A DNA stretch of 64,000 nt, taken from positions 1-64,000 of the forward strand of contig JBDRCC010000006.1 in assembly GCA_043822065.1 (NCBI GenBank), written 5' to 3'. Within the stretch, counting starts at the first letter, position 1, and each line of letters starts with the position of its first letter. Position numbers and translations under genes: made by a program. The notes beneath the pieces are model-generated. The model did not search any database and was not told the origin of the DNA. It was given only the letters and a program-made list of their open reading frames with translations. Shown in pieces: positions 1-64,000 of this stretch. Source of the DNA: an archaeon. Its GTDB lineage: Archaea; Undinarchaeota; CAZHTU01; JBDRCC01.

Positions 1-2
1 TC

Positions 3-305
3 TATTTCCTCTCCACGATTGGGTGGATATACTGGTCGCTTACCGAGTGGTACTCAGGCCAGTCTGCCGGAAAGTACGTCATGAAGATAAAAACCACCGA
101 CCTTGAAGGCAACTCACTGAGCCTCCACGCCGCCTTCCTAGAGGCATTCGGCAAGGCAGTGCCGGTTGTTTTCCCGCTTGACATGATAATCGGCACCATA
201 GCGTTTGAGCCTACCCGCCAGCGGCTCTTCAGCCACCTGGCGAAAGTAATCGTCATAGAAACAGTCCAGCCGCACGAAATGCTAAACGTGGAATACGTAA
301 GGTGA
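3..305 (+). CDS. RDD family membrane protein, 5'-truncated by the window edge
   Basis: The frame is open from position 3 (YFLSTIGWIYWSLTEWYSGQSAGKYVMKIK...RQRLFSHLAKVIVI) and matches the RDD GQS/TxGK-x2-M-xI motif. The ORF-track start at 81 is internal. Confidence 0.75.
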   Translation, partial: YFLSTIGWIYWSLTEWYSGQSAGKYVMKIKTTDLEGNSLSLHAAFLEAFGKAVPVVFPLDMIIGTIAFEPTRQRLFSHLAKVIVIETVQPHEMLNVEYVR

Positions 306-337
306 GCACCATTAACTTTAAATCCTAATACTGCGTA

Positions 338-1060
338 GTGCCGGCTATGTACCTTTTAATCCTGGCTGCAGTTTCCATAGTGGTCTCCGCTCTCATACTC
401 GGCGAAGCGCTTATGGACAAGAACTACTCTGCAATCCTGACCTATCTTCTTGTCGGCTCGATAATCGCCACAATCGACTTCATAATCGAGTACATTGGCA
501 CCTTTACCGACCTGTGGACTTACTATGCCTCACTCCACCTTATCTTTGGAAAAATACCAGTCGAGCTGATATTCACGTTCTTCGCGCTTGGGCTCGTTGC
601 ACGGCGCCTTTACCTCTTCCAGATAAAGAGGTCCCCGCTTGACCTCGACACAATATACTACGTCCTGATATTCGCATCAATAATATTTTTTATAAGGGGC
701 GCATACAGCGGGATACGCGACATCAGCCTTTTGGTGATAGGGATACCTGCCGCGCTCTGGGGCATGCACGCAATACGCGACGAGCTGAAGAAGGCGAAGG
801 CGGTAATCCTCGCGGTGGTCGTAGCAGTCCTTGACGTGCTGGTCGAGGTGTACATCATAGAGCAGAACGTTTATTCCTATGAGATGGGCTTCAGCTGGTC
901 CACGCCGTTTGTCTACGGCCTGTTTGCAATCACCCTTATGGCAATCATGGAGCGGTTCGACAGCCTTGACAAATTCTTCGAGATAAAGATTATCGAGGGG
1001 CTTGTGCGGTTTGTCGGCATTAAGGAATCAATACGGACGCGTTTTAGGAAAAAGAGATGA
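338..1060 (+). CDS. Multi-pass membrane protein with a duplicated E-x2-G...W/Y-x-Y...P motif
   Basis: About 7-8 hydrophobic segments; IIEYIGTFTDLWTY...KIPVE and VEVYIIEQNVYSY...TPF; TATA-like TTTAAAT near 318; overlaps the next gene (ATGA). Confidence 0.7.
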   Translation: MPAMYLLILAAVSIVVSALILGEALMDKNYSAILTYLLVGSIIATIDFIIEYIGTFTDLWTYYASLHLIFGKIPVELIFTFFALGLVARRLYLFQIKRSPLDLDTIYYVLIFASIIFFIRGAYSGIRDISLLVIGIPAALWGMHAIRDELKKAKAVILAVVVAVLDVLVEVYIIEQNVYSYEMGFSWSTPFVYGLFAITLMAIMERFDSLDKFFEIKIIEGLVRFVGIKESIRTRFRKKR

Positions 1061-1653
1061 TTATTGAGCAGCTGCGCGTCGGCCCGCTTGCTAACTTTTG
1101 CTACCTAGTCGGCGACGCAAAGACAAAAACCGCCGCCGCAATAGACCCTGGGTTCGAGGCAGATGCAATCCTTGCGAAGGCGAAGCAGCGCGGCCTTAAG
1201 ATAAAATACCTGATTCTGACCCACTCTCACCTCGACCACACCGGCGAGCTTTCTGCGCTCAAGGAGGCGACCGGGGCTGTCGTTGTCATGGGCGCGCTTG
1301 AATCCGGCGACATAGAATTTTCCGCCCAAATACAGCCGGACATTGCGGTCCGCGACGGCGACGAGCTGAAGCTCGGGGGCACAAAGCTGAAGTTCATCCA
1401 CACGCCGGGGCACACCCCTGGCAGCATGTGCATCCTTGCCGAAAACAACCTTTTCACCGGCGACCTCCTCTTCGACTGCTCAATCGGGCGGACCGACCTC
1501 ACAGGCTCAGACGAGGGGCAGATGACGCTGAGCCTGAAAAAGGTTTCAAAGCTCCCTGACAAGACCATGGTCTGGCCTGGGCACGACTATGGTGCAAAAA
1601 AACACTTTACCTTAGGCGAGCAAAAGAAGGAAAGCCCCTTCCTCAAAGCATAA
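1057..1653 (+). CDS. MBL-fold metallo-hydrolase (glyoxalase II-like)
   Basis: THSHLDH, TPGHTPG, FTGDLLF and PGHDYG motifs. Confidence 0.92.
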   Translation: MIIEQLRVGPLANFCYLVGDAKTKTAAAIDPGFEADAILAKAKQRGLKIKYLILTHSHLDHTGELSALKEATGAVVVMGALESGDIEFSAQIQPDIAVRDGDELKLGGTKLKFIHTPGHTPGSMCILAENNLFTGDLLFDCSIGRTDLTGSDEGQMTLSLKKVSKLPDKTMVWPGHDYGAKKHFTLGEQKKESPFLKA

Positions 1654-2350
1654 TCTTTCTTATTTTTATTCCGCCGTACTCTTGCGGGGACTTTGGCTTG
1701 TCAACCGGGAGCAGCTCGTACGCCGGCCTTATTACCATCCGCACTGGCATTTCCGTCCTGCTTTCCTGCCTTAGCCTCTCGACCTTCGGCGCCCCGCCGA
1801 ACGTCCTGTAATACTCGTTTACCTTTTCCTGCCGTATCCTGTCCCTCTTGAGCTTTAGCTGTTCGTCCTGGAGCCGCCTTATTTCCTCTTCCCTCTGTCG
1901 TGCAGCCTCTTCGCGGGCAGCTTCCTCCTCCATGTCGCGCGCAGCCTTTGCCTCCGTCATCCTGCGTATTGCGTCCAGCCGCCTCGCAGCGTCTGCAGTG
2001 CGCCTCTCGTCACGCTTCCGGGTGAATTTGCCGAGCATTGTCTCATCTTCAAGGCTTTCAAGCGCCTCAACCTTGGCTCGGACCATGTCAAGCACCTCGT
2101 CCCGCTCCTGCGCTGGCTCGAACGTTGGCACCATCACTGGCGCGTCCTCCACAAAATCGTTAATCTCAGCATAGGTCTGCCTCGGCCTGAGCCTGTCAAA
2201 AAGCCTTTCCTTCTTCAGGAGCAGCCTTTGGTAAAACGTAAGGTTTGCCGGCAGCATCGGCTCATCATGGAATTCGGGCATCTGCTCAACACCCAAATTC
2301 TCGATGTAATCCATGGAACTGATGGCTAGTGGGTCAAATTCTTCATCCAT
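1643..2350 (-). CDS. Hypothetical coiled-coil protein
   Basis: 235-aa charged E/R/A-rich ORF with an AT-rich TATA-like element about 25-30 nt upstream. Confidence 0.7.
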   Translation of the reverse strand: MDEEFDPLAISSMDYIENLGVEQMPEFHDEPMLPANLTFYQRLLLKKERLFDRLRPRQTYAEINDFVEDAPVMVPTFEPAQERDEVLDMVRAKVEALESLEDETMLGKFTRKRDERRTADAARRLDAIRRMTEAKAARDMEEEAAREEAARQREEEIRRLQDEQLKLKRDRIRQEKVNEYYRTFGGAPKVERLRQESRTEMPVRMVIRPAYELLPVDKPKSPQEYGGIKIRKIML

Positions 2351-2462
2351 GCTATCTATATGCGCAGATGTAATATATAAATCTACTTGGGTGCTCCGAG
2401 CCCTTAACGGGATATGGGCTATTTGCCGCCTTTCTTGGGCTGTACCGGTCCGCCGTCCGCAC

Positions 2463-3722
2463 CTATATTGGCTGGTTTTTGTCCATGCGCCGCGTGCGGT
2501 TCAATATCCTGTTCCGCTCGGCAAGCACGTCTGCCGGCTTAATCGAGGATACCTTCGCCTTGAACTCCTTCTCAGCAATTTTCAGCTCGTTCCGCTTCTC
2601 GAGCGTGCTTATCTTTGCCACCCGCTCCGCGATTCGTTCCCGGTTCGCATCTATGTTCTCCGAGGCATATCTCTCGAGCCTGGCCTCAAGCCGCCTCATT
2701 TCTGCAAGGCGCTCAGTTTCCCTGAGCTGCTCAAGGTCTTTCAGCAGACCTGCCTTGTTCTTGGCCCTTACTGCCTCCCTTGCCCTCTCAAGGTCGCGGA
2801 TGACTTCCTCCTTCCTTATGCGGAACTTGTCCGCAGTCGTGTTCAGCTCCTCGCCGTATTTGCCGCGGTCAGCCCTCTCCGCAACCTTTATTGCAAATAC
2901 CGAGTGCGCCCGTGAGGCAACCGCCTGCCCGAAGGCAAGCCCGTACTCTTCCTCATCAAAAGCGAGCTGTGCAGTCGCCAGCTTGCCCTCTGCGAGGATG
3001 ACCTGTTTTGAAATCAGCGCCGCCCTTGCGTCGCTTATGTTCTCTGGAGTTTCAACCGCTTTGGCTTCATCGAGCTTCTCCGCCGCCCGGTCTATGGCAA
3101 GCTGCGCCCTCTCTGAAAAGTCCGGCCTGTCAATAGTTACATTCCCAGCTACAATCTCGTCAAGGTCAACGCCTATCTCGTCGTCAACCGTATCTGGTGA
3201 CGCCTTGAACCTGATCTTGTTCAAAGCCATTGCCCTGAGCCGCTCCCGTATCCGCTCCGGGACGCCGTCTGGCCTCAGTATTATCACTGGCCTTTTTGCC
3301 GCCTTAGCATCAGCAAGCGCGTCCTCTATGCCGTCAATGTCATCGCCGGTCGCCGCGACTACTTCGTCAACCGAGTCCCACACTTCCTCTGCGACGACTA
3401 CGGACGTCTCGTATCTGTCCTCGCCGTATATCCTCTCGTGGACTATCTCGACGCCGTCAAGCTCGGCTTCAATCAGCTCCGGCACGGCATCCGGCCCGCC
3501 GATTATTGTGACCTTGTTAGGTTCATACGACGTTATCTTGTCGAGGATCCCATCATCAATGAGCCCCCACCGCGTCGTCACTATTGCGTCGCCAGTCTCT
3601 TCGGCGGCTGCCTGCGCAACCGCGTAGTCCGCCTCGTTGTCTGAAACGAGCATTACGTTTGCCCCGAGGGAAAACGGTACCATCAACAGAATGCCTAAAA
3701 TCAAATATGTCAGCTTCATCAT
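2463..3722 (-). CDS. Secreted cell-wall-binding repeat 2 (CW_binding_2-like) protein with a coiled-coil tail
   Basis: Signal peptide; IIGGPDAV and ERIYGEDRYETS motifs typical of CW_binding_2; helical C-terminus. Confidence 0.8.
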   Translation of the reverse strand: MMKLTYLILGILLMVPFSLGANVMLVSDNEADYAVAQAAAEETGDAIVTTRWGLIDDGILDKITSYEPNKVTIIGGPDAVPELIEAELDGVEIVHERIYGEDRYETSVVVAEEVWDSVDEVVAATGDDIDGIEDALADAKAAKRPVIILRPDGVPERIRERLRAMALNKIRFKASPDTVDDEIGVDLDEIVAGNVTIDRPDFSERAQLAIDRAAEKLDEAKAVETPENISDARAALISKQVILAEGKLATAQLAFDEEEYGLAFGQAVASRAHSVFAIKVAERADRGKYGEELNTTADKFRIRKEEVIRDLERAREAVRAKNKAGLLKDLEQLRETERLAEMRRLEARLERYASENIDANRERIAERVAKISTLEKRNELKIAEKEFKAKVSSIKPADVLAERNRILNRTRRMDKNQPI

Positions 3723-3780
3723 TGCACCCTCTAAAATTAGTCACTTATCGTATATATACTATCGGCTTGCCCCCAGATTA

Positions 3781-3792
3781 GGCTTAAATATC
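3781..3792 (+). promoter_or_regulatory. Archaeal TATA promoter GGCTTAAATATC of the 1199-aa surface protein gene
   Basis: TTAAATA at 3784-3790, 23-29 nt upstream of ATG 3813; the identical 12-mer lies upstream of the next gene. Confidence 0.65.
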
Positions 3793-3812
3793 TTGGGCGC
3801 TTTCCCACTTGC

Positions 3813-6800
3813 ATGAAGCGTTGGCCCCTACTGCTATTGCTGCTTGCAGTGCCTGCATTTGCCGCGGAGCCGGATTACGCCGAAGCGTGCACCAACGTCG
3901 AGTACCAGGCGCTTTGGGAGTCAGTCTTTAATGAGCCGTACAACGGCACGGCAGTCTACGACAGCGCCAGCGTCCTGAAGGGCGGCCACTGCTTTGATTT
4001 CGTCCTGTACAAGGTCTCTTACCAGGATCCCAAATACCTTTATGCAATTGACCAAAAGATAGTTGGCTATGTCGCCCCGTTTAACTCATCCGGCCTTAGC
4101 ATCCCCCTATTCGAAGACGCTGATGAAAAGATCGCAGTTTCTGCAGTATTCATGCGATGGGATGACAACCAAACTAGTACCACTATACAAAACCAGATAT
4201 CTACTGCCGGGCCAATGGGCATTCTATTCTCCACTCAGGGGAAGCTAAAAAACCGGAGCCAGCCAATTTATAGTATTGCAGCTGCGCGGGCGGTCGAGTC
4301 AAGCCTATTTAAGAGCTGGATACCAAACGAGATGCTGTGGCGCGCATATCTGGACAATGGTACAGGCATGGCTTACCATGGTGTCCTCGAGGAAGAACAA
4401 ACCGGGGCGATAACGAAGCAGGACGTCACCGGCGTATTCAGCCTGCGCGATGCCGCATACCAAAGCAGGATAGCCCCGTTTGAGGCAGTTGCTGATGCGA
4501 CCGCCCTCAAATGCGCCTCAGATAGCGAATGCAGCTCTGGCATATGCAAGCGGGACTATGCTGGCAAGAGCTATTGTGCCCCTGAGGATGATTCCTGCGT
4601 CCATGCCGAGGGCGGCGTCATCAGCATATACCCTAATAAAGGCCTTTTCAGCAGCAGCCTTGCAGACTCCGGAAACTCAAACTACACCTGCAACGACGGG
4701 CACTGGTCCCAGGACCCGTTCTCAAACAACAACACTCACTTTGAGATAGCATTCGAAGAGCCAGGCACTTCAACCAAGGCTAAGGCAACATTCCCAATCC
4801 GCGCCCGGGTCAACTACGCAACAGTGGACATAACCCGCTCGGTACGCTCAATGGAGTATACTTATGACCTCGCACCCGGCGACAATTACATCTCCCTCTA
4901 CCTCCAGCCAACGCCAAAGCTCCAGGCTTCAATCCTATTCACCAAGATTCCACAGCTCAAGTCAGTCAAGCGCTGGGATCCTGACTTACAGGACTTCCAA
5001 AAAATCGAGAAATTAGGGAACGAGATAATCGGCAACGACTTCGAAATAAAGCCTGGCGAAGGATATGTCATGACACTCGAGTCCTCAGCGTCTTTCAAGC
5101 TTCAGGGGACGTACGACACTGCCTATCGGACGCTCCAGCTCAAGAAAGGGAAAAATCTAGTCGGCTGGGCTTCCCTCGAGGGGAGGGGGACTAGGGCAGC
5201 ACTTGCATCGCTTGGCGAAGCTGGCGGAATATGGGCTGAGGCGTACTACTGCCCCCCAAACACCAACTGTGCGGCTTCGAAAATATCCTACAGCAAGACG
5301 TCGACAGCACTCACCTCACTTTCGCCAGGCAAAGCCTACTGGATAACCCTCATCGAGGACGACACGCTTTCATACACGCCCTACGGCCCGGGATGCACCT
5401 CTGCCAACCTCACCTCCGAGGCACAGCGCGCCCAGCTTTTTATCTACGGCGCCTCAATCAACTGCGGCAAGTCAGGCAGCAGCCACTTTCTAGAAGTCAA
5501 CAAGGACGGGAACAAGAGGATTTACTTCAACCCATGCGAGGCGTTCGGCGGCGCGTTAAACTGGACGAGCATCGAGGTCCCGCCCCGCTGGCTTGTGGCG
5601 GGCGTGAACTCGTTTAAGATACATGACTACAACTCAGGGTTCGACGACCGCTCCTTAATCATCGGTGTTGACTCCAACGCGGAAGGCGCGACAAGCACAA
5701 TCGCGATGAACTCCCTCTGCGGCCAGGAGACGAGCAACGGCTCGCTGATGGCCTACCTGAAAATTGGGGACGCCCTGTTTGGCAAGGGAAACCTGACAAA
5801 GACTGACCAGGTCGCAGTCGACTATACTGACGACTGCATGCTGAAGGACATCTTCATCGAGTCAGTCCCAGCCGCAACCAACACAGAGGGCTACTGCCCA
5901 GAATATGACACTCCAATCCAGTATGACACAATCACTGAGCGCAAGGACCTCACGCAGTCCCTCAACAAGTATCTTTTCAAGTGCGACAAGACCAAGCTTT
6001 TCTGCGAGGTGCCGATTGAGATACAGTCCTCAAACGTAGAGGACATCATTCTCGACAACCTCGTGATTGCCTACTCCTGCAGCGAATGCTGCATCTCCGG
6101 CGACAGTGAATGCCCGGTCGGATGCTCGCATGAAATCGACACTGACTGCGAGGTTCCTGTTGAGATGACGCCCTGCGAGCGCCTCCTCAAATACCGGGAA
6201 AAGACGCTCACCTTATATAATACGGGGGCTGGGCAGGAAAGCGGCACAGGCGTCACCTCGGAATACATCGACTTCCAGAAAATTTCGCTTGTCCCCTCTT
6301 CCGACGCCACGCCGATACAAATCCACATCCAAAGCTTTGAGGAATGCGGCTCCCCGCGCGCAAAGCCCCCCGGGCTCCCTGAAATGGAGCCCCAGGTATA
6401 CAAATACTACCTCCTCGAGCAGACAAGCAAAGTCCCAATACAAGCACTCTCCATCGACTTCCGTGTCCAGCGCCAGTGGGTACAGGACAACAACTTTGGG
6501 GTGCACGAGGTGTTTTTATATGCCCTGGCAGACGGCTCCTGGCAGAGGCTCAAGACGTCCTGGCAGTCCGAGGACCTGAAGTACGCCTACTACTCCGTAA
6601 ACGCAAGCGGCTTTGGCTACTTCGCAATCGGCGGTGAAATCATTCCGAAAGAGAAAGCTGCCGCAGAGCCAGGTTCAAGCCCCCAGCTCAAGGTCACCGC
6701 CTCAATCCCGAAGGGAGTCTTTGTCGCAAGGGCGTTCCCAGTCTCAGTCAGGGTTTACAACTCCGGCTTCGGCAGCGCCGGGCGAATAACCGTCAAGCTC

Positions 6801-7412
6801 GAGGCACCGGAAGGATGGCAGGTATCCGACCCATCATCCATTGACTTTCTCAAGAGCCTCGAAATCGCCGATTTCGAGTTCTACGCCAGGATACCCTACT
6901 CCGGCGAGCCAGTCTCCGCACCGATTGCCCTCAAAGTGTCTGGCGACGACATATCCTACAGCACCCAGCTCCAGATTAGTGCGGCGGTCCCGCCATTCAT
7001 CCTCGACGGAAGGCTCTCGGGCAATTCGATAATTGCCGAAACCATAATAGAGCGCAGCAAAGTCCCTTCAAGCAATGTCCAAATCGAGCTCTCAATAAAC
7101 AAGGGGCGGGCAACCCTCATCTCCGACCTTCTCCAGTACGAAATCCAGGGCGAGACCCTTAGGGAGTCCAAGACCTACTCCCTCCCCGCAACGATGGAAA
7201 CTGGCGACTACTCCCTTGCAGGGGTGCTCTATTCCGACGGAAAGGAAATCGCCCGCACCTCATCGCCCCTCACAATAAATGCCGCGTCGACAGTGAAAAT
7301 CAGCCACGGGCCGAAGACAGCATTCATCGCAATTCTCGTAATTCTGGTCCTTGCGGGCGGGTTATTCGTCTTCAGGAAAAAACTTCTGCGCAGGGGCGAA
7401 AAAACATCCTGA
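3813..7412 (+). CDS. Large surface glycoprotein: Cys-rich module, PGF-pre-PGF domain, NEW3-like Ig domain, C-terminal TM anchor
   Basis: Signal peptide; YKYY...IDFRVQRQWV...WQRLKT...YYSVNASGFGYFAIG (PGF-pre-PGF); APEGWQV (NEW3-like); C-terminal TM followed by a basic tail. Confidence 0.85.
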   Translation: MKRWPLLLLLLAVPAFAAEPDYAEACTNVEYQALWESVFNEPYNGTAVYDSASVLKGGHCFDFVLYKVSYQDPKYLYAIDQKIVGYVAPFNSSGLSIPLFEDADEKIAVSAVFMRWDDNQTSTTIQNQISTAGPMGILFSTQGKLKNRSQPIYSIAAARAVESSLFKSWIPNEMLWRAYLDNGTGMAYHGVLEEEQTGAITKQDVTGVFSLRDAAYQSRIAPFEAVADATALKCASDSECSSGICKRDYAGKSYCAPEDDSCVHAEGGVISIYPNKGLFSSSLADSGNSNYTCNDGHWSQDPFSNNNTHFEIAFEEPGTSTKAKATFPIRARVNYATVDITRSVRSMEYTYDLAPGDNYISLYLQPTPKLQASILFTKIPQLKSVKRWDPDLQDFQKIEKLGNEIIGNDFEIKPGEGYVMTLESSASFKLQGTYDTAYRTLQLKKGKNLVGWASLEGRGTRAALASLGEAGGIWAEAYYCPPNTNCAASKISYSKTSTALTSLSPGKAYWITLIEDDTLSYTPYGPGCTSANLTSEAQRAQLFIYGASINCGKSGSSHFLEVNKDGNKRIYFNPCEAFGGALNWTSIEVPPRWLVAGVNSFKIHDYNSGFDDRSLIIGVDSNAEGATSTIAMNSLCGQETSNGSLMAYLKIGDALFGKGNLTKTDQVAVDYTDDCMLKDIFIESVPAATNTEGYCPEYDTPIQYDTITERKDLTQSLNKYLFKCDKTKLFCEVPIEIQSSNVEDIILDNLVIAYSCSECCISGDSECPVGCSHEIDTDCEVPVEMTPCERLLKYREKTLTLYNTGAGQESGTGVTSEYIDFQKISLVPSSDATPIQIHIQSFEECGSPRAKPPGLPEMEPQVYKYYLLEQTSKVPIQALSIDFRVQRQWVQDNNFGVHEVFLYALADGSWQRLKTSWQSEDLKYAYYSVNASGFGYFAIGGEIIPKEKAAAEPGSSPQLKVTASIPKGVFVARAFPVSVRVYNSGFGSAGRITVKLEAPEGWQVSDPSSIDFLKSLEIADFEFYARIPYSGEPVSAPIALKVSGDDISYSTQLQISAAVPPFILDGRLSGNSIIAETIIERSKVPSSNVQIELSINKGRATLISDLLQYEIQGETLRESKTYSLPATMETGDYSLAGVLYSDGKEIARTSSPLTINAASTVKISHGPKTAFIAILVILVLAGGLFVFRKKLLRRGEKTS

Positions 7413-7426
7413 AAATCAGTTCGCAA

Positions 7427-7438
7427 GGCTTAAATATC
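7427..7438 (+). promoter_or_regulatory. Archaeal TATA promoter GGCTTAAATATC of the giant adhesin gene
   Basis: TTAAATA at 7430-7436, 25-31 nt upstream of ATG 7461. Confidence 0.65.
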
Positions 7439-7460
7439 CTGACTTCCTTAGTTCTACAGC

Positions 7461-10400
7461 ATGGGTTGGAGCGAACACAAGAGCCTCTTAGCACTTCTGC
7501 CTATATTCCTCCTTCTCCTTCTTCTGGCGCCGCCAGCCGCTGCGGCTTCGTTGGGCAACGTCTCGTGGGGGAACGACACAAAGCTCACAAGCAACACCGC
7601 TCTATCGGAGTACCCAGTCATAGCAACCGACCAATACGGCAACGTCCACGTCGCCTGGCAGGACTACCGCGACGTCTACGGTAGAATCTACTACAAAAAG
7701 CTCGACAACACCGGCACAAACCTGACCGGCGACGTCCGCGTATCAGACATCGTCAATTACAATGCACTCGGCCCCTCCCTCGCACTCGACAGCAGCGGCA
7801 ACGCCCACATCACCTGGTACGACAAGCGCAATGGAGCCAGTGGCTGGTTTTACGACATCTACTACACAAAGATAAACGGCGCCACCAACGCAACCATAGT
7901 GAACGACATCTACCTGACCAATACTCACTTGGTCTATATGTACCAGCCAAACTATATACCCAAACGTGGCGTCGCACTCGACAGCAGCGGCAACGTCCAC
8001 GTCGTCTGGGGCGGCGACAAGCGCAATACCGGCGAGTATTACGAAATCTACTACAAAAAGCTCGACAACACCGGCAGCACCCTCGTCCCCGACACCCGCC
8101 TGACCAATAATCCCGCTAACCACTATTCATTCAGCCCCTCCCTCGCGGTGGACGCCGCTGGCAACGTCCACGTCGCCTGGAACAAATACCCCTACCCTTG
8201 GAGAACCTACTACAAAAAGCTCGACAACACCGGCGGAAGCCTGACCGGCGACATCGGCGTATCGAATTCCAGCTCCTTTCATTCATACTTCCCCTCCATC
8301 GCGGTGGACGCCGCTGGCAACGTCCACGTCGCCTGGTACGATACCCGCGACAGCTACAGTAGAATCTACTACAAAAAGCTCAACAGCGCCGGCACAAACC
8401 TGACCGGCGACGTCCGCGTATCAGACATCGTCAATTACAATGCACTCGGCCCCTCCCTCGCACTCGACAGCAGCGGCAATGTCCACGTCGCCTGGCACGA
8501 TGCCCGCACCGGCAGGAACGAAATCTACTACAAAAAGCTCAACACCACCGGCGGAAACCTGACCGGCGACGTCCGCCTAACCACTAAAACTGGTTCTTAC
8601 GCTTCACTATACCCTGCCCTCACAGTAGACGCCAGCGACAACATCCACCTCACCTGGCAGGATAACCGCGACGGCAACTACGAAATCTACTACAAGCGGG
8701 GCACGCAGGGGCCGCCGCCTCCCCCGCTGGAAGTCCCTCTCTTCGACGCGGAATGCCCCGGGGGCTACCTGCGGCGCGACATAGACCAGGACCTCCTTTG
8801 CTCAAACAACGCCACCAACTGCGTTTCGACCAATACTGGCACCGGTGCGCTATTCTACCAGCCCAGCCAGGAGCCGCCATACCTCACGAACAAGCCGAAC
8901 GGCACCACAAATGTATACTACTGCTACAAAGGGTACTGGTCGAATGACCCGTTCAACAACAAGCTGACCTACGCCATCAACCCCAGCCCAGCCGACATCT
9001 CGTATTGGGACTCGTTCACCGTGCCCGCATCCGTCAAAGGGGGGGACCCAGGCAATGAGAAAATCTACCTTTACAACGCATCCCTGGCGGTTACGGAGTA
9101 CGGGAGGGACGCACTGCTGTCGAAGGAGTCATCTAACATAGTGGACAACTGGGATCTATCGACGTCAGCGTCCGCCCTCGACAGGGGAGTGTTTGGGGGC
9201 AGTGACATTATATTCGTGGGGGGCGCTACCTACGGTCAGGCTTACATAGCGCCCTACCTTTATTCTGGCGGCGCATTGACGCCAAAGGCTAACGTCTTAA
9301 TGGATGTTTACGGGGCTTCCAACATAAAGCTGAACGACCTGAAAGTTGCGGACATAAACGGGAACAAAATACTCGTTACCGGTTCAAGGAAACTACCGAA
9401 CGCCAATGCTAGCTTCTTTTTGGCGTCATATGGCTATAACTCGGCTGGTGAAGGCACTTTCACGCCGGCGTATACATTCTACCGCGATGAGGGTGCGGGC
9501 AACGATGGTGGCAATGCCATAGCCGTCTATGACTTTGGCGGCTCAAAGAAAATACTGGTTGCCGGCTATGGGAGCAACCTCGCCGGTTCCGGGAACACAG
9601 ACGCAGTGCTCTGGGACCTCGCCACTAACGGCGACACTATAACTTTTGAGGACGTGAAATACATAAACAGCGGGCGCGACGACGAAGCCTACGATGTCGT
9701 AGTGGGCAACTTCAGCGGAACGCCGGTAATCTTTGCAGTTGGCACAACCGACCTCACGGCATTTATACAGGCATACACCTACTCCGGCGGCTCGCTTGTC
9801 GCGAAGAACTACGCCTTCCCAGATTTTTCAGCTGGCCGTGACGTCTTCCTCGCCGCTGCCGTTATGAATATCCGGGGGGAGGATAAAATCGTCGTAACCG
9901 GCTACAGCGAGCCCTCGCCTGGCGCGTCAATCTATGACCTCCTTATCGCGGCATATTCGTATAACCTGACAACTGACACCATCACCGAGGACGGGCGGCT
10001 CACCCTAGACCGTGGCGGCACGGAAATTGGCAAGGGGATAGACTCCTTCACGCTTGGCGGCATGCCTATGCTCGCAGTTACCGGGGGCGATGTCAACGTG
10101 AATACGAACCAGAGTGACATGGTAATCCGCGTTTTCTCATACCTGCACGGCTCGTTCACGCTCAAGACAATGCTGCAGGAGAACCTCACCTCCTCTGACA
10201 GGGACATCGGCAGCGATATTCTCGCCTCAAATGACGGTGTCCTGAAATTCTTCGAGACAGGTGATATCTCCCTATTCGACGGCGACATTTTTAAGGACAA
10301 GTATGCATACCGCCTCCACCTGTACAACTATTCCATCCCGCACTATGCCGGCACAACAATCAGGATTGGAAACGCCATCCTGAGCGACGGAAAGATGCTC

Positions 10401-13400
10401 GGCGACTTTGGGGCGACGCGGGTTTACAACCTCTCCCTGCCGCTGCTGGACTACGTGTCCTCCTCCGGCGCCGCCTGCACCATGCTCTATTGCGACGTGC
10501 CGATTAACGTGACCAAGGGCATGGGCTACCGCGTGAACTTTGACACGCTGGCGATGGGCTACAACACGCCGCCGGTTATCACTAGCCCCTCTGATTATGT
10601 GCTGTACGACAATGCGTGCGCCGGATTGCCGCTGGTCGTGCCAATAAACACTACTGACGTCGATGGCGACGCCATAACATTCAGCCTCGTTTTGGTATCC
10701 CCTCCTGCGCCGGTCGTAACCCTGAGCGAAACCGGCGTCCTGACGTTCCTTGCCCAGCCAGCGCAGGCAGGCATATATACTATAATAGTGAGGGCAACGG
10801 ACGAGCATGGCCTTTCTGACCCAGTCCTGTCCCAGCGGACGCTGACTTTCATGACTGGCGTGTGCCCCGGCCAAAGCGCCGGCAACTACACCTGCCCTAA
10901 CTGCACAGGCGGCAACTCCAGCGGGTGGGGCGAGGGCGGCGTTGCCAACAACGAGACCATAGGCTACGGCTGCATCAAGCAGATATGCAGGTGGGACTAC
11001 GCCGGCGGGGACTTCTGCATCTGCATGAACGACACGGACAGCTGCGTTCACGTGAACTCTACAGGCATGGCGCAGTTCTACCAGGAAACTGCCAGCGTGC
11101 CGCCTTTCCCGACCATCACTGCATTATGGTATGACGGCTACGAGCCAGACGATTTCGTGTGCCACGACGGCAGGTGGTCGGCCGACCCGCTGCATAACTT
11201 CGATACCTACGCCAGGGACTCGTTCCTCGCTGCAGGCTCTCACGAATCTGCAAGGATACTGGTCCCAAAAAATGCCCTGCTAACGAATGCCACCCTCGAC
11301 GTAAGGGTAGTTGCATGGTCTACCACAGGAGGGGAAAACCGAGTTGACTTGGATATCGGCTCGGACGGCGTGGTTGACTACTCAGTAGTCAAAAACAACC
11401 TAAACATCTCCAGCCGCCAGAGGCTTTACGTAACTCAGGTACTGCAAAACTACCTGGACAACATATGCGCCGCCGACCCCTGCACCATACCCCTGAACGT
11501 CACCATGCAGGACGCCGGCTATGTGGAATTCGATGTCAATTTCATAGAGTACAACCGCCCGCCGGTTATTGATGCCCCCATACCCAACCAGACTGCGCTC
11601 GTAGGGGTGCCATTCCTGCTGAACCTTTTTGCTTACGACTACGAGGACAGTGCGACATTTGTTATGCGCACTGACCAGGAAGGCGTCGTAGGGCCGTTGT
11701 CCGCGTCGTGGGATTTCGCGGGCGACAGGTATTACCACAGCGGGCTGATAAGCTTCACGCCGGCGCTCGGCCAGAAGGGGGAATACGTTGTCTGGGTTAC
11801 TGCCGAGGACAACCACCTGCGCAACGCCTCCTCAGACACCACAACATTCAACCTCAACATCGTGAGCGAAACCATATGCAGCAGCGACGCCGACTGTGTG
11901 TCCGGCATCTGCAACTACGACTGGGACGGGCAGAAGTTCTGCTCAGACGCAAGGGATATATGCGTCACGAACAATGACACTGCCAGCGTCATAAACATCT
12001 TCAAGGTCCCAAGCAAGTCTTATCCGCCATTTGCAACAAATGTTGCGGACGTTGACTATGGCACCCAAAACTACGGCTATCCCTACGTGTGCTACAACGG
12101 CTGGTGGTCCGAGGACCCGTTCCAAAGCCAGCTGACCTTCAGTGACATCGGGTTTGCCTCCGCAGGCAGTGACAACACCACCGCGGTGCTCATCCCGAGC
12201 GGGGTTCAGATTTTGGGGGCGATGATGGGCGTAGTGTCGAACGTAACCAGCGCGTCAATAAACTTTGGCGCGGACGGCACCACCGAGTTCACCGGCATTG
12301 CAGAGAATTATACCGAGCTTAACATAGCAGCTGCCCTGAACGCGTATCTTGCCTGCGCAGCCGCGGAATGTACTATACCTATCGATGTGCAGAGCAGTTC
12401 CGGGGGTAACGTCATCCTCTATGCGCTCAGGGCAGAGTACAACCACCCGCCAGAGCTCCTGAACGTAGCAAACCTCACCGCAGTGGTCAACCAGCCGTTT
12501 GCCTACCAGGTGCTGGCGTCTGACCCGGACGGGGACGCCCTGTCGTTCGACGACACTTCAAGCCTGCCTGCCAAGTACGGCGTCCTATCAAATGGCTCGT
12601 ACGAATGGGCGAACACAGACCTCCAGGACGTCGGCACCTACAGCGTGAACATAACTGTTGTGGACCAGCACGGAATGCGCGCCAGTGCGGAGTTTACCCT
12701 CCGCATAACGAGCGACACGGTATGTGCGAAAGACACCGACTGCCTCTCAGGCTACTGCAGGAACGACTGGGACGGCGACAAGTTCTGCGCCCTTAACGGC
12801 ACGAAGTGCGTCTCCAACAACTACCACCAGCAGGGCGAGCTGGAGAACTTTGACAGCCAGGGGCTCTTCCCGGCGGATGCCGTGGATGCGGACATCGCTG
12901 GCTACCGCTGCAACATTGGCCACTGGTCGGAGGACCCCCTCGGGCACAACAGCGACACATTTGACAGCCACACCTTCCCTTCGCCTGGCGACTACTCAGG
13001 CATTGCAATAAAACTGCCCCCCTACTCATCAATAATCAACAGCCCGCCGCCGGCAATCTGGACTGATTCTGATGTCGCTGGAGCGATAACTATAGGCAAC
13101 TACCTCCCGCACACAATCTCTGCAGGCTATCACGAGCATGCCATTGGCCCAGACCTGGCAGACTACCTCTCCCAAAACTGCGCGCCCGAAGCTTATTGCA
13201 CTATACCCGTCACAGTGCACGCAAACGCGTCAGGGACAATCGACGTGGACAACCTGAAGATACGGCTGAACTGGCCCCCGTACTGGGACCCATACCCTCC
13301 TAACCTCACAACGGCTGAGGACACGCCAATATTTTTCCAAATTAATGCAGAGGACTTAAATGTAGGGGACAGCATAAGCTATTCGGCAAATAACTCGCAG

Positions 13401-16400
13401 GGGTTCCCGGATGCTGTGTGGTATGATAATGGCACAGAATGGACGCCGCCAGCTGACTTCTACGGCCCGTGGCGCCTAACCCTTTATGCCACAGACGGAT
13501 ATGCCCCGGTGCCCGCGTACATAACAATATACGTCACCCCAGTAAATGACTGCCCGGTTGTCGCCAACATACCAAATGTCACCATCCTTGAGAGCAGCTT
13601 CAGCAATTCAACGACACTGGACAGCTATGTCACGGACCCCGACAACACAATGGACCAGATATCATGGGCTTATTCAGGCAATGTGCACCTCAATGTTTCA
13701 ATAGACCCGGCGGCGCCGAGGCGAGTCACGCTCGCGCCATTAACCCGCTGGAGCGACGAGTGGAACCCAGAAACAATCACATTTACTGCATCCGACGGCG
13801 CCTGTTCATCAAACCAGAGCATCGGTGTGCGCGTGATACCTGTGAATTACATGCCAACTATCACAGACATCCCAGACGTCACGTTCTATGAGGATTCCTA
13901 CAACGAAAGCATCCTTCTGGACGATTACATAGACGACCCCGAAACCCCCGACGCCCTGATAAGCTGGACTGCGAGCGGGGGCGTTTACGTGACACTTGGG
14001 CTGACTGCCTCCAGGTTTGCCCATATCAGCGCCACCCCCCACTGGAGCGGAACTGAAACATTAACACTGACGGCCACCGACGGGCAATACAACGTTTCTG
14101 ACAGCCTTGCTGTAACCGTCCTGCCTGTAGATGATGCGCCAGTATTGCGGCCATATGGCGAGCAGACTGCCTACATCCAGCGGGTGTTCCAGAGCTCTGT
14201 GGTGGCATTAGACCCGGATGTCCCGCCTGATGTACTTACTTTTACCGACAACACATCGCTATTTGTCATAAACCCATCAACCGGCAGTATCTCCTTCACT
14301 CCGACGATGGAGCAGATGGGCAGCTATCCAGTCGAAATCTGCGTATCTGACTCTACGAACCTAACCGACTGCCTCCAGACAGTATTCCATATCAAGAGCA
14401 GCATACTCTGCGACCGAGACATGGACTGCGAGTCAGGCTACTGCAGGCAGGACATCGACGGCGAGAAGTACTGCGCCCACAACTCGACAGTCTGCGTCGT
14501 GGGCAACTACACCAGCGTCACTTTTGTTGGCTCCCAGCCGCTTTTCACAACCGACGTTTCAGACGGCGTTGGCGACCCGTATCGCTGCATAAACGGCTAC
14601 TGGTCCCAGGACCCGTTCAAGTCATCCTCAACATCAAAGACGAAAGCATCAAGCATAACCTATGACCAGCTGGATCCGCAGTGGTTCTTCATGGAACGTG
14701 TGCTGAAGGAGGATGCAGGAACAATAATCGGGCCAACAGATTCGCACTTCGTAGACTTTGATGATTCCAACGGCGTAGATGTACTCTTTACAGACACTCT
14801 CGGCGGGGCAGTCACCCTTCTGCGGCAGGAGGGCATCAACAACAGAATTGCGAACTTCAGCGAGCGCACACTCTTTTTCGGGCTTGCCAATCCTTTCGGG
14901 CTAATGGCATGGAGCCATGAGTACGATGGTGACTATGATGACCTGCTGTTTGAGGAGATAAACTCAACCACCTTCCGCTGGTTTGAGAACACCGGCGACA
15001 ACCAGAACTTCATCGAGCATGTAATCTCCGACAGCCTCACTTCGCCGGTAATCCCTGCCGACACGCACATACAGCAGTTTGGCTCGACAGTGCGGTTTGT
15101 CACATTCCACCAGAACGGCGAGCTGGTCATTTGGGAGGGCAACCACCTCGCGAACAACACAATGGTTCCCCGCGTACTCATGTCGCTTGAGCCAGACCCG
15201 GCTGGATTGATGCGGAGAAACAACATATACCGCCTTGATTTCAATCATGCAGGCTCCCAGGATGATTATGTTGTTGCGAGGCAGAACAACATATCCTGGT
15301 ATGAGAACGACGGCACGGACTCCTTCACTGAGCACCCAATTGCAGGAAGCGGGATCGTAGACGGAGTAGTCTACGACATGGTCGTGACAGACTTCAACCT
15401 CGATAACAAATATGACGTAGTCTTTGCAACCGCGTCCAAGCTCGCGTGGTTGGAGAATGACGGGGACGGCACCTTTACAACGCACCAGATTGCCACCCAA
15501 GGCCACAGCATGTACGGCATTCCAAAAAATATCGTTGTGCAGGATATACTGGGGCGGGCGATTTGTACCTCTTGTGCATACTACGACTTAGTCCTCGCGA
15601 CTGACACCGCCTTATATCTCTACGCGAATGCTGACAATTCCATCTTCACCTCCTTCAAGATTACCGACTCGCACCCGCCTGTGCTATCCTATGAAATAGA
15701 CGCCATGCAGCTCGGGTCTAACTATGTTGACATTGGGATGACCTACTACTCGGAACACAAAGTCTCCGTTTGGGAGAACATGCGCCGCGAAGCCCTCCTT
15801 GGGGCTGGGGAGGCTACATCATTCCGAATTCCGAAGAATGCCTTGCTAACTTCGGCCAAGGTCGACGTGACAAGCACTGTGCAGTATGAGGGCCAGGGCA
15901 ACAAGCCCCTGACTGCGGAAATCGACATAGGCGGCGACGGGCAGAATGTCTCCACGTGGACCGACCAGCTCAAAGGCCTGGACTTCACCCAGGCGAAGTC
16001 GCCCTGGACCATAGACTTCACTTCCGAGCTCCAGTCTATTCTAACCAATTGCACGGCAGACGCAGGCGTTTGCACAGTGCCTATAACTGTCTCAGCAGAG
16101 GGCGCTGGCGGGGTCGTGCTCGACAAGCTCAGGATTGTGTACGGCGCAAACCAGCCGCCATTTTTCCTGCCTATCCAGGACCAGCTCCTTAATGTCGGAG
16201 AGCAGCTCACCCTCCTTGTCCATGCCGTCGATCCGGAGGGCAGCCAGGTGAACATAACCGACAACTCACCGCTGTTCAATGCCGAGATGCTGAACAAGAC
16301 CACCGGCAGGATAGTCTTCAATGCGACACCTGAGCATGCTGGCGCTATCTATACTATTGGGCTGACCGCAAAAGACCCCGAGGGGCTGACTGCCACTGCA

Positions 16401-19400
16401 TCCTTCAAGATAATCGTGGTTGCCCAGAACCGGCCGCCAGTGATAACCCCAATACTGGACCAGGTCGGATTCGAGAACGTCACCTTCCACTTGTTCGTGC
16501 TGGCCAGCGACCCGGACGGCGACCCGATAACCTTCGCAGACAACACTTCCCTCTTTGAAATCGGCGCCACAGGGCTTATCGAGTTCATCCCTCAGCGCGC
16601 CGATGTCGGCGAGCACTACATAATGGTAAGCGCCGCAGACCAGTACGGGCTGGCTGCATACGAGGACTTCAAGCTGACAATACGCAGGATAAACAATCCG
16701 CCGGTGCTCTCGCCGATACCGGACCTTGTTGCAGTTCCGGGGCAGGAGTTCTACTACAAGGTGACCGCAACCGACCCGGACGGCGACCCGCTGGCGTTTA
16801 CCGACAACTCAACCATCTTTAACATATCTGCGGGCGGGATAATCAATTTCACTGCAACAGACGCCAACCTTGGCGAGCACCCGACGGAAATATCCGTTTC
16901 GGACGGCCAGTACTCCGACAAGGAGCAGTTCCGCCTCAAGGTGCAGAGCATCTCCTACTGCGTAAAGGACTCAGACTGCGTCTCCGGATACTGCAGGCAT
17001 GACTGGGATGCTGAGAAGTTCTGCTCAGCCAACTCGACGGCATGCGTTTCCAACTATGAGACTGGGGCGGTAAAGAGCTACCCGAGCGGCTCGCTGTTCG
17101 ACACGGACACTGCAGACAAGGATGGCGAGGGCTACAGGTGCAGTCTCGGCCACTGGTCAGAGGACCCGTTCTCCACCAAGGACACATTCTCCAAGATTGC
17201 CTTTAGCCATTCCGGGTATGACACGTCCACTCAGATAAAGCTGCCGCGCGGTGTTACGATAAGCGACGCCAGGCTGCTCACCGAGGCATACTCAGCGATG
17301 TCCATTGACGTAGGCGTAGACGGCACTGAGGAGTACACCAGCAGGTACGAAAACCTGATTGCGGGCTCTGGCGGGCAGTTTGGCTCAGCCCTTGCAGCAG
17401 CCGGCGACGTAAACCGGGACGGCTACGCAGACATACTAATCGGCGCAAGCCACGGCAACACTGCTTACCTCTACTTCGGCTCGAAGACAGGTGCCACAGC
17501 CAAAGACTCAATCTCACTCACGAAGCTGTCCGGCTTCTTCGGCGCGTCAGTTGCTTCGGTCGGAGACATCGACGGCAACAACCTCATAGACTTCATAGTC
17601 GGCGCACCTGGCAACAACTCCGCCTACATCTACCTGACGTATCCAAACCTAAGGTACAAGGACCACGAGTTCCGGCTAAGCGCCCAGACTGGGGACTTTG
17701 GCGCCGCAGTTTCCGGCGCAGGCGACGTGAACTCCGACAACTTCAAAGACTTCATTGTAGGCGCGCCTGCGGCAAACAAGGCGTATGTCTACTACGGCGT
17801 CTACAAGAGCGTAAGCACACAGCCAGCTGTCAATCTAACCGGTCCGGCAGGTTTCGGCTCAGCGCTTGCCGCGGCTGGGGACATAAACAATGACGGGTAC
17901 GACGACATAGCCGTCAGCGCCCCAGATTCAAAGAAGGTCTTTATCTACTATGGCTCTTCCGCAGGAATACTCGCTGACTCCTACCAGGAACTTTCCGGCG
18001 AAGGGCTGTTCGGCTCGTCGGTGGCATCCGCAGGCGACGCCAACGGCGACGGATTCTCCGACCTAATCATCGGCGACCCGTTCTCGAACAAGGCATACAT
18101 CTACTACGGCAACGCGACAATGCTTGCGCAGCCAACTATCCTCCAAAAGCTGTCCGGCTTCTTCGGAAGCACGGTATTCAGCGCGGGCGACGTCAACAAC
18201 GACGGCTACGGCGACGTAATCATCAGCGCATACCAGACTGAGAAGCTGTACGTATACTTCGGCAGCGCAAATGGAATAGACCCATCCTCTGAAGTTATAA
18301 TAGACAAGGCGACAATCGGCGCCTTCGGCGAGGCAATTTCGCCGGGCGGCGACATAAACTACGACGGCTTCGACGACATAATATTCGGCTTCCCGCTCAA
18401 CAATGAGGTTTATGTCTATTACCTGAACTCAGAGGGCGTGGACCTTGGCACCCCAATCGAAATAGTTGACATAAAGGGCGCCCTCCAGGCCAATGTCGAC
18501 TCCTGCTCGCAGGACGTATGTACTGTGCCTGTGAAGATTACTTCAGGCTTCCCGCGGAACGTCACTGTCGACTCACTGCGCATTGTGTACTCCGTGCCTG
18601 GCGAAACCATTGTCATCGAGCAAAATGCAACTGCCAAACTGCCAGAGGGCGCAGGCTGCACAAGCCCTGAGAGCTGCCTGACTGGCACCTGCGTAATCTG
18701 CGGCAGCACTGGGCACTGCTCCGTCAGGAACTATCTTGTCGGGGACGGCTGCTGCCAGGCTGGCGAGGACGGGGCGAATTCTCCTGCCGACTGCTGCAAG
18801 ACGGGGGACGGCGTCTGCACCTCCAACTGCCAGCTCTTCCAGGACTACGACTGCCTGGTCGCGGAGGAAGAGGAAGAGGTTTTCCAAAACGAGATACTCC
18901 TGCAATTTTCCTCGCTCCCAAAGGATGGCATCCGTTCCAAGGTGATAACCAAGAAGTACATTGACCTTACTTCATTCGCAATCGACGTGAGGAACGACCT
19001 TCAGGACGTTTCATTCAGGATAAAGTCCTACCGGGCGCTTGACGAGCCGTTCGTCAAGCCGGAGGGGATACCCGACGCCCCAGGCCTGGTCTACAGGTAC
19101 TTCAGCATAACTCCATACGACATCGGCAACGCAGATATCGACACAATAGCTCTGACGCTGAAGGTTGCAAAGGACTGGATTGCTGCAAACAATATTGATG
19201 AGAGCAAAATAACCGTCTACGAATACGCCAACAGCTGGGTTCCGCTCACGACGGGCTACCTAACTTCCGACCTGAACTTTGCATATTACGCCACCTCCCT
19301 GGAGTCCCTCTCTTACTTTGCCATTTCCGGCGGGGAGCCAGGCATAACCGAGGCTGGCAAGGTGCCTGCCGAGGTCGACAAGGGCGCAAGGCTCACGCTT

Positions 19401-20183
19401 CCGATATTCTCCGTGCCGCGCGAAGCCAACATCCTTGAGATTTTCCCAGTCGACGTGCGCGTCGCCAATATCGAGGGCGCGACGCTCCAGGACATAAAGC
19501 TTGAGTTAGTGGCGCCTGACGGCTGGACTGTTTCAGAGCCGCAGACATTCCAGACGCTCTCGCCAGGCGACTTCATAGACACCAGGTTCAAGGTTGCGAG
19601 CAAGGTATACGAGGCGCAGACTCCAGTGTCATTGACTTTCCTGATGACCTCCGGCGGCGAAACCGTGCTTACAAAGGAGGTTGAGCTCCAGGTGAATGTG
19701 CCTGACTTCCTGGTCGTGCCAGACCCGAAGATTCTCCTGGAAGGCAAGGGTCAGCTGAGGGTGTACACAATAATCAACAGCGACAGGTATGAGGGCGAGG
19801 ACCTGTCCATTGAAATGAACCTCAACGACCGCGGCAGCACAATCCTGACTGACGTGTACCGCCCGCAGGTAACCAAGGGCCTGACAATCAAGTACCAGGA
19901 CTACTCCCTCACAACTCCGCTGGAAGACAAGGACTACAAGGTCAAGGCAGTAATGTACCTCAGGGGCATACCTGTGGGCAGCTCCGAGACTTCCGTTGAC
20001 CTGTCCAACATCGTGCCTGCGAAAGTTGCGATAAGCGCCCCGACGACAGTGCTTGTGGGTGTGTTTGCCGGATTTGCTGTGCTGCTCTTGCTAGCATACG
20101 GTGCGATGAAGCGCGGCTACCTTGACAAACTCATTGCGTCATTTGGCAGGCTCCGCGAGCTTAGGAAGCCGATATACAGCTAA
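7461..20183 (+). CDS. Giant 4240-aa surface adhesin-like protein: N-terminal 7-repeat beta-propeller, six Cys-rich modules, cadherin-like/He_PIG Ig repeats, VCBS and FG-GAP propellers, PGF-pre-PGF, NEW3-like domain, TM anchor
   Basis: Signal peptide; repeats of ALDSSGNVHVAW...IYYKKLD; ASDPDGD/NxPP cadherin-like repeats; WYENDG (VCBS-like); FGSALAAAGDVNxDGYxDI FG-GAP repeats; YYATSLESLSYFAISG; C-terminal TM. Confidence 0.9.
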   Translation: MGWSEHKSLLALLPIFLLLLLLAPPAAAASLGNVSWGNDTKLTSNTALSEYPVIATDQYGNVHVAWQDYRDVYGRIYYKKLDNTGTNLTGDVRVSDIVNYNALGPSLALDSSGNAHITWYDKRNGASGWFYDIYYTKINGATNATIVNDIYLTNTHLVYMYQPNYIPKRGVALDSSGNVHVVWGGDKRNTGEYYEIYYKKLDNTGSTLVPDTRLTNNPANHYSFSPSLAVDAAGNVHVAWNKYPYPWRTYYKKLDNTGGSLTGDIGVSNSSSFHSYFPSIAVDAAGNVHVAWYDTRDSYSRIYYKKLNSAGTNLTGDVRVSDIVNYNALGPSLALDSSGNVHVAWHDARTGRNEIYYKKLNTTGGNLTGDVRLTTKTGSYASLYPALTVDASDNIHLTWQDNRDGNYEIYYKRGTQGPPPPPLEVPLFDAECPGGYLRRDIDQDLLCSNNATNCVSTNTGTGALFYQPSQEPPYLTNKPNGTTNVYYCYKGYWSNDPFNNKLTYAINPSPADISYWDSFTVPASVKGGDPGNEKIYLYNASLAVTEYGRDALLSKESSNIVDNWDLSTSASALDRGVFGGSDIIFVGGATYGQAYIAPYLYSGGALTPKANVLMDVYGASNIKLNDLKVADINGNKILVTGSRKLPNANASFFLASYGYNSAGEGTFTPAYTFYRDEGAGNDGGNAIAVYDFGGSKKILVAGYGSNLAGSGNTDAVLWDLATNGDTITFEDVKYINSGRDDEAYDVVVGNFSGTPVIFAVGTTDLTAFIQAYTYSGGSLVAKNYAFPDFSAGRDVFLAAAVMNIRGEDKIVVTGYSEPSPGASIYDLLIAAYSYNLTTDTITEDGRLTLDRGGTEIGKGIDSFTLGGMPMLAVTGGDVNVNTNQSDMVIRVFSYLHGSFTLKTMLQENLTSSDRDIGSDILASNDGVLKFFETGDISLFDGDIFKDKYAYRLHLYNYSIPHYAGTTIRIGNAILSDGKMLGDFGATRVYNLSLPLLDYVSSSGAACTMLYCDVPINVTKGMGYRVNFDTLAMGYNTPPVITSPSDYVLYDNACAGLPLVVPINTTDVDGDAITFSLVLVSPPAPVVTLSETGVLTFLAQPAQAGIYTIIVRATDEHGLSDPVLSQRTLTFMTGVCPGQSAGNYTCPNCTGGNSSGWGEGGVANNETIGYGCIKQICRWDYAGGDFCICMNDTDSCVHVNSTGMAQFYQETASVPPFPTITALWYDGYEPDDFVCHDGRWSADPLHNFDTYARDSFLAAGSHESARILVPKNALLTNATLDVRVVAWSTTGGENRVDLDIGSDGVVDYSVVKNNLNISSRQRLYVTQVLQNYLDNICAADPCTIPLNVTMQDAGYVEFDVNFIEYNRPPVIDAPIPNQTALVGVPFLLNLFAYDYEDSATFVMRTDQEGVVGPLSASWDFAGDRYYHSGLISFTPALGQKGEYVVWVTAEDNHLRNASSDTTTFNLNIVSETICSSDADCVSGICNYDWDGQKFCSDARDICVTNNDTASVINIFKVPSKSYPPFATNVADVDYGTQNYGYPYVCYNGWWSEDPFQSQLTFSDIGFASAGSDNTTAVLIPSGVQILGAMMGVVSNVTSASINFGADGTTEFTGIAENYTELNIAAALNAYLACAAAECTIPIDVQSSSGGNVILYALRAEYNHPPELLNVANLTAVVNQPFAYQVLASDPDGDALSFDDTSSLPAKYGVLSNGSYEWANTDLQDVGTYSVNITVVDQHGMRASAEFTLRITSDTVCAKDTDCLSGYCRNDWDGDKFCALNGTKCVSNNYHQQGELENFDSQGLFPADAVDADIAGYRCNIGHWSEDPLGHNSDTFDSHTFPSPGDYSGIAIKLPPYSSIINSPPPAIWTDSDVAGAITIGNYLPHTISAGYHEHAIGPDLADYLSQNCAPEAYCTIPVTVHANASGTIDVDNLKIRLNWPPYWDPYPPNLTTAEDTPIFFQINAEDLNVGDSISYSANNSQGFPDAVWYDNGTEWTPPADFYGPWRLTLYATDGYAPVPAYITIYVTPVNDCPVVANIPNVTILESSFSNSTTLDSYVTDPDNTMDQISWAYSGNVHLNVSIDPAAPRRVTLAPLTRWSDEWNPETITFTASDGACSSNQSIGVRVIPVNYMPTITDIPDVTFYEDSYNESILLDDYIDDPETPDALISWTASGGVYVTLGLTASRFAHISATPHWSGTETLTLTATDGQYNVSDSLAVTVLPVDDAPVLRPYGEQTAYIQRVFQSSVVALDPDVPPDVLTFTDNTSLFVINPSTGSISFTPTMEQMGSYPVEICVSDSTNLTDCLQTVFHIKSSILCDRDMDCESGYCRQDIDGEKYCAHNSTVCVVGNYTSVTFVGSQPLFTTDVSDGVGDPYRCINGYWSQDPFKSSSTSKTKASSITYDQLDPQWFFMERVLKEDAGTIIGPTDSHFVDFDDSNGVDVLFTDTLGGAVTLLRQEGINNRIANFSERTLFFGLANPFGLMAWSHEYDGDYDDLLFEEINSTTFRWFENTGDNQNFIEHVISDSLTSPVIPADTHIQQFGSTVRFVTFHQNGELVIWEGNHLANNTMVPRVLMSLEPDPAGLMRRNNIYRLDFNHAGSQDDYVVARQNNISWYENDGTDSFTEHPIAGSGIVDGVVYDMVVTDFNLDNKYDVVFATASKLAWLENDGDGTFTTHQIATQGHSMYGIPKNIVVQDILGRAICTSCAYYDLVLATDTALYLYANADNSIFTSFKITDSHPPVLSYEIDAMQLGSNYVDIGMTYYSEHKVSVWENMRREALLGAGEATSFRIPKNALLTSAKVDVTSTVQYEGQGNKPLTAEIDIGGDGQNVSTWTDQLKGLDFTQAKSPWTIDFTSELQSILTNCTADAGVCTVPITVSAEGAGGVVLDKLRIVYGANQPPFFLPIQDQLLNVGEQLTLLVHAVDPEGSQVNITDNSPLFNAEMLNKTTGRIVFNATPEHAGAIYTIGLTAKDPEGLTATASFKIIVVAQNRPPVITPILDQVGFENVTFHLFVLASDPDGDPITFADNTSLFEIGATGLIEFIPQRADVGEHYIMVSAADQYGLAAYEDFKLTIRRINNPPVLSPIPDLVAVPGQEFYYKVTATDPDGDPLAFTDNSTIFNISAGGIINFTATDANLGEHPTEISVSDGQYSDKEQFRLKVQSISYCVKDSDCVSGYCRHDWDAEKFCSANSTACVSNYETGAVKSYPSGSLFDTDTADKDGEGYRCSLGHWSEDPFSTKDTFSKIAFSHSGYDTSTQIKLPRGVTISDARLLTEAYSAMSIDVGVDGTEEYTSRYENLIAGSGGQFGSALAAAGDVNRDGYADILIGASHGNTAYLYFGSKTGATAKDSISLTKLSGFFGASVASVGDIDGNNLIDFIVGAPGNNSAYIYLTYPNLRYKDHEFRLSAQTGDFGAAVSGAGDVNSDNFKDFIVGAPAANKAYVYYGVYKSVSTQPAVNLTGPAGFGSALAAAGDINNDGYDDIAVSAPDSKKVFIYYGSSAGILADSYQELSGEGLFGSSVASAGDANGDGFSDLIIGDPFSNKAYIYYGNATMLAQPTILQKLSGFFGSTVFSAGDVNNDGYGDVIISAYQTEKLYVYFGSANGIDPSSEVIIDKATIGAFGEAISPGGDINYDGFDDIIFGFPLNNEVYVYYLNSEGVDLGTPIEIVDIKGALQANVDSCSQDVCTVPVKITSGFPRNVTVDSLRIVYSVPGETIVIEQNATAKLPEGAGCTSPESCLTGTCVICGSTGHCSVRNYLVGDGCCQAGEDGANSPADCCKTGDGVCTSNCQLFQDYDCLVAEEEEEVFQNEILLQFSSLPKDGIRSKVITKKYIDLTSFAIDVRNDLQDVSFRIKSYRALDEPFVKPEGIPDAPGLVYRYFSITPYDIGNADIDTIALTLKVAKDWIAANNIDESKITVYEYANSWVPLTTGYLTSDLNFAYYATSLESLSYFAISGGEPGITEAGKVPAEVDKGARLTLPIFSVPREANILEIFPVDVRVANIEGATLQDIKLELVAPDGWTVSEPQTFQTLSPGDFIDTRFKVASKVYEAQTPVSLTFLMTSGGETVLTKEVELQVNVPDFLVVPDPKILLEGKGQLRVYTIINSDRYEGEDLSIEMNLNDRGSTILTDVYRPQVTKGLTIKYQDYSLTTPLEDKDYKVKAVMYLRGIPVGSSETSVDLSNIVPAKVAISAPTTVLVGVFAGFAVLLLLAYGAMKRGYLDKLIASFGRLRELRKPIYS
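7711..8479 (+). repeat. Intragenic direct repeats in the N-terminal propeller; 91-bp identical pair at 7711-7801 and 8389-8479
   Basis: Direct comparison shows ccggcacaaacctgaccggc...cagcagcggcaa identical in both copies; shorter shared blocks such as tactacaaaaagctc and gtccacgtcgcctgg recur in other blades. Confidence 0.9.
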
Positions 20184-20241
20184 GAAACCAGGCTGAAACC
20201 AAAAGATTATATACTGTCTTTCTATATATCCCTCGAGGAAT

Positions 20242-20508
20242 ATGGTATACGTCTTTGGCATAGATATGCCCATAATGGAGCTACTTCTTGTATATGCTGT
20301 CCTCTCTGGGATAAGCCTTCTTGTGCTTGTGTATGAGATCTTCAAGCTGAAATCCCTGCTGCTTACCGAGAAGAAGGCGCTGACCGAGTTTGAGACGGAT
20401 ATAAACCGGTTTGAAGCCGAGGAAAAGAAGCTAGAGGAAGAGGAAAGAAAGCTTGCAGAGGAAGAGGCAAGGCTTGCCCAGGACGAAGCCGCCCTTGAAG
20501 AGGCTTAA
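20242..20508 (+). CDS. Small single-TM protein with an acidic coiled-coil tail
   Basis: N-terminal hydrophobic helix, then an E/K-rich heptad tail; TATA-like element upstream. Confidence 0.7.
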   Translation: MVYVFGIDMPIMELLLVYAVLSGISLLVLVYEIFKLKSLLLTEKKALTEFETDINRFEAEEKKLEEEERKLAEEEARLAQDEAALEEA

Positions 20509-20574
20509 GCCTAGCTGCTTTGGCAGTCCAACCCAGAAGCAAAATTAAATAAAGCCATCTAGCATTCCTCCGTT

Positions 20575-21825
20575 ATGGATGCGCTAATACTTGCCGCAGG
20601 CAAAGGGGAGCGGATGTGGCCCCTGACTGACACCCGCCCGAAAGTCCTGCTTCCTGCAGCCGGAAAGACATTTCTTGAGTGGAATATTCTCGCCCTGAAA
20701 GAGGCAGGAATCCGCTCCGCAGTCATAATCGTCTCTGACGACCGGATAGAAAAGGCGCTTGGAAAATCCTGTTATGGCGTACGGCTGCAGTATGTCCTGC
20801 AGTCCCCGCCTGCGGGCACAGGGGACGCCGTGCTCAAGGCAGAGGGCAAGGTCAAGCCGCCGTTCCTCTGCATAAACGGGGACAGCCTCGTAAACGGCAA
20901 GGAGGTCTCAAGGATAATCGCCAGGCACAAGGCGTCAGGCAAGAACGTCCTCGGAGTCATGAAAGTGGACGACATATCCCAATTTGGGGAGATACTCTTC
21001 TCCGACACAGGATTGGTCAGCGAAATCCGCGAAAAGCCGCCCGCTCCAACGAGCTCTTTTGCGTCATGCGGCATATATGCCTTCACAAAGGAGGTATTCT
21101 CCGCGCTAAAGAGGATAAAAAAATCCCCCCGTGGCGAATACGAGCTCACCGACGCGCTTCAGCTGCTGGCTGACGAAAAAAAGCTATACTCCGTCAAGGT
21201 AGCCTTCTGGAAGCACCTGTCATACCCCTGGGACCTTCTTGAAATCAACGAGCAGATATTATCCTCACTCAAGACAAAGGTCAACGGGACCGTCGAGAAG
21301 GGGGCGACTTTGAAGGGCGCGGTCTACGTGGGCAAAGGCGCACTTGTGAAATCCGGGGCGTACATCGAGGGTCCAGCCTACATAGGCGAAAATGCGACAG
21401 TGGGGCCCAACTGCTTCATCCGCAAATCAACTTCGCTCGGCAGCGGCGTCCGCATCGGAAACGCAGTTGAGATAAAAAATTCCATAATCATGGACAACAC
21501 CTATATCTCCCACCTTACATACGTCGGCGACTCAGTCATAGGCTCCAACTGCAATCTCGGCGCCGGGACAGTCTGCGCAAACCTCCGCCTCGACAACGGC
21601 ACCTGTAAGGCCCCAGTAAAGGGCAAGCTCATCGACAGCAGGCGCAGAAAGCTCGGGCTAATAATGGGGGACAACTCCCAGACCGGCATACACTCCGTTA
21701 TAAACCCTGGAAAATTCATCGGGTCAAACTCAATAGTGGCTCCCGGCGTCCAAGTGACCAAAAACATCCCGTCCAATTCCTTTGTTTCAGTGACGCAGAA
21801 TTTGGAGGTGAAAGAATGCTCATAG
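20575..21825 (+). CDS. glmU: Bifunctional sugar-1-phosphate nucleotidyltransferase/acetyltransferase (archaeal GlmU-type)
   Basis: LILAAGKGERMWPLTDTRPK, SPRGEYELTD, hexapeptide repeats, HLTYVGDSVIG. Confidence 0.9.
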   Translation: MDALILAAGKGERMWPLTDTRPKVLLPAAGKTFLEWNILALKEAGIRSAVIIVSDDRIEKALGKSCYGVRLQYVLQSPPAGTGDAVLKAEGKVKPPFLCINGDSLVNGKEVSRIIARHKASGKNVLGVMKVDDISQFGEILFSDTGLVSEIREKPPAPTSSFASCGIYAFTKEVFSALKRIKKSPRGEYELTDALQLLADEKKLYSVKVAFWKHLSYPWDLLEINEQILSSLKTKVNGTVEKGATLKGAVYVGKGALVKSGAYIEGPAYIGENATVGPNCFIRKSTSLGSGVRIGNAVEIKNSIIMDNTYISHLTYVGDSVIGSNCNLGAGTVCANLRLDNGTCKAPVKGKLIDSRRRKLGLIMGDNSQTGIHSVINPGKFIGSNSIVAPGVQVTKNIPSNSFVSVTQNLEVKECS

Positions 21826-22400
21826 CAATAGAGGGCATTGACGGCTCCGGCAAGGGGACTCAGTGCGAACTTCTGAAAAAATGGCTGAAGAAAGAGGGTT
21901 ACGATGTTGTTGTGACTGCTGAGCCGACGCGGGGATATGTCGGGCAGCTAATCCGGAAGATATTGCGGAACGACCTCGACGTTGACCCAAAATCCCTGGC
22001 TCTGCTGTTCACAGCAGACAGGTTTGAGCACCAGGTAAAGGTGCTTGAGAAGCTTAAGGACCAGATAGTGATAACCGACAGGTATTCCCTGAGCACGTAT
22101 GCATACCAGGCAGCGCAGGGCGTGCCAGTCAGCTACCTGGAGAAGATACATGCCGGCATAATGAAGCCAGACCTCCAGATACTCCTGGACGTCAAGCCGG
22201 AGAATGCCGTAAAGCGCCTAAGGACAAACCACAAGTTTGAGAAGCCGGACTTCCTGAAGCGCGTCCGGAGGAAATACCTTGAGCTTGCTGACGAGGACAC
22301 ATATGTCGTCTCCAGCGAGAAGAAGGTGCAGGACACATTCAAGGACATACAGAAAATAGTGAGGAACTACCTTAAACGCAGGTATCAATCTAAAAAATGA
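21816..22400 (+). CDS. tmk: Thymidylate kinase
   Basis: IEGIDGSGKGTQ P-loop, EP motif, DRY, PDL, FE. Confidence 0.95.
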   Translation: MLIAIEGIDGSGKGTQCELLKKWLKKEGYDVVVTAEPTRGYVGQLIRKILRNDLDVDPKSLALLFTADRFEHQVKVLEKLKDQIVITDRYSLSTYAYQAAQGVPVSYLEKIHAGIMKPDLQILLDVKPENAVKRLRTNHKFEKPDFLKRVRRKYLELADEDTYVVSSEKKVQDTFKDIQKIVRNYLKRRYQSKK

Positions 22401-22927
22401 GCGAAAAAGCCGCCAGCGCCCTCCTTAGCACGGACAGGGCCATAGTCTTTGACGAGAAGGATGCGAGCAGGATTTGGAACAAGGGCCACTTTGGCGAGTA
22501 CCACGGCGGAAACCTTGAGCTTTCCATGCTCGAGGCGCTTTTCCTCATGGAGCAGGGGCGGCTTGCGCTCACTGACGGTGCAGGGAAGGAAATAAGCTAC
22601 AAGCAGCTTTACACGGACTGCACAAAAAAGTACGAAAACTTTGTTTCAACCTTCGACGCCTACAAGGACCTGCGCGCGCGGGGCTACATCGTCAAGACAG
22701 GCTTCAAGTTTGGCGCGCACTTCAGGCTTTACCCGAAGGGCACAAACCCTGGCGAGGGGCACAGCGACTTTCTTGTCAACGTCCTTTCGGAGGAGTACCC
22801 ATTCTCCCTGCAGGATTTGTCCAGGTCGGTCCGCCTTTCCCACAGCGTGAAAAAGAAGATATGGTACGCCGTTGTTGATTCAGAGGGTGACCTGACCTAC
22901 TATGAAATCGTCAGGGTCAAGCCTTAG
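22397..22927 (+). CDS. endA: tRNA-intron endonuclease (single-unit catalytic subunit)
   Basis: LSMLEALFL, YKDLRARGYIVKTGFKFGAHFRLY, GHS, RLSHSVKK, VDSEGDLTYY; the catalytic Y/H/K residues are present. Confidence 0.95.
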   Translation: MSEKAASALLSTDRAIVFDEKDASRIWNKGHFGEYHGGNLELSMLEALFLMEQGRLALTDGAGKEISYKQLYTDCTKKYENFVSTFDAYKDLRARGYIVKTGFKFGAHFRLYPKGTNPGEGHSDFLVNVLSEEYPFSLQDLSRSVRLSHSVKKKIWYAVVDSEGDLTYYEIVRVKP

Positions 22928-22932
22928 CCGCC

Positions 22933-23361
22933 TTAATACGCCTTGAAGTCCTTCACTACCCCGCTCGCCTGTTTTAGGTTGTCAACCGAGAACGCTATCT
23001 GCCCCCTGTTGTTCTCCTTGTTTTTCCCAAGCAGGTAGACTGACTCGACGTTAACCCCCGCCTCGGCAAGCTTTCCCGCGACCTTGGCGAGCTCCCCCGG
23101 CCTGTCTATGAGCTCAAGCACCATTATGTCGCTCTCGGTAAAATTTATGTTGTTTTTCTGGAGCGCGTTTCTCGTGGTCGAAAGGTCGTCAGTGACAACC
23201 TTGATTAAGCCGTTCTTCGGCTTCCCCTCCGCAGGGAGCTCGAAGGCGCAAACCGCTTCGGTGGCAATCGCCTTTATGTTCACCGCGCTTTTGGCGAGGC
23301 ATCCGGTTACCTCCGCCAATGAACCAATCTTGTTTTTAACTATAATATTGAATTGCTTCAT
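22933..23361 (-). CDS. Tandem ACT-domain protein
   Basis: NKIGSLAEV...VNI and DRPGELAKV...GVNVESVY ACT motifs. Confidence 0.9.
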   Translation of the reverse strand: MKQFNIIVKNKIGSLAEVTGCLAKSAVNIKAIATEAVCAFELPAEGKPKNGLIKVVTDDLSTTRNALQKNNINFTESDIMVLELIDRPGELAKVAGKLAEAGVNVESVYLLGKNKENNRGQIAFSVDNLKQASGVVKDFKAY

Positions 23362-23400
23362 ACCCAGTATTACGCGCTTGAGGCTTATATACCTTGGGCG

Positions 23401-24189
23401 TTATGGGAGGTGCATCAGCCAGTAGGCCACCTTTATCCCAAAAGCAGCCCCCATAATGGCAATCTGCCGGCCAAGCCGGTATTCCCTCAGCTTTCCGCTT
23501 AGCAGGAGGGCAAGCCACACCAAGAAGAGGTAGGGCGGCACTATCGACAGCAGGTGGACGCTCTTGTGCGTCCAGGCGCCGAGCGCTATCCCCGCAATCT
23601 CGTCAAAGCCGGTTATGAAACCCGTGATGTAGACCAGGAACCTGTCCCGCAGGTCTAACTCGTTGAAAGCCAGCATTATGGCCATGAGAAATAATAGGTT
23701 CATGCCGTACTCAAGGCTGAACCCTGAATAAAACACGTCAAACATGAACAGCATCAAAATCGTCCCAAACGCCAGCAGGCGGAAATTTATCTGCTGCAGG
23801 GTCTTTTCCTTTAGGTGCGCCCAGAAGTTCTCGGCTGCCCAGTATATTATCCCATACCCTGGCAAGAGGAATATCGGGACGCTAAAATAGTCGACAAAAG
23901 TGTACTCGAAGAGGCCTAGCCACACCCCCACTATCTCGTGCGTGAAGCCAACCACGGACGCCATCACCAGGAATATTCTTCCAAGGCGGTCTGAGTTCCT
24001 CCAAAATATGACCCATAACACAACCAGCATCGAAAACATGACTTCCTCATAGCCGTTGACATACAGCCCGAGGGAAAGCATTATCATGAGGACGGAGAAG
24101 ACCATGAAATGCCAGGGCTCCTCGAAGAACTTGCGCTCCCTGGGGGCTGGCTGCCCGAGCAGCTCCCAGATATGCTTCTCACGTATCAT
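23401..24189 (-). CDS. Multi-pass membrane protein with a duplicated E-x2-G...W/F-x-Y/H motif
   Basis: About 8 TM segments; GFTHEIVGVWLGLFEY...VP and GFDEIAGIALGAWTH. Confidence 0.7.
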   Translation of the reverse strand: MIREKHIWELLGQPAPRERKFFEEPWHFMVFSVLMIMLSLGLYVNGYEEVMFSMLVVLWVIFWRNSDRLGRIFLVMASVVGFTHEIVGVWLGLFEYTFVDYFSVPIFLLPGYGIIYWAAENFWAHLKEKTLQQINFRLLAFGTILMLFMFDVFYSGFSLEYGMNLLFLMAIMLAFNELDLRDRFLVYITGFITGFDEIAGIALGAWTHKSVHLLSIVPPYLFLVWLALLLSGKLREYRLGRQIAIMGAAFGIKVAYWLMHLP

Positions 24190-24260
24190 GCATAGCCAAA
24201 TCCAGCCAATTGTTAAATAATTTGCGAACTTATTTATCCTTTAGAGGAGTAGTCCCCTGT

Positions 24261-25019
24261 ATGCCGGCAGACAAATTCAAAGAAAGCGCAAAAACTCTCC
24301 TTTCCCTCCTAGAAAAGAGCGCCGCTTCCTGTTCGGAAGGGCTCACGCGGGCGTCGCTTGCCTTTTCCGGCGGACTCGATTCCGCAATCTTTGCGGGCAT
24401 ACTCCGCAAGCGGATTGGGCTTGAGCTTGTTGCAACCGGGGTAGCCGGCTCCTATGACCTCTCAAATGCGGCATCAGCCGCCTCGCAGCTTGGCATGCCC
24501 CTCAAACAGATAGTTCTGACAAAGGAGCAGATATGGGCTGCTGCGGATGCGGTTTCCAGGATTATAACGCCCGCGAATCGGCTGAACGTCGAAATTGCTG
24601 TCCCCTTCTACATACTGTCCAAACAGATAACTACCCGGCACCTCTTTGCAGGACAGGGCGCGGATGAGCTCTTTGGAGGGTACTCGCGCTACACGCGCTC
24701 CAAAAACGCTCTTAGGGACATGGACGCTGACACTTCCGCGCTCCCCTTGGTTATAAACCGCAGGGAAGCCCGCGTCTGCAATAAATTCGGGGTCGAACTG
24801 CTCCTTCCATACTTGGGCAAGGAGCTGGCACTTTATGCCCTGAGCCTGCCTGTCGAGTACAGAATCTCAGGCGAAAACCGGAAAGCAGTCCTTAGGGAAG
24901 CCGGCCGGCTTTTGGGTCTGCCGCCTGCCATTACAAACCAAAAGAAGAAGGCAATGCAGTACGGCTCTGGAATCTCCAAGGCGCTGCGGGGCTACTGGAC
25001 TGCTAATTCTGCATTATGA
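24261..25019 (+). CDS. Asparagine synthase C-terminal (adenylation) domain protein, no glutaminase domain
   Basis: AFSGGLDS PP-loop, GQGADELFGGY, RKAVLRE, KKAMQYGSG; ATG 24261 is preferred over the TTG start. Confidence 0.85.
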   Translation: MPADKFKESAKTLLSLLEKSAASCSEGLTRASLAFSGGLDSAIFAGILRKRIGLELVATGVAGSYDLSNAASAASQLGMPLKQIVLTKEQIWAAADAVSRIITPANRLNVEIAVPFYILSKQITTRHLFAGQGADELFGGYSRYTRSKNALRDMDADTSALPLVINRREARVCNKFGVELLLPYLGKELALYALSLPVEYRISGENRKAVLREAGRLLGLPPAITNQKKKAMQYGSGISKALRGYWTANSAL

Positions 25020-25317
25020 ATTTGCAGTCCGGCGTTACTTCTACAAAATGGTGTGCGTCGCCAAGCCTGTACTGGGGGCACTGGTTGTCTGGGTTGTCGT
25101 CCACTTCCACCCTCGGGCTGTGCGCCACGTCGCACACCCAGTCCTCACCAATTTGCCCGAGGCAGGGTCCAGTCGAAAGGTCTGAACCTGCGTCCCGCCT
25201 GGCGATGCATGCCTGGAGGCACAGCTCCTTTTCGGTAAGCGGCTTTTCATGCCGGGAAATGCAGCCGAGCGAAATCAAAACAAGGCATAAAAGGCAAATC
25301 CATAGCGCTCGCTTCAT
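25003..25317 (-). CDS. Small Cys-rich secreted protein or lipoprotein
   Basis: Lipobox-like LISLGC; further cysteines in GPCL and WVCDVAHSPR...NQC. Confidence 0.7.
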   Translation of the reverse strand: MKRALWICLLCLVLISLGCISRHEKPLTEKELCLQACIARRDAGSDLSTGPCLGQIGEDWVCDVAHSPRVEVDDNPDNQCPQYRLGDAHHFVEVTPDCKFIMQN

Positions 25318-25415
25318 GCTGATAGAAATCTCCTCAACTCTTATATAATTTGCTAAACCGCATCCTGAACTCCTTAGGAAACCTTAAAAAAGCCACCCGT
25401 ACTAATCCATCGACT

Positions 25416-26660
25416 ATGCCAGAAATAGACCCATTCGAGGTTGCACTGAAACAGATAGATGCCGTTAAACCCTATCTAAAAGTACCAGACGACATTTTTG
25501 AGGTTATGAGGCATCCAAAACAGGTGCTTGAGGTCTCTGTGCCGGTTAAGATGGACGATGGCTCTATCAAGACCTTCCAGGGATACAGGTGCCAGTATAA
25601 CACTGCCCGGGGCCCGGCAAAGGGCGGTATACGGTACCACCCCGATGTGTCAAGGTCCGAAGTTATGGCCCTTGCCTGCTGGATGACCTGGAAGTGCTCC
25701 GTAGTCGGAATACCCTACGGCGGCGGAAAGGGCGGAATAATCTGCAACCCGCCTAAGATGTCCCAGACCGAGCTCGAGAAGCTCAGCAGGGGATACATCC
25801 GCGCAATTTATGATACTATTGGCGAAACCAAGGACGTGCCAGCCCCCGATGTATTCACCACACCCCAGATAATGGCGTGGATGATGGACGAATACTCAAT
25901 AATCGCAAGGCGCCAGGTGCCGGGCGTAATCACCGGCAAGCCACTCAGCCTCGGCGGCTCGGCAGGACGGACGGAAGCAACAGCGATGGGCGGGCTCTAC
26001 GTGACAAACATGACTATGAAGCACCTTGGCCTCAAGGCAAAGGGCGCGGACGTAGTCATACAGGGCTTTGGCAACGTCGGAAGCAACATGGCAGTCCTTA
26101 TGCACAACGCAGGCTACAATGTAACTGCAATCAGCGACGTCTTCGGAGGAATTGAAGACCCGAAGGGCATTAATGTGCCCCAGCTGATGGACCACTTCAA
26201 AAAGACAGGGACTGTCACGAAGTTCAAGGGCGCAAAAACAATCGACAACAAGGAAATCCTTGAGCGGAAGTGCGACATCCTCATCCCCGCAGCGATAGAG
26301 GGCGTCATAACCAAGAAAAACGTGGACAACCTCAAGGCGAAGGTCGTTGTCGAGCTTGCAAACGGCCCGACGACTCCGGACGCCGACAAGGTGCTCTTCG
26401 ACAAGGGCGTAACCCTCGTCCCGGACATCCTGGCAAACGCCGGCGGAGTCACGGTCTCGTACTTCGAGTGGGTGCAGAACCTCCAGAACTACTACTGGAC
26501 CGTCGACGAAGTCAACACCAGGCTTGAGCGGATAATGACTGACGCTTTCAACGCGACAATCTACCGGAAGAAGAAGCATGAGGTTGACATGCGCCAGGCG
26601 GCATACGTCGTCGCCATGGGCCGGGTAGCAGAAGCTATCCAACTAAGGGGACTTTATTAA
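25416..26660 (+). CDS. gdhA: Glutamate dehydrogenase (Glu/Leu/Phe/Val dehydrogenase family)
   Basis: GPAKGGIRYHP, GGGKGG, DVPAPD, QGFGNVG, ANGP, NAGGVTVSYFEW; start moved to ATG 25416. Confidence 0.95.
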   Translation: MPEIDPFEVALKQIDAVKPYLKVPDDIFEVMRHPKQVLEVSVPVKMDDGSIKTFQGYRCQYNTARGPAKGGIRYHPDVSRSEVMALACWMTWKCSVVGIPYGGGKGGIICNPPKMSQTELEKLSRGYIRAIYDTIGETKDVPAPDVFTTPQIMAWMMDEYSIIARRQVPGVITGKPLSLGGSAGRTEATAMGGLYVTNMTMKHLGLKAKGADVVIQGFGNVGSNMAVLMHNAGYNVTAISDVFGGIEDPKGINVPQLMDHFKKTGTVTKFKGAKTIDNKEILERKCDILIPAAIEGVITKKNVDNLKAKVVVELANGPTTPDADKVLFDKGVTLVPDILANAGGVTVSYFEWVQNLQNYYWTVDEVNTRLERIMTDAFNATIYRKKKHEVDMRQAAYVVAMGRVAEAIQLRGLY

Positions 26661-26665
26661 TCAGG

Positions 26666-26684
26666 GAAGGGGCTCTGCCCCTTC
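26666..26684. terminator. Hairpin between the convergent gdhA and 597-aa genes
   Basis: GAAGGGGC-TCT-GCCCCTTC, a perfect 8-bp stem followed by T-rich sequence on the + strand. Confidence 0.55.
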
Positions 26685-26687
26685 TTT

Positions 26688-28481
26688 CTAATTTTTCAGC
26701 TGTTTCTGCGCAGGCAGGAACCCTTTTTTCTTGACACTTATAAGTGATTTTTTCCCAATTCCGCCGATTCCTATTCTTCCATTCCTGTCGGTCTGCCCTA
26801 CCGGCACATTATCGACCGCAACCAAGGCATCACTGACTGGTTTCTTTGAAAGCCCGGAGACCGCAAGCCTCAGCCTGCCCTGAGCTGCATCATGCTCGGC
26901 GATGTCCACGACAAGGCTCCTCGAAGCAATAAAGTATATGCTCCCCCCAAGGAGCAGGAGCATTAAGAGGAGCAGCCCGGCATTGCCAAAGCCCATTCCC
27001 CCAAGTGTCACTAAACCGGTCGGGCCTGCAGGCGCGGCTATGTCTATTTCCACTTGGTAGCTTATGTACCCTGCCTTGCCTGCCCATATCATGTCTCCGT
27101 CGTGTATGTCCGGGATGAGCATCTTACCGTCAGCGCCGGTTTTGCCCACGCTGGCGCCGTTCTTTCTGACCTCTGCTGCGTCTACGGGGCTTCCAGCCTC
27201 GTCAACGACCATTATCTCGATTATTCCGCCGTCCTCAATCTCTTCGGTAAGGACGTTTATCTTGAGCTGGGCCTTTTCACCGGTTGCCGGAGCAGTTGTG
27301 GCTTCTCCGCCGGTACCCGTCCTAACTACGCAGACATTCTCGTAGCAGACCTGCCCGCTTAAGCACTCGTCGTCGCTGTAGCACTCAAGTATGCTCGAGC
27401 TTCCTGACCACGAGCTTCCGCCTCCGCCGCCTGGGCTTCCGCCGTCGTCTCCGCCGTCGTCTCCGCCAGAGCTCCTGACGGTTAGCGTCCTCGCTGCAAA
27501 GTTGTCCGAGAGGTCGGTCTCCCCTGCGACGAAGTCAACAGTGGAGTTTAATGGGAAAGTACCTTCGGACCCAAAGTAGACACTTACCTGATAAGTTTGC
27601 GAGCTCCCAGGGGCAAGGTCTACGCTCTGGTTCCCAAGGTACCCCCCATTAACATTAAAGTGGATGTATGTGACTGCCTGGACCTGGCCCTGGTTCTCAA
27701 CGGTCGCCGTTATTGTCGCGTTGGTCCCTGGCGGCACCGGGTCCGGCGTGTATGCCAGGGCGGTTATTGCCACATCCCTGACCAGCGGAGGCATAAGCAG
27801 CTCCTTCGTTATCTCCGCAAATACGTAATCCCCCTCTGCGTCGGACGCCACTACCCTGTAGGTGTGGAATCCTGGCGTCAGGCTTGTTATCGTGAAAGTC
27901 GGGTGGACGCTGTTGGCGCTGTAGAGCTGCGGGTAGATTCGCTCCAATCCCCCAGTCACCACAGTCTGCCCGTCGACCTGGAGGGTCGCATTTACGTTGT
28001 TCGCAGTCCCGCTTCCGACGTTTGTGACGTGCGCCGCAAGAGTGAATGTCTGGTTTGCGTAAATTGTGCCCGGGTCGGTTATGTTTACCTCAAGTTCCGG
28101 CGCGGTAGGAGCATTAACTACGACCTCAGTCCTTGCCTGGCAGGCTCCGCCGTCATGGGTCACATTCACAGTCATATTGTAAACCCCTGGCTGGACCGCA
28201 GTCACTGACCAGACCGAATTGTTCTGGTAGTACCAGTCCGCCTGAAGGAGGTTTCCGAGCCCCACTGGGTTGGTGTCTGCCGTAACAAATGCAACAGGAA
28301 GGTCAAGCATAGCCTGGACGTTGTTAATATCGCCGCCGAAAGTCCAGATTACGAGCGAGACTTGGTTCATGTCTCCAAGGTCTACCGGCGAATAATAGCT
28401 GATTTCTATGTCCTCCGGGTTGCAGGCGTATGCAAACCCTGCAGCGAGCACCAGTGCCAGCATCAGGTAGTTGAGCTTCAT
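26688..28481 (-). CDS. Surface protein with CARDB/Ig-like domains, Gly-rich linker, small Cys knot and TM helix
   Basis: Signal peptide; VTNVG, VENQG and ETDLSDN (CARDB); GGGGGSS linker; CYSDDECLSGQVC; TM near the C-terminus. Confidence 0.8.
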   Translation of the reverse strand: MKLNYLMLALVLAAGFAYACNPEDIEISYYSPVDLGDMNQVSLVIWTFGGDINNVQAMLDLPVAFVTADTNPVGLGNLLQADWYYQNNSVWSVTAVQPGVYNMTVNVTHDGGACQARTEVVVNAPTAPELEVNITDPGTIYANQTFTLAAHVTNVGSGTANNVNATLQVDGQTVVTGGLERIYPQLYSANSVHPTFTITSLTPGFHTYRVVASDAEGDYVFAEITKELLMPPLVRDVAITALAYTPDPVPPGTNATITATVENQGQVQAVTYIHFNVNGGYLGNQSVDLAPGSSQTYQVSVYFGSEGTFPLNSTVDFVAGETDLSDNFAARTLTVRSSGGDDGGDDGGSPGGGGGSSWSGSSSILECYSDDECLSGQVCYENVCVVRTGTGGEATTAPATGEKAQLKINVLTEEIEDGGIIEIMVVDEAGSPVDAAEVRKNGASVGKTGADGKMLIPDIHDGDMIWAGKAGYISYQVEIDIAAPAGPTGLVTLGGMGFGNAGLLLLMLLLLGGSIYFIASRSLVVDIAEHDAAQGRLRLAVSGLSKKPVSDALVAVDNVPVGQTDRNGRIGIGGIGKKSLISVKKKGFLPAQKQLKN

Positions 28482-31400
28482 GATACCGTCACCTGCCCGA
28501 CATCAGTTACTTCCTGGTATATCGTGCCCCTGACGTTGAAAACGCCAGTCTGGCTGGTGGAGTTGACGTACCACACCAGGCTCGTGGACTTGTTCACGTC
28601 TATGAATGGTATTATTCTCCAGTCAACGTCGTTGTTGCCGAATACGAGCCCGTTGTCGAGAGTTAGGTTGACCGGGATGTTGTACTGCGCCTTCTTCGCA
28701 GTGTTCCAGACGTTTACCACCGAGACAAACGCCGAGTTCTGCGGCCTCTGCGACGGGACAAGGACGTCTATCGCCAGGACCTCGTCATACGAGTAAACCC
28801 TCTTCGAGAAGGGGTACTGGTTGTCGACAGTGTCAGTTTCCCCGCTGACCGGGTCGACGGATACCACAAAGCTGTGGTTGTACTGCGTTGATGCCCAGCT
28901 AAATGGCACATTGGTGGTTGCGCCTACTGCAAGGTTTGGTATCGTGTAGCTGTCCTTCTGTATTCCATCGACAAACAGCCTGACGACGAGGCTGCTCTCA
29001 GCCCTCTCGCCCTCGTTCTTTATGGCTGCTGTGAAGTTCATGACATCCTTTTCGATTACAACGCTTGGGACATACGTGACATTTACGACCCTTACGTCTG
29101 GTATCGGCGTCACTGTTACATTTATCCTGACTACTTTGGAGTCCTCAAGCCCCACAGTGTCCCTGACGCTTATGTTGACCATGTGTATGCCTGCGTCCGC
29201 ATGGACCGGCACGACTGATATTATTCCGCTGTTCTGGTCTATCGTGAAAAGCGGGCTGTTCGAGTAGAACCTGAGCGTGTCAAGCGGCATGTCCGGGTCG
29301 GTCGCGTTCACGTCAAGGTAGAACTGCTGGTACTCCCATGCGTAGTAGTCGCTTGCAAGGGTAGCCAGCACCGGCGGGTCGTTTACATTTATGACCGTTG
29401 CAACCGACATGTCCGAGTCGGTGTAGGTGCCGTCATTTGCAGTGAATGTTATCGTCTCAACGCCGTAGAAGTTAGGTGCCGGCGTCAGGGTCGCCACATG
29501 GGTGAGCGGGTCTATCGCAACAGCTATCTGGGCGTTTCCGCTTGCAGTCCAGGTTATGCTGGGGAGCGGAGTGTCCGCGTCAACGATATAATTGTCAAGG
29601 TCAATGCTGTTGTTGAACGAGTCCTCCATTATCCAGACGTTCGGTATGTCGCCGACATCAGGCCTTCCGGCTGCCGGAGCAACCGTTACCCGCATATAAG
29701 CAGTTATAACTGTCGTGCCGTCAGTCGCGTTGACAGTGACGTACCTGATGCCAGTATTTCCTATGCCAGGCGTCCAGGTCATCTGCCCTGTCGCCGGGTT
29801 GAACGTTATTGTGGTGTCGTTTATCCAGTAGGTTACTGCCTGCCCGTCCGGGTCTGTCGCATGGACTGTGTAGTCAAGGCTTGAGTCCTCGGCAATCGTC
29901 TGGTTTGCCGGGTACGGGTCCCAGTACGGCGCCTCTTCAACGCCGATAACTGTCACGGTTACGGTATCCGAGTCCGTCAGCCCGCCCGCGTCAGCTGCTG
30001 TGAACGTTATCGTCTCGCTTCCGGACCAGTTTGGAGCCGCTGTGAAATTGACCGTCCTGTCTGCCAGTATGGACACCACGACATTCGTGTTTCCAGAATA
30101 GGTCCAGTTTATGTTCGCGTCAGGCGTCATGTCGTCGGTGACATACGCATCGAGACTTATTGTATCATTATAGAGGTCCTCAACGAACCAGACGTCCGGT
30201 ATGTCTGTAACAACCGGCGCGTCGTTTACCTCGGTCACATTTACAAATATCTGGGCCCAGACTGCCTGCCCAGTGCTGTCGGTCGCATTGAACTCAACAT
30301 GCCACATGCCGTTGAACCCTGCCGGCGCAGTCCAGCTCACGCCTCCGAGCGGCCCGACTGTGAACGTGGTGTCATTAACTCCATATGTTATCGCATCGCC
30401 ATATTGAAGGTCTGCGTCCGATGCAAGGAGTAGCATCGAAAGGGTGCCCTCCTCAGCAATCGTTTGGTTCTGAGGGTATACCAACCAGAACGGGGCATCG
30501 TTTATCTGCTTGACATGAATAGTCAGGCTTGTCGTGTTCGCCAGCCCGTCCCCATCCATCGCCGTGAACGTTATAGTCTCATTTCCAGCCCAGTCAGCAT
30601 CTGCGGTCAGGTTCAGCTGCCTGTTCGAGTCAATCGTGGCGTGGACGTTGGTGCCCGTCCCAGTCCAGACTATGTTCGCATCAGGTGTCATGTCGTCTGC
30701 GACATACGCATCCATATTCAGCGTGTCATTGTAAGCGTCCTCGTCGAACCAGACGTCCGGCATCGGGAAAGTCTCCGGCCTGTCGTTTACCGGGGTGACA
30801 TTCACCCAGAAGTAGCCCCAAACAACTTCGCCAGCCGAGTCTGTGGCGTTGACCTCAAAGTACTCCATCCCATTGAAGCCGCCAGCTGGCGTCCAGGCAA
30901 TGTTTCCGCTTGAGTCAATAGTAGCTGTTCCGTTTATAGCGTAAGTTATGGCATCACCATATGGCAGGTCGGCGTCGCCAGCCTCAACCTGGAATGCTGC
31001 GGTCCCGCCCTCAGCTATCGTCTGGTTTGCCGGGTAGGTTACCCAGAACGGGGCGTCATTAACCTGAATCACGCTGACCGTGAGCTGCGTCGTGTTCGCC
31101 AGCCCGTCCCCATCCATCGCCGTGAACGTTATAGTCTCATTTCCAGCCCAGTCAGCATCCGCTGTCAGGTTCAATATGCGAGTAGCAGAATCAATAACTG
31201 CGTGCACATTTGTCCCCGTACCCGTCCACACAATATCTGCATCTGCAGTCATATCATCTGTAACATAATCATCCATCACGAGCGTGTCATTGTAAGTGTC
31301 CTCGTCAAACCAGACGTCCGGCATCGGGAAAGTCTCCGGCGGGTCGTTTACCGGGGTGACGTTCACCCAGAAGTAAGCCCAGGCAACCTCGCCTGCGAGG

Positions 31401-33967
31401 TCTGTCACGTTAACCTCAAAGTACTCATACCCGTTGAAGCTCCCTGGCGCAGTCCACTGGATGGTGCCGTTGGCATCAATCGTCGCCGTCCCGTTTATGC
31501 CGTATGCCAGGACATCACCATAGGGCGTGTCCACATCGCCGCCAGCCACCTGGAAGCCAACCGTTCCCCCCTCTTCGACAGTTTGGTTTGTGGGGTAGAC
31601 GAGCCAGAACGGTGCGTCATTGACCTGAATAACATGCACCGTGAGCTGCGTCGTGTTAGTAAGCCCGCCCTCGTCAGCCGCAGTGAACGTTATAGTCTCA
31701 TTTCCAGCCCAGTTTGCGTTTGCAGTCAGGTTAAGCTGCCTGTTTGAATCAATCGTGGCGTGGACGTTAGTCCCCGTACCAGTCCAGACTATGCTCGCGT
31801 CCGGCGTCATGTCGTCCTGGACGTAGGCGTCCATATTCAAGGTGTCATTGTAAGCATCCTCATCGAACCAGACATCCGGCATCGGGAAAGTCTCCGGCGG
31901 GTCGTTTACCGGGGTGACGTTCACCCAGAAGTAAGCCCAGGCAACCTCGCCTGCGAGGTCTGTAACATTAACTTCAAAGTATTCAATCCCGTTGAATCCC
32001 GCTGACGGGGTCCAGGTCACGAGGCCGTTTGCGTCAACAGCCGCAGTGCCGTTTATCGCGTAGGATATTGCGTCCCCGTAAGCCAAATCCGGGTCAGACC
32101 CATACAACTGATAAATCAGCTGGGTCTCCTCCTGTGTCTCAGTGTTGTTCGGGTAGGCAAGCCAGAATGGGGCGTCATTTACGTTCAGCACGCTGACATT
32201 CACGGCTTCCGAGTCAGTCAGCCCGCCCTCGTCTGTTGCAGTCAGTATTATACTCTCGTTCCCGGACCAGTTGCCTGCCGGCGTGAGTGTCAGTACGCGG
32301 GTAAGCGGGTCGACGGAAACCTGGACGTTTGCCCCGTTTCCGCTCCAGACTATGTCTGCGTCGGCGGATTCAAGGTCTGCGACGTAATCGTCAAGGCCAA
32401 TCGTGTTGTTAAGCATGTCCTCGTCAATCCATATCGCAGGGAATGGGTCTACGACCGGCGGGTCGTTTACCGGGACAATGGTCACGAGCGTGCCGTCCGA
32501 GCCAATTCCGCCCTTTCCGTCGTCGGCCTGGAAAGTTATGGTCTCTGCGCCCGTCCAGTCTGCAGGCGGAGTGAAAGTGACAATGTTGTCCACGTCAACC
32601 GCGACGTTTATGTTTACGTTCCCGCTCCAGGTCCATGTCGGGACGTCGCCGTCTGGGTCTACGTAGCAGTCGTCAAGGTTAATCGAGTTGTTGAACGAAT
32701 CCTCATCGGCGAACACGTCAGGGACATCCACGACCGGGGCGTCATTTCCGCACAGGACCTCAACGCCCATCGCCCCATAGTCGCTCAGCCCGCCCTCGTC
32801 TGTTGCAGTAAATATTATAGTCGCGTTTCCGCACCAGTCTGCGGCTGGCGTAAGCGTGAGCATGCCGTCAGCTGCAACTGTGGCCGTGACGTTGGCTCCG
32901 TTGTTTGTCCAGACAATGTCTGCGTCAGCGGTCTCCTCGTCAGCAACATAATCATCCATGTCGACGCTTGTGTCCGGCGTGTCCTCTGCCAGAGTCATCG
33001 CGGGCAGCGGGTCTACGACCGGCAGGTCGTTTACCTCTATAACATACATATTAAAGCTTGAGTTCGCCTGTGCGCCCTTCGAGTCGACAATCCAGACTGT
33101 TGTCCAGTACGGGCTGCCCGGGAGGTCTGCATTAACCGGAGTGAAGCTGAACTGCCCCGTGGCAAGGCCTATGTCAAATAGGGTAGAATCGTCATAATAC
33201 TGGAGCGGGAGGTTGTTTTCAGGGTCGGTTGCACTTACTGTGTAGCTGAAAAGAACGTCCTCTGTTGAGTACAGGGTTGGGATTCCAGCGCCGCCATTCA
33301 CAATTGGCGCCTTATTATAATAGACTAATACATCCTGCCAGTCGATAAGGTTCGTGCTGTCCTTTGCCCAAAACCGCACCTGCGCAGGGCTTGAGGGGAA
33401 ATCCCCATTTTGGGGCACATAATTTATCTCGCCAGTCACCAAATTGAGTTTGGATTTCATGAATGTGTTGTCGACATTAAACGACAGTATGTCGCCGAGG
33501 ATGCTATCCTCATCCGTCGCAGTCAGGAAGTAGGTAAAAACCTGCCCCACATTCACGTAAAAGTCAGAAATTGCGCCAAGTACTGGCGCCTCGTTCACGT
33601 TCGTTACCGTTATCTGGATTGGCTGGCTTACCGGCGGGTTGACGCCGTCATTGACTGTGATACTGACAGTAATCGGGCTTGCAAGGACCTCCGGGTCATC
33701 CCCGAAAAAGCTCACATAGAACCTAACGTCCTTCTTCCCATTGTCTGCGGCTTCCTTAGTTACGGTCACCCAAGGGTTATCCGCTGAAAAGCTGAGGATG
33801 TCCTTGTCGTCGTCATACGCCCAAAAAGTCGTGCTGTATGTATGCTCCTCGTTGGTCGTAATATCGTTAAGAACCGTGAAGTATGGTGCTGAGTTCGCAG
33901 CAAACGCAAAGCTCGAGCTCAACAGTAATGCTAGGAACAACCAACCAACCTTACCCCTGGAACCCAT
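28478..33967 (-). CDS. 1829-aa secreted protein with tandem cadherin-like (tandem-95/Big_9-like) repeats and CARDB
   Basis: Signal peptide; many VNDAP/VNDPP...ETITFTAxD repeats; ETDTVDN CARDB; stop overlaps the next start (ATGA). Confidence 0.9.
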   Translation of the reverse strand: MGSRGKVGWLFLALLLSSSFAFAANSAPYFTVLNDITTNEEHTYSTTFWAYDDDKDILSFSADNPWVTVTKEAADNGKKDVRFYVSFFGDDPEVLASPITVSITVNDGVNPPVSQPIQITVTNVNEAPVLGAISDFYVNVGQVFTYFLTATDEDSILGDILSFNVDNTFMKSKLNLVTGEINYVPQNGDFPSSPAQVRFWAKDSTNLIDWQDVLVYYNKAPIVNGGAGIPTLYSTEDVLFSYTVSATDPENNLPLQYYDDSTLFDIGLATGQFSFTPVNADLPGSPYWTTVWIVDSKGAQANSSFNMYVIEVNDLPVVDPLPAMTLAEDTPDTSVDMDDYVADEETADADIVWTNNGANVTATVAADGMLTLTPAADWCGNATIIFTATDEGGLSDYGAMGVEVLCGNDAPVVDVPDVFADEDSFNNSINLDDCYVDPDGDVPTWTWSGNVNINVAVDVDNIVTFTPPADWTGAETITFQADDGKGGIGSDGTLVTIVPVNDPPVVDPFPAIWIDEDMLNNTIGLDDYVADLESADADIVWSGNGANVQVSVDPLTRVLTLTPAGNWSGNESIILTATDEGGLTDSEAVNVSVLNVNDAPFWLAYPNNTETQEETQLIYQLYGSDPDLAYGDAISYAINGTAAVDANGLVTWTPSAGFNGIEYFEVNVTDLAGEVAWAYFWVNVTPVNDPPETFPMPDVWFDEDAYNDTLNMDAYVQDDMTPDASIVWTGTGTNVHATIDSNRQLNLTANANWAGNETITFTAADEGGLTNTTQLTVHVIQVNDAPFWLVYPTNQTVEEGGTVGFQVAGGDVDTPYGDVLAYGINGTATIDANGTIQWTAPGSFNGYEYFEVNVTDLAGEVAWAYFWVNVTPVNDPPETFPMPDVWFDEDTYNDTLVMDDYVTDDMTADADIVWTGTGTNVHAVIDSATRILNLTADADWAGNETITFTAMDGDGLANTTQLTVSVIQVNDAPFWVTYPANQTIAEGGTAAFQVEAGDADLPYGDAITYAINGTATIDSSGNIAWTPAGGFNGMEYFEVNATDSAGEVVWGYFWVNVTPVNDRPETFPMPDVWFDEDAYNDTLNMDAYVADDMTPDANIVWTGTGTNVHATIDSNRQLNLTADADWAGNETITFTAMDGDGLANTTSLTIHVKQINDAPFWLVYPQNQTIAEEGTLSMLLLASDADLQYGDAITYGVNDTTFTVGPLGGVSWTAPAGFNGMWHVEFNATDSTGQAVWAQIFVNVTEVNDAPVVTDIPDVWFVEDLYNDTISLDAYVTDDMTPDANINWTYSGNTNVVVSILADRTVNFTAAPNWSGSETITFTAADAGGLTDSDTVTVTVIGVEEAPYWDPYPANQTIAEDSSLDYTVHATDPDGQAVTYWINDTTITFNPATGQMTWTPGIGNTGIRYVTVNATDGTTVITAYMRVTVAPAAGRPDVGDIPNVWIMEDSFNNSIDLDNYIVDADTPLPSITWTASGNAQIAVAIDPLTHVATLTPAPNFYGVETITFTANDGTYTDSDMSVATVINVNDPPVLATLASDYYAWEYQQFYLDVNATDPDMPLDTLRFYSNSPLFTIDQNSGIISVVPVHADAGIHMVNISVRDTVGLEDSKVVRINVTVTPIPDVRVVNVTYVPSVVIEKDVMNFTAAIKNEGERAESSLVVRLFVDGIQKDSYTIPNLAVGATTNVPFSWASTQYNHSFVVSVDPVSGETDTVDNQYPFSKRVYSYDEVLAIDVLVPSQRPQNSAFVSVVNVWNTAKKAQYNIPVNLTLDNGLVFGNNDVDWRIIPFIDVNKSTSLVWYVNSTSQTGVFNVRGTIYQEVTDVGQVTVS
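30531..31963 (-). repeat. Near-identical intragenic tandem repeats with a period of about 558-561 bp
   Basis: Block ccagac(g/a)tccggcatcgggaaagtctccggc at 30749, 31310 and 31868; 30531-30600 recurs essentially unchanged at about 31089-31159. Confidence 0.85.
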
Positions 33968-34030
33968 TTTTACAAGGTAGTATTGGCTCTTTTAAGTATA
34001 TAAATGTTACCATCGCACAGTGGTATATAC

Positions 34031-35761
34031 CTACTCCATCGCGTTCTGATACGCGTGTATTATGTCATGATGCGTGAAGGCTCCGATGAGCTTCTTCTCG
34101 CCCAGCCTCTCGACAACCGGTATGAATGGGAGGTGCTTCTGGTGCATGAGGTCAAGGGCTTCGCGGACGGTGTTATCAGGGTAGATGACGTCAAATTCCA
34201 CTTGCATGATGTCGTGCACTCTCTTTTCCTTGTCCCTATACGTTACGCGCTCGATATCCCGCAGCCTCACGATTCCGGTTACATTCCCCTTTTCCGTGAC
34301 AGGATAATACGCCCTGGCCCGGACTTTTTTGTCCCTGACCGCACGCCTGAGCTCTCCTGCAAGCCTTATCCCTGCCACGCTGTCAACCTGCTTATTCATG
34401 ACATCGCCAACCTTAATCGTCGTAAGTATGTCCAGCTTCTCGCTCGGCGGCTTCAGCCCCTTGAGCCTGAGCCTCTTGGTGTAGATGTTATCCTCGCTGA
34501 AAATCGAGAATATGAAATAGCTCAGGGCGCAGGAGAACATCAGCGGAATCAAAAGCTGGTAGTTCCCGCTTACCTCGCTCGCGAATACTATCCCCGTCAG
34601 TGGCGCCTTGTTGACTGCAGTGAAAAACGCACCCATGCCCACCAATGCGAATACCATGGGGTTTTCAACACCTATATTGAACGTGTTGACAAACGCAAGG
34701 CCCATCGCACCTCCGACCATGGTGCCGATGAATATTGTCGGGGAGAGGACACCCCCGCTCCCGCCGGAGCCAAGAGTGAATCCGGTCGCTAAGATTTTCA
34801 TAAATACAAGCGCCGCAAGAAGCCCGATGGAGAAACCGCCAAATAGCACCGCTTCAACCGTCTTATATCCGACACCCATGACCTGCGGGAACCAAAGGCC
34901 TATTGCGCCGACAAGAAACCCTCCGAAGGCGGCTTTGTACGGGGTCGGCAGCTTCAGCTTCTCGAATCCATGCTCTATTCCATAATACGCCTTAACCCAT
35001 AAGACGCCGGCAATCCCGCAAATTGCGCCAAGCAGCATGTACCCGAACAGCGAGTTTATATCTTGGAACACAAACGGCGGGGACGTGAATGCGTGCCCCT
35101 TGCCGAGCAGCTGCTCGCCAATCGAGGCTCCAAGGACCGAGGACAAAATTACCGGTATCAGGGTTTCTCGCCCCATCCTGCAGTGCAGGACTTCCACTGC
35201 GAAAAGCGCCCCTCCCAGCGGGGCATCAAAACTGCCCGCAATACCCGCCGCAAGCCCGCATGTCGCGAGAAGCTTTTTTTCCTCTGTGCCCATTTTGAAT
35301 AGCTTGCCTATCCCTGAGCCGACGCCAGCGCCTATTTGCGCAATCGGCCCCTCCCGCCCAGAGCTTCCGCCGGAGCCAAGCGTGATTGCTGAAACAAGAG
35401 CTTTTACGACCGGAACCCTGAAGCGGATCTCGCCCTTCCTGTGCAAGACTGCCTCCATAACCTCAGGGATGCCGTGCCCAGCAGTCTCCTTCGCGAGATA
35501 GTAGGTTACTGTCCCAACAATAAGCCCTCCAATCGCAGGAATGAAGACTTTTCCGTACGCCCCAAGCTGCAGCACCAGGAGCCCGCCGACAACCTCCCTG
35601 AAAAAATACTCGTTAATCCTTATTATCGACTCAAAAAAGACGGCAGCAAGCCCCCCTGCAACGCCGACAAACATCGCAAAGGCATAAAGTATGAACGTCT
35701 CCCGGTGTGGGACTATTTTTTGGATATTCCGTCTTACGGCTGCGATCGCTTTACGGTGCAT
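34031..35761 (-). CDS. CLC chloride channel or Cl-/H+ antiporter with CBS domains
   Basis: GHGIPE, GREGP, GGVLSP CLC signatures and a C-terminal CBS pair. Confidence 0.93.
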   Translation of the reverse strand: MHRKAIAAVRRNIQKIVPHRETFILYAFAMFVGVAGGLAAVFFESIIRINEYFFREVVGGLLVLQLGAYGKVFIPAIGGLIVGTVTYYLAKETAGHGIPEVMEAVLHRKGEIRFRVPVVKALVSAITLGSGGSSGREGPIAQIGAGVGSGIGKLFKMGTEEKKLLATCGLAAGIAGSFDAPLGGALFAVEVLHCRMGRETLIPVILSSVLGASIGEQLLGKGHAFTSPPFVFQDINSLFGYMLLGAICGIAGVLWVKAYYGIEHGFEKLKLPTPYKAAFGGFLVGAIGLWFPQVMGVGYKTVEAVLFGGFSIGLLAALVFMKILATGFTLGSGGSGGVLSPTIFIGTMVGGAMGLAFVNTFNIGVENPMVFALVGMGAFFTAVNKAPLTGIVFASEVSGNYQLLIPLMFSCALSYFIFSIFSEDNIYTKRLRLKGLKPPSEKLDILTTIKVGDVMNKQVDSVAGIRLAGELRRAVRDKKVRARAYYPVTEKGNVTGIVRLRDIERVTYRDKEKRVHDIMQVEFDVIYPDNTVREALDLMHQKHLPFIPVVERLGEKKLIGAFTHHDIIHAYQNAME

Positions 35762-35778
35762 TTGACCGAGAAATCCCC

Positions 35779-35934
35779 CTATAGCGTGTGAAGGTAAAAC
35801 TCGGCAAGAATCGTTATCACGCAGAGCGCAACGACGACCTCAGGGGGTATGTGGAGCCCTCCCTTAGTTTCATCTGAATATCTCGTCAGCCCTGCCGCGG
35901 ACGGCGGCAGAAGCACTCTCTTTTTGCTTGACAT
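35779..35934 (-). CDS. secG: Preprotein translocase subunit Sec61beta (archaeal SecG); 51 aa, absent from the ORF track
   Basis: Manual translation MSSKKRVLLPPSAAGLTRYSDETKGGLHIPPEVVVALCVITILAEFYLHTL shows the P-x-x-AGL-x-R-Y-x-D/E motif, IxP and a single C-terminal TM; TATA upstream. Confidence 0.85.
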   Translation of the reverse strand: MSSKKRVLLPPSAAGLTRYSDETKGGLHIPPEVVVALCVITILAEFYLHTL

Positions 35935-35981
35935 CGGACTAAATACTGTTTCTAGAAGTTATATACTTTGTCCTGCGAACC

Positions 35982-37187
35982 TCAAAGCCCGAAGCCAAAG
36001 GCGGCAAGCGCGAAAATAATTGCCAGCGAAACAAGGGTTGGGGCGCCCAATGTCCGGAGGTAATCCTTCAGCCCGACCCTGAAATACTCCAGAGTCACGG
36101 AAACGCAGGCATGCGCCGGCGAGACCAGGCTCCCTAGGAACATGCTCGTGTACATATACGCAAATTGCGGGATTCCTATGCTGCCCTGCGTAGCAACCAC
36201 TACTGGGGCGACTATCGCAAACGGCAGCTGTGTTTCGCCCGCGGCTACGCCGAGAAGGAACCCCAAGATAACTGCCAGCAGGGGAAACGGCAGGGACAGG
36301 GATGAAATCAGCGCCGGCATCTCAGATGCCCTGAGTATGTTTATGAAGACAAATATCGAGATGATTATCAGCGAGAATTTCCACGGCTTCGCGCCGGCTG
36401 CGACAGACCTTAGGCGTCTCAAATCAAATTTTCCAAGCCAGCATGCGAGAATGAGGCTTATCGTGACTGCAGCCAGAGTTGCGATTTCAAGGTAAGGCAG
36501 CGGCAATGTCCGCCGGAGCGTAACGTCAATAAGCGGGGCGCTTAGAAGTATCCCGAGCGGCATCGCAAGGTATTTTGGCGAGAACGCCCCAGTGTATTCC
36601 ATACTGCCTTTCACCTGCCGAAGGAAGAACACTTGCCCGACAGCCAGGAGGAAAACGAACGGCAGGATGAGAAACGGTATTACGCTGTAAAGCTCCAGCC
36701 CAGCCATTTTCGCCTCTGCAAGGAGCGCCGGGTCGAGCGGATAAATCAAATGCGCAACGTGCCTGTACCAGACGTTCGACGCCGCCTTGACGTTGTCGGA
36801 GACGCCCGTCTCCACTTTCTTCAGCAGAGGGGCTGAAAATAATGCGCCGCCGGGCACAGGGAGCATGCCCAAAACTGCTGGCGCGAAGGCAACAAAGCCC
36901 TTCTTCCCGATTCTCATGTTTTGGACGAGATGGTCCATCATGCCAGAGCCCTCAAGGACCCCGCCGATTATGGGTATCATTCCCACCGCCGCAGCCAGAA
37001 GCAGAATCGACGGGTCTGTCAGGGTGATTGCCACCCTTTCCGCGACAGTCCTAATGGGCAGCGCGAGAAACCCAAACGTGAAGCTCCCTAAAAGAAGCCC
37101 TGCCGGAAGGTTTTTTCTTCCGACCCAGAGGACAATCGAGACGCCTAATACAAAAGAGATTCCAAGGCGGATGGTCTGTATATCCAT
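35982..37187 (-). CDS. DUF401-like membrane transporter (IT superfamily-like)
   Basis: About 11 TM segments; GMLPVPGGALFSAP, NVWYRH and SPAHAC motifs. Confidence 0.8.
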   Translation of the reverse strand: MDIQTIRLGISFVLGVSIVLWVGRKNLPAGLLLGSFTFGFLALPIRTVAERVAITLTDPSILLLAAAVGMIPIIGGVLEGSGMMDHLVQNMRIGKKGFVAFAPAVLGMLPVPGGALFSAPLLKKVETGVSDNVKAASNVWYRHVAHLIYPLDPALLAEAKMAGLELYSVIPFLILPFVFLLAVGQVFFLRQVKGSMEYTGAFSPKYLAMPLGILLSAPLIDVTLRRTLPLPYLEIATLAAVTISLILACWLGKFDLRRLRSVAAGAKPWKFSLIIISIFVFINILRASEMPALISSLSLPFPLLAVILGFLLGVAAGETQLPFAIVAPVVVATQGSIGIPQFAYMYTSMFLGSLVSPAHACVSVTLEYFRVGLKDYLRTLGAPTLVSLAIIFALAAFGFGL

Positions 37188-37211
37188 CGTTGTGGCAGCA
37201 GCAGCTTATCC

Positions 37212-38621
37212 TTATTCGTCCGCCGCCCACCTGCCTTTTTTCAGCACCTTGGCAGCCATCTTCGCGCCGTTCCTTTTCTCGTTATCAAGCTCCCGCGTAA
37301 TCGTTCTGGGGTCGATGTACCCCCATGTCTTGAGCGCCTGCGCAAGCTCCTTGTGCGTCTTGGCATACTCCTTCGCAGGGATGCCTTTCACCGTAGCATC
37401 TATTGCCTGGCGCATTGACATCGCGCCCTTAACCGTCCCGCCCGGGTGCCCGTGGACGCCGGCGCCTGCCTGGATGTTCACATCCTTGCCATGGAGCCGT
37501 ACCAGCGCGTCCACCCTCCCTGCGTCAAGCCCGCCGGAGGCAATGGCCAGCATTGGCTTTATGTGGCTTGCAAATTCCATTTTCAGCGAGCCGTACTGCA
37601 ATTTCTCGCCGACTTTCATCTGGTCTGCAATGTCATGGTACCTCTTTATCACAAGCGGCGAGCCCTCCATCTTGCCTACTCCCGTTCCGATGTGAAGCTG
37701 GTCTATGCCCAGCATCCTGTAGAACTTTTCGTACACCTGGAAGTTTATTCCGTACGAGCCCCTGTTCGGAGCAGCATACCCTGCTCTGTGCCCGTGGGTT
37801 GCGAAGCCATATTTCCGCGTCAGCTCAAGGGTGTCCTGCAGCGCGCTCATGCCCATCACGTAAACATCAAGCATCACAATGATGTTCTTCTGGAGCCCCA
37901 TCTCGTTCAGGTAGTCAATCCGCTCGGCCATCCTCGAGTACCTGTCGCTCACGTTGCATGAATAAAGGTGGTTCTGCCCCGTCTCCCCGCCCGCCTTTTC
38001 AATCGCCTTTACGACATTGTGGAGCCTATCCGTCCACCTGCAGAAGTCCTGGTCCACGAGGTTCTCGTCATCCTTGACAAGGTCAAGCCCGCCGGCGAAT
38101 GAATTGTAAGCGACGTTCGCCCACTCCTTCGCGGTAAGCCCGACTTTAGGCTTGACAATGGTTCCGACGTGCGGTCGCCGGCTCTTTGTGGTCCCTGCCA
38201 GCTTTCGTATGCCCTCCAATCCGGCATACGGGCCCTTGAACCACTTCTGGTACTTCTTCGGGAATGCAATGTCAAAGACATACAGCTCTTCAAGCTCCTT
38301 CAGCCCGAAGAGGTTCCCAAGCACTGACGCCTGAAACTGGCTTACGTTCTTCGCGTCGAAGTGCTCGACAGGATATGCGACCCAGACAAACCCGCTGTTT
38401 TTCGTGACCTTGTCAATCCTGAAAATCCTAGCGCGGTAATGGTCCCAGACGTGCTGGTTCATGGTCGATAATTTCGTCCACGAGCCGACGCTGCTTTCCG
38501 CGGCAATCGCCTCCGCGGTCTTTTCCAGGGTCATCTGGCTCTTTGTCCAGATGAGGACTACGAAGTCGTCCTGTGTTGGTTTGTACTTTAAGTCGATATA
38601 ACTGTATCCGCCGTAAGCCAT
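37212..38621 (-). CDS. rbcL: RuBisCO large subunit, form III or form III-like
   Basis: AESS, GNLFG, IVKPKVGL, GLDLVKDDENL, HGHRA, HIGT-GKMEG, ASGG, GVHGHP; GGTGAT Shine-Dalgarno upstream. Confidence 0.92.
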   Translation of the reverse strand: MAYGGYSYIDLKYKPTQDDFVVLIWTKSQMTLEKTAEAIAAESSVGSWTKLSTMNQHVWDHYRARIFRIDKVTKNSGFVWVAYPVEHFDAKNVSQFQASVLGNLFGLKELEELYVFDIAFPKKYQKWFKGPYAGLEGIRKLAGTTKSRRPHVGTIVKPKVGLTAKEWANVAYNSFAGGLDLVKDDENLVDQDFCRWTDRLHNVVKAIEKAGGETGQNHLYSCNVSDRYSRMAERIDYLNEMGLQKNIIVMLDVYVMGMSALQDTLELTRKYGFATHGHRAGYAAPNRGSYGINFQVYEKFYRMLGIDQLHIGTGVGKMEGSPLVIKRYHDIADQMKVGEKLQYGSLKMEFASHIKPMLAIASGGLDAGRVDALVRLHGKDVNIQAGAGVHGHPGGTVKGAMSMRQAIDATVKGIPAKEYAKTHKELAQALKTWGYIDPRTITRELDNEKRNGAKMAAKVLKKGRWAADE

Positions 38622-38676
38622 GGTATCACCCCTTACCCTAAATGCTCGAGATTATATAATACTTAATGGCGCGCGC

Positions 38677-39714
38677 CTATACTGCTAAGTCTTTGTAGGT
38701 CCTGACGACTTCCTTCAGCTTCGGCGAGTCAAAAACATCCCGTCCAAGGAACGCGTTGGCGGTCGAGGTGTACATCTGCCCTATTATCCTCTTCAGCTCA
38801 GGGTGCAGCTTCGGCGGCTTGGACCTGCAAAGCGCTTTCCAGTCCGTGACCTTTTTTTCCTCGGCAGCGTTCTTTGCCTTCTCGACGTCCGAATACCACG
38901 CAGTCTTCCTGTAGAATTTCCTTGCCACTTCCTTGCTAACTGGAAGCCCGTTGTATGTAAACCTGCACTCGTCCAGGGTGCCAAGGATGTCGACGAGCAT
39001 AAGCTCCCTCATTGGCCCGTAAGCAAGTTCTATCTTTCCATCCTCATTTACGAGGTCTGCCGTCGCCCCAATTTCAGTTATAAGACCGTTTGCCTTCCGC
39101 AGGACGCCCTTGAGTTCGCCAAGCTCGGCATCACTCATGCAAGAAATCTCCTGCGCCTCCTCCCAGGTCATGTACCGATCCCTTACTTCAAGCTTTGTGC
39201 TCACGTCAAATATAGGATTGTCAAGCACCGCGCCAGGCTTTGGATAGTGGTCCAGCCCAAGCGCCTGGTAGGTCGTGTCACCCCGTTCAAGCCTCTTGAA
39301 AACGCTAGAGCCCTCCGGCAGGCGGTTCCTGTAAATTACCTCAAGCGGAATAAGGAAGTTTTCCAGTTTTGGAGTATAAGCTGAATAATCATACCTGCCG
39401 CCCTTGAACGGCGGCCTGATGACGTTAACGATTGACACTTCCATCACGTTCGACGGCTCTTCGAGCTCGTCCAGCCTGTGCGGCTTGCCGTCCTTGCCGA
39501 CCAAGCCCTTGTAATGCGTTTTAATCCCGCGCCGCTCAATCTCCTCAAAACAGAAGGACCCCATTATGCACAGCGCGGCGCCCTTGTTCGGGATGTGGTC
39601 CGGCATCTCGCCCCAGTCGAACACAGAGTACCTGTCCGAGAAAACAAACCTGCCTACGCCCATCTTCCCCTTAGTGGGCTTTTTCAGAATTTGAAGGTCC
39701 TTTACGCTTCCCAT
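38677..39714 (-). CDS. purC: SAICAR synthetase (long archaeal type)
   Basis: MGSVKDL, FSDRYSVFDWG, IPNKG, IPLEVIYRN, STKLE, DGKIE, GTLDECRF, SKE. Confidence 0.92.
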   Translation of the reverse strand: MGSVKDLQILKKPTKGKMGVGRFVFSDRYSVFDWGEMPDHIPNKGAALCIMGSFCFEEIERRGIKTHYKGLVGKDGKPHRLDELEEPSNVMEVSIVNVIRPPFKGGRYDYSAYTPKLENFLIPLEVIYRNRLPEGSSVFKRLERGDTTYQALGLDHYPKPGAVLDNPIFDVSTKLEVRDRYMTWEEAQEISCMSDAELGELKGVLRKANGLITEIGATADLVNEDGKIELAYGPMRELMLVDILGTLDECRFTYNGLPVSKEVARKFYRKTAWYSDVEKAKNAAEEKKVTDWKALCRSKPPKLHPELKRIIGQMYTSTANAFLGRDVFDSPKLKEVVRTYKDLAV

Positions 39715-39764
39715 CGGCTTTCCTAAGAATCAGGGATATAAATAGATTTACTCAAACAAAAAGC

Positions 39765-39802
39765 GAGAGGCGGCAGTTCCCCGAATAAATGGGGCTTACT
39801 AC
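39765..39802. repeat. Array repeat R1 (distal boundary)
   Basis: GAGAGGCGGCAGTTCCCCGAATAAATGGGGCTTACTAC. Confidence 0.9.
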
Positions 39803-39827
39803 ACAAAAATACTTCTTCTGGATAAAA

Positions 39828-40259
39828 CTAGCCGGTGTTCTTTTTCAATTCGTTTTTGATTTTCGGCAGAAATTCTGTTAGGAACTCCAGTGCATCCTGG
39901 CATTCAGCAATGCTCACCGCTTCGGCGCTGTAAATGGCGTTGTTTCTCAACTTTCTTAATCTGTCAAAGGTTTCAGCATCCTGGTTGGGGATCTCTGTGA
40001 ACTCCTTTAGGAATGCCACGAGAACTGTGTGGGAATACGGCTTGTACCCTACGTTAGACATCAACGCCTGAACGGCCTCACGCATGCACTCATAGATGTC
40101 TTCGAAAATGAAGTCAGCGTTTTCTTCTGAAATCTCTTGAGTCTTTATATATTTCAAACGATTACTCGCTTTCGTAATAAGGGAGTTTGCTTCTGCAGGG
40201 TCCGCTGTTTTTCTTACTACTTCCTGTTTGTCCAGATAGTACTCAAATTCCTCTATCAT
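39828..40259 (-). CDS. HEPN domain protein (toxin of MNT-HEPN pair 1)
   Basis: IYECMREAVQAL...SH...RKLRNNAIY; start overlaps the stop of the upstream MNT gene. Confidence 0.85.
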   Translation of the reverse strand: MIEEFEYYLDKQEVVRKTADPAEANSLITKASNRLKYIKTQEISEENADFIFEDIYECMREAVQALMSNVGYKPYSHTVLVAFLKEFTEIPNQDAETFDRLRKLRNNAIYSAEAVSIAECQDALEFLTEFLPKIKNELKKNTG

Positions 40260-40786
40260 CTTAGCGCTCTTAGATATCCGCTCAAAACTACTCCATTCGC
40301 CAGGTCATTTAGGAACTCTGGGTTTGACTTGCTGAGGTCCACGTCATGTATGTTTATTTTCCGTCCTAGAATCCCCTCAAACTTCTTTGCACTAAACTCA
40401 ATGCTCCTTTTTGTCACAATTGCCAAATCAACATCACTCTTTATAGTGTCCTCGCCGCGCGAGTAGGAGCCAAAAAGCACAACTGCCTCTGGCTCATTGT
40501 ACTTTCTTACAATTTCTGAGACAAGTCCAGACCTTTGAAGCATATATAAATTGAAAAACCTCTTGAGGGGGAAAAACTCGCCACCGTCAAAATCTGGATA
40601 ATAGTTCAGTACTGCTTTTCCCCTCTCAGACTTCAGAATTTTCTCAGATTCGAGCTTCTTTAGAATGCTGGAAACAGCAGGAAGTGACAAGCCAGTGAGC
40701 CGGCTTAATTCACGAATATGAAACTTCCCAGTGGGATTATTAAAGAACGGTTTCAATAGCTTAAACCGGTTATCTTTTTCTAACAT
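40256..40786 (-). CDS. HTH-fused minimal nucleotidyltransferase (antitoxin of pair 1)
   Basis: N-terminal wHTH (FHIRELSRLTGLSLPAV) and LFGSYSRGED-x2-SDVDL. Confidence 0.92.
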   Translation of the reverse strand: MLEKDNRFKLLKPFFNNPTGKFHIRELSRLTGLSLPAVSSILKKLESEKILKSERGKAVLNYYPDFDGGEFFPLKRFFNLYMLQRSGLVSEIVRKYNEPEAVVLFGSYSRGEDTIKSDVDLAIVTKRSIEFSAKKFEGILGRKINIHDVDLSKSNPEFLNDLANGVVLSGYLRALR

Positions 40787-40824
40787 CTGTTATAAAATAG
40801 TAACAAGTGTTATATAAACCTAAC
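40769..40824. promoter_or_regulatory. Three GTTA-N8-TAAC palindromes at an exact 20-bp period (putative autoregulatory operators)
   Basis: Copies start at 40769, 40789 and 40809, covering the MNT start codon and TATA box. Confidence 0.7.
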
Positions 40825-40849
40825 GGTTGAAGTAACACGAGCTCCCGTT

Positions 40850-40900
40850 GCATGCGAGAGTAAACGGGGGCAGTTCCCAAATAAATGGGGCTTACTATAC
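40850..40900. repeat. Array repeat R2
   Basis: GCATGCGAGAGTAAACGGGGGCAGTTCCCAAATAAATGGGGCTTACTATAC. Confidence 0.9.
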
Positions 40901-40959
40901 ACTCGCAGAGGGCGATTAACTAACAGTCCAAATCCATTCCTTGTTGTTTTTATTTCACC

Positions 40960-41505
40960 TCAATCGAAGTAGTTTTCAGGTTTTAGTCTTTCTGCGGCAG
41001 CTGTTTGTTCCTTTTTCATTCTTCTGATGTTTTTTCTGCCAATCTCTTTTATACCATCTTTCATTAACTCTTCATAGCCCTCCGTGTCAAGTTCGAGGTA
41101 GCAAAGTCTGCCATCATAGGCAACAATTCTATATCCTAACTTAAGGTGCAGAAAAGTAGAAGCGTCGAAGTCCTCGGTCTCTCTTTTGACTTTGGATACG
41201 GCAGCTATGACTCTGCGAACTCCATATTTCCCATATAGGCATTTTAGAACTTGGAATTCAAAGGACTGACCACAGCGTCTCCCCTTGAATTTTATGTGCA
41301 GCCCATGGATAAATGCAATGTTCCCGTCTAGGGTACACATTATCTCTCCGACTTGATTTTCTTCGTTGTGCTTGCCCTTCTCATAAAACAAAAACTGAAT
41401 AGTTTTTGTAAGGCCCTTTCGACAATAAGGATAGTCTACTGGGAAGGGGCGCTGGTACATAATCAAAAGCATTCTTTCCTTGGAGTTTATTTTTATCTCT
41501 TCCAT
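40960..41505 (-). CDS. Hypothetical protein, possibly GNAT-like
   Basis: 181-aa ORF; the VGEI...IHGLHIKFKGRRCG...LGY pattern weakly resembles GNAT motifs A and B. Confidence 0.55.
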   Translation of the reverse strand: MEEIKINSKERMLLIMYQRPFPVDYPYCRKGLTKTIQFLFYEKGKHNEENQVGEIMCTLDGNIAFIHGLHIKFKGRRCGQSFEFQVLKCLYGKYGVRRVIAAVSKVKRETEDFDASTFLHLKLGYRIVAYDGRLCYLELDTEGYEELMKDGIKEIGRKNIRRMKKEQTAAAERLKPENYFD

Positions 41506-41640
41506 CTTATATCAATGCCCTTCCTGCTCCACATCGCATCATTTTTGAGCATGACTTTTCTGATGCTTTCTCCTTATAAAAATGTAAGCGCCGGGCGCGG
41601 GAGCATAACCAGCAGTTCAAACCACATAATTGATACGAAA

Positions 41641-41667
41641 CAGTAAGCCGGTAAAATGAGCTTACTA
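41641..41667. repeat. Array repeat R3 (degenerate)
   Basis: CAGTAAGCCGGTAAAATGAGCTTACTA; arms AGTAAGC and GCTTACT are perfectly inverted; abuts the stop codon at 41665. Confidence 0.65.
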
Positions 41668-42006
41668 ACCTGCTAACAGCTTTACTACCTCTAGCACAAT
41701 TATTACTGGTAGCAAATAGAAAACAATACTGCCCAAAACAATATGCCCAATCAACGACTTAATCAGGAGTATTCCAGCAATCAGCCCTACTGCTACTGCT
41801 GGCAGTCCGATTGGCGACATTCCGTGGTGGACAACATGGATTACTTGTGCAAGTATTAGCAGCATGCCCAACGCCCACAGCGCTGCTATGTTCGGAGTCG
41901 CACTTGAAATGTGGACCTTGAAAATCAGGCCAGCAAGTATTACCAAAAGAGTTGACGGAAGCACACATACTGGGTCTATATGGCCCCTATTTGACATTTT
42001 AAACAT
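41665..42006 (-). CDS. Small 4-TM His-containing membrane protein, divergent from fur
   Basis: Four hydrophobic segments; GHIDPVC and IHVVHHG. Confidence 0.65.
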   Translation of the reverse strand: MFKMSNRGHIDPVCVLPSTLLVILAGLIFKVHISSATPNIAALWALGMLLILAQVIHVVHHGMSPIGLPAVAVGLIAGILLIKSLIGHIVLGSIVFYLLPVIIVLEVVKLLAG

Positions 42007-42037
42007 AAGTTCAATTTGTCAGATATATTTAAATATG

Positions 42038-42060
42038 TTATTGATTTCCATTATCAATAA
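42038..42060. promoter_or_regulatory. Fur/Zur-box-like palindrome
   Basis: TTATTGAT-TTCCATT-ATCAATAA, a perfect 8-bp inverted repeat ending 4 nt before the fur ATG; the minus strand reads GATAATGGAAATC, similar to Fur boxes. Confidence 0.65.
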
Positions 42061-42064
42061 GCAA

Positions 42065-42433
42065 ATGCCAAGAAAAACTAGGCAGAAAGAGCTCCTCCTG
42101 TCAGAGGTGGAAAAACTTGATGTCATCTTCTCTGCAGATGACCTGTTCAAGCTGGCTAGGGAAAAGGACACAAAGATTGGGATTGCAACGGTATACCGCT
42201 TTCTTAGAAACCTAATGGCAAAGCAGCAGCTCCATTCCTACCTATGCAACCGGCGCATGGTATACTCCAAGGATATGAACAGCCACTGCCACTTTATATG
42301 CCAAAAATGCGGAAAAGTTGCTCACTTCAAAGTTGAGGATATCGGATTTATAAAAGAGAAAATAGACGGCCAGCTCTGCCATTTCCAGATAGATGTGCAC
42401 GGGCTCTGCAGAGGCTGTCTAAAAGCCGAGTAG
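42065..42433 (+). CDS. Fur-family transcriptional regulator
   Basis: FSADDL...IGIATVYRFL, HCHFICQKCG and GLCRGC; ATG 42065 is preferred over the longer ORF. Confidence 0.92.
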   Translation: MPRKTRQKELLLSEVEKLDVIFSADDLFKLAREKDTKIGIATVYRFLRNLMAKQQLHSYLCNRRMVYSKDMNSHCHFICQKCGKVAHFKVEDIGFIKEKIDGQLCHFQIDVHGLCRGCLKAE

Positions 42434-42446
42434 ATATTTTTTGCAT

Positions 42447-42517
42447 GGCAAGCCCCTTAGCATGTGAAAGTAAAATCGAGAGGGGGCAGTCCCCCGACTA
42501 AATGGGGCTTACTATAC
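42447..42517. repeat. Array repeat R4 (longest match to the rnpB 3' flank)
   Basis: GGCAAGCCCC...GAAAGTAAAATCGAGAGGGGGCAGTCCCCCGACTAAATGGGGCTTACTATAC; shares GAAAGTAAAATCGAGAGG with 45292-45309. Confidence 0.92.
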
Positions 42518-42538
42518 AAATCCTTAACGACATGAAGA

Positions 42539-43084
42539 TTATTCTCCAGATTCGGTTAGAAGAGCATCAATTTTATCTACGAAATCATTTGCGTCCTTTA
42601 CCAATAAATCTGCTGCCTCTCTTTCTATCCCCACTTCAGCCGAGTACTGCGCAGTTTCCCTTTCCCTCCTTGCTCGCCGGAGCTTCATGACATACTCTTC
42701 TTCAAGTTTTTTCGCCTCTCTCAGCGTCTCAAGGTGCTTCTTCTCCAGCAGCCCTTTTCTGACATAATAGCACTCGAGGGCCATACTCGTAGCGGCATGA
42801 TTCTTGCTCCAGAAACCCAATTTACCTATCGCCGCTAAAGCGGCATGGTACATGGCGTAGTAGGAACAGACGACAACCCAGTCGTTAGCTTTGAAATCGT
42901 GAAGCTTGAGAATATCCTGCGCATTCTTAGACTTGTCCAGCAATCTTAGAACCTTTGCAACCAACAGATTATGTCTTGCTTTTTCTATGTGGTTTGGAAC
43001 TAACCTCGCAATGTGAAATCCTTTTCCGAACGTACCTTCTTCTTCAAACTTCCTAAGTTTTTTCTTAAGCTCTTCCGCTTTCAT
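42539..43084 (-). CDS. HEPN domain protein (toxin of MNT-HEPN pair 2)
   Basis: WVVVCSYYAMYHAALAA...SKNH...RETAQY; ATG 43084 overlaps the MNT stop. Confidence 0.88.
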   Translation of the reverse strand: MKAEELKKKLRKFEEEGTFGKGFHIARLVPNHIEKARHNLLVAKVLRLLDKSKNAQDILKLHDFKANDWVVVCSYYAMYHAALAAIGKLGFWSKNHAATSMALECYYVRKGLLEKKHLETLREAKKLEEEYVMKLRRARRERETAQYSAEVGIEREAADLLVKDANDFVDKIDALLTESGE

Positions 43085-43704
43085 AACTTCACCTCGAACA
43101 CAATATCCCAAAATCTCTTATGGCCAAAAATAATTATGCCATCTGTCAACGCTTCGGTACCGACAGTGGATGTTTCAGAGGCAAGCATTTTTTTCATACT
43201 TTCCAAATCTGCGACAACAGTCGAAATACTCTTGCCATAGCGCATCTCTATAGTACTTGCAATTCTATCAACCACCCCCTTATCCTTTAACGAGGACGAT
43301 AGAGTGAGCAAATCAATATCACTTCTTTCGGTTCCCCCCCCTCTCGCATATGAGCCAAACAACACAACAGACTGTAGTCGTTCGCCAAGTTCTTCTTTAA
43401 CGCCTGATAAAAATTCGTCAACTATTTTCCCTGCACTTGACTTTCTCCCAAAGAGCTCCTCCCGCTCTTCTTCCGTGAGGAGGGACAGATAAGTCTTAGT
43501 TTTTTCAGTGTCCTTCAAGCCAATTTCATACGCCTTTCCAACTCTATTCTTCCCAAGGACCCCTTCCGCGACCAAAGAGTTAACATGCCGGTGCGTCGGC
43601 TCATATGATAATCCAATTCTTTCCGAAAGTTCGCGGATAGTGTAAGTCGCACCAATGTCCCTTCTGTAAGCTTTCAATACTCTAAAGATGTTTTCTAACT
43701 TCAT
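43081..43704 (-). CDS. HTH-fused minimal nucleotidyltransferase (antitoxin of pair 2)
   Basis: YTIRELSERIGLSYEP wHTH and LFGSYARG...SDIDLL; start moved to ATG 43704. Confidence 0.92.
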   Translation of the reverse strand: MKLENIFRVLKAYRRDIGATYTIRELSERIGLSYEPTHRHVNSLVAEGVLGKNRVGKAYEIGLKDTEKTKTYLSLLTEEEREELFGRKSSAGKIVDEFLSGVKEELGERLQSVVLFGSYARGGGTERSDIDLLTLSSSLKDKGVVDRIASTIEMRYGKSISTVVADLESMKKMLASETSTVGTEALTDGIIIFGHKRFWDIVFEVKL

Positions 43705-43741
43705 ATTGGATTTTCCAATAATGTTATTGGATTTCCAAATA
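43704..43741. promoter_or_regulatory. Two TTGGA-N2/3-TCCAA palindromes (putative operators)
   Basis: TATTGGATTTTCCAATA at 43704-43720 and TATTGGATTTCCAAATA at 43725-43741, between the TATA box and the start codon. Confidence 0.7.
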
Positions 43742-43759
43742 TAAACTTTTCGCTCCATG

Positions 43760-43796
43760 AAATCAAGGGGCAGTTCCCCGAACAAATGGGGCTTAC
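43760..43796. repeat. Array repeat R5
   Basis: AAATCAAGGGGCAGTTCCCCGAACAAATGGGGCTTAC. Confidence 0.9.
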
Positions 43797-43823
43797 CTAA
43801 CAGTCAAAGTCCATCTGCCGGAT

Positions 43824-44272
43824 TTACTCTATCCTGTCAATTAGGTCTGAGATGTCCTGTGCGTGTTTCTTCTTCCCTGCGATAAGGGTATGGAACGTGT
43901 CCCTTTGCAGCTTGCTGGAAGCAAGGCGTGCGCCCTTTTCATACATCTCTGCCGCCTTTACCTCTCCTATCAATCCTTCAGTCAGTTTCGCGACAAGTTT
44001 TGAGGTGGCAGGGGTGGCGCGTTTCACCTTTTTGCCAAAGAACTCACGGGATAATAGTTCCAGTACCTTGACATGCTGCTCACTCTCCGCAATAATCTTT
44101 TCAACGATAGCTCGTGCACTCTTTTTGTTTTCTGCGGGGATGTTCGCCCCCCCCCCAGTTCGGTTAACAGTTTTTTGTAGAAATCTATGGACGATAATTC
44201 CCCCGTTATAGCGACTTTGTTGATTAGTGTGATTAATTCTTTGTCCTGAATTCTCTTTTTGTAGTCCATCAT
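43824..44272 (-). pseudogene. Ferritin/rubrerythrin-like four-helix protein frameshifted at a G10 tract (44147-44156)
   Basis: Frame 1 (MMDYKK...GELSSIDFYKKLLTEL) joins frame 2 (ANIPAENK...IIAESEQH...GEVKAAEMYEK...KKH) across the homopolymer; G8 or G11 would restore the frame. Confidence 0.7.
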
Positions 44273-44346
44273 CTTTAGCCCCCCCTTTTTTTTGGGCATA
44301 TCCCCTTAAGAAAAACAAGTATTTAACACATACGTCTAAACAAACA

Positions 44347-44382
44347 AAGCCCTAAAATTAAGTAAAGATGCGCCGAGGGGGC
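44347..44382. repeat. Array repeat R6 (partial, left part only)
   Basis: AAGCCC...AAGTAAA...GAGGGGGC is colinear with the left part of R4 and is cut at the hydrolase stop codon. Confidence 0.5.
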
Positions 44383-44383
44383 G

Positions 44384-45163
44384 TCATCCTTTTTCACGCA
44401 AGGCTTGATTTAACCAGTCAGAGGCATACTCCGCTATTTCTTGCCAGCCCGGTTCCCCAATGACCCAGTGGGCATGGTTCGCGAATTCCTTGTAAGTTGA
44501 AACAGCCTTATATTTATCTGCAACTTTCCGAACAACTGAAGCAGGAGTGATCCTATCCTCGGCTCCGGCAACAACCAGAACAGGACAAGTAACCTTTGAT
44601 TCATCAACGTTTGCCGCCCCCTTGGAATCAAGAAGCCAGAATCCGATTTCGTATGCTGCCCGCCCTGACTCGTAAACAAATTTGTCAAAAGCCTCCTTTT
44701 GCTCATCGGCCGTGAGTAAATGCATCATCGAATACGCCGCATCATCAAAACCTTGCCGCATTGGCTTTCTCCAAAAGCCCCATTTTGTGAATACGCCCCA
44801 AAAACTTTTTATCACCGATGGCGTTAAGGCTATAATCCCCCGTGGTGATGCGGGAGTTAACAAAACAAGGGCTTTAGCCAATCCCCGGCTCCCAAGGATT
44901 TGTGCGAGAAGCCCGCCCATTGAGTGTCCCATCAGGATAGGGGTCGCGTCAAGCTCTCTAATTTTGTTCTCAAGGTCTTCAGCATAATCCAATATGCTGG
45001 TTGTTCCCAATAGGGGATTGGGGGTTTCACCCGGGCCCATATCATGAAAGCGCAGAGTGGGGTTAATACAATGATAACCATTCTCCTCGAAAAATTTCTT
45101 GTAGTTCTCCCAACACCATCCGCCACCCCACATACCATGAATCATTATTATTGTTTCAGTCAT
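44384..45163 (-). CDS. Alpha/beta hydrolase
   Basis: HGMWGG oxyanion loop, GHSMGG nucleophile elbow, GAEDRIT, HAH; GGAGG Shine-Dalgarno before ATG 45163. Confidence 0.92.
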   Translation of the reverse strand: MTETIIMIHGMWGGGWCWENYKKFFEENGYHCINPTLRFHDMGPGETPNPLLGTTSILDYAEDLENKIRELDATPILMGHSMGGLLAQILGSRGLAKALVLLTPASPRGIIALTPSVIKSFWGVFTKWGFWRKPMRQGFDDAAYSMMHLLTADEQKEAFDKFVYESGRAAYEIGFWLLDSKGAANVDESKVTCPVLVVAGAEDRITPASVVRKVADKYKAVSTYKEFANHAHWVIGEPGWQEIAEYASDWLNQALREKG

Positions 45164-45303
45164 GATTTGCCTCCGTTCGTTCAGCAATTTTGCATAATGC
45201 CCTATGCAGATATTTTTATATGCAATTGTTTATATAAAATATATTTGGTCACTACTGAACCTTTTCCTACGGTAAGCCCCACCTATTGTGCGAAAGTAAA
45301 ATC

Positions 45304-45609
45304 GAGAGGAGGTAGTAAGCCCCATTCTGTTCAGGCCGCGGAAAACTTCACGCAAGGCCCTCTACGGCATTAGACTGAGCGTCTTAGACTTGCACCCGCC
45401 GGGGCCATGGCCGTTTCATTCCCATCCGCCGCCTCAGGTTTTCCATCATCACAAGGCGGAAAGGATATCGTTTCTGATCCTGGCCCTGCCAGTCTCCCGG
45501 CAGCGCTTGCGCGCCAGTTTCGGCAGGATAGATTCCAGCCGAGGTGTGGGGACTTTCCTCGCCCCTTCGCGTTTGAATGCTTAGGGACGGCGGCCGTTCT
45601 CCCCCTCTC
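45304..45609 (-). ncRNA. rnpB: RNase P RNA (archaeal)
   Basis: Minus strand shows CR-I GAGGAAAGUCCCCAC, CR-II AGAAAC, CR-III UGAAAC, GGUGCAAG, CR-IV AGUCUAAU and CR-V AACAGAAUGGGGCUUA; P1 GAGAGGGGG/CCUCCUCUC; K-turn-like UGAUGA...CUGAG in P12. Confidence 0.95.
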
Positions 45610-45629
45610 ACTATAGATAGGGCTCCCTG

Positions 45630-45646
45630 CTTTTAAAAACCTTTCG
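45630..45646 (-). promoter_or_regulatory. BRE-TATA promoter of rnpB
   Basis: Minus strand CGAAAGGTTTTTAAAAG, about 20-35 nt upstream of the P1 5' end. Confidence 0.65.
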
Positions 45647-45712
45647 CCAAGCCCCCTGGGCTCAGCCCCATGACAGTTAGCTTTATAAAAATTCGTAGCA
45701 TAGTCACATGGC

Positions 45713-47434
45713 ATGGATGTTCCGTTCTTCGCAGAGCTAACTGCAATCATCGTAACTACGTTGGCAGTCTCAGGCGCCCTCCGCCTGCTGAAGCAGCCGC
45801 TGATAATAGGCTATATCCTCTCCGGGGCCATAATCGGCCCTGCGGCGCTGAACCTTGTGCGCTCCCACGACGCTATTGCGAACTTTTCCCAGTTGGGCGT
45901 AGTCTTCCTGCTGTTCATCGTCGGGCTCAACCTGAACCCAAGGGTGATACGGGACGTGGGGAAAGTCGCGCTTGTGACGGGCGTGGGGCAGGTGGCATTT
46001 ACAGTCGCCTTCGCACTTCTGCTCTGCAAGCTCATAGGTTTCACCCTCATCGAGTCCCTTTATGTCTCAATAGCCCTTGCCTTCAGCAGCACAATCATCA
46101 TAATGAAGCTGCTCTCGGACAAGAAGGAGATGGAGACCCTTTTTGCAAGAATCTCCATAGGGTTCCTTATAGTCCAAGACATCATCGCGATTGTCCTGCT
46201 TGTCGCCATCTCCTCGCTTGCAGGCGGGGCGAACGTTACCCTCCTCATTACGGAGACTCTTTTCAGGGGCCTTTTGATAATGATTGCCCTTGTTGCAGTC
46301 AGCCTGTACGCCCTGCCCAAAATAGTGGCAGAAGTTGCCAAGTCGCAGGAGTTCCTGTTCCTGTTCTCCCTAGGGTGGTGCCTGTCCGTTGCGACCGCAT
46401 TCCACTACGCGAATTTCTCCATTGAGGCTGGGGCGCTCTTAGCCGGAATTGCGCTCTCTATCAGCCCCTACCACTACGAGATAAGCTCCAGGATGCGGCC
46501 CCTGCGGGACTTTTTCATAATCCTCTTCTTCATATGGCTTGGCTCCCAGATGCAGTTTGCGAACTTTGCCGCGCAGGTGCCCATCGGCATCGCCCTCTCA
46601 GCACTTGTGCTCTTCGGGAACCCGCTCATAGTCATGACCCTGATGGGCCTGCTCAACTACACCAAGCGGAACAGCTTCAAGGCAGGCCTAACGGTTGCGC
46701 AGATAAGCGAGTTCTCTCTTATAATAGTCGCGCTCGGGGTGAAGCTGGGGCACCTATCCGCAGAATTTCTGTCGCTACTCACTTTTGTCGGGTTGCTGAC
46801 GATGGGCGGCTCGACCTACATGATACTCTACTCCGACCGGCTTTACGGCATTCTGTCCAAGCGCCTCTCAATTTTTGAACGGAAGGGGAGGAAGATTGAC
46901 GAGCACAGGTACCACAAGGACCATAGCTACGACATAATCCTCTTCGGGTATGACCGCATCGGGTATGACATCCTCGAGTCCCTCAAGAAGATAAAGCGGA
47001 CCTTCCTCGTGATTGACTATGACCCGGAACTAATCGTGAAGCTCTCGAAGGAAGGGTATGACTGCAAGTATGGGGACGCAAACGACTCCGAGCTCCTAAA
47101 CGACCTCAATATGTCTGACACGAAGATGGTAGTTTCAACCATACCAACCATCGACACAAACCTCCTGATTATAAACAAGGTCAAGGAAGCGAACGACCGC
47201 ACGATTATCGCAATCGTTTCCCACCAGATTGATGACGCACTGAGGCTCTATGACGCAGGTGCGACCTATGTCATACTGCCGCATTTCCTCGGCGGCCGGT
47301 ACCTCTCGACAATGATCGAGCGCAACAAGCTCGACATAAACAAGTTCCTCCGGGAGCGCGCCCTCCACATCTCCGACATCAAGGCGAGGAAAGAAAGGGG
47401 GCACGAGCATCCAAGGCACGAGAAGCACCATTGA
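45713..47434 (+). CDS. Cation:proton antiporter (CPA2/Kef-like) with TrkA-N (RCK) domain
   Basis: LKQPLIIGYILSG, LLFIVGL, FSSTIII, LIVQD, QISEFS; C-terminal GYDRIG...YGDA. Confidence 0.92.
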   Translation: MDVPFFAELTAIIVTTLAVSGALRLLKQPLIIGYILSGAIIGPAALNLVRSHDAIANFSQLGVVFLLFIVGLNLNPRVIRDVGKVALVTGVGQVAFTVAFALLLCKLIGFTLIESLYVSIALAFSSTIIIMKLLSDKKEMETLFARISIGFLIVQDIIAIVLLVAISSLAGGANVTLLITETLFRGLLIMIALVAVSLYALPKIVAEVAKSQEFLFLFSLGWCLSVATAFHYANFSIEAGALLAGIALSISPYHYEISSRMRPLRDFFIILFFIWLGSQMQFANFAAQVPIGIALSALVLFGNPLIVMTLMGLLNYTKRNSFKAGLTVAQISEFSLIIVALGVKLGHLSAEFLSLLTFVGLLTMGGSTYMILYSDRLYGILSKRLSIFERKGRKIDEHRYHKDHSYDIILFGYDRIGYDILESLKKIKRTFLVIDYDPELIVKLSKEGYDCKYGDANDSELLNDLNMSDTKMVVSTIPTIDTNLLIINKVKEANDRTIIAIVSHQIDDALRLYDAGATYVILPHFLGGRYLSTMIERNKLDINKFLRERALHISDIKARKERGHEHPRHEKHH

Positions 47435-47486
47435 GATGCCGCGGGCGCCACAATAACTACTTATAAGCCCCAGTAATTTTACCCAT

Positions 47487-47843
47487 ATGATAAGCCTAAA
47501 AAAAGCAAAACCCCAGAAAAAGAAGCCGAAAACCGCAGCAAAGCTGCCGCCAAAAAAGGCGCTAACCCTCCCGTACGAGGAGTTCAAGAACCTTATAGCC
47601 AAGCTCATTGTCCTGGACATCGCGGTGGAGAACGTCTTCAACCACGGCCCGACGCCGCGGATAGTCGCAAACCTCTCCGCAGACAAGATAAACCTCCGCC
47701 AGGCGCTCAACTCCCTGAACGGGTCTTGCCCCGACTGCAAGCGGCTCTTTATAACCGTCGTTGACGAGCACAACAAGCGCGCAGAGAACATCCAGAAGGA
47801 GAAGAAGAAAGAGGAGATGAAGTTCGACAGGCGCGTCTACTGA
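47487..47843 (+). CDS. Hypothetical protein
   Basis: 118-aa ORF with a basic N-terminus and CPDC; stop overlaps the next ATG. Confidence 0.6.
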   Translation: MISLKKAKPQKKKPKTAAKLPPKKALTLPYEEFKNLIAKLIVLDIAVENVFNHGPTPRIVANLSADKINLRQALNSLNGSCPDCKRLFITVVDEHNKRAENIQKEKKKEEMKFDRRVY

Positions 47844-48574
47844 TGGTTGAGCCGTCTGTCTTAGCGATATCTATACTTGTAATCCTGGTTGCCTACACTG
47901 TCAAAGGGTTCACAGGGTTCGGACCAGCCCTGATAAGTGTCCCCCTCCTCAGCATATTTTTGGACATCAAGTTTGTCCTTCCTGTCGTCCTCCTCCTCGA
48001 CCTTGTTTCGTCTTCAATAATCCTCTGGCAGGAGCGCGGGAAAGTCCAGCTCAGGGGAGCCCTCCCGATCCTCCTTTTCTATGTCCTGGGCACCCTTGCT
48101 GGCTATTTTATCCTTGTCTCCATTTCAGCATCTGTGCTTGAGGCAGCCCTCGGGGCATTCATTATCATTTTTGCCATCAGGATTTTCCTCCGCAAAAACA
48201 CGTCCAAGCTAAGCCGCAGGCTCGACACTTATGCGAAATCCGCAGCAGGGCTTGGAAGCGGAATTCTCGGCTCCCTGTTCGGCACGAACGGCCCGCCGCT
48301 TGTCATATACTACTCCCGCACCCTGGAGGACAAAAAGCAAATCCGCGCGGCTACAGCCCCGTTCTTTGTGATAGACTGCCTTTGGAGGGGAGGGATGTAC
48401 GCCTTTATCGGCATGTTCAGCGCGTCCACATTCGAGTTTTTTGGCTATCTCCTAATCCCGCTTCTCATTGGGGTGTTTATCGGCTCAAAACTGCACCTAA
48501 GAGTAGGCAAAGAAGCCTTCACAAAAGCGGTTGCTCTGATTTTAATAATCGCAGGGCTCAGGCTCCTGCTCTGA
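47843..48574 (+). CDS. TauE/SafE family membrane exporter
   Basis: KGFTGFG...VP and GSLFGTNGPP repeats; about 8 TM segments. Confidence 0.88.
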   Translation: MVEPSVLAISILVILVAYTVKGFTGFGPALISVPLLSIFLDIKFVLPVVLLLDLVSSSIILWQERGKVQLRGALPILLFYVLGTLAGYFILVSISASVLEAALGAFIIIFAIRIFLRKNTSKLSRRLDTYAKSAAGLGSGILGSLFGTNGPPLVIYYSRTLEDKKQIRAATAPFFVIDCLWRGGMYAFIGMFSASTFEFFGYLLIPLLIGVFIGSKLHLRVGKEAFTKAVALILIIAGLRLLL

Positions 48575-49528
48575 TCACTTCATGTAGATGTACCTGTCGA
48601 GCATCTTGTCGAAGACCCACGTCTCGCCGGTGTCCTCTATCTCAAGGAACGCCTTCACCTGGGAGTCGAAATAGTCAGCGTAATGCAGGGTGGCTGCTTC
48701 CGGAATCTTCGGCCTCCTTGGCGAGCCCCATTCCAGCTCGCCATGGTGGCTTACCAGCATGTGGTCCAGCTTCATCTTCAGGTCTTCCGGGAAATTGCCA
48801 ATTTTCTTTATCTTTTCCTGGAGCATTTCAGACCCTATTGAGATGTGCCCCCTGAGCCTTCCTTCGTCAGTGAACTCGATGCTTGTGGTAACCACATACT
48901 CCCGCATCTTCCCAATGTCGTGGAGAACCGCGCCAGCCATGAGCAGGTCCTTGTCCATCCAGGGGTAATAGCTTGAGCATGCCTCGCAAAGCTCAATGAC
49001 GCCGACCGTGTGCTCCAAAAGCCCGCCAATGTACCCGTGGTGCCTCTTTTTTGAGCCAGGGCACCTTTTGAAGTCCTCTGCAAATTTCGGGTCGCTGAAA
49101 AACGCCTCGAGGAGCCTCCTCAGGTGCTCGTTCTTTATCGCAGCCTTTACCTCAAGCAAGTACTTGTAAAGGGCGTCCAGGTCGCGGGCGGACGTCTCGA
49201 CGAAGTCCTCCGTTTCGTAATCCGTGGTCTTTTCGAGCGTGTTGTAGTTAGCATCAACAGCCAGCTGGGCTTCGCCCTGGTAGTCCTTGACGCTCCCGCT
49301 GACGTTTATGACATCGCCTACGTTCAGGCTGCTATAGAGGCTCTTTGTCTGCCCCGAGTCTTTTCCCCAGTACCGCAGGCTTACGTCGCCGGTCGCATCC
49401 CCGACGGTCAGCCCGAACCAGTACCCTTCCTTGTCCTTGTACTTGTTCAGCCCCGCCTTGTGGCGGACGGCATACTTCGAGTTGGTGTCCATCCCCACCG
49501 TAAGCTCTTTTATGAATTCGCGTTTCAT
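48575..49528 (-). CDS. YhaM-like 3'-5' exoribonuclease (OB fold plus HD domain)
   Basis: DATG OB fold, HHGYIGGLLEH, LHDIGK, GHI, SHHG, HYAD. Confidence 0.92.
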   Translation of the reverse strand: MKREFIKELTVGMDTNSKYAVRHKAGLNKYKDKEGYWFGLTVGDATGDVSLRYWGKDSGQTKSLYSSLNVGDVINVSGSVKDYQGEAQLAVDANYNTLEKTTDYETEDFVETSARDLDALYKYLLEVKAAIKNEHLRRLLEAFFSDPKFAEDFKRCPGSKKRHHGYIGGLLEHTVGVIELCEACSSYYPWMDKDLLMAGAVLHDIGKMREYVVTTSIEFTDEGRLRGHISIGSEMLQEKIKKIGNFPEDLKMKLDHMLVSHHGELEWGSPRRPKIPEAATLHYADYFDSQVKAFLEIEDTGETWVFDKMLDRYIYMK

Positions 49529-49594
49529 CCGAGGGTACTAAGCGCTTCCCCTATTTATTTATATCCCCCTTCCATCTAGTTGTGGGGGTGCATC

Positions 49595-50185
49595 ATGCCT
49601 CACAAGAAACCCATGCCGAAATCCCAGCAGAAAAGGATTCTAATGGTAATCGCCCCATCTGGCTACAGGCCTGCCGAGCTTTACGAGCCGAAGAACATAC
49701 TGGAGGGCTATGGCGCCTCAGTCGTTGTTGCTTCAAAAAATGCAGGGGTCATCCACGGGATGCCTGTCGACGAGCCGGAGTGGCAGACTGCAGTCGCGGA
49801 CGTCAGCCTTGGCGACGTCAGCGTCTCGGATTATGACGCAGTCCTCTTCATAGGCGGCGCAGGGGTGCGCGAGATATGGAACGACCGCCAGTACACCAGC
49901 CTGGCAAGGGCGGCGGCTGACGCAGGCATACTGATAGGCGCAATATGCATCGCGCCGATGATACTCGCGAACGCAAACCTCCTCTCCGGCAAGAAGTCCA
50001 CAATCCACGGAAGCGAGGCATCGACTTTCATCTCGAAGGGGCCAAATTATGTTGACTCTGACGTCGTCCGGTCAGGGAACATAATAACTGCAGCAGGGCC
50101 GCACGCCGCCTCAGATTTTGCCGAAGCCGTGGCAGAGGCTATCGGGCTTGCAAAGTCCCTAAAAACAGACAGGGATGCTAGCTGA
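49595..50185 (+). CDS. DJ-1/PfpI family protein
   Basis: YDAVLFIGGAG, GAICIAP nucleophile Cys, IITAAGP. Confidence 0.9.
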   Translation: MPHKKPMPKSQQKRILMVIAPSGYRPAELYEPKNILEGYGASVVVASKNAGVIHGMPVDEPEWQTAVADVSLGDVSVSDYDAVLFIGGAGVREIWNDRQYTSLARAAADAGILIGAICIAPMILANANLLSGKKSTIHGSEASTFISKGPNYVDSDVVRSGNIITAAGPHAASDFAEAVAEAIGLAKSLKTDRDAS

Positions 50186-50240
50186 CCGCATTTGTTAAGA
50201 ATATCACGGGCATAGTCCTGATTGAAACGGGGATGACAAG

Positions 50241-51598
50241 TTGACGTCGCTCACATTTTACGGAGGGGTCAGGGAGATAGGCGGAAACAAGATACTGCTC
50301 GAGGGCGGCGACGCCCGCGTGTTCTTTGATTTCGGCCAGTCCTTTGACTTCGGGAAAAAATGGTTTATAGACTGGCTCCAGCCAAGGCAGAATACCGGGC
50401 TAAAAGACTACTTCGAGTTCGGGCTGATGCCGAGGATACCCGGGCTTTACTCCAAGGAGAACCTTGGTCCGACAGACCTCCTCTACAAGGAGCCGGAATT
50501 CGACGGAATCTTCCTGAGCCACGCCCACATGGACCACGTCGACCACATCAAGTTTGCAGACCCAAAAATCCCAATCCACTGCGGCGAGGCGACAGAGGCG
50601 TTCATCAAGGCGCACGAGGCGACGTCTCCCTTCGCTTCCTACGGCGCCCATGAGTACAGGACATTCCGCACCGGCAAAAAAATCAAGGTCCACGGGCTTG
50701 AGGTTGTCCCGGTTCACGTCGACCACTCAATACCAGGCGCCTATGCCTACATAATCCACGCCCCGGACCTGACATTGGCATACACCGGAGACTTCCGCCT
50801 CCACGGGCCAAAAAGCGGGCTGTCCGCCGATTTCATCAAATCTGCGGCAGAAGAGAAAATAGACGTCCTTATATCTGAGGGCACCCGCATGGCGCCAGCC
50901 GAAACGAGGCAGAACTTCACCGAGCAGAAAGTTTCGGAAATCGTGGACGGGACAATCGGCGCCCAGAAGAAGCTCGTCGTCACCACCTGCTATTCCCGCG
51001 ACCTGACAGGTTCCAGACCTACTACAATGCGTCAAAAAAGCACGGAAGGACATACGTCATCCTGCCGAGGATGGCCTACCTGATAGACAACGTCAGGAAG
51101 TTCCTCCCCCACCTGCCGGACATATTCGATGACGGCAACAACGTCAAAGTCTACTTCAAGAAAAAGAAGTCCGGGAACTATGACGAAAAGGACTACTACA
51201 AATGGGAGCGCCCCTACCTCGACCAGCTCGTGGGCTCTGAGGAAATCAGCGGGAACCAGGGCAAGTACGTGCTTTACCTCACATTCTATCAGTTCGCACA
51301 GCTCATAGACATCCGCCCAGAGCCAGGCAGCGATTTCATCCGCTCGCTTAGCGAGCCGTTCAGCGAGGAGGACCTTGAGGAGCCGATTCTCCACAGGTGG
51401 ATTGAGCACTTCAAGCTGAAATTCACACAGGCGCACGCTTCAGGGCACATTGCCGCGAAGGAGCTTGAAGAGGCAATAGGCAAAATCTCGCCAAAAAAGC
51501 TGATTCCAATCCACACGGAACACCCGGAAATGTTCAATAAGTTCCATCCCGATGTCCTTTCCGTGAAATTTGGGACTAAATACGACCTAAGCCCCTAG
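50241..51598 (+). pseudogene. MBL-fold RNase J-like hydrolase split by a 1-nt frameshift at about 51005
   Basis: GGVREIGGN, SHAHMDH, VDHSIPG, YTGDFR and EGT in ORF1; HASGH and PIHTE in ORF2. Adding one base at 51005 gives a continuous YSRDLDRFQTYYNASKKHGRTYVILPRMAY. Confidence 0.8.
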
Positions 51599-52059
51599 TT
51601 GAAGTGGTACGACAGGGACTTGTTTCCCCCGTACTTCTGCTCGATTTGGCTTTTGAGCCTCTTCTGCTCGCCGCTTCCGATTATTATGCTCTTAAAATGC
51701 GGGAAATACCTCTTCCTCCAGCACCATGCATCCTTGGTGAACGGTATCCAGCTCTTTACGTAGAATGTGTACCCTTTGCCATCAGACTCACGCTCAAGAT
51801 AGCTCATCAGGGACGCTAATATGACTGAGGCTATGCCGTTGCCCCTCTCGCTGTCCTTTATCATGACCTCCTTGACAAGGGCAGACCTGTAGTTCACCAT
51901 CTTTACGTAGCTCCCAATTGCCCGCCTCTTTCCAATAAAAACTAGAAGGTACCCCACCTTGCCGCCGTCCTTGTAGCAGACAAACCGGTGCCTGTCCCAG
52001 ATTGGCCTGCTAATGGTGCTTTCCCTTGCGATTATGTACCTATCCATCCTATAATACAC
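51595..52059 (-). CDS. GNAT-like hypothetical protein
   Basis: VMIKDSERGNGIAS resembles GNAT motif A. Confidence 0.6.
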   Translation of the reverse strand: MYYRMDRYIIARESTISRPIWDRHRFVCYKDGGKVGYLLVFIGKRRAIGSYVKMVNYRSALVKEVMIKDSERGNGIASVILASLMSYLERESDGKGYTFYVKSWIPFTKDAWCWRKRYFPHFKSIIIGSGEQKRLKSQIEQKYGGNKSLSYHFN

Positions 52060-52091
52060 TACTCAGACTGGAATATAAACTTAATCCCGAA

Positions 52092-52379
52092 TCAGGCTTT
52101 CGGCGGCTCAGGCTTGCAGCGGAAGTGCACCTTCTCATCCTTGGCGCTTTCGACAATTGTCCTCGTCACTTTGCCAAGCTTGCCCTCAGACGCGTCGTTT
52201 TTTGGGTTCACGTCCAGGATAAATGCAATGCTGTGGGTTTTCTCCATCTGCATCGTCATGTTCATTACCGGGTCGTCTTCCTTTTCCGGGGTAGGCATAT
52301 TCTTGTCTATTATACCCTTCAGCTTATGCAGGCTGTTTTGGTCAAACAGGCTGACCACCAGCCGGTATGCTCCACCCAT
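52092..52379 (-). CDS. Hypothetical protein
   Basis: 95-aa ATG ORF filling the gap between neighbouring genes; no motif recognised. Confidence 0.5.
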   Translation of the reverse strand: MGGAYRLVVSLFDQNSLHKLKGIIDKNMPTPEKEDDPVMNMTMQMEKTHSIAFILDVNPKNDASEGKLGKVTRTIVESAKDEKVHFRCKPEPPKA

Positions 52380-52416
52380 AAAATAGCTAAGTCTCGCGGA
52401 AAATAAAAACCTATGC

Positions 52417-52623
52417 CTAAGGCACCTTTATGTCAAAATACTTCTCGAGGACGTCCCCGTTTGGCATCATCCCGCTGGGGATTGGATGGTTCTTTTCTAT
52501 CAGCTTCCTGCGCTCGCAGTCATAGCAGTTCCCCTCGCAGTAGTTGCATATCCACAGCCTGCCGTTTTTGGAGTCTTTCAGCTGTTTGTACAACTCGCAG
52601 GCACCGGCATAGCTGCACTTCAT
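52417..52623 (-). CDS. Small Cys-rich putative metal-binding protein
   Basis: C-x5-C...YCEGNCYDCER...P-x3-MPNG. Confidence 0.6.
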   Translation of the reverse strand: MKCSYAGACELYKQLKDSKNGRLWICNYCEGNCYDCERRKLIEKNHPIPSGMMPNGDVLEKYFDIKVP

Positions 52624-52717
52624 GCCAAGAAAATATCATAAATCCGTAAATACCTTCCGTATTAGAGGTATATACGCACTCCAAAAAATTCTTTAACAGC
52701 AAAGCCATTACTGTCTT

Positions 52718-53575
52718 GTGAAAACCTCGCACCACATCTACTTCAAAGACGCGTCCTGCATGGAGGATGTCCCTGACGAAAGCGTCAACTTGGTAATTAC
52801 CTCCCCACCTTATCCCATGATTGAGATGTGGGACGATATGTTCACCAAGGCAGACCCGGCGATAGGCTCGCTCTTCCGCTCCCTCGAGTCGAGCCAGTCT
52901 GAGGATGACGTCTCAAAAATCTACTCGCGCATGCACCTGTATCTTGGCAAGGTGTGGAGCGAGTGCTTCCGCGTCCTTGCGAACGGCGGGATTGCATGCA
53001 TCAACATCGGCGACGCCACGAGAAACATCAACGGAAACTACCGCCTTTTCCCAAACCATTCGAGAATACTTCACGCATTCGACAACCTTGGCTTCATCAC
53101 CCTGCCTTATGTCCTCTGGAGCAAGCCGACAAACAAGCCGAACGCGTTCCTTGGCTCAGGCTTCCTGCCGCCGAATGCCTATGTCACAGTTGATGCGGAG
53201 TACATCCTGATATTCCGCAAGGGCGGGCTGCGCCATTTTACGCCCCACCATAGGATACGGTATGCCAGCAAGTTCACAAAAGCAGAGCGGGACACTTGGT
53301 TCAGCCAGATATGGACGCTGAAGGGGGCAAAACAGCAGAATCCAGCCATCCTGCGCAGGACTGGCGCCTACCCCCAGGAGATATCCGACCGCCTCGTGAA
53401 GATGTTTTCAATAGCCGGCGACACCATCCTCGACCCATTTCTGGGCACAGGCACGACAATCAAAAGCGCGATAGCCCACGGCCGCAGCTCAATCGGCTAC
53501 GAAATAGACAAGTCGCTCAAGCCAGTGATAAAGCAAAAGCTCGGAATCAGCGCAGAAGTCGGCCTCTCGGATTGA
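52718..53575 (+). CDS. Beta-class amino DNA methyltransferase (probably N4-cytosine)
   Basis: ITSPPY catalytic motif near the N-terminus and LDPFLGTGTT SAM-binding motif near the C-terminus. Confidence 0.92.
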   Translation: MKTSHHIYFKDASCMEDVPDESVNLVITSPPYPMIEMWDDMFTKADPAIGSLFRSLESSQSEDDVSKIYSRMHLYLGKVWSECFRVLANGGIACINIGDATRNINGNYRLFPNHSRILHAFDNLGFITLPYVLWSKPTNKPNAFLGSGFLPPNAYVTVDAEYILIFRKGGLRHFTPHHRIRYASKFTKAERDTWFSQIWTLKGAKQQNPAILRRTGAYPQEISDRLVKMFSIAGDTILDPFLGTGTTIKSAIAHGRSSIGYEIDKSLKPVIKQKLGISAEVGLSD

Positions 53576-53605
53576 TTTTTATATCCTGCCTGCCATAGAT
53601 AGGAT

Positions 53606-54241
53606 ATGACGCGGATAAAGCACGGCGGAGTCATCGTCGAGCACTATGCCTTTGACTACAACGAGCCGAACGGCGACGAGAAAAAGTTTCTGCTGCGCAA
53701 GGCTGCGCTCCTAGAACTGCTCCTCCAGAACTTCTATTCGACAAAGGGCATCTTTCCACACATTCCAGTCCAGGGCCCGATAAGCTTCGAGACAATGCTG
53801 CAAACCAACGACGACGAATTCATCAAGCGCCTTATATTCGACCACACCCTTCGCGGCGGGAGCATGGGGAAGTACTGCGACGAGGCATGGCTCCTCTACT
53901 ACAAGGGAAAAGTCGCCGGCTTCTCTTCGATAATAACTAACTGGTACAACTATCCAGACACCTGCGAGCGTGCCAGCCACGACTTTCCAAAAGCTACGAA
54001 GGGCTTCAGGCTCGCAGACCACGCAATGGTCCTCGACATCTGCGTGCACCCGGATTATGCGGGTATCGGGCTCGGCACTGCCCTGCTTGATGCAGTATTC
54101 CACAGGATAAAGCTCCTTAAAAGAAAGCCCGTCGCATATATCCGCGAAGGCCTGAAGTCCAAAGGGCTGTTCGAGAAGGCAGGCGGGAAAATAAAGGAAA
54201 GCGACTCTGAAAACGGCTTGTTCACAGTCTGCTTCCAGTAG
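53606..54241 (+). CDS. GNAT family acetyltransferase
   Basis: ICVHPDYAGIGLGTALL and LFEKAG. Confidence 0.8.
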   Translation: MTRIKHGGVIVEHYAFDYNEPNGDEKKFLLRKAALLELLLQNFYSTKGIFPHIPVQGPISFETMLQTNDDEFIKRLIFDHTLRGGSMGKYCDEAWLLYYKGKVAGFSSIITNWYNYPDTCERASHDFPKATKGFRLADHAMVLDICVHPDYAGIGLGTALLDAVFHRIKLLKRKPVAYIREGLKSKGLFEKAGGKIKESDSENGLFTVCFQ

Positions 54242-54242
54242 C

Positions 54243-55907
54243 CTATTTTACCTGGTCAATAAAGCCGAGGCTCTCAGGAAGCGCCTTGCTGAGTATCCTT
54301 ACTCCTTCCGCGATATTCTCAATCGTCGGCTTGCTGAAGTTTACCCTTGCCGTGTTCTTGTGCGTTTCAGGGTTTAGCGCGTAAAAGTCCTCACCTGGGA
54401 CGATTGCCACACGGTTAAGGAACTCTTTGAAATCAGGATTGTCACTCTTCAGGGCGTCGTTCAAGTTCGTCATGTATTCCTTGTCCAAAAGCCTCTTGTT
54501 GACGACCTCATTGGCGTCAAAGTTGTCCGGTCCCGTAAGCCAGAGGAACATGCCGCCTTCCGGCTTCGTCCACCTGAAGCCAAACCTCTGGAGCCCGCTC
54601 TCCTCCAGCGCGTCAAGCATGGCGTCCCGCTTCCCTTTGTACATCTTTTTTATGTTTTTGATATGCCCGCTGACAATGTCTCCTTCCATCAGGAACTCAT
54701 ATGCGAGCCACTGGCTTAGGCTTGAGGAGTGCAGGTCGTAGGACTGCTTAGCCTGGACAAGCTTGTCGACGATGTCTTTTCTGGCAATCATGCAGCCAAG
54801 CCTAATCCCCGGTGCAAAAATCTTAGAGAATGAGCCTAGGTAGACGACAATATCCTCAGTGTCAAACGACTTTATTGGCGGCAGATATTTGCCTTCATAC
54901 CGCAGTGAGCCGTACGGGTCGTCCTCGATTATCAACGTCTTATACTTCGACTCAAGCCCCTTGAACTGTGAATTGTGCTCGCAAACGACTGCATATATCT
55001 CCTTTCGGGCGTCGAGGGAAGTTGTAACTCCCGCTGGGTTCTGGAAATTTGGGATAAGGTAAACGAACTTCGGGTGATGCTTTTCAAGGACTTTCTTAAG
55101 GTCAGACGGCTTAGGGCCATCCATCCCAAGCTCAAGCTCGTGGAACTTTGAAGTATGCATCCTGAACGGCCCAAGGGCGCCAGTGTATGTCGGCGCCTCG
55201 ACCACAATCGAGTCCCATTTGTTGACAAGTATGTGCGCAAGCCCGAAAAGCGCCTGCTGGGAGCCTGCAGTAATCATGATGTTGTGCGGCGTCTGGTCCT
55301 TTATCTTAAGCGTCTTTTCCGCAACTTCCAGCGTCTTCAGCCTGAGCTCCTCAAGCCCTGATGTCTCGTCGTACTGGAGCGCCCGCCTCGCCTTTGCAAA
55401 GTCGTTCTGCTTCAGTAGTATCTTATCGTTTAGGAGAGAGCCTATGACCTCAATCGGGAAGGACTTCGGGTCGGGGATGCCGCCTGCGAAGGAGATTATG
55501 TCCTTTTCCTTCAGGACTGCCAAAAGCTGCCTTATCACGCTTGACCTCATGTTCTGGGCGGTCACGGAAAACAGCGAGTTGAAGTTTATGCTCTCTATGT
55601 TCGGGACGAACATGTCGACAATGCTCCTGTCGAATGGCCTCCAGCCATCTATCTCCTTCTTCTGCTCTAGTTTGTTGAAATGGCCCCTAATGAACTGCTT
55701 TATCTCCTCCTCGGTCATTGGATTGGTCAGGTCCAGGAAAAACCTGTCGCCCGCGCCAAAATCCTGCACCCAGTACTTCTCAAAGATTTCCCAGCTTTTC
55801 GTCAGCTCTAGTATGCGCTCTAGGACATGGTACGGGTGCCTGTCGTCTGCACGGTCAACATGGAAATAAACCTCAATCGTCTTGAATTTCGGTGCGTCTC
55901 TCGCCAT
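54243..55907 (-). CDS. PLP-dependent class I aminotransferase (LysN/ARO8-like) with an N-terminal extension of about 105 aa
   Basis: ISFAGGIPDP, GSQQAL, IPNFQNPAG, EDDPY, GSFSKIFAPGIRLG, PEGGMFLW. Confidence 0.9.
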   Translation of the reverse strand: MARDAPKFKTIEVYFHVDRADDRHPYHVLERILELTKSWEIFEKYWVQDFGAGDRFFLDLTNPMTEEEIKQFIRGHFNKLEQKKEIDGWRPFDRSIVDMFVPNIESINFNSLFSVTAQNMRSSVIRQLLAVLKEKDIISFAGGIPDPKSFPIEVIGSLLNDKILLKQNDFAKARRALQYDETSGLEELRLKTLEVAEKTLKIKDQTPHNIMITAGSQQALFGLAHILVNKWDSIVVEAPTYTGALGPFRMHTSKFHELELGMDGPKPSDLKKVLEKHHPKFVYLIPNFQNPAGVTTSLDARKEIYAVVCEHNSQFKGLESKYKTLIIEDDPYGSLRYEGKYLPPIKSFDTEDIVVYLGSFSKIFAPGIRLGCMIARKDIVDKLVQAKQSYDLHSSSLSQWLAYEFLMEGDIVSGHIKNIKKMYKGKRDAMLDALEESGLQRFGFRWTKPEGGMFLWLTGPDNFDANEVVNKRLLDKEYMTNLNDALKSDNPDFKEFLNRVAIVPGEDFYALNPETHKNTARVNFSKPTIENIAEGVRILSKALPESLGFIDQVK

Positions 55908-55986
55908 CGCTCTAATATTTGCACTCCTCTTATTTAAATCCTTCTACCAGGATATGTTTTTATAATTCTGCCGCCTTAGTACTACC

Positions 55987-56733
55987 ATGGAAATCAAAAA
56001 GCAGTTCGAGCCGGCATACACCTCCGTTACAGTATCACTCGCCGAAGGCGAGTCAATACGCGCCGAAGGCGGCGCCATGATGTCCCATTCGCCCCACGTA
56101 AAGATGGAGACCCAGATGCGGGACAAGTCCGTGCTGAAGTCCCTCAAGGTAATGGTCCTCGGGGCGGAGACCTTTTTCCTAAACAAGTTTACCGCCACAA
56201 ATGGCCCTGGCGACGTCACCCTTGCGCCTGCCTTCCCTGGCGATATCACTACAATCGACCTCAATGGGAACGGCTATATCATCCAGTCCGGCTCCTACAT
56301 GGCAAGCGAAAATGGCGTCGACATCGACACCAAATGGCAGGGGCTGAAGGGAATCCTTGCCGAAGGCGACCTTTTCTTCCTGCACGCTACCGGAAACGGA
56401 AATGTTCTCATCGCTTCCTTTGGCGGCATGGAGGCTTTCCAGCTAAACAAAGGCGAGGAGTACATCGTCGACAGCGGGCACCTCGTCGCTTTTGAGGACT
56501 CGATACAGTACGACGTCGAACTCGTCAAAGGGTTAAAATCAATAGCATTCTCCGGCGAGGGGCTAATCTGCAGGATGCGGGGGCCCGGCTGGGTAATTAC
56601 CCAGTCCAGGTCTGTCGGCTCGTTCATCTCCTGGCTGATGCCATACCTGCCAAAGCAGTCCACAAAAATGAACGAGCGGGGCGATGCGGCCGCGCTTGCC
56701 GGAAGCATGATCGGCAGGCGGATGGGGATATAG
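55987..56733 (+). CDS. AIM24/TIGR00266 family protein
   Basis: AEGGAM, ETFFLN, EGDLF, VDSGHLVAF, SGEGL...GPG..ITQSR. Confidence 0.9.
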   Translation: MEIKKQFEPAYTSVTVSLAEGESIRAEGGAMMSHSPHVKMETQMRDKSVLKSLKVMVLGAETFFLNKFTATNGPGDVTLAPAFPGDITTIDLNGNGYIIQSGSYMASENGVDIDTKWQGLKGILAEGDLFFLHATGNGNVLIASFGGMEAFQLNKGEEYIVDSGHLVAFEDSIQYDVELVKGLKSIAFSGEGLICRMRGPGWVITQSRSVGSFISWLMPYLPKQSTKMNERGDAAALAGSMIGRRMGI

Positions 56734-56747
56734 CACGGATAGTTGCA

Positions 56748-58937
56748 ATGGGTTCGAAGATTGTAAAGGGCGCAATTTCGGCTGGAAGTGAATACCTCAG
56801 CGAGGCAGAGGGATACCAACTTCTGAAGGAGTATGGCATTAAATTCCCCCCGTATGGCCTGGCCAAGAGCGATGCGGAGGCAGTCCGCATAGCAAAAAGG
56901 CTCGGCTTCCCCGTGGTCATGAAGGTTGCGTCCCCTCAGCTGCTTCACAAGGCAGAGATAGGGGGGGTAGCCCTTGGTCTGGACTCAGAACGAGAGGCGA
57001 GGCTTGCCTTTAAATCGCTCATGAAAAGAGCCAGAGAATGGGCTGGAAAGAGAAAGGGCAGGACGATTGAAGGCATTTTGGTCCAGAAGCAGTGCGCAGG
57101 CTACTCCCTCCCCCTCCTGGTGGGTGCCGTGACCGACCTGGTGATGGGAAAGGCGCTTGCACTGAGCATCGGCGGGGATGCTGCTGATGTCTACACGAAG
57201 GACTTCGGCGACATTCAGTTCAGGGTACTTCCTGCGGACGATTCGGAGATACAGAGCATGCGGGAAAGCCTGCATGCAAAGCGGTTCTTCATGGAGTTCA
57301 GGGGAAATCCGAAACGGGATGCCTCAGCCCTCGACCAGACCCTCAAGAAGCTTTCAAGGATGGTCCTCGAGAATCCGGAGATAGAAAACATCGAGCTGAA
57401 CCCCCTTCTGCTTTTTGGCAAGGCGGCTGCCGCAGTTGATGTCGTGACAGTTCTCAGGCGCAGGGTGAAAAAGCCAGAGGCGGGCAGGAAGCGCTGCCTT
57501 GATGCGCTCGCGCTTCTCAACAGGGATTCAAAGATAGGCATCGTTGGCTCCTTTTCCCAGGAGCCGGACCAGTCAGGAAAGCCGAAGGGCAGGTACGCGA
57601 GGATGGTAGTTGACAACCTCATTGCACTCGGCTACAAGGGGATAGTTCCCGTCTGGTTCAATGCTGGGGATGGGGAGAGGTACCGCGGATTCGAGTACTG
57701 CAAAAACGCGTCAGACACCAAGCTTGACATTGCAATAATCGTTGTTTCTGCGAAAAAAGTTGCTGGCGTCTTTGATGAATGCGTGAAATCCGGCGCCAAG
57801 CTCGTCGTTATCCAGTCCGCAGGCTTTGCAGAGACCGGGCCCATCGGGAGACGGGCGGAGGAGGAAATCCTGAAAACGGCAAAGGCCGCTGGCGTCGCCG
57901 TCATGGGCCCGAACTGCCTTGGAATATTCGCCCCGAAATCAAAAATAGACACTATGTTCACTGACAAGATTTATGCTGGGCGGGCCAGGGGGGGCTTTTC
58001 GCTCATCTCCCAGAGCGGCGGCGTCGGGACCTCAATAATAGATGAGCTCTCCAAGAGGAGGCTGGGGGTGAGCCACGCCTTCTGCTACGGCAATGCCATG
58101 GACATAAACGAGACAGACCTCCTGGAGTACCTTGTGAACGACAGCGGCACGAAGATTCTTGCAATATACCTTGAGCAGATACGGGGAAAGCCAGAGCGGT
58201 TCAAAGCCTGCGTAAAAAAGCTCATGAAGAGAAGGGTCCCCATCGTCGTCCTCACCCCAAGCGTAAGCGAGAGGGGGGCGGCTGAGATAAGTACCCACAC
58301 CGGCTCGGTCGCAGGGCGCGGAAAAATCCTGGAAGACTTCCTCAGGCACCAGTGCGGTGCGGTCCTCGCGGCTGACATAGAAGACCTCTTCCAGGCGAGC
58401 TACTCCCTCCACCTGAACAACAAGCACTGCGGCCTTATGAAGGGGAACAGGGTCGCGCTTGTGAGCAATGCGGGCTCGGACAAGACGCTCATATCCATGA
58501 ACCTTGAGAAGAACGGCCTCGCCCAGGCAAGGTTCTCGGCGGCGCAGAGGGAAGAGTTCTTCAGCCTGATAACGGGGAGCGAGATAGACGGCATAGCAAC
58601 GGTCGACGAAGAGAACAACATAGTCCTTGACCTGACGGGGAGCGTCCAGAAGGGCACCTTCAACAAGGCGCTCGAGTTCGTCTTCTCGTGCAAAAATGTG
58701 GACGCTGTCGCCATGGGCGCCGCCATAAACACGGGCATAGAGTGGGAGGAGCTCGCCAAGAAGGCCTACCAGCTGAGGGAGAAGTACAGGAAGCCCGTCG
58801 TCTACCTCGAGTGGTTTGAGAACTCGGAGATTATCCGGAGCAAGTATGAAATCCCCGCTGGAAGGAGCCACGAGCGGTGCACGCGGGACCTAAAGAACTT
58901 CTTCGAGTTTTCAAAAGGCGCGAGGCAAGTTTTATAA
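56748..58937 (+). CDS. ADP-forming acyl-CoA synthetase, fused in beta-alpha order
   Basis: N-terminal ATP-grasp (GFPVVMK, HKAEIGGV, ELNPL), then CoA-binding and ligase domains (SAGFAE, GPNCLG, SQSGG, STHTGS phospho-His). Confidence 0.9.
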   Translation: MGSKIVKGAISAGSEYLSEAEGYQLLKEYGIKFPPYGLAKSDAEAVRIAKRLGFPVVMKVASPQLLHKAEIGGVALGLDSEREARLAFKSLMKRAREWAGKRKGRTIEGILVQKQCAGYSLPLLVGAVTDLVMGKALALSIGGDAADVYTKDFGDIQFRVLPADDSEIQSMRESLHAKRFFMEFRGNPKRDASALDQTLKKLSRMVLENPEIENIELNPLLLFGKAAAAVDVVTVLRRRVKKPEAGRKRCLDALALLNRDSKIGIVGSFSQEPDQSGKPKGRYARMVVDNLIALGYKGIVPVWFNAGDGERYRGFEYCKNASDTKLDIAIIVVSAKKVAGVFDECVKSGAKLVVIQSAGFAETGPIGRRAEEEILKTAKAAGVAVMGPNCLGIFAPKSKIDTMFTDKIYAGRARGGFSLISQSGGVGTSIIDELSKRRLGVSHAFCYGNAMDINETDLLEYLVNDSGTKILAIYLEQIRGKPERFKACVKKLMKRRVPIVVLTPSVSERGAAEISTHTGSVAGRGKILEDFLRHQCGAVLAADIEDLFQASYSLHLNNKHCGLMKGNRVALVSNAGSDKTLISMNLEKNGLAQARFSAAQREEFFSLITGSEIDGIATVDEENNIVLDLTGSVQKGTFNKALEFVFSCKNVDAVAMGAAINTGIEWEELAKKAYQLREKYRKPVVYLEWFENSEIIRSKYEIPAGRSHERCTRDLKNFFEFSKGARQVL

Positions 58938-58959
58938 CGTTCCAGGACATTTGTCGCGT

Positions 58960-59160
58960 ATGGCAGTTAAGATAGAGCGGGACAGGTGCAAAGGGTGCGG
59001 CCTGTGCATCCATTTCTGCCCAGTAAAGATACTAAAGCGGTCGGGCAGGCTCAACAAGCGCGGGCAGTACCCAGCCGAGATAACCGACCAGAAGAAGTGC
59101 ATCTCCTGCAAGATGTGCGCAATCATCTGCCCTGACACCGCAATAGAGGTGTTCAAATGA
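58960..59160 (+). CDS. 2x[4Fe-4S] ferredoxin (delta subunit of the 2-oxoacid oxidoreductase)
   Basis: CKGCGLCIHFCP and CISCKMCAIICPD. Confidence 0.92.
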   Translation: MAVKIERDRCKGCGLCIHFCPVKILKRSGRLNKRGQYPAEITDQKKCISCKMCAIICPDTAIEVFK

Positions 59161-60187
59161 AGGGGCTCATGGCTGGGAATGAGGCACTGGCGGAAGCCGC
59201 AATCCGCGCAGGCTGCAAGTTTTACTTCGGCTACCCCATAACCCCCCAGAGCGAAATCCCAGAATACCTCGCGAAGAACTTCCAGAAGCGCGGCGGCCAC
59301 TTTCTCCAGACTGAGAGCGAGGTCGCAACAATAAACATGGTGATGGGCGCTTCAGCCGCCGGCGCCAGGGCCATGACGTCTTCCTCAAGCCCGGGCATAA
59401 GCCTGATGCAGGAGGGGATTTCCTACATGGTCGGCTGTGAGCTCCCTGCAGTCATTGTTGATGTGATGCGGGGGGGACCTGGCCTCGGGAACATCGCCCC
59501 TGCCCAGGGCGACTACTTCCAGATGGTCAAGGGCGGCGGCCACGGCGACTACAACCTAATAGTCCTTGCCCCGAACTCGGTCCAGGAAATGGCAGACCTT
59601 ACCCACCTTGCATTCGACCTTGCGGACAAGTACCGCAACCCGGCGGTGATACTCGCAGACGGCCTTCTCGGCCAGATGATTGAGCCGGTCACCTTCAAAA
59701 AACACACCAAGAAAAAAGCCAGGAAGCCCTGGGCGCTCACCGGCGCAAAAAGCCGCAAGCCAAACATCATAAACTCCCTCTACCTCGCGCCCGAAGGCCT
59801 TGAGGCCCACAACAAGGACCTCCAGAAAAAATTCAAATCCATGAGGACGGAAGCCCGCTACGAATCATTCAGGGCAGATGATGCCGACATCATCCTCGTC
59901 GCCTACGGCACCTGCTCCCGCTTAGCCAAGACCGTCGTCGAGGACGGCAGAAAAGAGGGGTTAAAGCTCGGTCTCATCCGCCCCATAACCCTCTGGCCAT
60001 TCCCTTCGGAGGCAATCAGAAAAGCGGCAGGGAGGGCAAGGGCGCTTCTTGTCGTCGAGCTGAGTGCGGGGCAGATGGTTGAGGACGTCCGCCTGGCAGT
60101 CAACGGAAAGAAGCCAGTCCACTTTTTCGGCAGGATGGGCGGGATGGTGCCTTTCCCCGAAGACATACTCAAGGAGGCCAAAAAGAT

Positions 60188-60191
<4 letters not shown>
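59157..60191 (+). CDS. 2-oxoacid:ferredoxin oxidoreductase alpha-type subunit (VorB-like)
   Basis: [39 protein letters not shown]. Confidence 0.9.
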
Positions 60192-60914
<723 letters not shown>

Positions 60915-60922
<8 letters not shown>

Positions 60923-61451
60923 GCAGAAGGTTGTCGTCGCCGGCTTCGGAGGTCAGGGCATCCTCCTCATCGGCCGCCTCCTCGCCCGCGCCGCCATGCT
61001 CGAGGGGCATCACATAACCTGGATATCGTCTTACGGTCCTGAAATGCGCGGGGGGACTGCAAACTGCTCCGTCGTGATATCCAGAAAGGAGATAGGCTCC
61101 CCCCTCGTCCCGAACCCGGACGCTGCAATCGTCATGAACCTGCCTTCCTTCGACAAGTTCGCGCCGTGCGTCAAAAGAGGAGGCATCCTTCTCATCGACG
61201 GCTCCCTCGTCACGAGGAAGTCCCCTCGGAAGGACATCTCCCAGTTCACGGTAAACGCAAACGACATCGCAAAAGGGCTCGGCGACCCGATTGCCGCAAA
61301 CATGGTCATGCTTGGCGCCTACCTCAAGCTGACAAAGGCGGTCTCTTTAAGCAGCGTCATGAAGGCGATGAAGGAGATGCTCCCGCCCCACCGCCAGAAG
61401 CTAATCCCGCTCAACAAAAAAGCAGTCGAAGCTGGCATGGGCGCCGTCTAA
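60915..61451 (+). CDS. 2-oxoacid:ferredoxin oxidoreductase gamma subunit
   Basis: [23 protein letters not shown]. Confidence 0.92.
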
Positions 61452-62686
61452 CCCTCCGCCAGGACCTCGGACAGTATCCGTATCCCCTCTTCTATCTCCC
61501 CAACCGTCGGCTTGCTGAAGTTTATCCGCATGGTGTTCCTCTTGGGGTTCTCCGCGTAGAACCCGTCGCCTGGCACGTATGCAACCCTCCGGTCATACCC
61601 TTTGGACTTCATGTATTTCTTGTCCAGCAGCCTTTCCTCAAGGGTCTTCCTGGCGTCAAAACCCTCTGGCCCGGTCATCCACAGGAACATCCCGCCGTCA
61701 GGCCTGGTCCACGTAAACCCGCTATCCTCCGGGAACTCCCGCTCAAGCGCGTCCAGCATGGACAGCATCTTTTTCTTGTAGAATTCCACAGTTGCCTTAA
61801 TGTGCCCCGGCATATCCCCCCGCTCTAGGTACTTCCATATCAGCCACTGGCCAAGGGAGTTCGTCTGCAGGTCGTACGACTGCTTTGCAAGCGTGAACTT
61901 GGACACTATGTCCTCCCGCGCAATCATGAACCCGACCCTCGTCCCGGGCGTAAAAACCTTGGAAAACGACCCCAGGTGCATCACCCTCTCCTCGTCATCG
62001 AAAGACTTTATCGACGGGATGTCCTTCCCCCTGTACCTGAGCCTCCAGTAAGGGTCGTCCTCCAGTATGAGGAAGTCGTGCTCGCATGCCAGCTCGTAAA
62101 TCTGCTTCCTCTTTTTCAGGGACGTCGTTACTCCAGACGGGTTCTCGAAATTTGGGATTATGTACAGGAACTTGGGCCGCACGCCGCTCTCCAGGTGCCC
62201 CTTTAATTCTTCAATCTTCATCCCATCCTGCTCAAGCTCCACGGTGGCAAACTTCCCCCTGCGCATCCTAACCGGCCCTATCAGCCCCAGGTAGGTCGGA
62301 GAGCCTACTACAACCGCGTCCCCCGGGTTTATGAACATGTCCGCCGCAGCGTAAAGCGCCTGCTGGGAGCCGCTGGTCAACAGGATGTTCTTCACATCCG
62401 CGCGTATGCCTATCTCGCCGACATACTCGACGAGCTCCTTCCTGAAGCCAGGAATCCCCTCGGTCGGCCTGTACTGGAAGGCTTCCTCAAACATCCTGTC
62501 ATCCGCAACCATCTCATCAAAAATGCTCACGAGCTCCTTCCGCGGGAAAGTCAACGGGTCCGGTATCCCGCCAGCAAAAGAAATGACGTCCGGCTCAGTC
62601 AAAATCTTCAAAAGCTCGCGGACGTCGCTGGCTTTGACCCCCCCTGCGGCGTCGGAAAAAAACTTTGACATGTCAGGCTTCTTCAT
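61448..62686 (-). CDS. PLP-dependent class I aminotransferase (LysN/ARO8-like)
   Basis: ISFAGGIPDP, GSQQAL, IPNFENPSG, EDDPY, GSFSKVFTPGTRVG. Confidence 0.92.
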   Translation of the reverse strand: MKKPDMSKFFSDAAGGVKASDVRELLKILTEPDVISFAGGIPDPLTFPRKELVSIFDEMVADDRMFEEAFQYRPTEGIPGFRKELVEYVGEIGIRADVKNILLTSGSQQALYAAADMFINPGDAVVVGSPTYLGLIGPVRMRRGKFATVELEQDGMKIEELKGHLESGVRPKFLYIIPNFENPSGVTTSLKKRKQIYELACEHDFLILEDDPYWRLRYRGKDIPSIKSFDDEERVMHLGSFSKVFTPGTRVGFMIAREDIVSKFTLAKQSYDLQTNSLGQWLIWKYLERGDMPGHIKATVEFYKKKMLSMLDALEREFPEDSGFTWTRPDGGMFLWMTGPEGFDARKTLEERLLDKKYMKSKGYDRRVAYVPGDGFYAENPKRNTMRINFSKPTVGEIEEGIRILSEVLAEG

Positions 62687-62775
62687 GCCAGATATAACGT
62701 CCAGCCGCTATAAAAACTTTAGAATACGGTTACCGGCAAGGGAGCTCGCTGTCCGGAGGAAGAATGGGGATCTAA

Positions 62776-63303
62776 TCAGATTTCAACTTCAGTCTCAAAG
62801 AACAGGCTGTCTTCCTTGCCCCTGCGCGCCTCGAGGTCGGAATATGAATACTTCCTGTCAGGTGTCTGGTCCAAGCTGAGCAGAAGGTGGAGGTCCTCCT
62901 GGTGCTTCCCCCTGAACCTCTTGTTGAACTGTTCGACCAAATCCTCCACTGCCTTCTCAAGTGTGCGGCGGTTGAGCTTGTCCGGCTTTATCGCCTCGTT
63001 TATCTGGTAGTTGAGCAGCGGCACTATCTGGCGCCTGTCATCCAAGTCGATGACCCGCACGCCAACCCTGCCGTCCGCGGGCCTGAAGACTCCGTCGTCG
63101 CCCCTCACAGCCACCATCGATATCACCTTGGGTATGGTCGGGACGACCGCCTCGGCGATAATCCTGCCCGATTCATCGAACGCCCAAAAAACGATGTGCG
63201 GCTTCAGGCTTATGGACGTGTCCTTGGGCTTGTTTTTCTCCCACCACGTCTGCGTGAAGAGGATTTTGCCGTGGAGGCAGGCTATTCTTATTTTCATGCG
63301 CAT
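62776..63303 (-). CDS. Hypothetical protein
   Basis: 175-aa ORF with a TATA-like element upstream; no motif recognised. Confidence 0.55.
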   Translation of the reverse strand: MRMKIRIACLHGKILFTQTWWEKNKPKDTSISLKPHIVFWAFDESGRIIAEAVVPTIPKVISMVAVRGDDGVFRPADGRVGVRVIDLDDRRQIVPLLNYQINEAIKPDKLNRRTLEKAVEDLVEQFNKRFRGKHQEDLHLLLSLDQTPDRKYSYSDLEARRGKEDSLFFETEVEI

Positions 63304-63357
63304 TGCTATTGGTCGAAGGGATAAATAACCCTTTTGGCGGGCGGAGAAGGCATAGGG

Positions 63358-63756
63358 CTATAAAAGCTTAGCCTCAACCCTTGCCGCAAGCCCCTTGGAA
63401 ACCAGGCCTTTCCTTATTTCTGCGAGCGGATGCTTGCACTTCGAAACGTCTGCCACAACCTCCCAGCGGGCCGTCTTAGTCCGCCTGGTCGACTTCGACT
63501 GCGTCCTGACGAGGTCGACACCCTCATTGAACAGGTACGTAGCTGCTTTCGATAGGGCTCCCGGCTTGTCGGAGAACTCAATAACTAACTTGACCAACTT
63601 CTTACCCGCTTCAGCAACCGGGTGGACGACTATGCTCTCGCCGTCTTCCGAAAGGCCGACCATCACGCGGTCGCCTTCCTTAAGGTCTAGCTCCTCGCGG
63701 ATGGAATTCGGTATCACAAGCCTTCCCCGCGTGTCAAGCCGGATGACGGAAGCCAT
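63358..63756 (-). CDS. AbrB/MazE-type DNA-binding domain fused to an ACT domain
   Basis: LDTRGRLVIPNSIREELDLKEGD plus DKPGALSKAA; start moved to ATG 63756. Confidence 0.85.
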   Translation of the reverse strand: MASVIRLDTRGRLVIPNSIREELDLKEGDRVMVGLSEDGESIVVHPVAEAGKKLVKLVIEFSDKPGALSKAATYLFNEGVDLVRTQSKSTRRTKTARWEVVADVSKCKHPLAEIRKGLVSKGLAARVEAKLL

Positions 63757-63831
63757 GCTCCCACTTAATTCCCGCAAGTTTATAATCGTTCTCCAAAAAG
63801 ATTTATAAACTCCGAAACCCGCCAGCAATTC

Positions 63832-64000
63832 ATGGAAAAGCTATACATCGACACAAATGTCTATGTTTCTTATCTCGAAGGGGAGTTCGGCGGCATAACT
63901 AAAAATCTCGGCCTCTACTCGGAGCAGCTTTTTAAGAGGGCATTCTCATGCGAATTCGTCATCGTCGCATCAGAAATGGTGGTGAAAGAGCTGCTTGGCG
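63832..64000 (+). CDS. PIN domain protein, 3'-truncated by the window edge
   Basis: MEKLYIDTNVYVSYL...IVASEMVVKEL matches the PIN N-terminal DTN and S-x4-EL motifs. Confidence 0.75.
   Translation, partial: MEKLYIDTNVYVSYLEGEFGGITKNLGLYSEQLFKRAFSCEFVIVASEMVVKELLG

Follow-up and report, generated by a model that had tools for sequence, protein, structure and literature searches.

Gene capture at tRNA genes is known from archaea, and CTX, one of the elements moved by host Xer recombinases, uses a hairpin-forming site. Islands at tRNA and tmRNA genes are marked by a regenerated target together with a displaced fragment of it (PMC4383910, available portion), and later arrivals push earlier islands inward (bioRxiv 10.1101/2020.12.28.424599, available portion). 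In the available part of PMC9668308, the commonest functions of archaeal integron cassettes include toxin-antitoxin-like pairs and acetyltransferases, and most archaeal integrons are devoid of intI. Here we describe an array of small modules in a window of 64,000 nucleotides (contig JBDRCC010000006.1) from an archaeon of the Undinarchaeota, which an original prediction had interpreted as an integron-like platform that captures cassettes at rnpB.

rnpB anchors the array, as had been proposed. The gene is a full-length archaeal RNase P RNA at 45304–45609 on the minus strand (RF00373, 131.1 bits, cut-off 84, model positions 1–288), and it is kept apart from purC by a 5.5-kb stretch that is indeed richer in AT than its flanks. 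The GC content is 0.419–0.466 in the five 1-kb bins of 40001–45000 and 0.49–0.60 in every other bin (0.42–0.47 for the stretch versus about 0.53 elsewhere), and the GC3 of the array is 0.43–0.57 versus 0.68–0.74 in purC, RuBisCO and kef. The assembly is a draft of 22 contigs and 1,026,769 bases (82% complete), in which the array lies on one 80.6-kb contig with housekeeping genes on either side. From rnpB to purC, the genes are as follows.

44384..45163, minus strand: alpha/beta hydrolase of bacterial type (Pfam Abhydrolase_6, E 4e-20)
43824..44318, minus strand: ferritin-like gene, split into two frames at a C10 run (44147–44156)
43081–43710 (MNT) and 42539–43084 (HEPN), minus strand: wHTH-MNT and HEPN pair A (Pfam)
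42065–42433, plus strand: Fur-family regulator (Pfam FUR, E 8e-17)
41665–42006, minus strand: membrane protein of 113 aa, divergent from fur (ORF list)
40960..41505, minus strand: orf181, a sequence orphan with a GNAT-like predicted fold
40256–40786 (MNT) and 39828–40259 (HEPN), minus strand: wHTH-MNT and HEPN pair B (Pfam)
38677..39714, minus strand: purC (Pfam SAICAR_synt), the housekeeping boundary, GC3 0.68

All genes save fur are co-oriented with rnpB, in agreement with the original prediction. The modules measure 598–1284 bp from core to core, and each appears to have an AT-rich, TATA-like leader of its own. The cargo is foreign, and no module is related to another in its genes. The hydrolase DNA is 79–81% identical over 767–791 nt to three bacterial MAG loci, the homology being limited to the ORF and about 15 nt upstream, and its relatives in a search of genome contigs are bacterial in 19/19 cases by record title. 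The two MNT-HEPN pairs, which were correctly named along with the hydrolase, Fur and the membrane protein, have MNT proteins that are 26% identical and HEPN proteins without a blastp match to each other; the best non-self homologue of the pair A MNT is 36% identical, and both HEPN matches in the genome (2/2) fall inside the array. Pair A also has an operator-like palindrome at 43697–43748. The remaining two assignments are less secure. The ferritin-like label depends on an NCBIfam EncB_fam match (E 0.0016) that is weak and below the cut-off, and on a paralogue at C21:3552-3992 that both frames of the frameshifted gene match with 40–41% identity. The GNAT-like label of orf181 has no sequence support, with no homologue among 5.8 billion proteins; its predicted fold resembles GNAT in 10/10 ESM Atlas rows (TM 0.57–0.63), which provides a fold-level lead only.

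The modules are separated by repeats, which are listed below from rnpB to purC together with the 3´ end of rnpB itself (R0).

45262..45323, minus strand: R0, rnpB 3´ end GGGGCTTACTACCTCCTCTC with a 45-nt trailer that includes a T-tract and a second GGGGCTTAC
44347..44382, minus strand: R6, a doubtful partial repeat immediately past the hydrolase stop codon (25/500 and 88/500 shuffles, not significant)
43760..43814, minus strand: R5, an inverted CR-V copy and a short core, with 18 extra nt (..GACTGTTAG) in common with R2 (0/300 shuffles)
42440..42528, minus strand: R4, the most complete unit
41641..41668, minus strand: R3, degenerate, palindrome AGTAAGC..GCTTACT, CTT kept
40840..40937, minus strand: R2, an inverted arm, a core with a 5–6-nt indel, a trailer-like arm and an upstream extension common with R5 (score 70, 0/500 shuffles)
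39754..39807, minus strand: R1, an inverted arm and a direct rnpB 3´ end, then a unique T-rich trailer CTTTTTGTTT

All five clear repeats (R1–R5) share an inverted 14–24-nt copy of CR-V, a conserved 3´ segment of rnpB. This common element, an inverted copy of rnpB ..CCTGAACAGAATGGGGCTTACTAC, was not noted in the original prediction; its score is reached by 0/300 shuffles in R1, R2, R4 and R5 and by 1/300 in R3. The inverted copy is followed by one in direct orientation, which covers the 3´ end of rnpB and its trailer. The prediction that the left part of the repeats is such a direct copy holds clearly in R4 and R1 (0/500 shuffles each), two of six junctions, and the quoted likeness between R4 and the rnpB trailer is correct. 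The direct copy is marginal in R2 (16/500) and R3 (28/500), absent from R5 by the shuffle test (182/500), and not significant in R6 (88/500). Against the R4 intergenic region, R1, R2, R4 and R5 outscore 500/500 shuffles, with R2 taken as 40840–40901 and R5 as 43760–43796. R3 does not (269/500 shuffles are as good), and its support comes from the inverted rnpB match and its position. A related repeat is real at four junctions and degenerate at R3. The predicted cutting of the region into modules of one or two genes stands, but as R6 is not significant, the number of modules is five or six rather than a firm six.

The putative attachment unit is an rnpB-derived sequence of about 50–85 bp with four parts on the rnpB strand: the inverted CR-V copy TAGTAAGCCCC; an 8-nt spacer, which comes from the rnpB bases immediately upstream of CR-V; a direct copy of the last about 20 nt of rnpB, GGGG(CTT)ACTRCCNCCTCTCG, which provides helices P2 and P1 with their 3´ strand and is devoid of CTT in 4/5 units; and a T-rich trailer. 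In R4, the inverted arm, 8 nt, GGGG(-CTT)ACTGCCCCCTCTCG and the T-rich trailer are followed by GGGGCTTGCC, and the outer parts form a 16-bp stem. The units are 77–90% identical to R4, with longest exact runs between units of about 14–26 nt, and each sits 14–58 nt past the stop codon of a minus-strand gene, before the next leader. Segmental duplication was considered as their origin and is excluded because conservation is higher in the repeats than in the cargo, in which the MNT proteins have diverged to the identity given above and the HEPN proteins are not aligned by blastp.

The array is polar. R0 shows homology to R4 in the downstream half of the latter (score 54, 0/500 shuffles; E 2.7e-4) and is devoid of the inverted arm. 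R1 (score 80 against R4) departs from the shared trailer past CCTCTCG, with four mismatches in the next ten aligned nt and no alignment thereafter, and is devoid of the distal GGGGCTTRC motif. Its trailer runs into the TATA-like box of purC and R1 ends 40 nt ahead of the purC start codon, which places it next to the purC promoter as proposed.

The repeats are confined to this locus. The 12-mer AATGGGGCTTAC has five copies in the assembly, four in the repeats and one in rnpB. BLAST of the R4 unit against its own genome detects only R1 (E 5.8e-13), R2 (2.8e-7), R5 (2.2e-5) and R0, and no match in the 16 further genomes of the phylum falls below E 0.085. Short intergenic repeats occur in only this one of the 17 low-GC islands of the genome. 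REP/BIME or MITE-like palindromes are likewise short and imperfect and lie at gene 3´ ends; the restriction to one locus shows that the present repeats are not of this kind, and a Y1 (RAYT-type) transposase was not found. None of the relatives searched has the repeats, a variant array or an empty rnpB-purC site. Among other archaeal rnpB loci, 0/31 show copies of their own 3´ end downstream, which gives no independent sign that rnpB has ever been a target.

We tentatively favor, with a probability of just under one half (about 0.48), the explanation that the rnpB-purC interval is an additive island built through a series of site-specific insertions at the 3´ end of rnpB. A site-specific recombinase encoded outside the array would exchange strands in the direct part of the unit, 3´ of the CTT position, and each insertion would give rnpB a new 3´ end and terminator while the previous one is pushed downstream. 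Successive insertions of this type would leave R0 with a trailer arm and no inverted arm, both arms at the internal junctions, and at the last junction (R1) an inverted arm followed by a unique trailer that abuts the purC promoter. The observed polarity fits this order of arrival, and the unique trailer of R1 is presumably the original rnpB trailer. The hairpin and T-tract probably also end transcription of each module. The predicted repeated capture at rnpB is therefore supported insofar as repeats delimit foreign, unrelated modules with a polarity that fits serial insertion; no mobility was seen.

The locus resembles tRNA/tmRNA islands, tandem and decayed arrays included (the Islander principle; the tycheposon islands of Prochlorococcus), in that a gene for a stable structural RNA is targeted at its 3´ end and stays intact. 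Copies of the target 3´ end at module borders, AT-rich foreign cargo and polar, additive growth adjoining the RNA gene are further likenesses (PMC4383910 and bioRxiv 10.1101/2020.12.28.424599, available portions). In contrast to these islands, the target is rnpB rather than a tRNA or tmRNA gene, the modules measure only 0.6–1.3 kb and are free of integrases, whole or fragmentary, and each unit contains an inverted copy of the target. The comparison suggests island building at RNA genes, of unproven mobility. We found no paper that describes rnpB as an attachment site in the literature searched, and a term search of the available part of a review of archaeal tyrosine recombinases (PMC8371274) returned no mention of RNase P or rnpB. 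Several observations count against serial insertion, among them the absence of an integrase from the array, the lack of any sign of mobility and the 31 rnpB loci without copies of their 3´ end. The best-conserved element is inverted, which is not required of classical attL/attR products. The palindrome has as its spacer the reverse complement of the one in rnpB, so that this spacer cannot be a lambda-type overlap region. The unit copies differ at core positions, which indicates no recent event. A displaced fragment should leave a direct rnpB copy, and such a copy is significant at only 2/6 junctions. We consider it more likely that the system is a fossil, or that it is moved in trans by an element that the assembly does not contain.

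The most probable of the alternatives, though unlikely, is that the units are mainly cis-acting RNA or transcription elements, in which the hairpin and T-tract of the rnpB terminator were spread within the locus by small duplications or gene conversion, whereas the foreign genes came in independently, for instance by illegitimate recombination. The template would be the terminator of rnpB itself, and the position of the units between stop codons and leaders suits this role. R4 folds far beyond shuffles (−33.7 kcal/mol, z −3.77, 0/200 shuffles), and a T-tract directly follows the palindrome in R1 and R4. However, R1, R2, R3 and R5 fold no better than shuffles (z −1.69 to −0.01) and the T-tracts of R2, R3 and R5 are poor. 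This alternative also leaves unexplained why five independent foreign modules lie exactly between such elements at one locus, of which the 16 other low-GC islands are free, and why R0 and R1 are polar.

An active integron-like platform, as originally predicted, is doubtful. A recombinase in trans (XerA, or one encoded by a plasmid or virus that was not assembled) would capture, excise and reshuffle integrase-less cassettes at rnpB, and the palindrome, which is imperfect and has a 3-nt bulge, might, by analogy, serve as a folded single-stranded site like attC or the attP of CTX phage. Module size and co-orientation fit this proposal. As in integron arrays and CALINs, including archaeal ones (PMC9668308, available part), short modules of one or two genes each precede a site that is an imperfect palindrome, toxin-antitoxin-like and acetyltransferase-like genes are frequent in the cargo, no integrase adjoins, and at least one module is a cross-domain import. 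Relative to the rnpB box GGGGCTTACT, each unit has a copy in inverted and another in direct orientation, like R´´ and R´ relative to attI, and the same 3-nt asymmetry recurs in 4/5 units. By definition, however, the array is not an integron: intI is absent, the consensus unit contains neither R´´/R´ box (RYYYAAC/GTTRRRY) on either strand, and the modules appear to have their own promoter-like leaders. Moreover, the anchor is rnpB rather than attI, and the site, which derives from an RNA gene of the host, has a much smaller length in most copies. The hairpin has only 7 bp and is the predicted fold in R1 and R3 but not in R4 or R5, and the units have diverged.

XerA, on contig C10, is present, in favor of this proposal. 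It is the only tyrosine recombinase of the assembly, which is 82% complete and in which serine recombinase, SSV-type integrase, Y1 transposase and IS110 transposase were not found; the array and its vicinity are free of recombinases, and the array contains no integrase, not even as a fragment. Like host-Xer elements (the dif arrays CTX/TLC; the pdif modules of Acinetobacter plasmids), the modules are integrase-less, could be moved by a host recombinase in trans and are stacked in tandem at one chromosomal site. In contrast, the units show neither the 11-6-11 dif architecture nor the ATAA-N6-TTAT core, and they are in direct orientation, whereas pdif modules alternate. A much better XerA-site candidate and likely dif, AGGGCGCATAA-TACTGA-TTATGCGCCCA, lies on another contig (C11:11775) and is unlike the units. 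The circularised cassettes or rearranged arrays expected of an active platform were not seen in one public run, in which the organism is represented only by short, identical contigs that contain no joints.

Cassette exchange by homologous recombination, in which the units act as portable homology and modules of relatives are swapped in without a site-specific enzyme, is improbable: direct-orientation units flank every module and no dedicated recombinase was found, but units so short and diverged, with such brief exact runs, are a poor substrate, and the origin of the units and the copying of rnpB are left unexplained. An assembly or binning artefact, i.e., a chimera in which foreign fragments were joined into one contig at a repeated sequence, might be suspected from the draft state of the genome and the deviating composition of the region; it is very improbable, as a single read is longer than a unit, the contig has housekeeping genes on both sides of the array, and short contigs of the public run, which may be the source sample, match 43751–43901 (across R5) and 44027–44238 without difference.

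The assembly (1.03 Mb in 22 contigs) is 82% complete, and the window lies within its 80.6-kb contig. In the window, Rfam identified a single RNA gene, a full-length archaeal rnpB (131.1 bits against a cut-off of 84). In this lineage, rnpB has 28 nt more than the Rfam consensus, inserted immediately ahead of the CR-V segment (window 45330–45358, minus strand). Five or six foreign gene modules, which we call the array, separate rnpB from purC.

Genes of the rnpB–purC interval
45304–45609, minus strand: rnpB
44384–45163, minus strand: alpha/beta hydrolase gene, the first downstream of rnpB
43824–44318, minus strand: ferritin-like gene, with a frameshift at a C10 run
43081–43710 and 42539–43084, minus strand: wHTH-MNT/HEPN pair A
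42065–42433, plus strand: Fur regulator gene, the sole plus-strand gene of the array, divergent from the membrane protein gene
41665–42006, minus strand: membrane protein gene
40960–41505, minus strand: orf181
40256–40786 and 39828–40259, minus strand: wHTH-MNT/HEPN pair B, the second such pair
38677–39714, minus strand: purC, past the array and followed by a RuBisCO-like gene

In the five 1-kb bins that span 40001–45000, GC content is 0.419–0.466, and in all remaining bins it is 0.49–0.60. The nine module genes have a GC3 of 0.43–0.57, compared with 0.68–0.74 for purC, RuBisCO and kef. Inspection of the sequence revealed AT-rich, TATA-like leaders upstream of the hydrolase gene, both MNT genes and the fur/membrane protein pair.

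The modules are mutually unrelated. The MNT proteins of the two pairs share 26% identity, and blastp gives no match between their HEPN proteins, on which grounds segmental duplication of a toxin-antitoxin module was rejected. Both Pfam HEPN matches of the genome fall within the array, and the best relative of the MNT protein of pair A is 36% identical. The hydrolase is of a bacterial type. The best of its 2899 homologues (84% identical) carries the source name Poribacteria bacterium, and further homologues with 73–78% identity are named as Deltaproteobacteria, Chloroflexota, Bacteroidota and one Heimdallarchaeota MAG; according to their record titles, all 19 relatives in the genome_contigs collection are bacterial. 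In DNA sequence, the gene is 79–81% identical over 767–791 nt to three bacterial MAG genes (Anaerolineae, Deltaproteobacteria and Dehalococcoidales), and this homology extends from approximately 15 nt upstream of the start codon to the stop codon or shortly before it. Proteins 73–84% identical to the hydrolase are found across many phyla, and from these comparisons the gene looks like a widely exchanged one that entered this archaeon by cross-domain transfer. orf181, which the original prediction termed GNAT-like, has no homologue among 5.8 billion proteins. All 10 rows retrieved with its ESM Atlas model are GNAT acetyltransferases (TM 0.57–0.63), so that a predicted GNAT-like fold is a lead only; an AlphaFold2 model from the single sequence was unusable (pLDDT 34.6).

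The ferritin-like gene is broken into two frames by the C10 homopolymer (window 44147–44156), which has the same length in a short contig from a public sequencing run (44027–44238); an intact paralogue, 41% identical, is located on contig C21 (3552–3992). Just upstream of the wHTH-MNT gene of pair A, a near-perfect tandem and inverted repeat, TTGGAAATCCAATAACATTATTGGAAAATCCAA (window 43697–43748), is probably the autoregulatory operator of this pair.

The modules are followed by rnpB-derived repeat units (R1 to R5), and R6 denotes a doubtful partial repeat. A repeat search placed the family at 39754, 40876, 42467, 43751 and, more weakly, 41652. The intergenic region of R4 aligns with those of R1 (score 80), R2 (70) and R5 (51) and with the rnpB 3′ end (54), and none of 500 shuffles scored as high. 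R6 (25/500 shuffles), R3 (269/500) and a control intergenic region gave no significant match to the R4 region. R4 is the fullest unit and consists of five parts on the rnpB strand.

Anatomy of R4, read on the rnpB strand
Part 1: TAGTAAGCCCC, the CR-V box copied in inverted orientation
Part 2: ATTTAGTC
Part 3: GGGG-ACTGCCCCCTCTCG, the final 20 nt of rnpB copied in direct orientation, minus CTT
Part 4: ATTTTACTTTCACATGCTAA, the trailer
Part 5: GGGGCTTGCC

The element common to R1 through R5 is the inverted part, whose match to the last 42 nt of rnpB beats all 300 shuffles in R1, R2, R4 and R5 and 299 of the 300 in R3. It is longer in R1 and R5, at 21–24 nt, CCYGAAYA-AATGGGGCTTAC(TAC), and this longer match indicates that the 'spacer' of the unit is rnpB sequence too, in inverted orientation. 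The direct copy of the rnpB 3′ end, on which the original prediction laid stress, reaches significance in R4 and R1 only (0/500 shuffles each), is marginal in R2 (16/500) and R3 (28/500), and is not significant by shuffling in R5 (182/500) and R6 (88/500). CTT is kept in R3, which has a cleaner palindrome (AGTAAGC/GCTTACT); the 3-nt gap is common to the other four units. In rnpB itself (R0, its 3′ end plus trailer), the direct part is followed by a trailer arm, with no inverted arm, and this trailer arm recurs in R4 and more weakly in R2. In R1, an inverted arm and a direct core precede a trailer whose sequence departs from the shared one past CCTCTCG (CTTTTTGTTTGAG..) and runs straight into the TATA-like box of purC. 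We rejected the notion that a unit is a shrunken plus-strand rnpB, because the trailer homology among R4, R2 and R0 fixes the left part as direct. Read on the plus strand, R4 gives a weak RNase_MRP match over the whole model (42458–42524, 16.5 bits, E 0.12); this resemblance is a by-product of P1/P4 complementarity and not a gene. The fold of R4 as a whole has an outer stem of 16 bp (−33.7 kcal/mol, z −3.77 relative to shuffles), and the other units fold no better than shuffles. That the units are mainly terminator elements is conceivable, though we consider it unlikely.

The family is confined to one locus. The whole assembly has five occurrences of AATGGGGCTTAC, one in rnpB and the other four in the repeats, and BLAST of the 89-nt R4 unit against its own genome matches R1, R2, R5 and R0 only; in 16 other genomes of the phylum, the best BLAST match is no better than E 0.085. 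Short intergenic repeats are present in 1 of 17 low-GC islands of the genome, namely this array. All copies of the unit fall inside 5.6 kb, compared with the many dispersed copies expected of REP/MITE elements. The genome scan therefore bears out the claim that the repeats are tied to the rnpB locus, and the objection that they are scattered genome-wide in a REP/MITE-like manner is ruled out.

The array has the pattern of an additive island adjoining a structural RNA gene: the target is intact, foreign modules lie between target-derived repeats, and at the far end a fragment of the target gives way to unique sequence. We consider it the most likely origin, with a probability of roughly 0.48, that the array was built by successive site-specific insertions at the 3′ end of rnpB, because the island pattern matches the principle described for tRNA/tmRNA genes and in Prochlorococcus. 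An intact target with a displaced fragment is the basis of island mapping at tRNA and tmRNA genes, according to excerpts of the Islander paper (PMC4383910), and repeated integrations push older elements inward in Prochlorococcus, according to excerpts of the tycheposon preprint (bioRxiv 10.1101/2020.12.28.424599). As in tDNA-type islands, an intact target gene is accompanied by displaced direct 3′ fragments: rnpB is full length, and the direct 3′-end copy is significant both in R1, at the distal end, and in R4. In contrast to these islands, each of which contains an integrase gene and targets a tRNA or tmRNA gene, the array modules contain no integrase gene and adjoin rnpB. A tRNA gene as target was considered and rejected, as the window has none. 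Three features do not fit a classical island: there is no integrase or remnant in the five or six modules, module size is just 0.6–1.3 kb, and the target recurs in inverted orientation in each unit. The spacer of the unit corresponds to that of rnpB read in reverse complement and so cannot act as a lambda-type overlap region. A crossover, if any, would lie within ACTRCCNCCTCTCG, 3′ of the CTT position, because four units lack the CTT that is found in the resident rnpB.

The assembly contains one tyrosine recombinase gene (PF00589; contig C10, 3483–4370), which encodes XerA (NCBIfam NF040815, 258.9 bits, cut-off 220). The recombinase acting in trans that had been envisaged has a single tyrosine-family candidate in the assembly, which scores under the cut-offs for integron integrases and lies outside the array, where PF00589, PF16795 and PF00239 have no match and every ORF is accounted for. 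Serine recombinases, SSV-type integrases and Y1 and IS110 transposases were not found in the assembly, an absence that is unproven at 82% completeness. A scan that allowed up to 3 mismatches in the arms of 11-6-11 inverted repeats flanking ATAA-N6-TTAT yielded four sites, one of which has a single arm mismatch (AGGGCGCATAA-TACTGA-TTATGCGCCCA, C11:11775–11802). It presumably resembles bacterial dif and, judged from its sequence, is a likely target of XerA. Its layout fits the archaeal dif architecture outlined in an excerpt of PMC2958812. The site is situated within a low-GC stretch (C11 10251–12750) and has no resemblance to the rnpB units. Xer-dependent elements such as pdif modules share with the array a host Xer recombinase, here XerA, but the units are without the two 11-bp inverted arms and 6-bp spacer of dif-like sites.

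An active integron-like platform, the class originally proposed for the array, would fit the one inverted and one direct copy per unit, which relate to the rnpB box as R″ and R′ of attC relate to attI, and archaeal integron cassettes carry cargo types that match those of the array (excerpt of PMC9668308). However, intI, which is dispensable for a CALIN, is absent beside the array, and the R″ (RYYYAAC) and R′ (GTTRRRY) boxes expected at the palindrome ends are not in the units: GTT and AAC occupy no conserved position on either strand of the consensus unit, and a chance GTTAGGT occurs in R5 only. An Rfam scan of the array returned nothing relevant, attC not being among the Rfam models. The array lacks these defining integron features and the hairpin is weak, for which reasons an active platform is unlikely. 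It is likewise improbable that rnpB is the docking site of a novel gene-capture system, in which a trans recombinase (XerA or that of an unseen mobile element) moves integrase-free cassettes. The cassettes would then contain a palindrome that imitates CR-V/P4, a universally conserved segment of RNase P RNA, and be both inserted and excised by the trans-acting recombinase, and the site might act in folded form, as a hairpin with a bulge of 3 nt. Such a system would be an independently evolved functional analogue of integrons, able to import bacterial genes. Small symbiont-like archaeal genomes are assumed to have few routes of gene gain, and a hotspot behind an essential conserved RNA gene would be one; the stack includes at least one gene of bacterial origin and the genome's only MNT-HEPN pairs. 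The rnpB-mimicking palindrome offers a short, concrete substrate for testing which recombinase, if any, moves integrase-free archaeal cassettes.

RNase P and rnpB are unmentioned in a review of archaeal tyrosine recombinases (PMC8371274) and in the Islander paper and the tycheposon preprint, and we found no description of rnpB as an attachment site in a limited full-text collection. If it is a genuine one, island finders restricted to tRNA and tmRNA genes miss a target class. The rnpB-anchored array is documented from one draft genome.

The order holds two other genomes and the phylum 16 others; no comparator of the array was found among the relatives and contig collections examined. One same-order genome is without an rnpB match, and the other (G002) has a 6.4-kb contig on which rnpB is surrounded by other genes. 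Exact patterns of the unit had 0 matches in viral_contigs (three patterns), metagenome_contigs and genome_contigs, from which records of this or near-identical genomes may be absent. A pattern for the lineage's rnpB 3′ end hit two metagenome contigs, one similar to G002 and without the array, the other unrelated. Across 12 rnpB loci of the phylum and 19 other archaeal loci, the available downstream DNA contains no convincing copy of the locus's own rnpB 3′ end, and purC, kef and RuBisCO are near rnpB in none. We regard an exchange by homologous recombination as quite improbable. One public run (0.05 share of words) contains the organism solely in the form of short contigs identical to the window; two lie at 43751–43901 and 44027–44238, with no joints. 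That the array is an artefact is very improbable.

In a genome of the same phylum (G004), a second, weaker RNase P RNA match (C34:3118–3398; 62 bits, under the cut-off) accompanies a 129.5-bit copy and may represent either contamination or a second gene that has diverged. Beyond the window, at 75300–78600 of contig C6 of the present genome, a long repeat, GC-rich and coding-like, is present three times next to a low-GC stretch; the copies are spaced by 1.0 and 2.1 kb, are up to 40/40 identical in 40-nt samples, and are probably paralogous genes.
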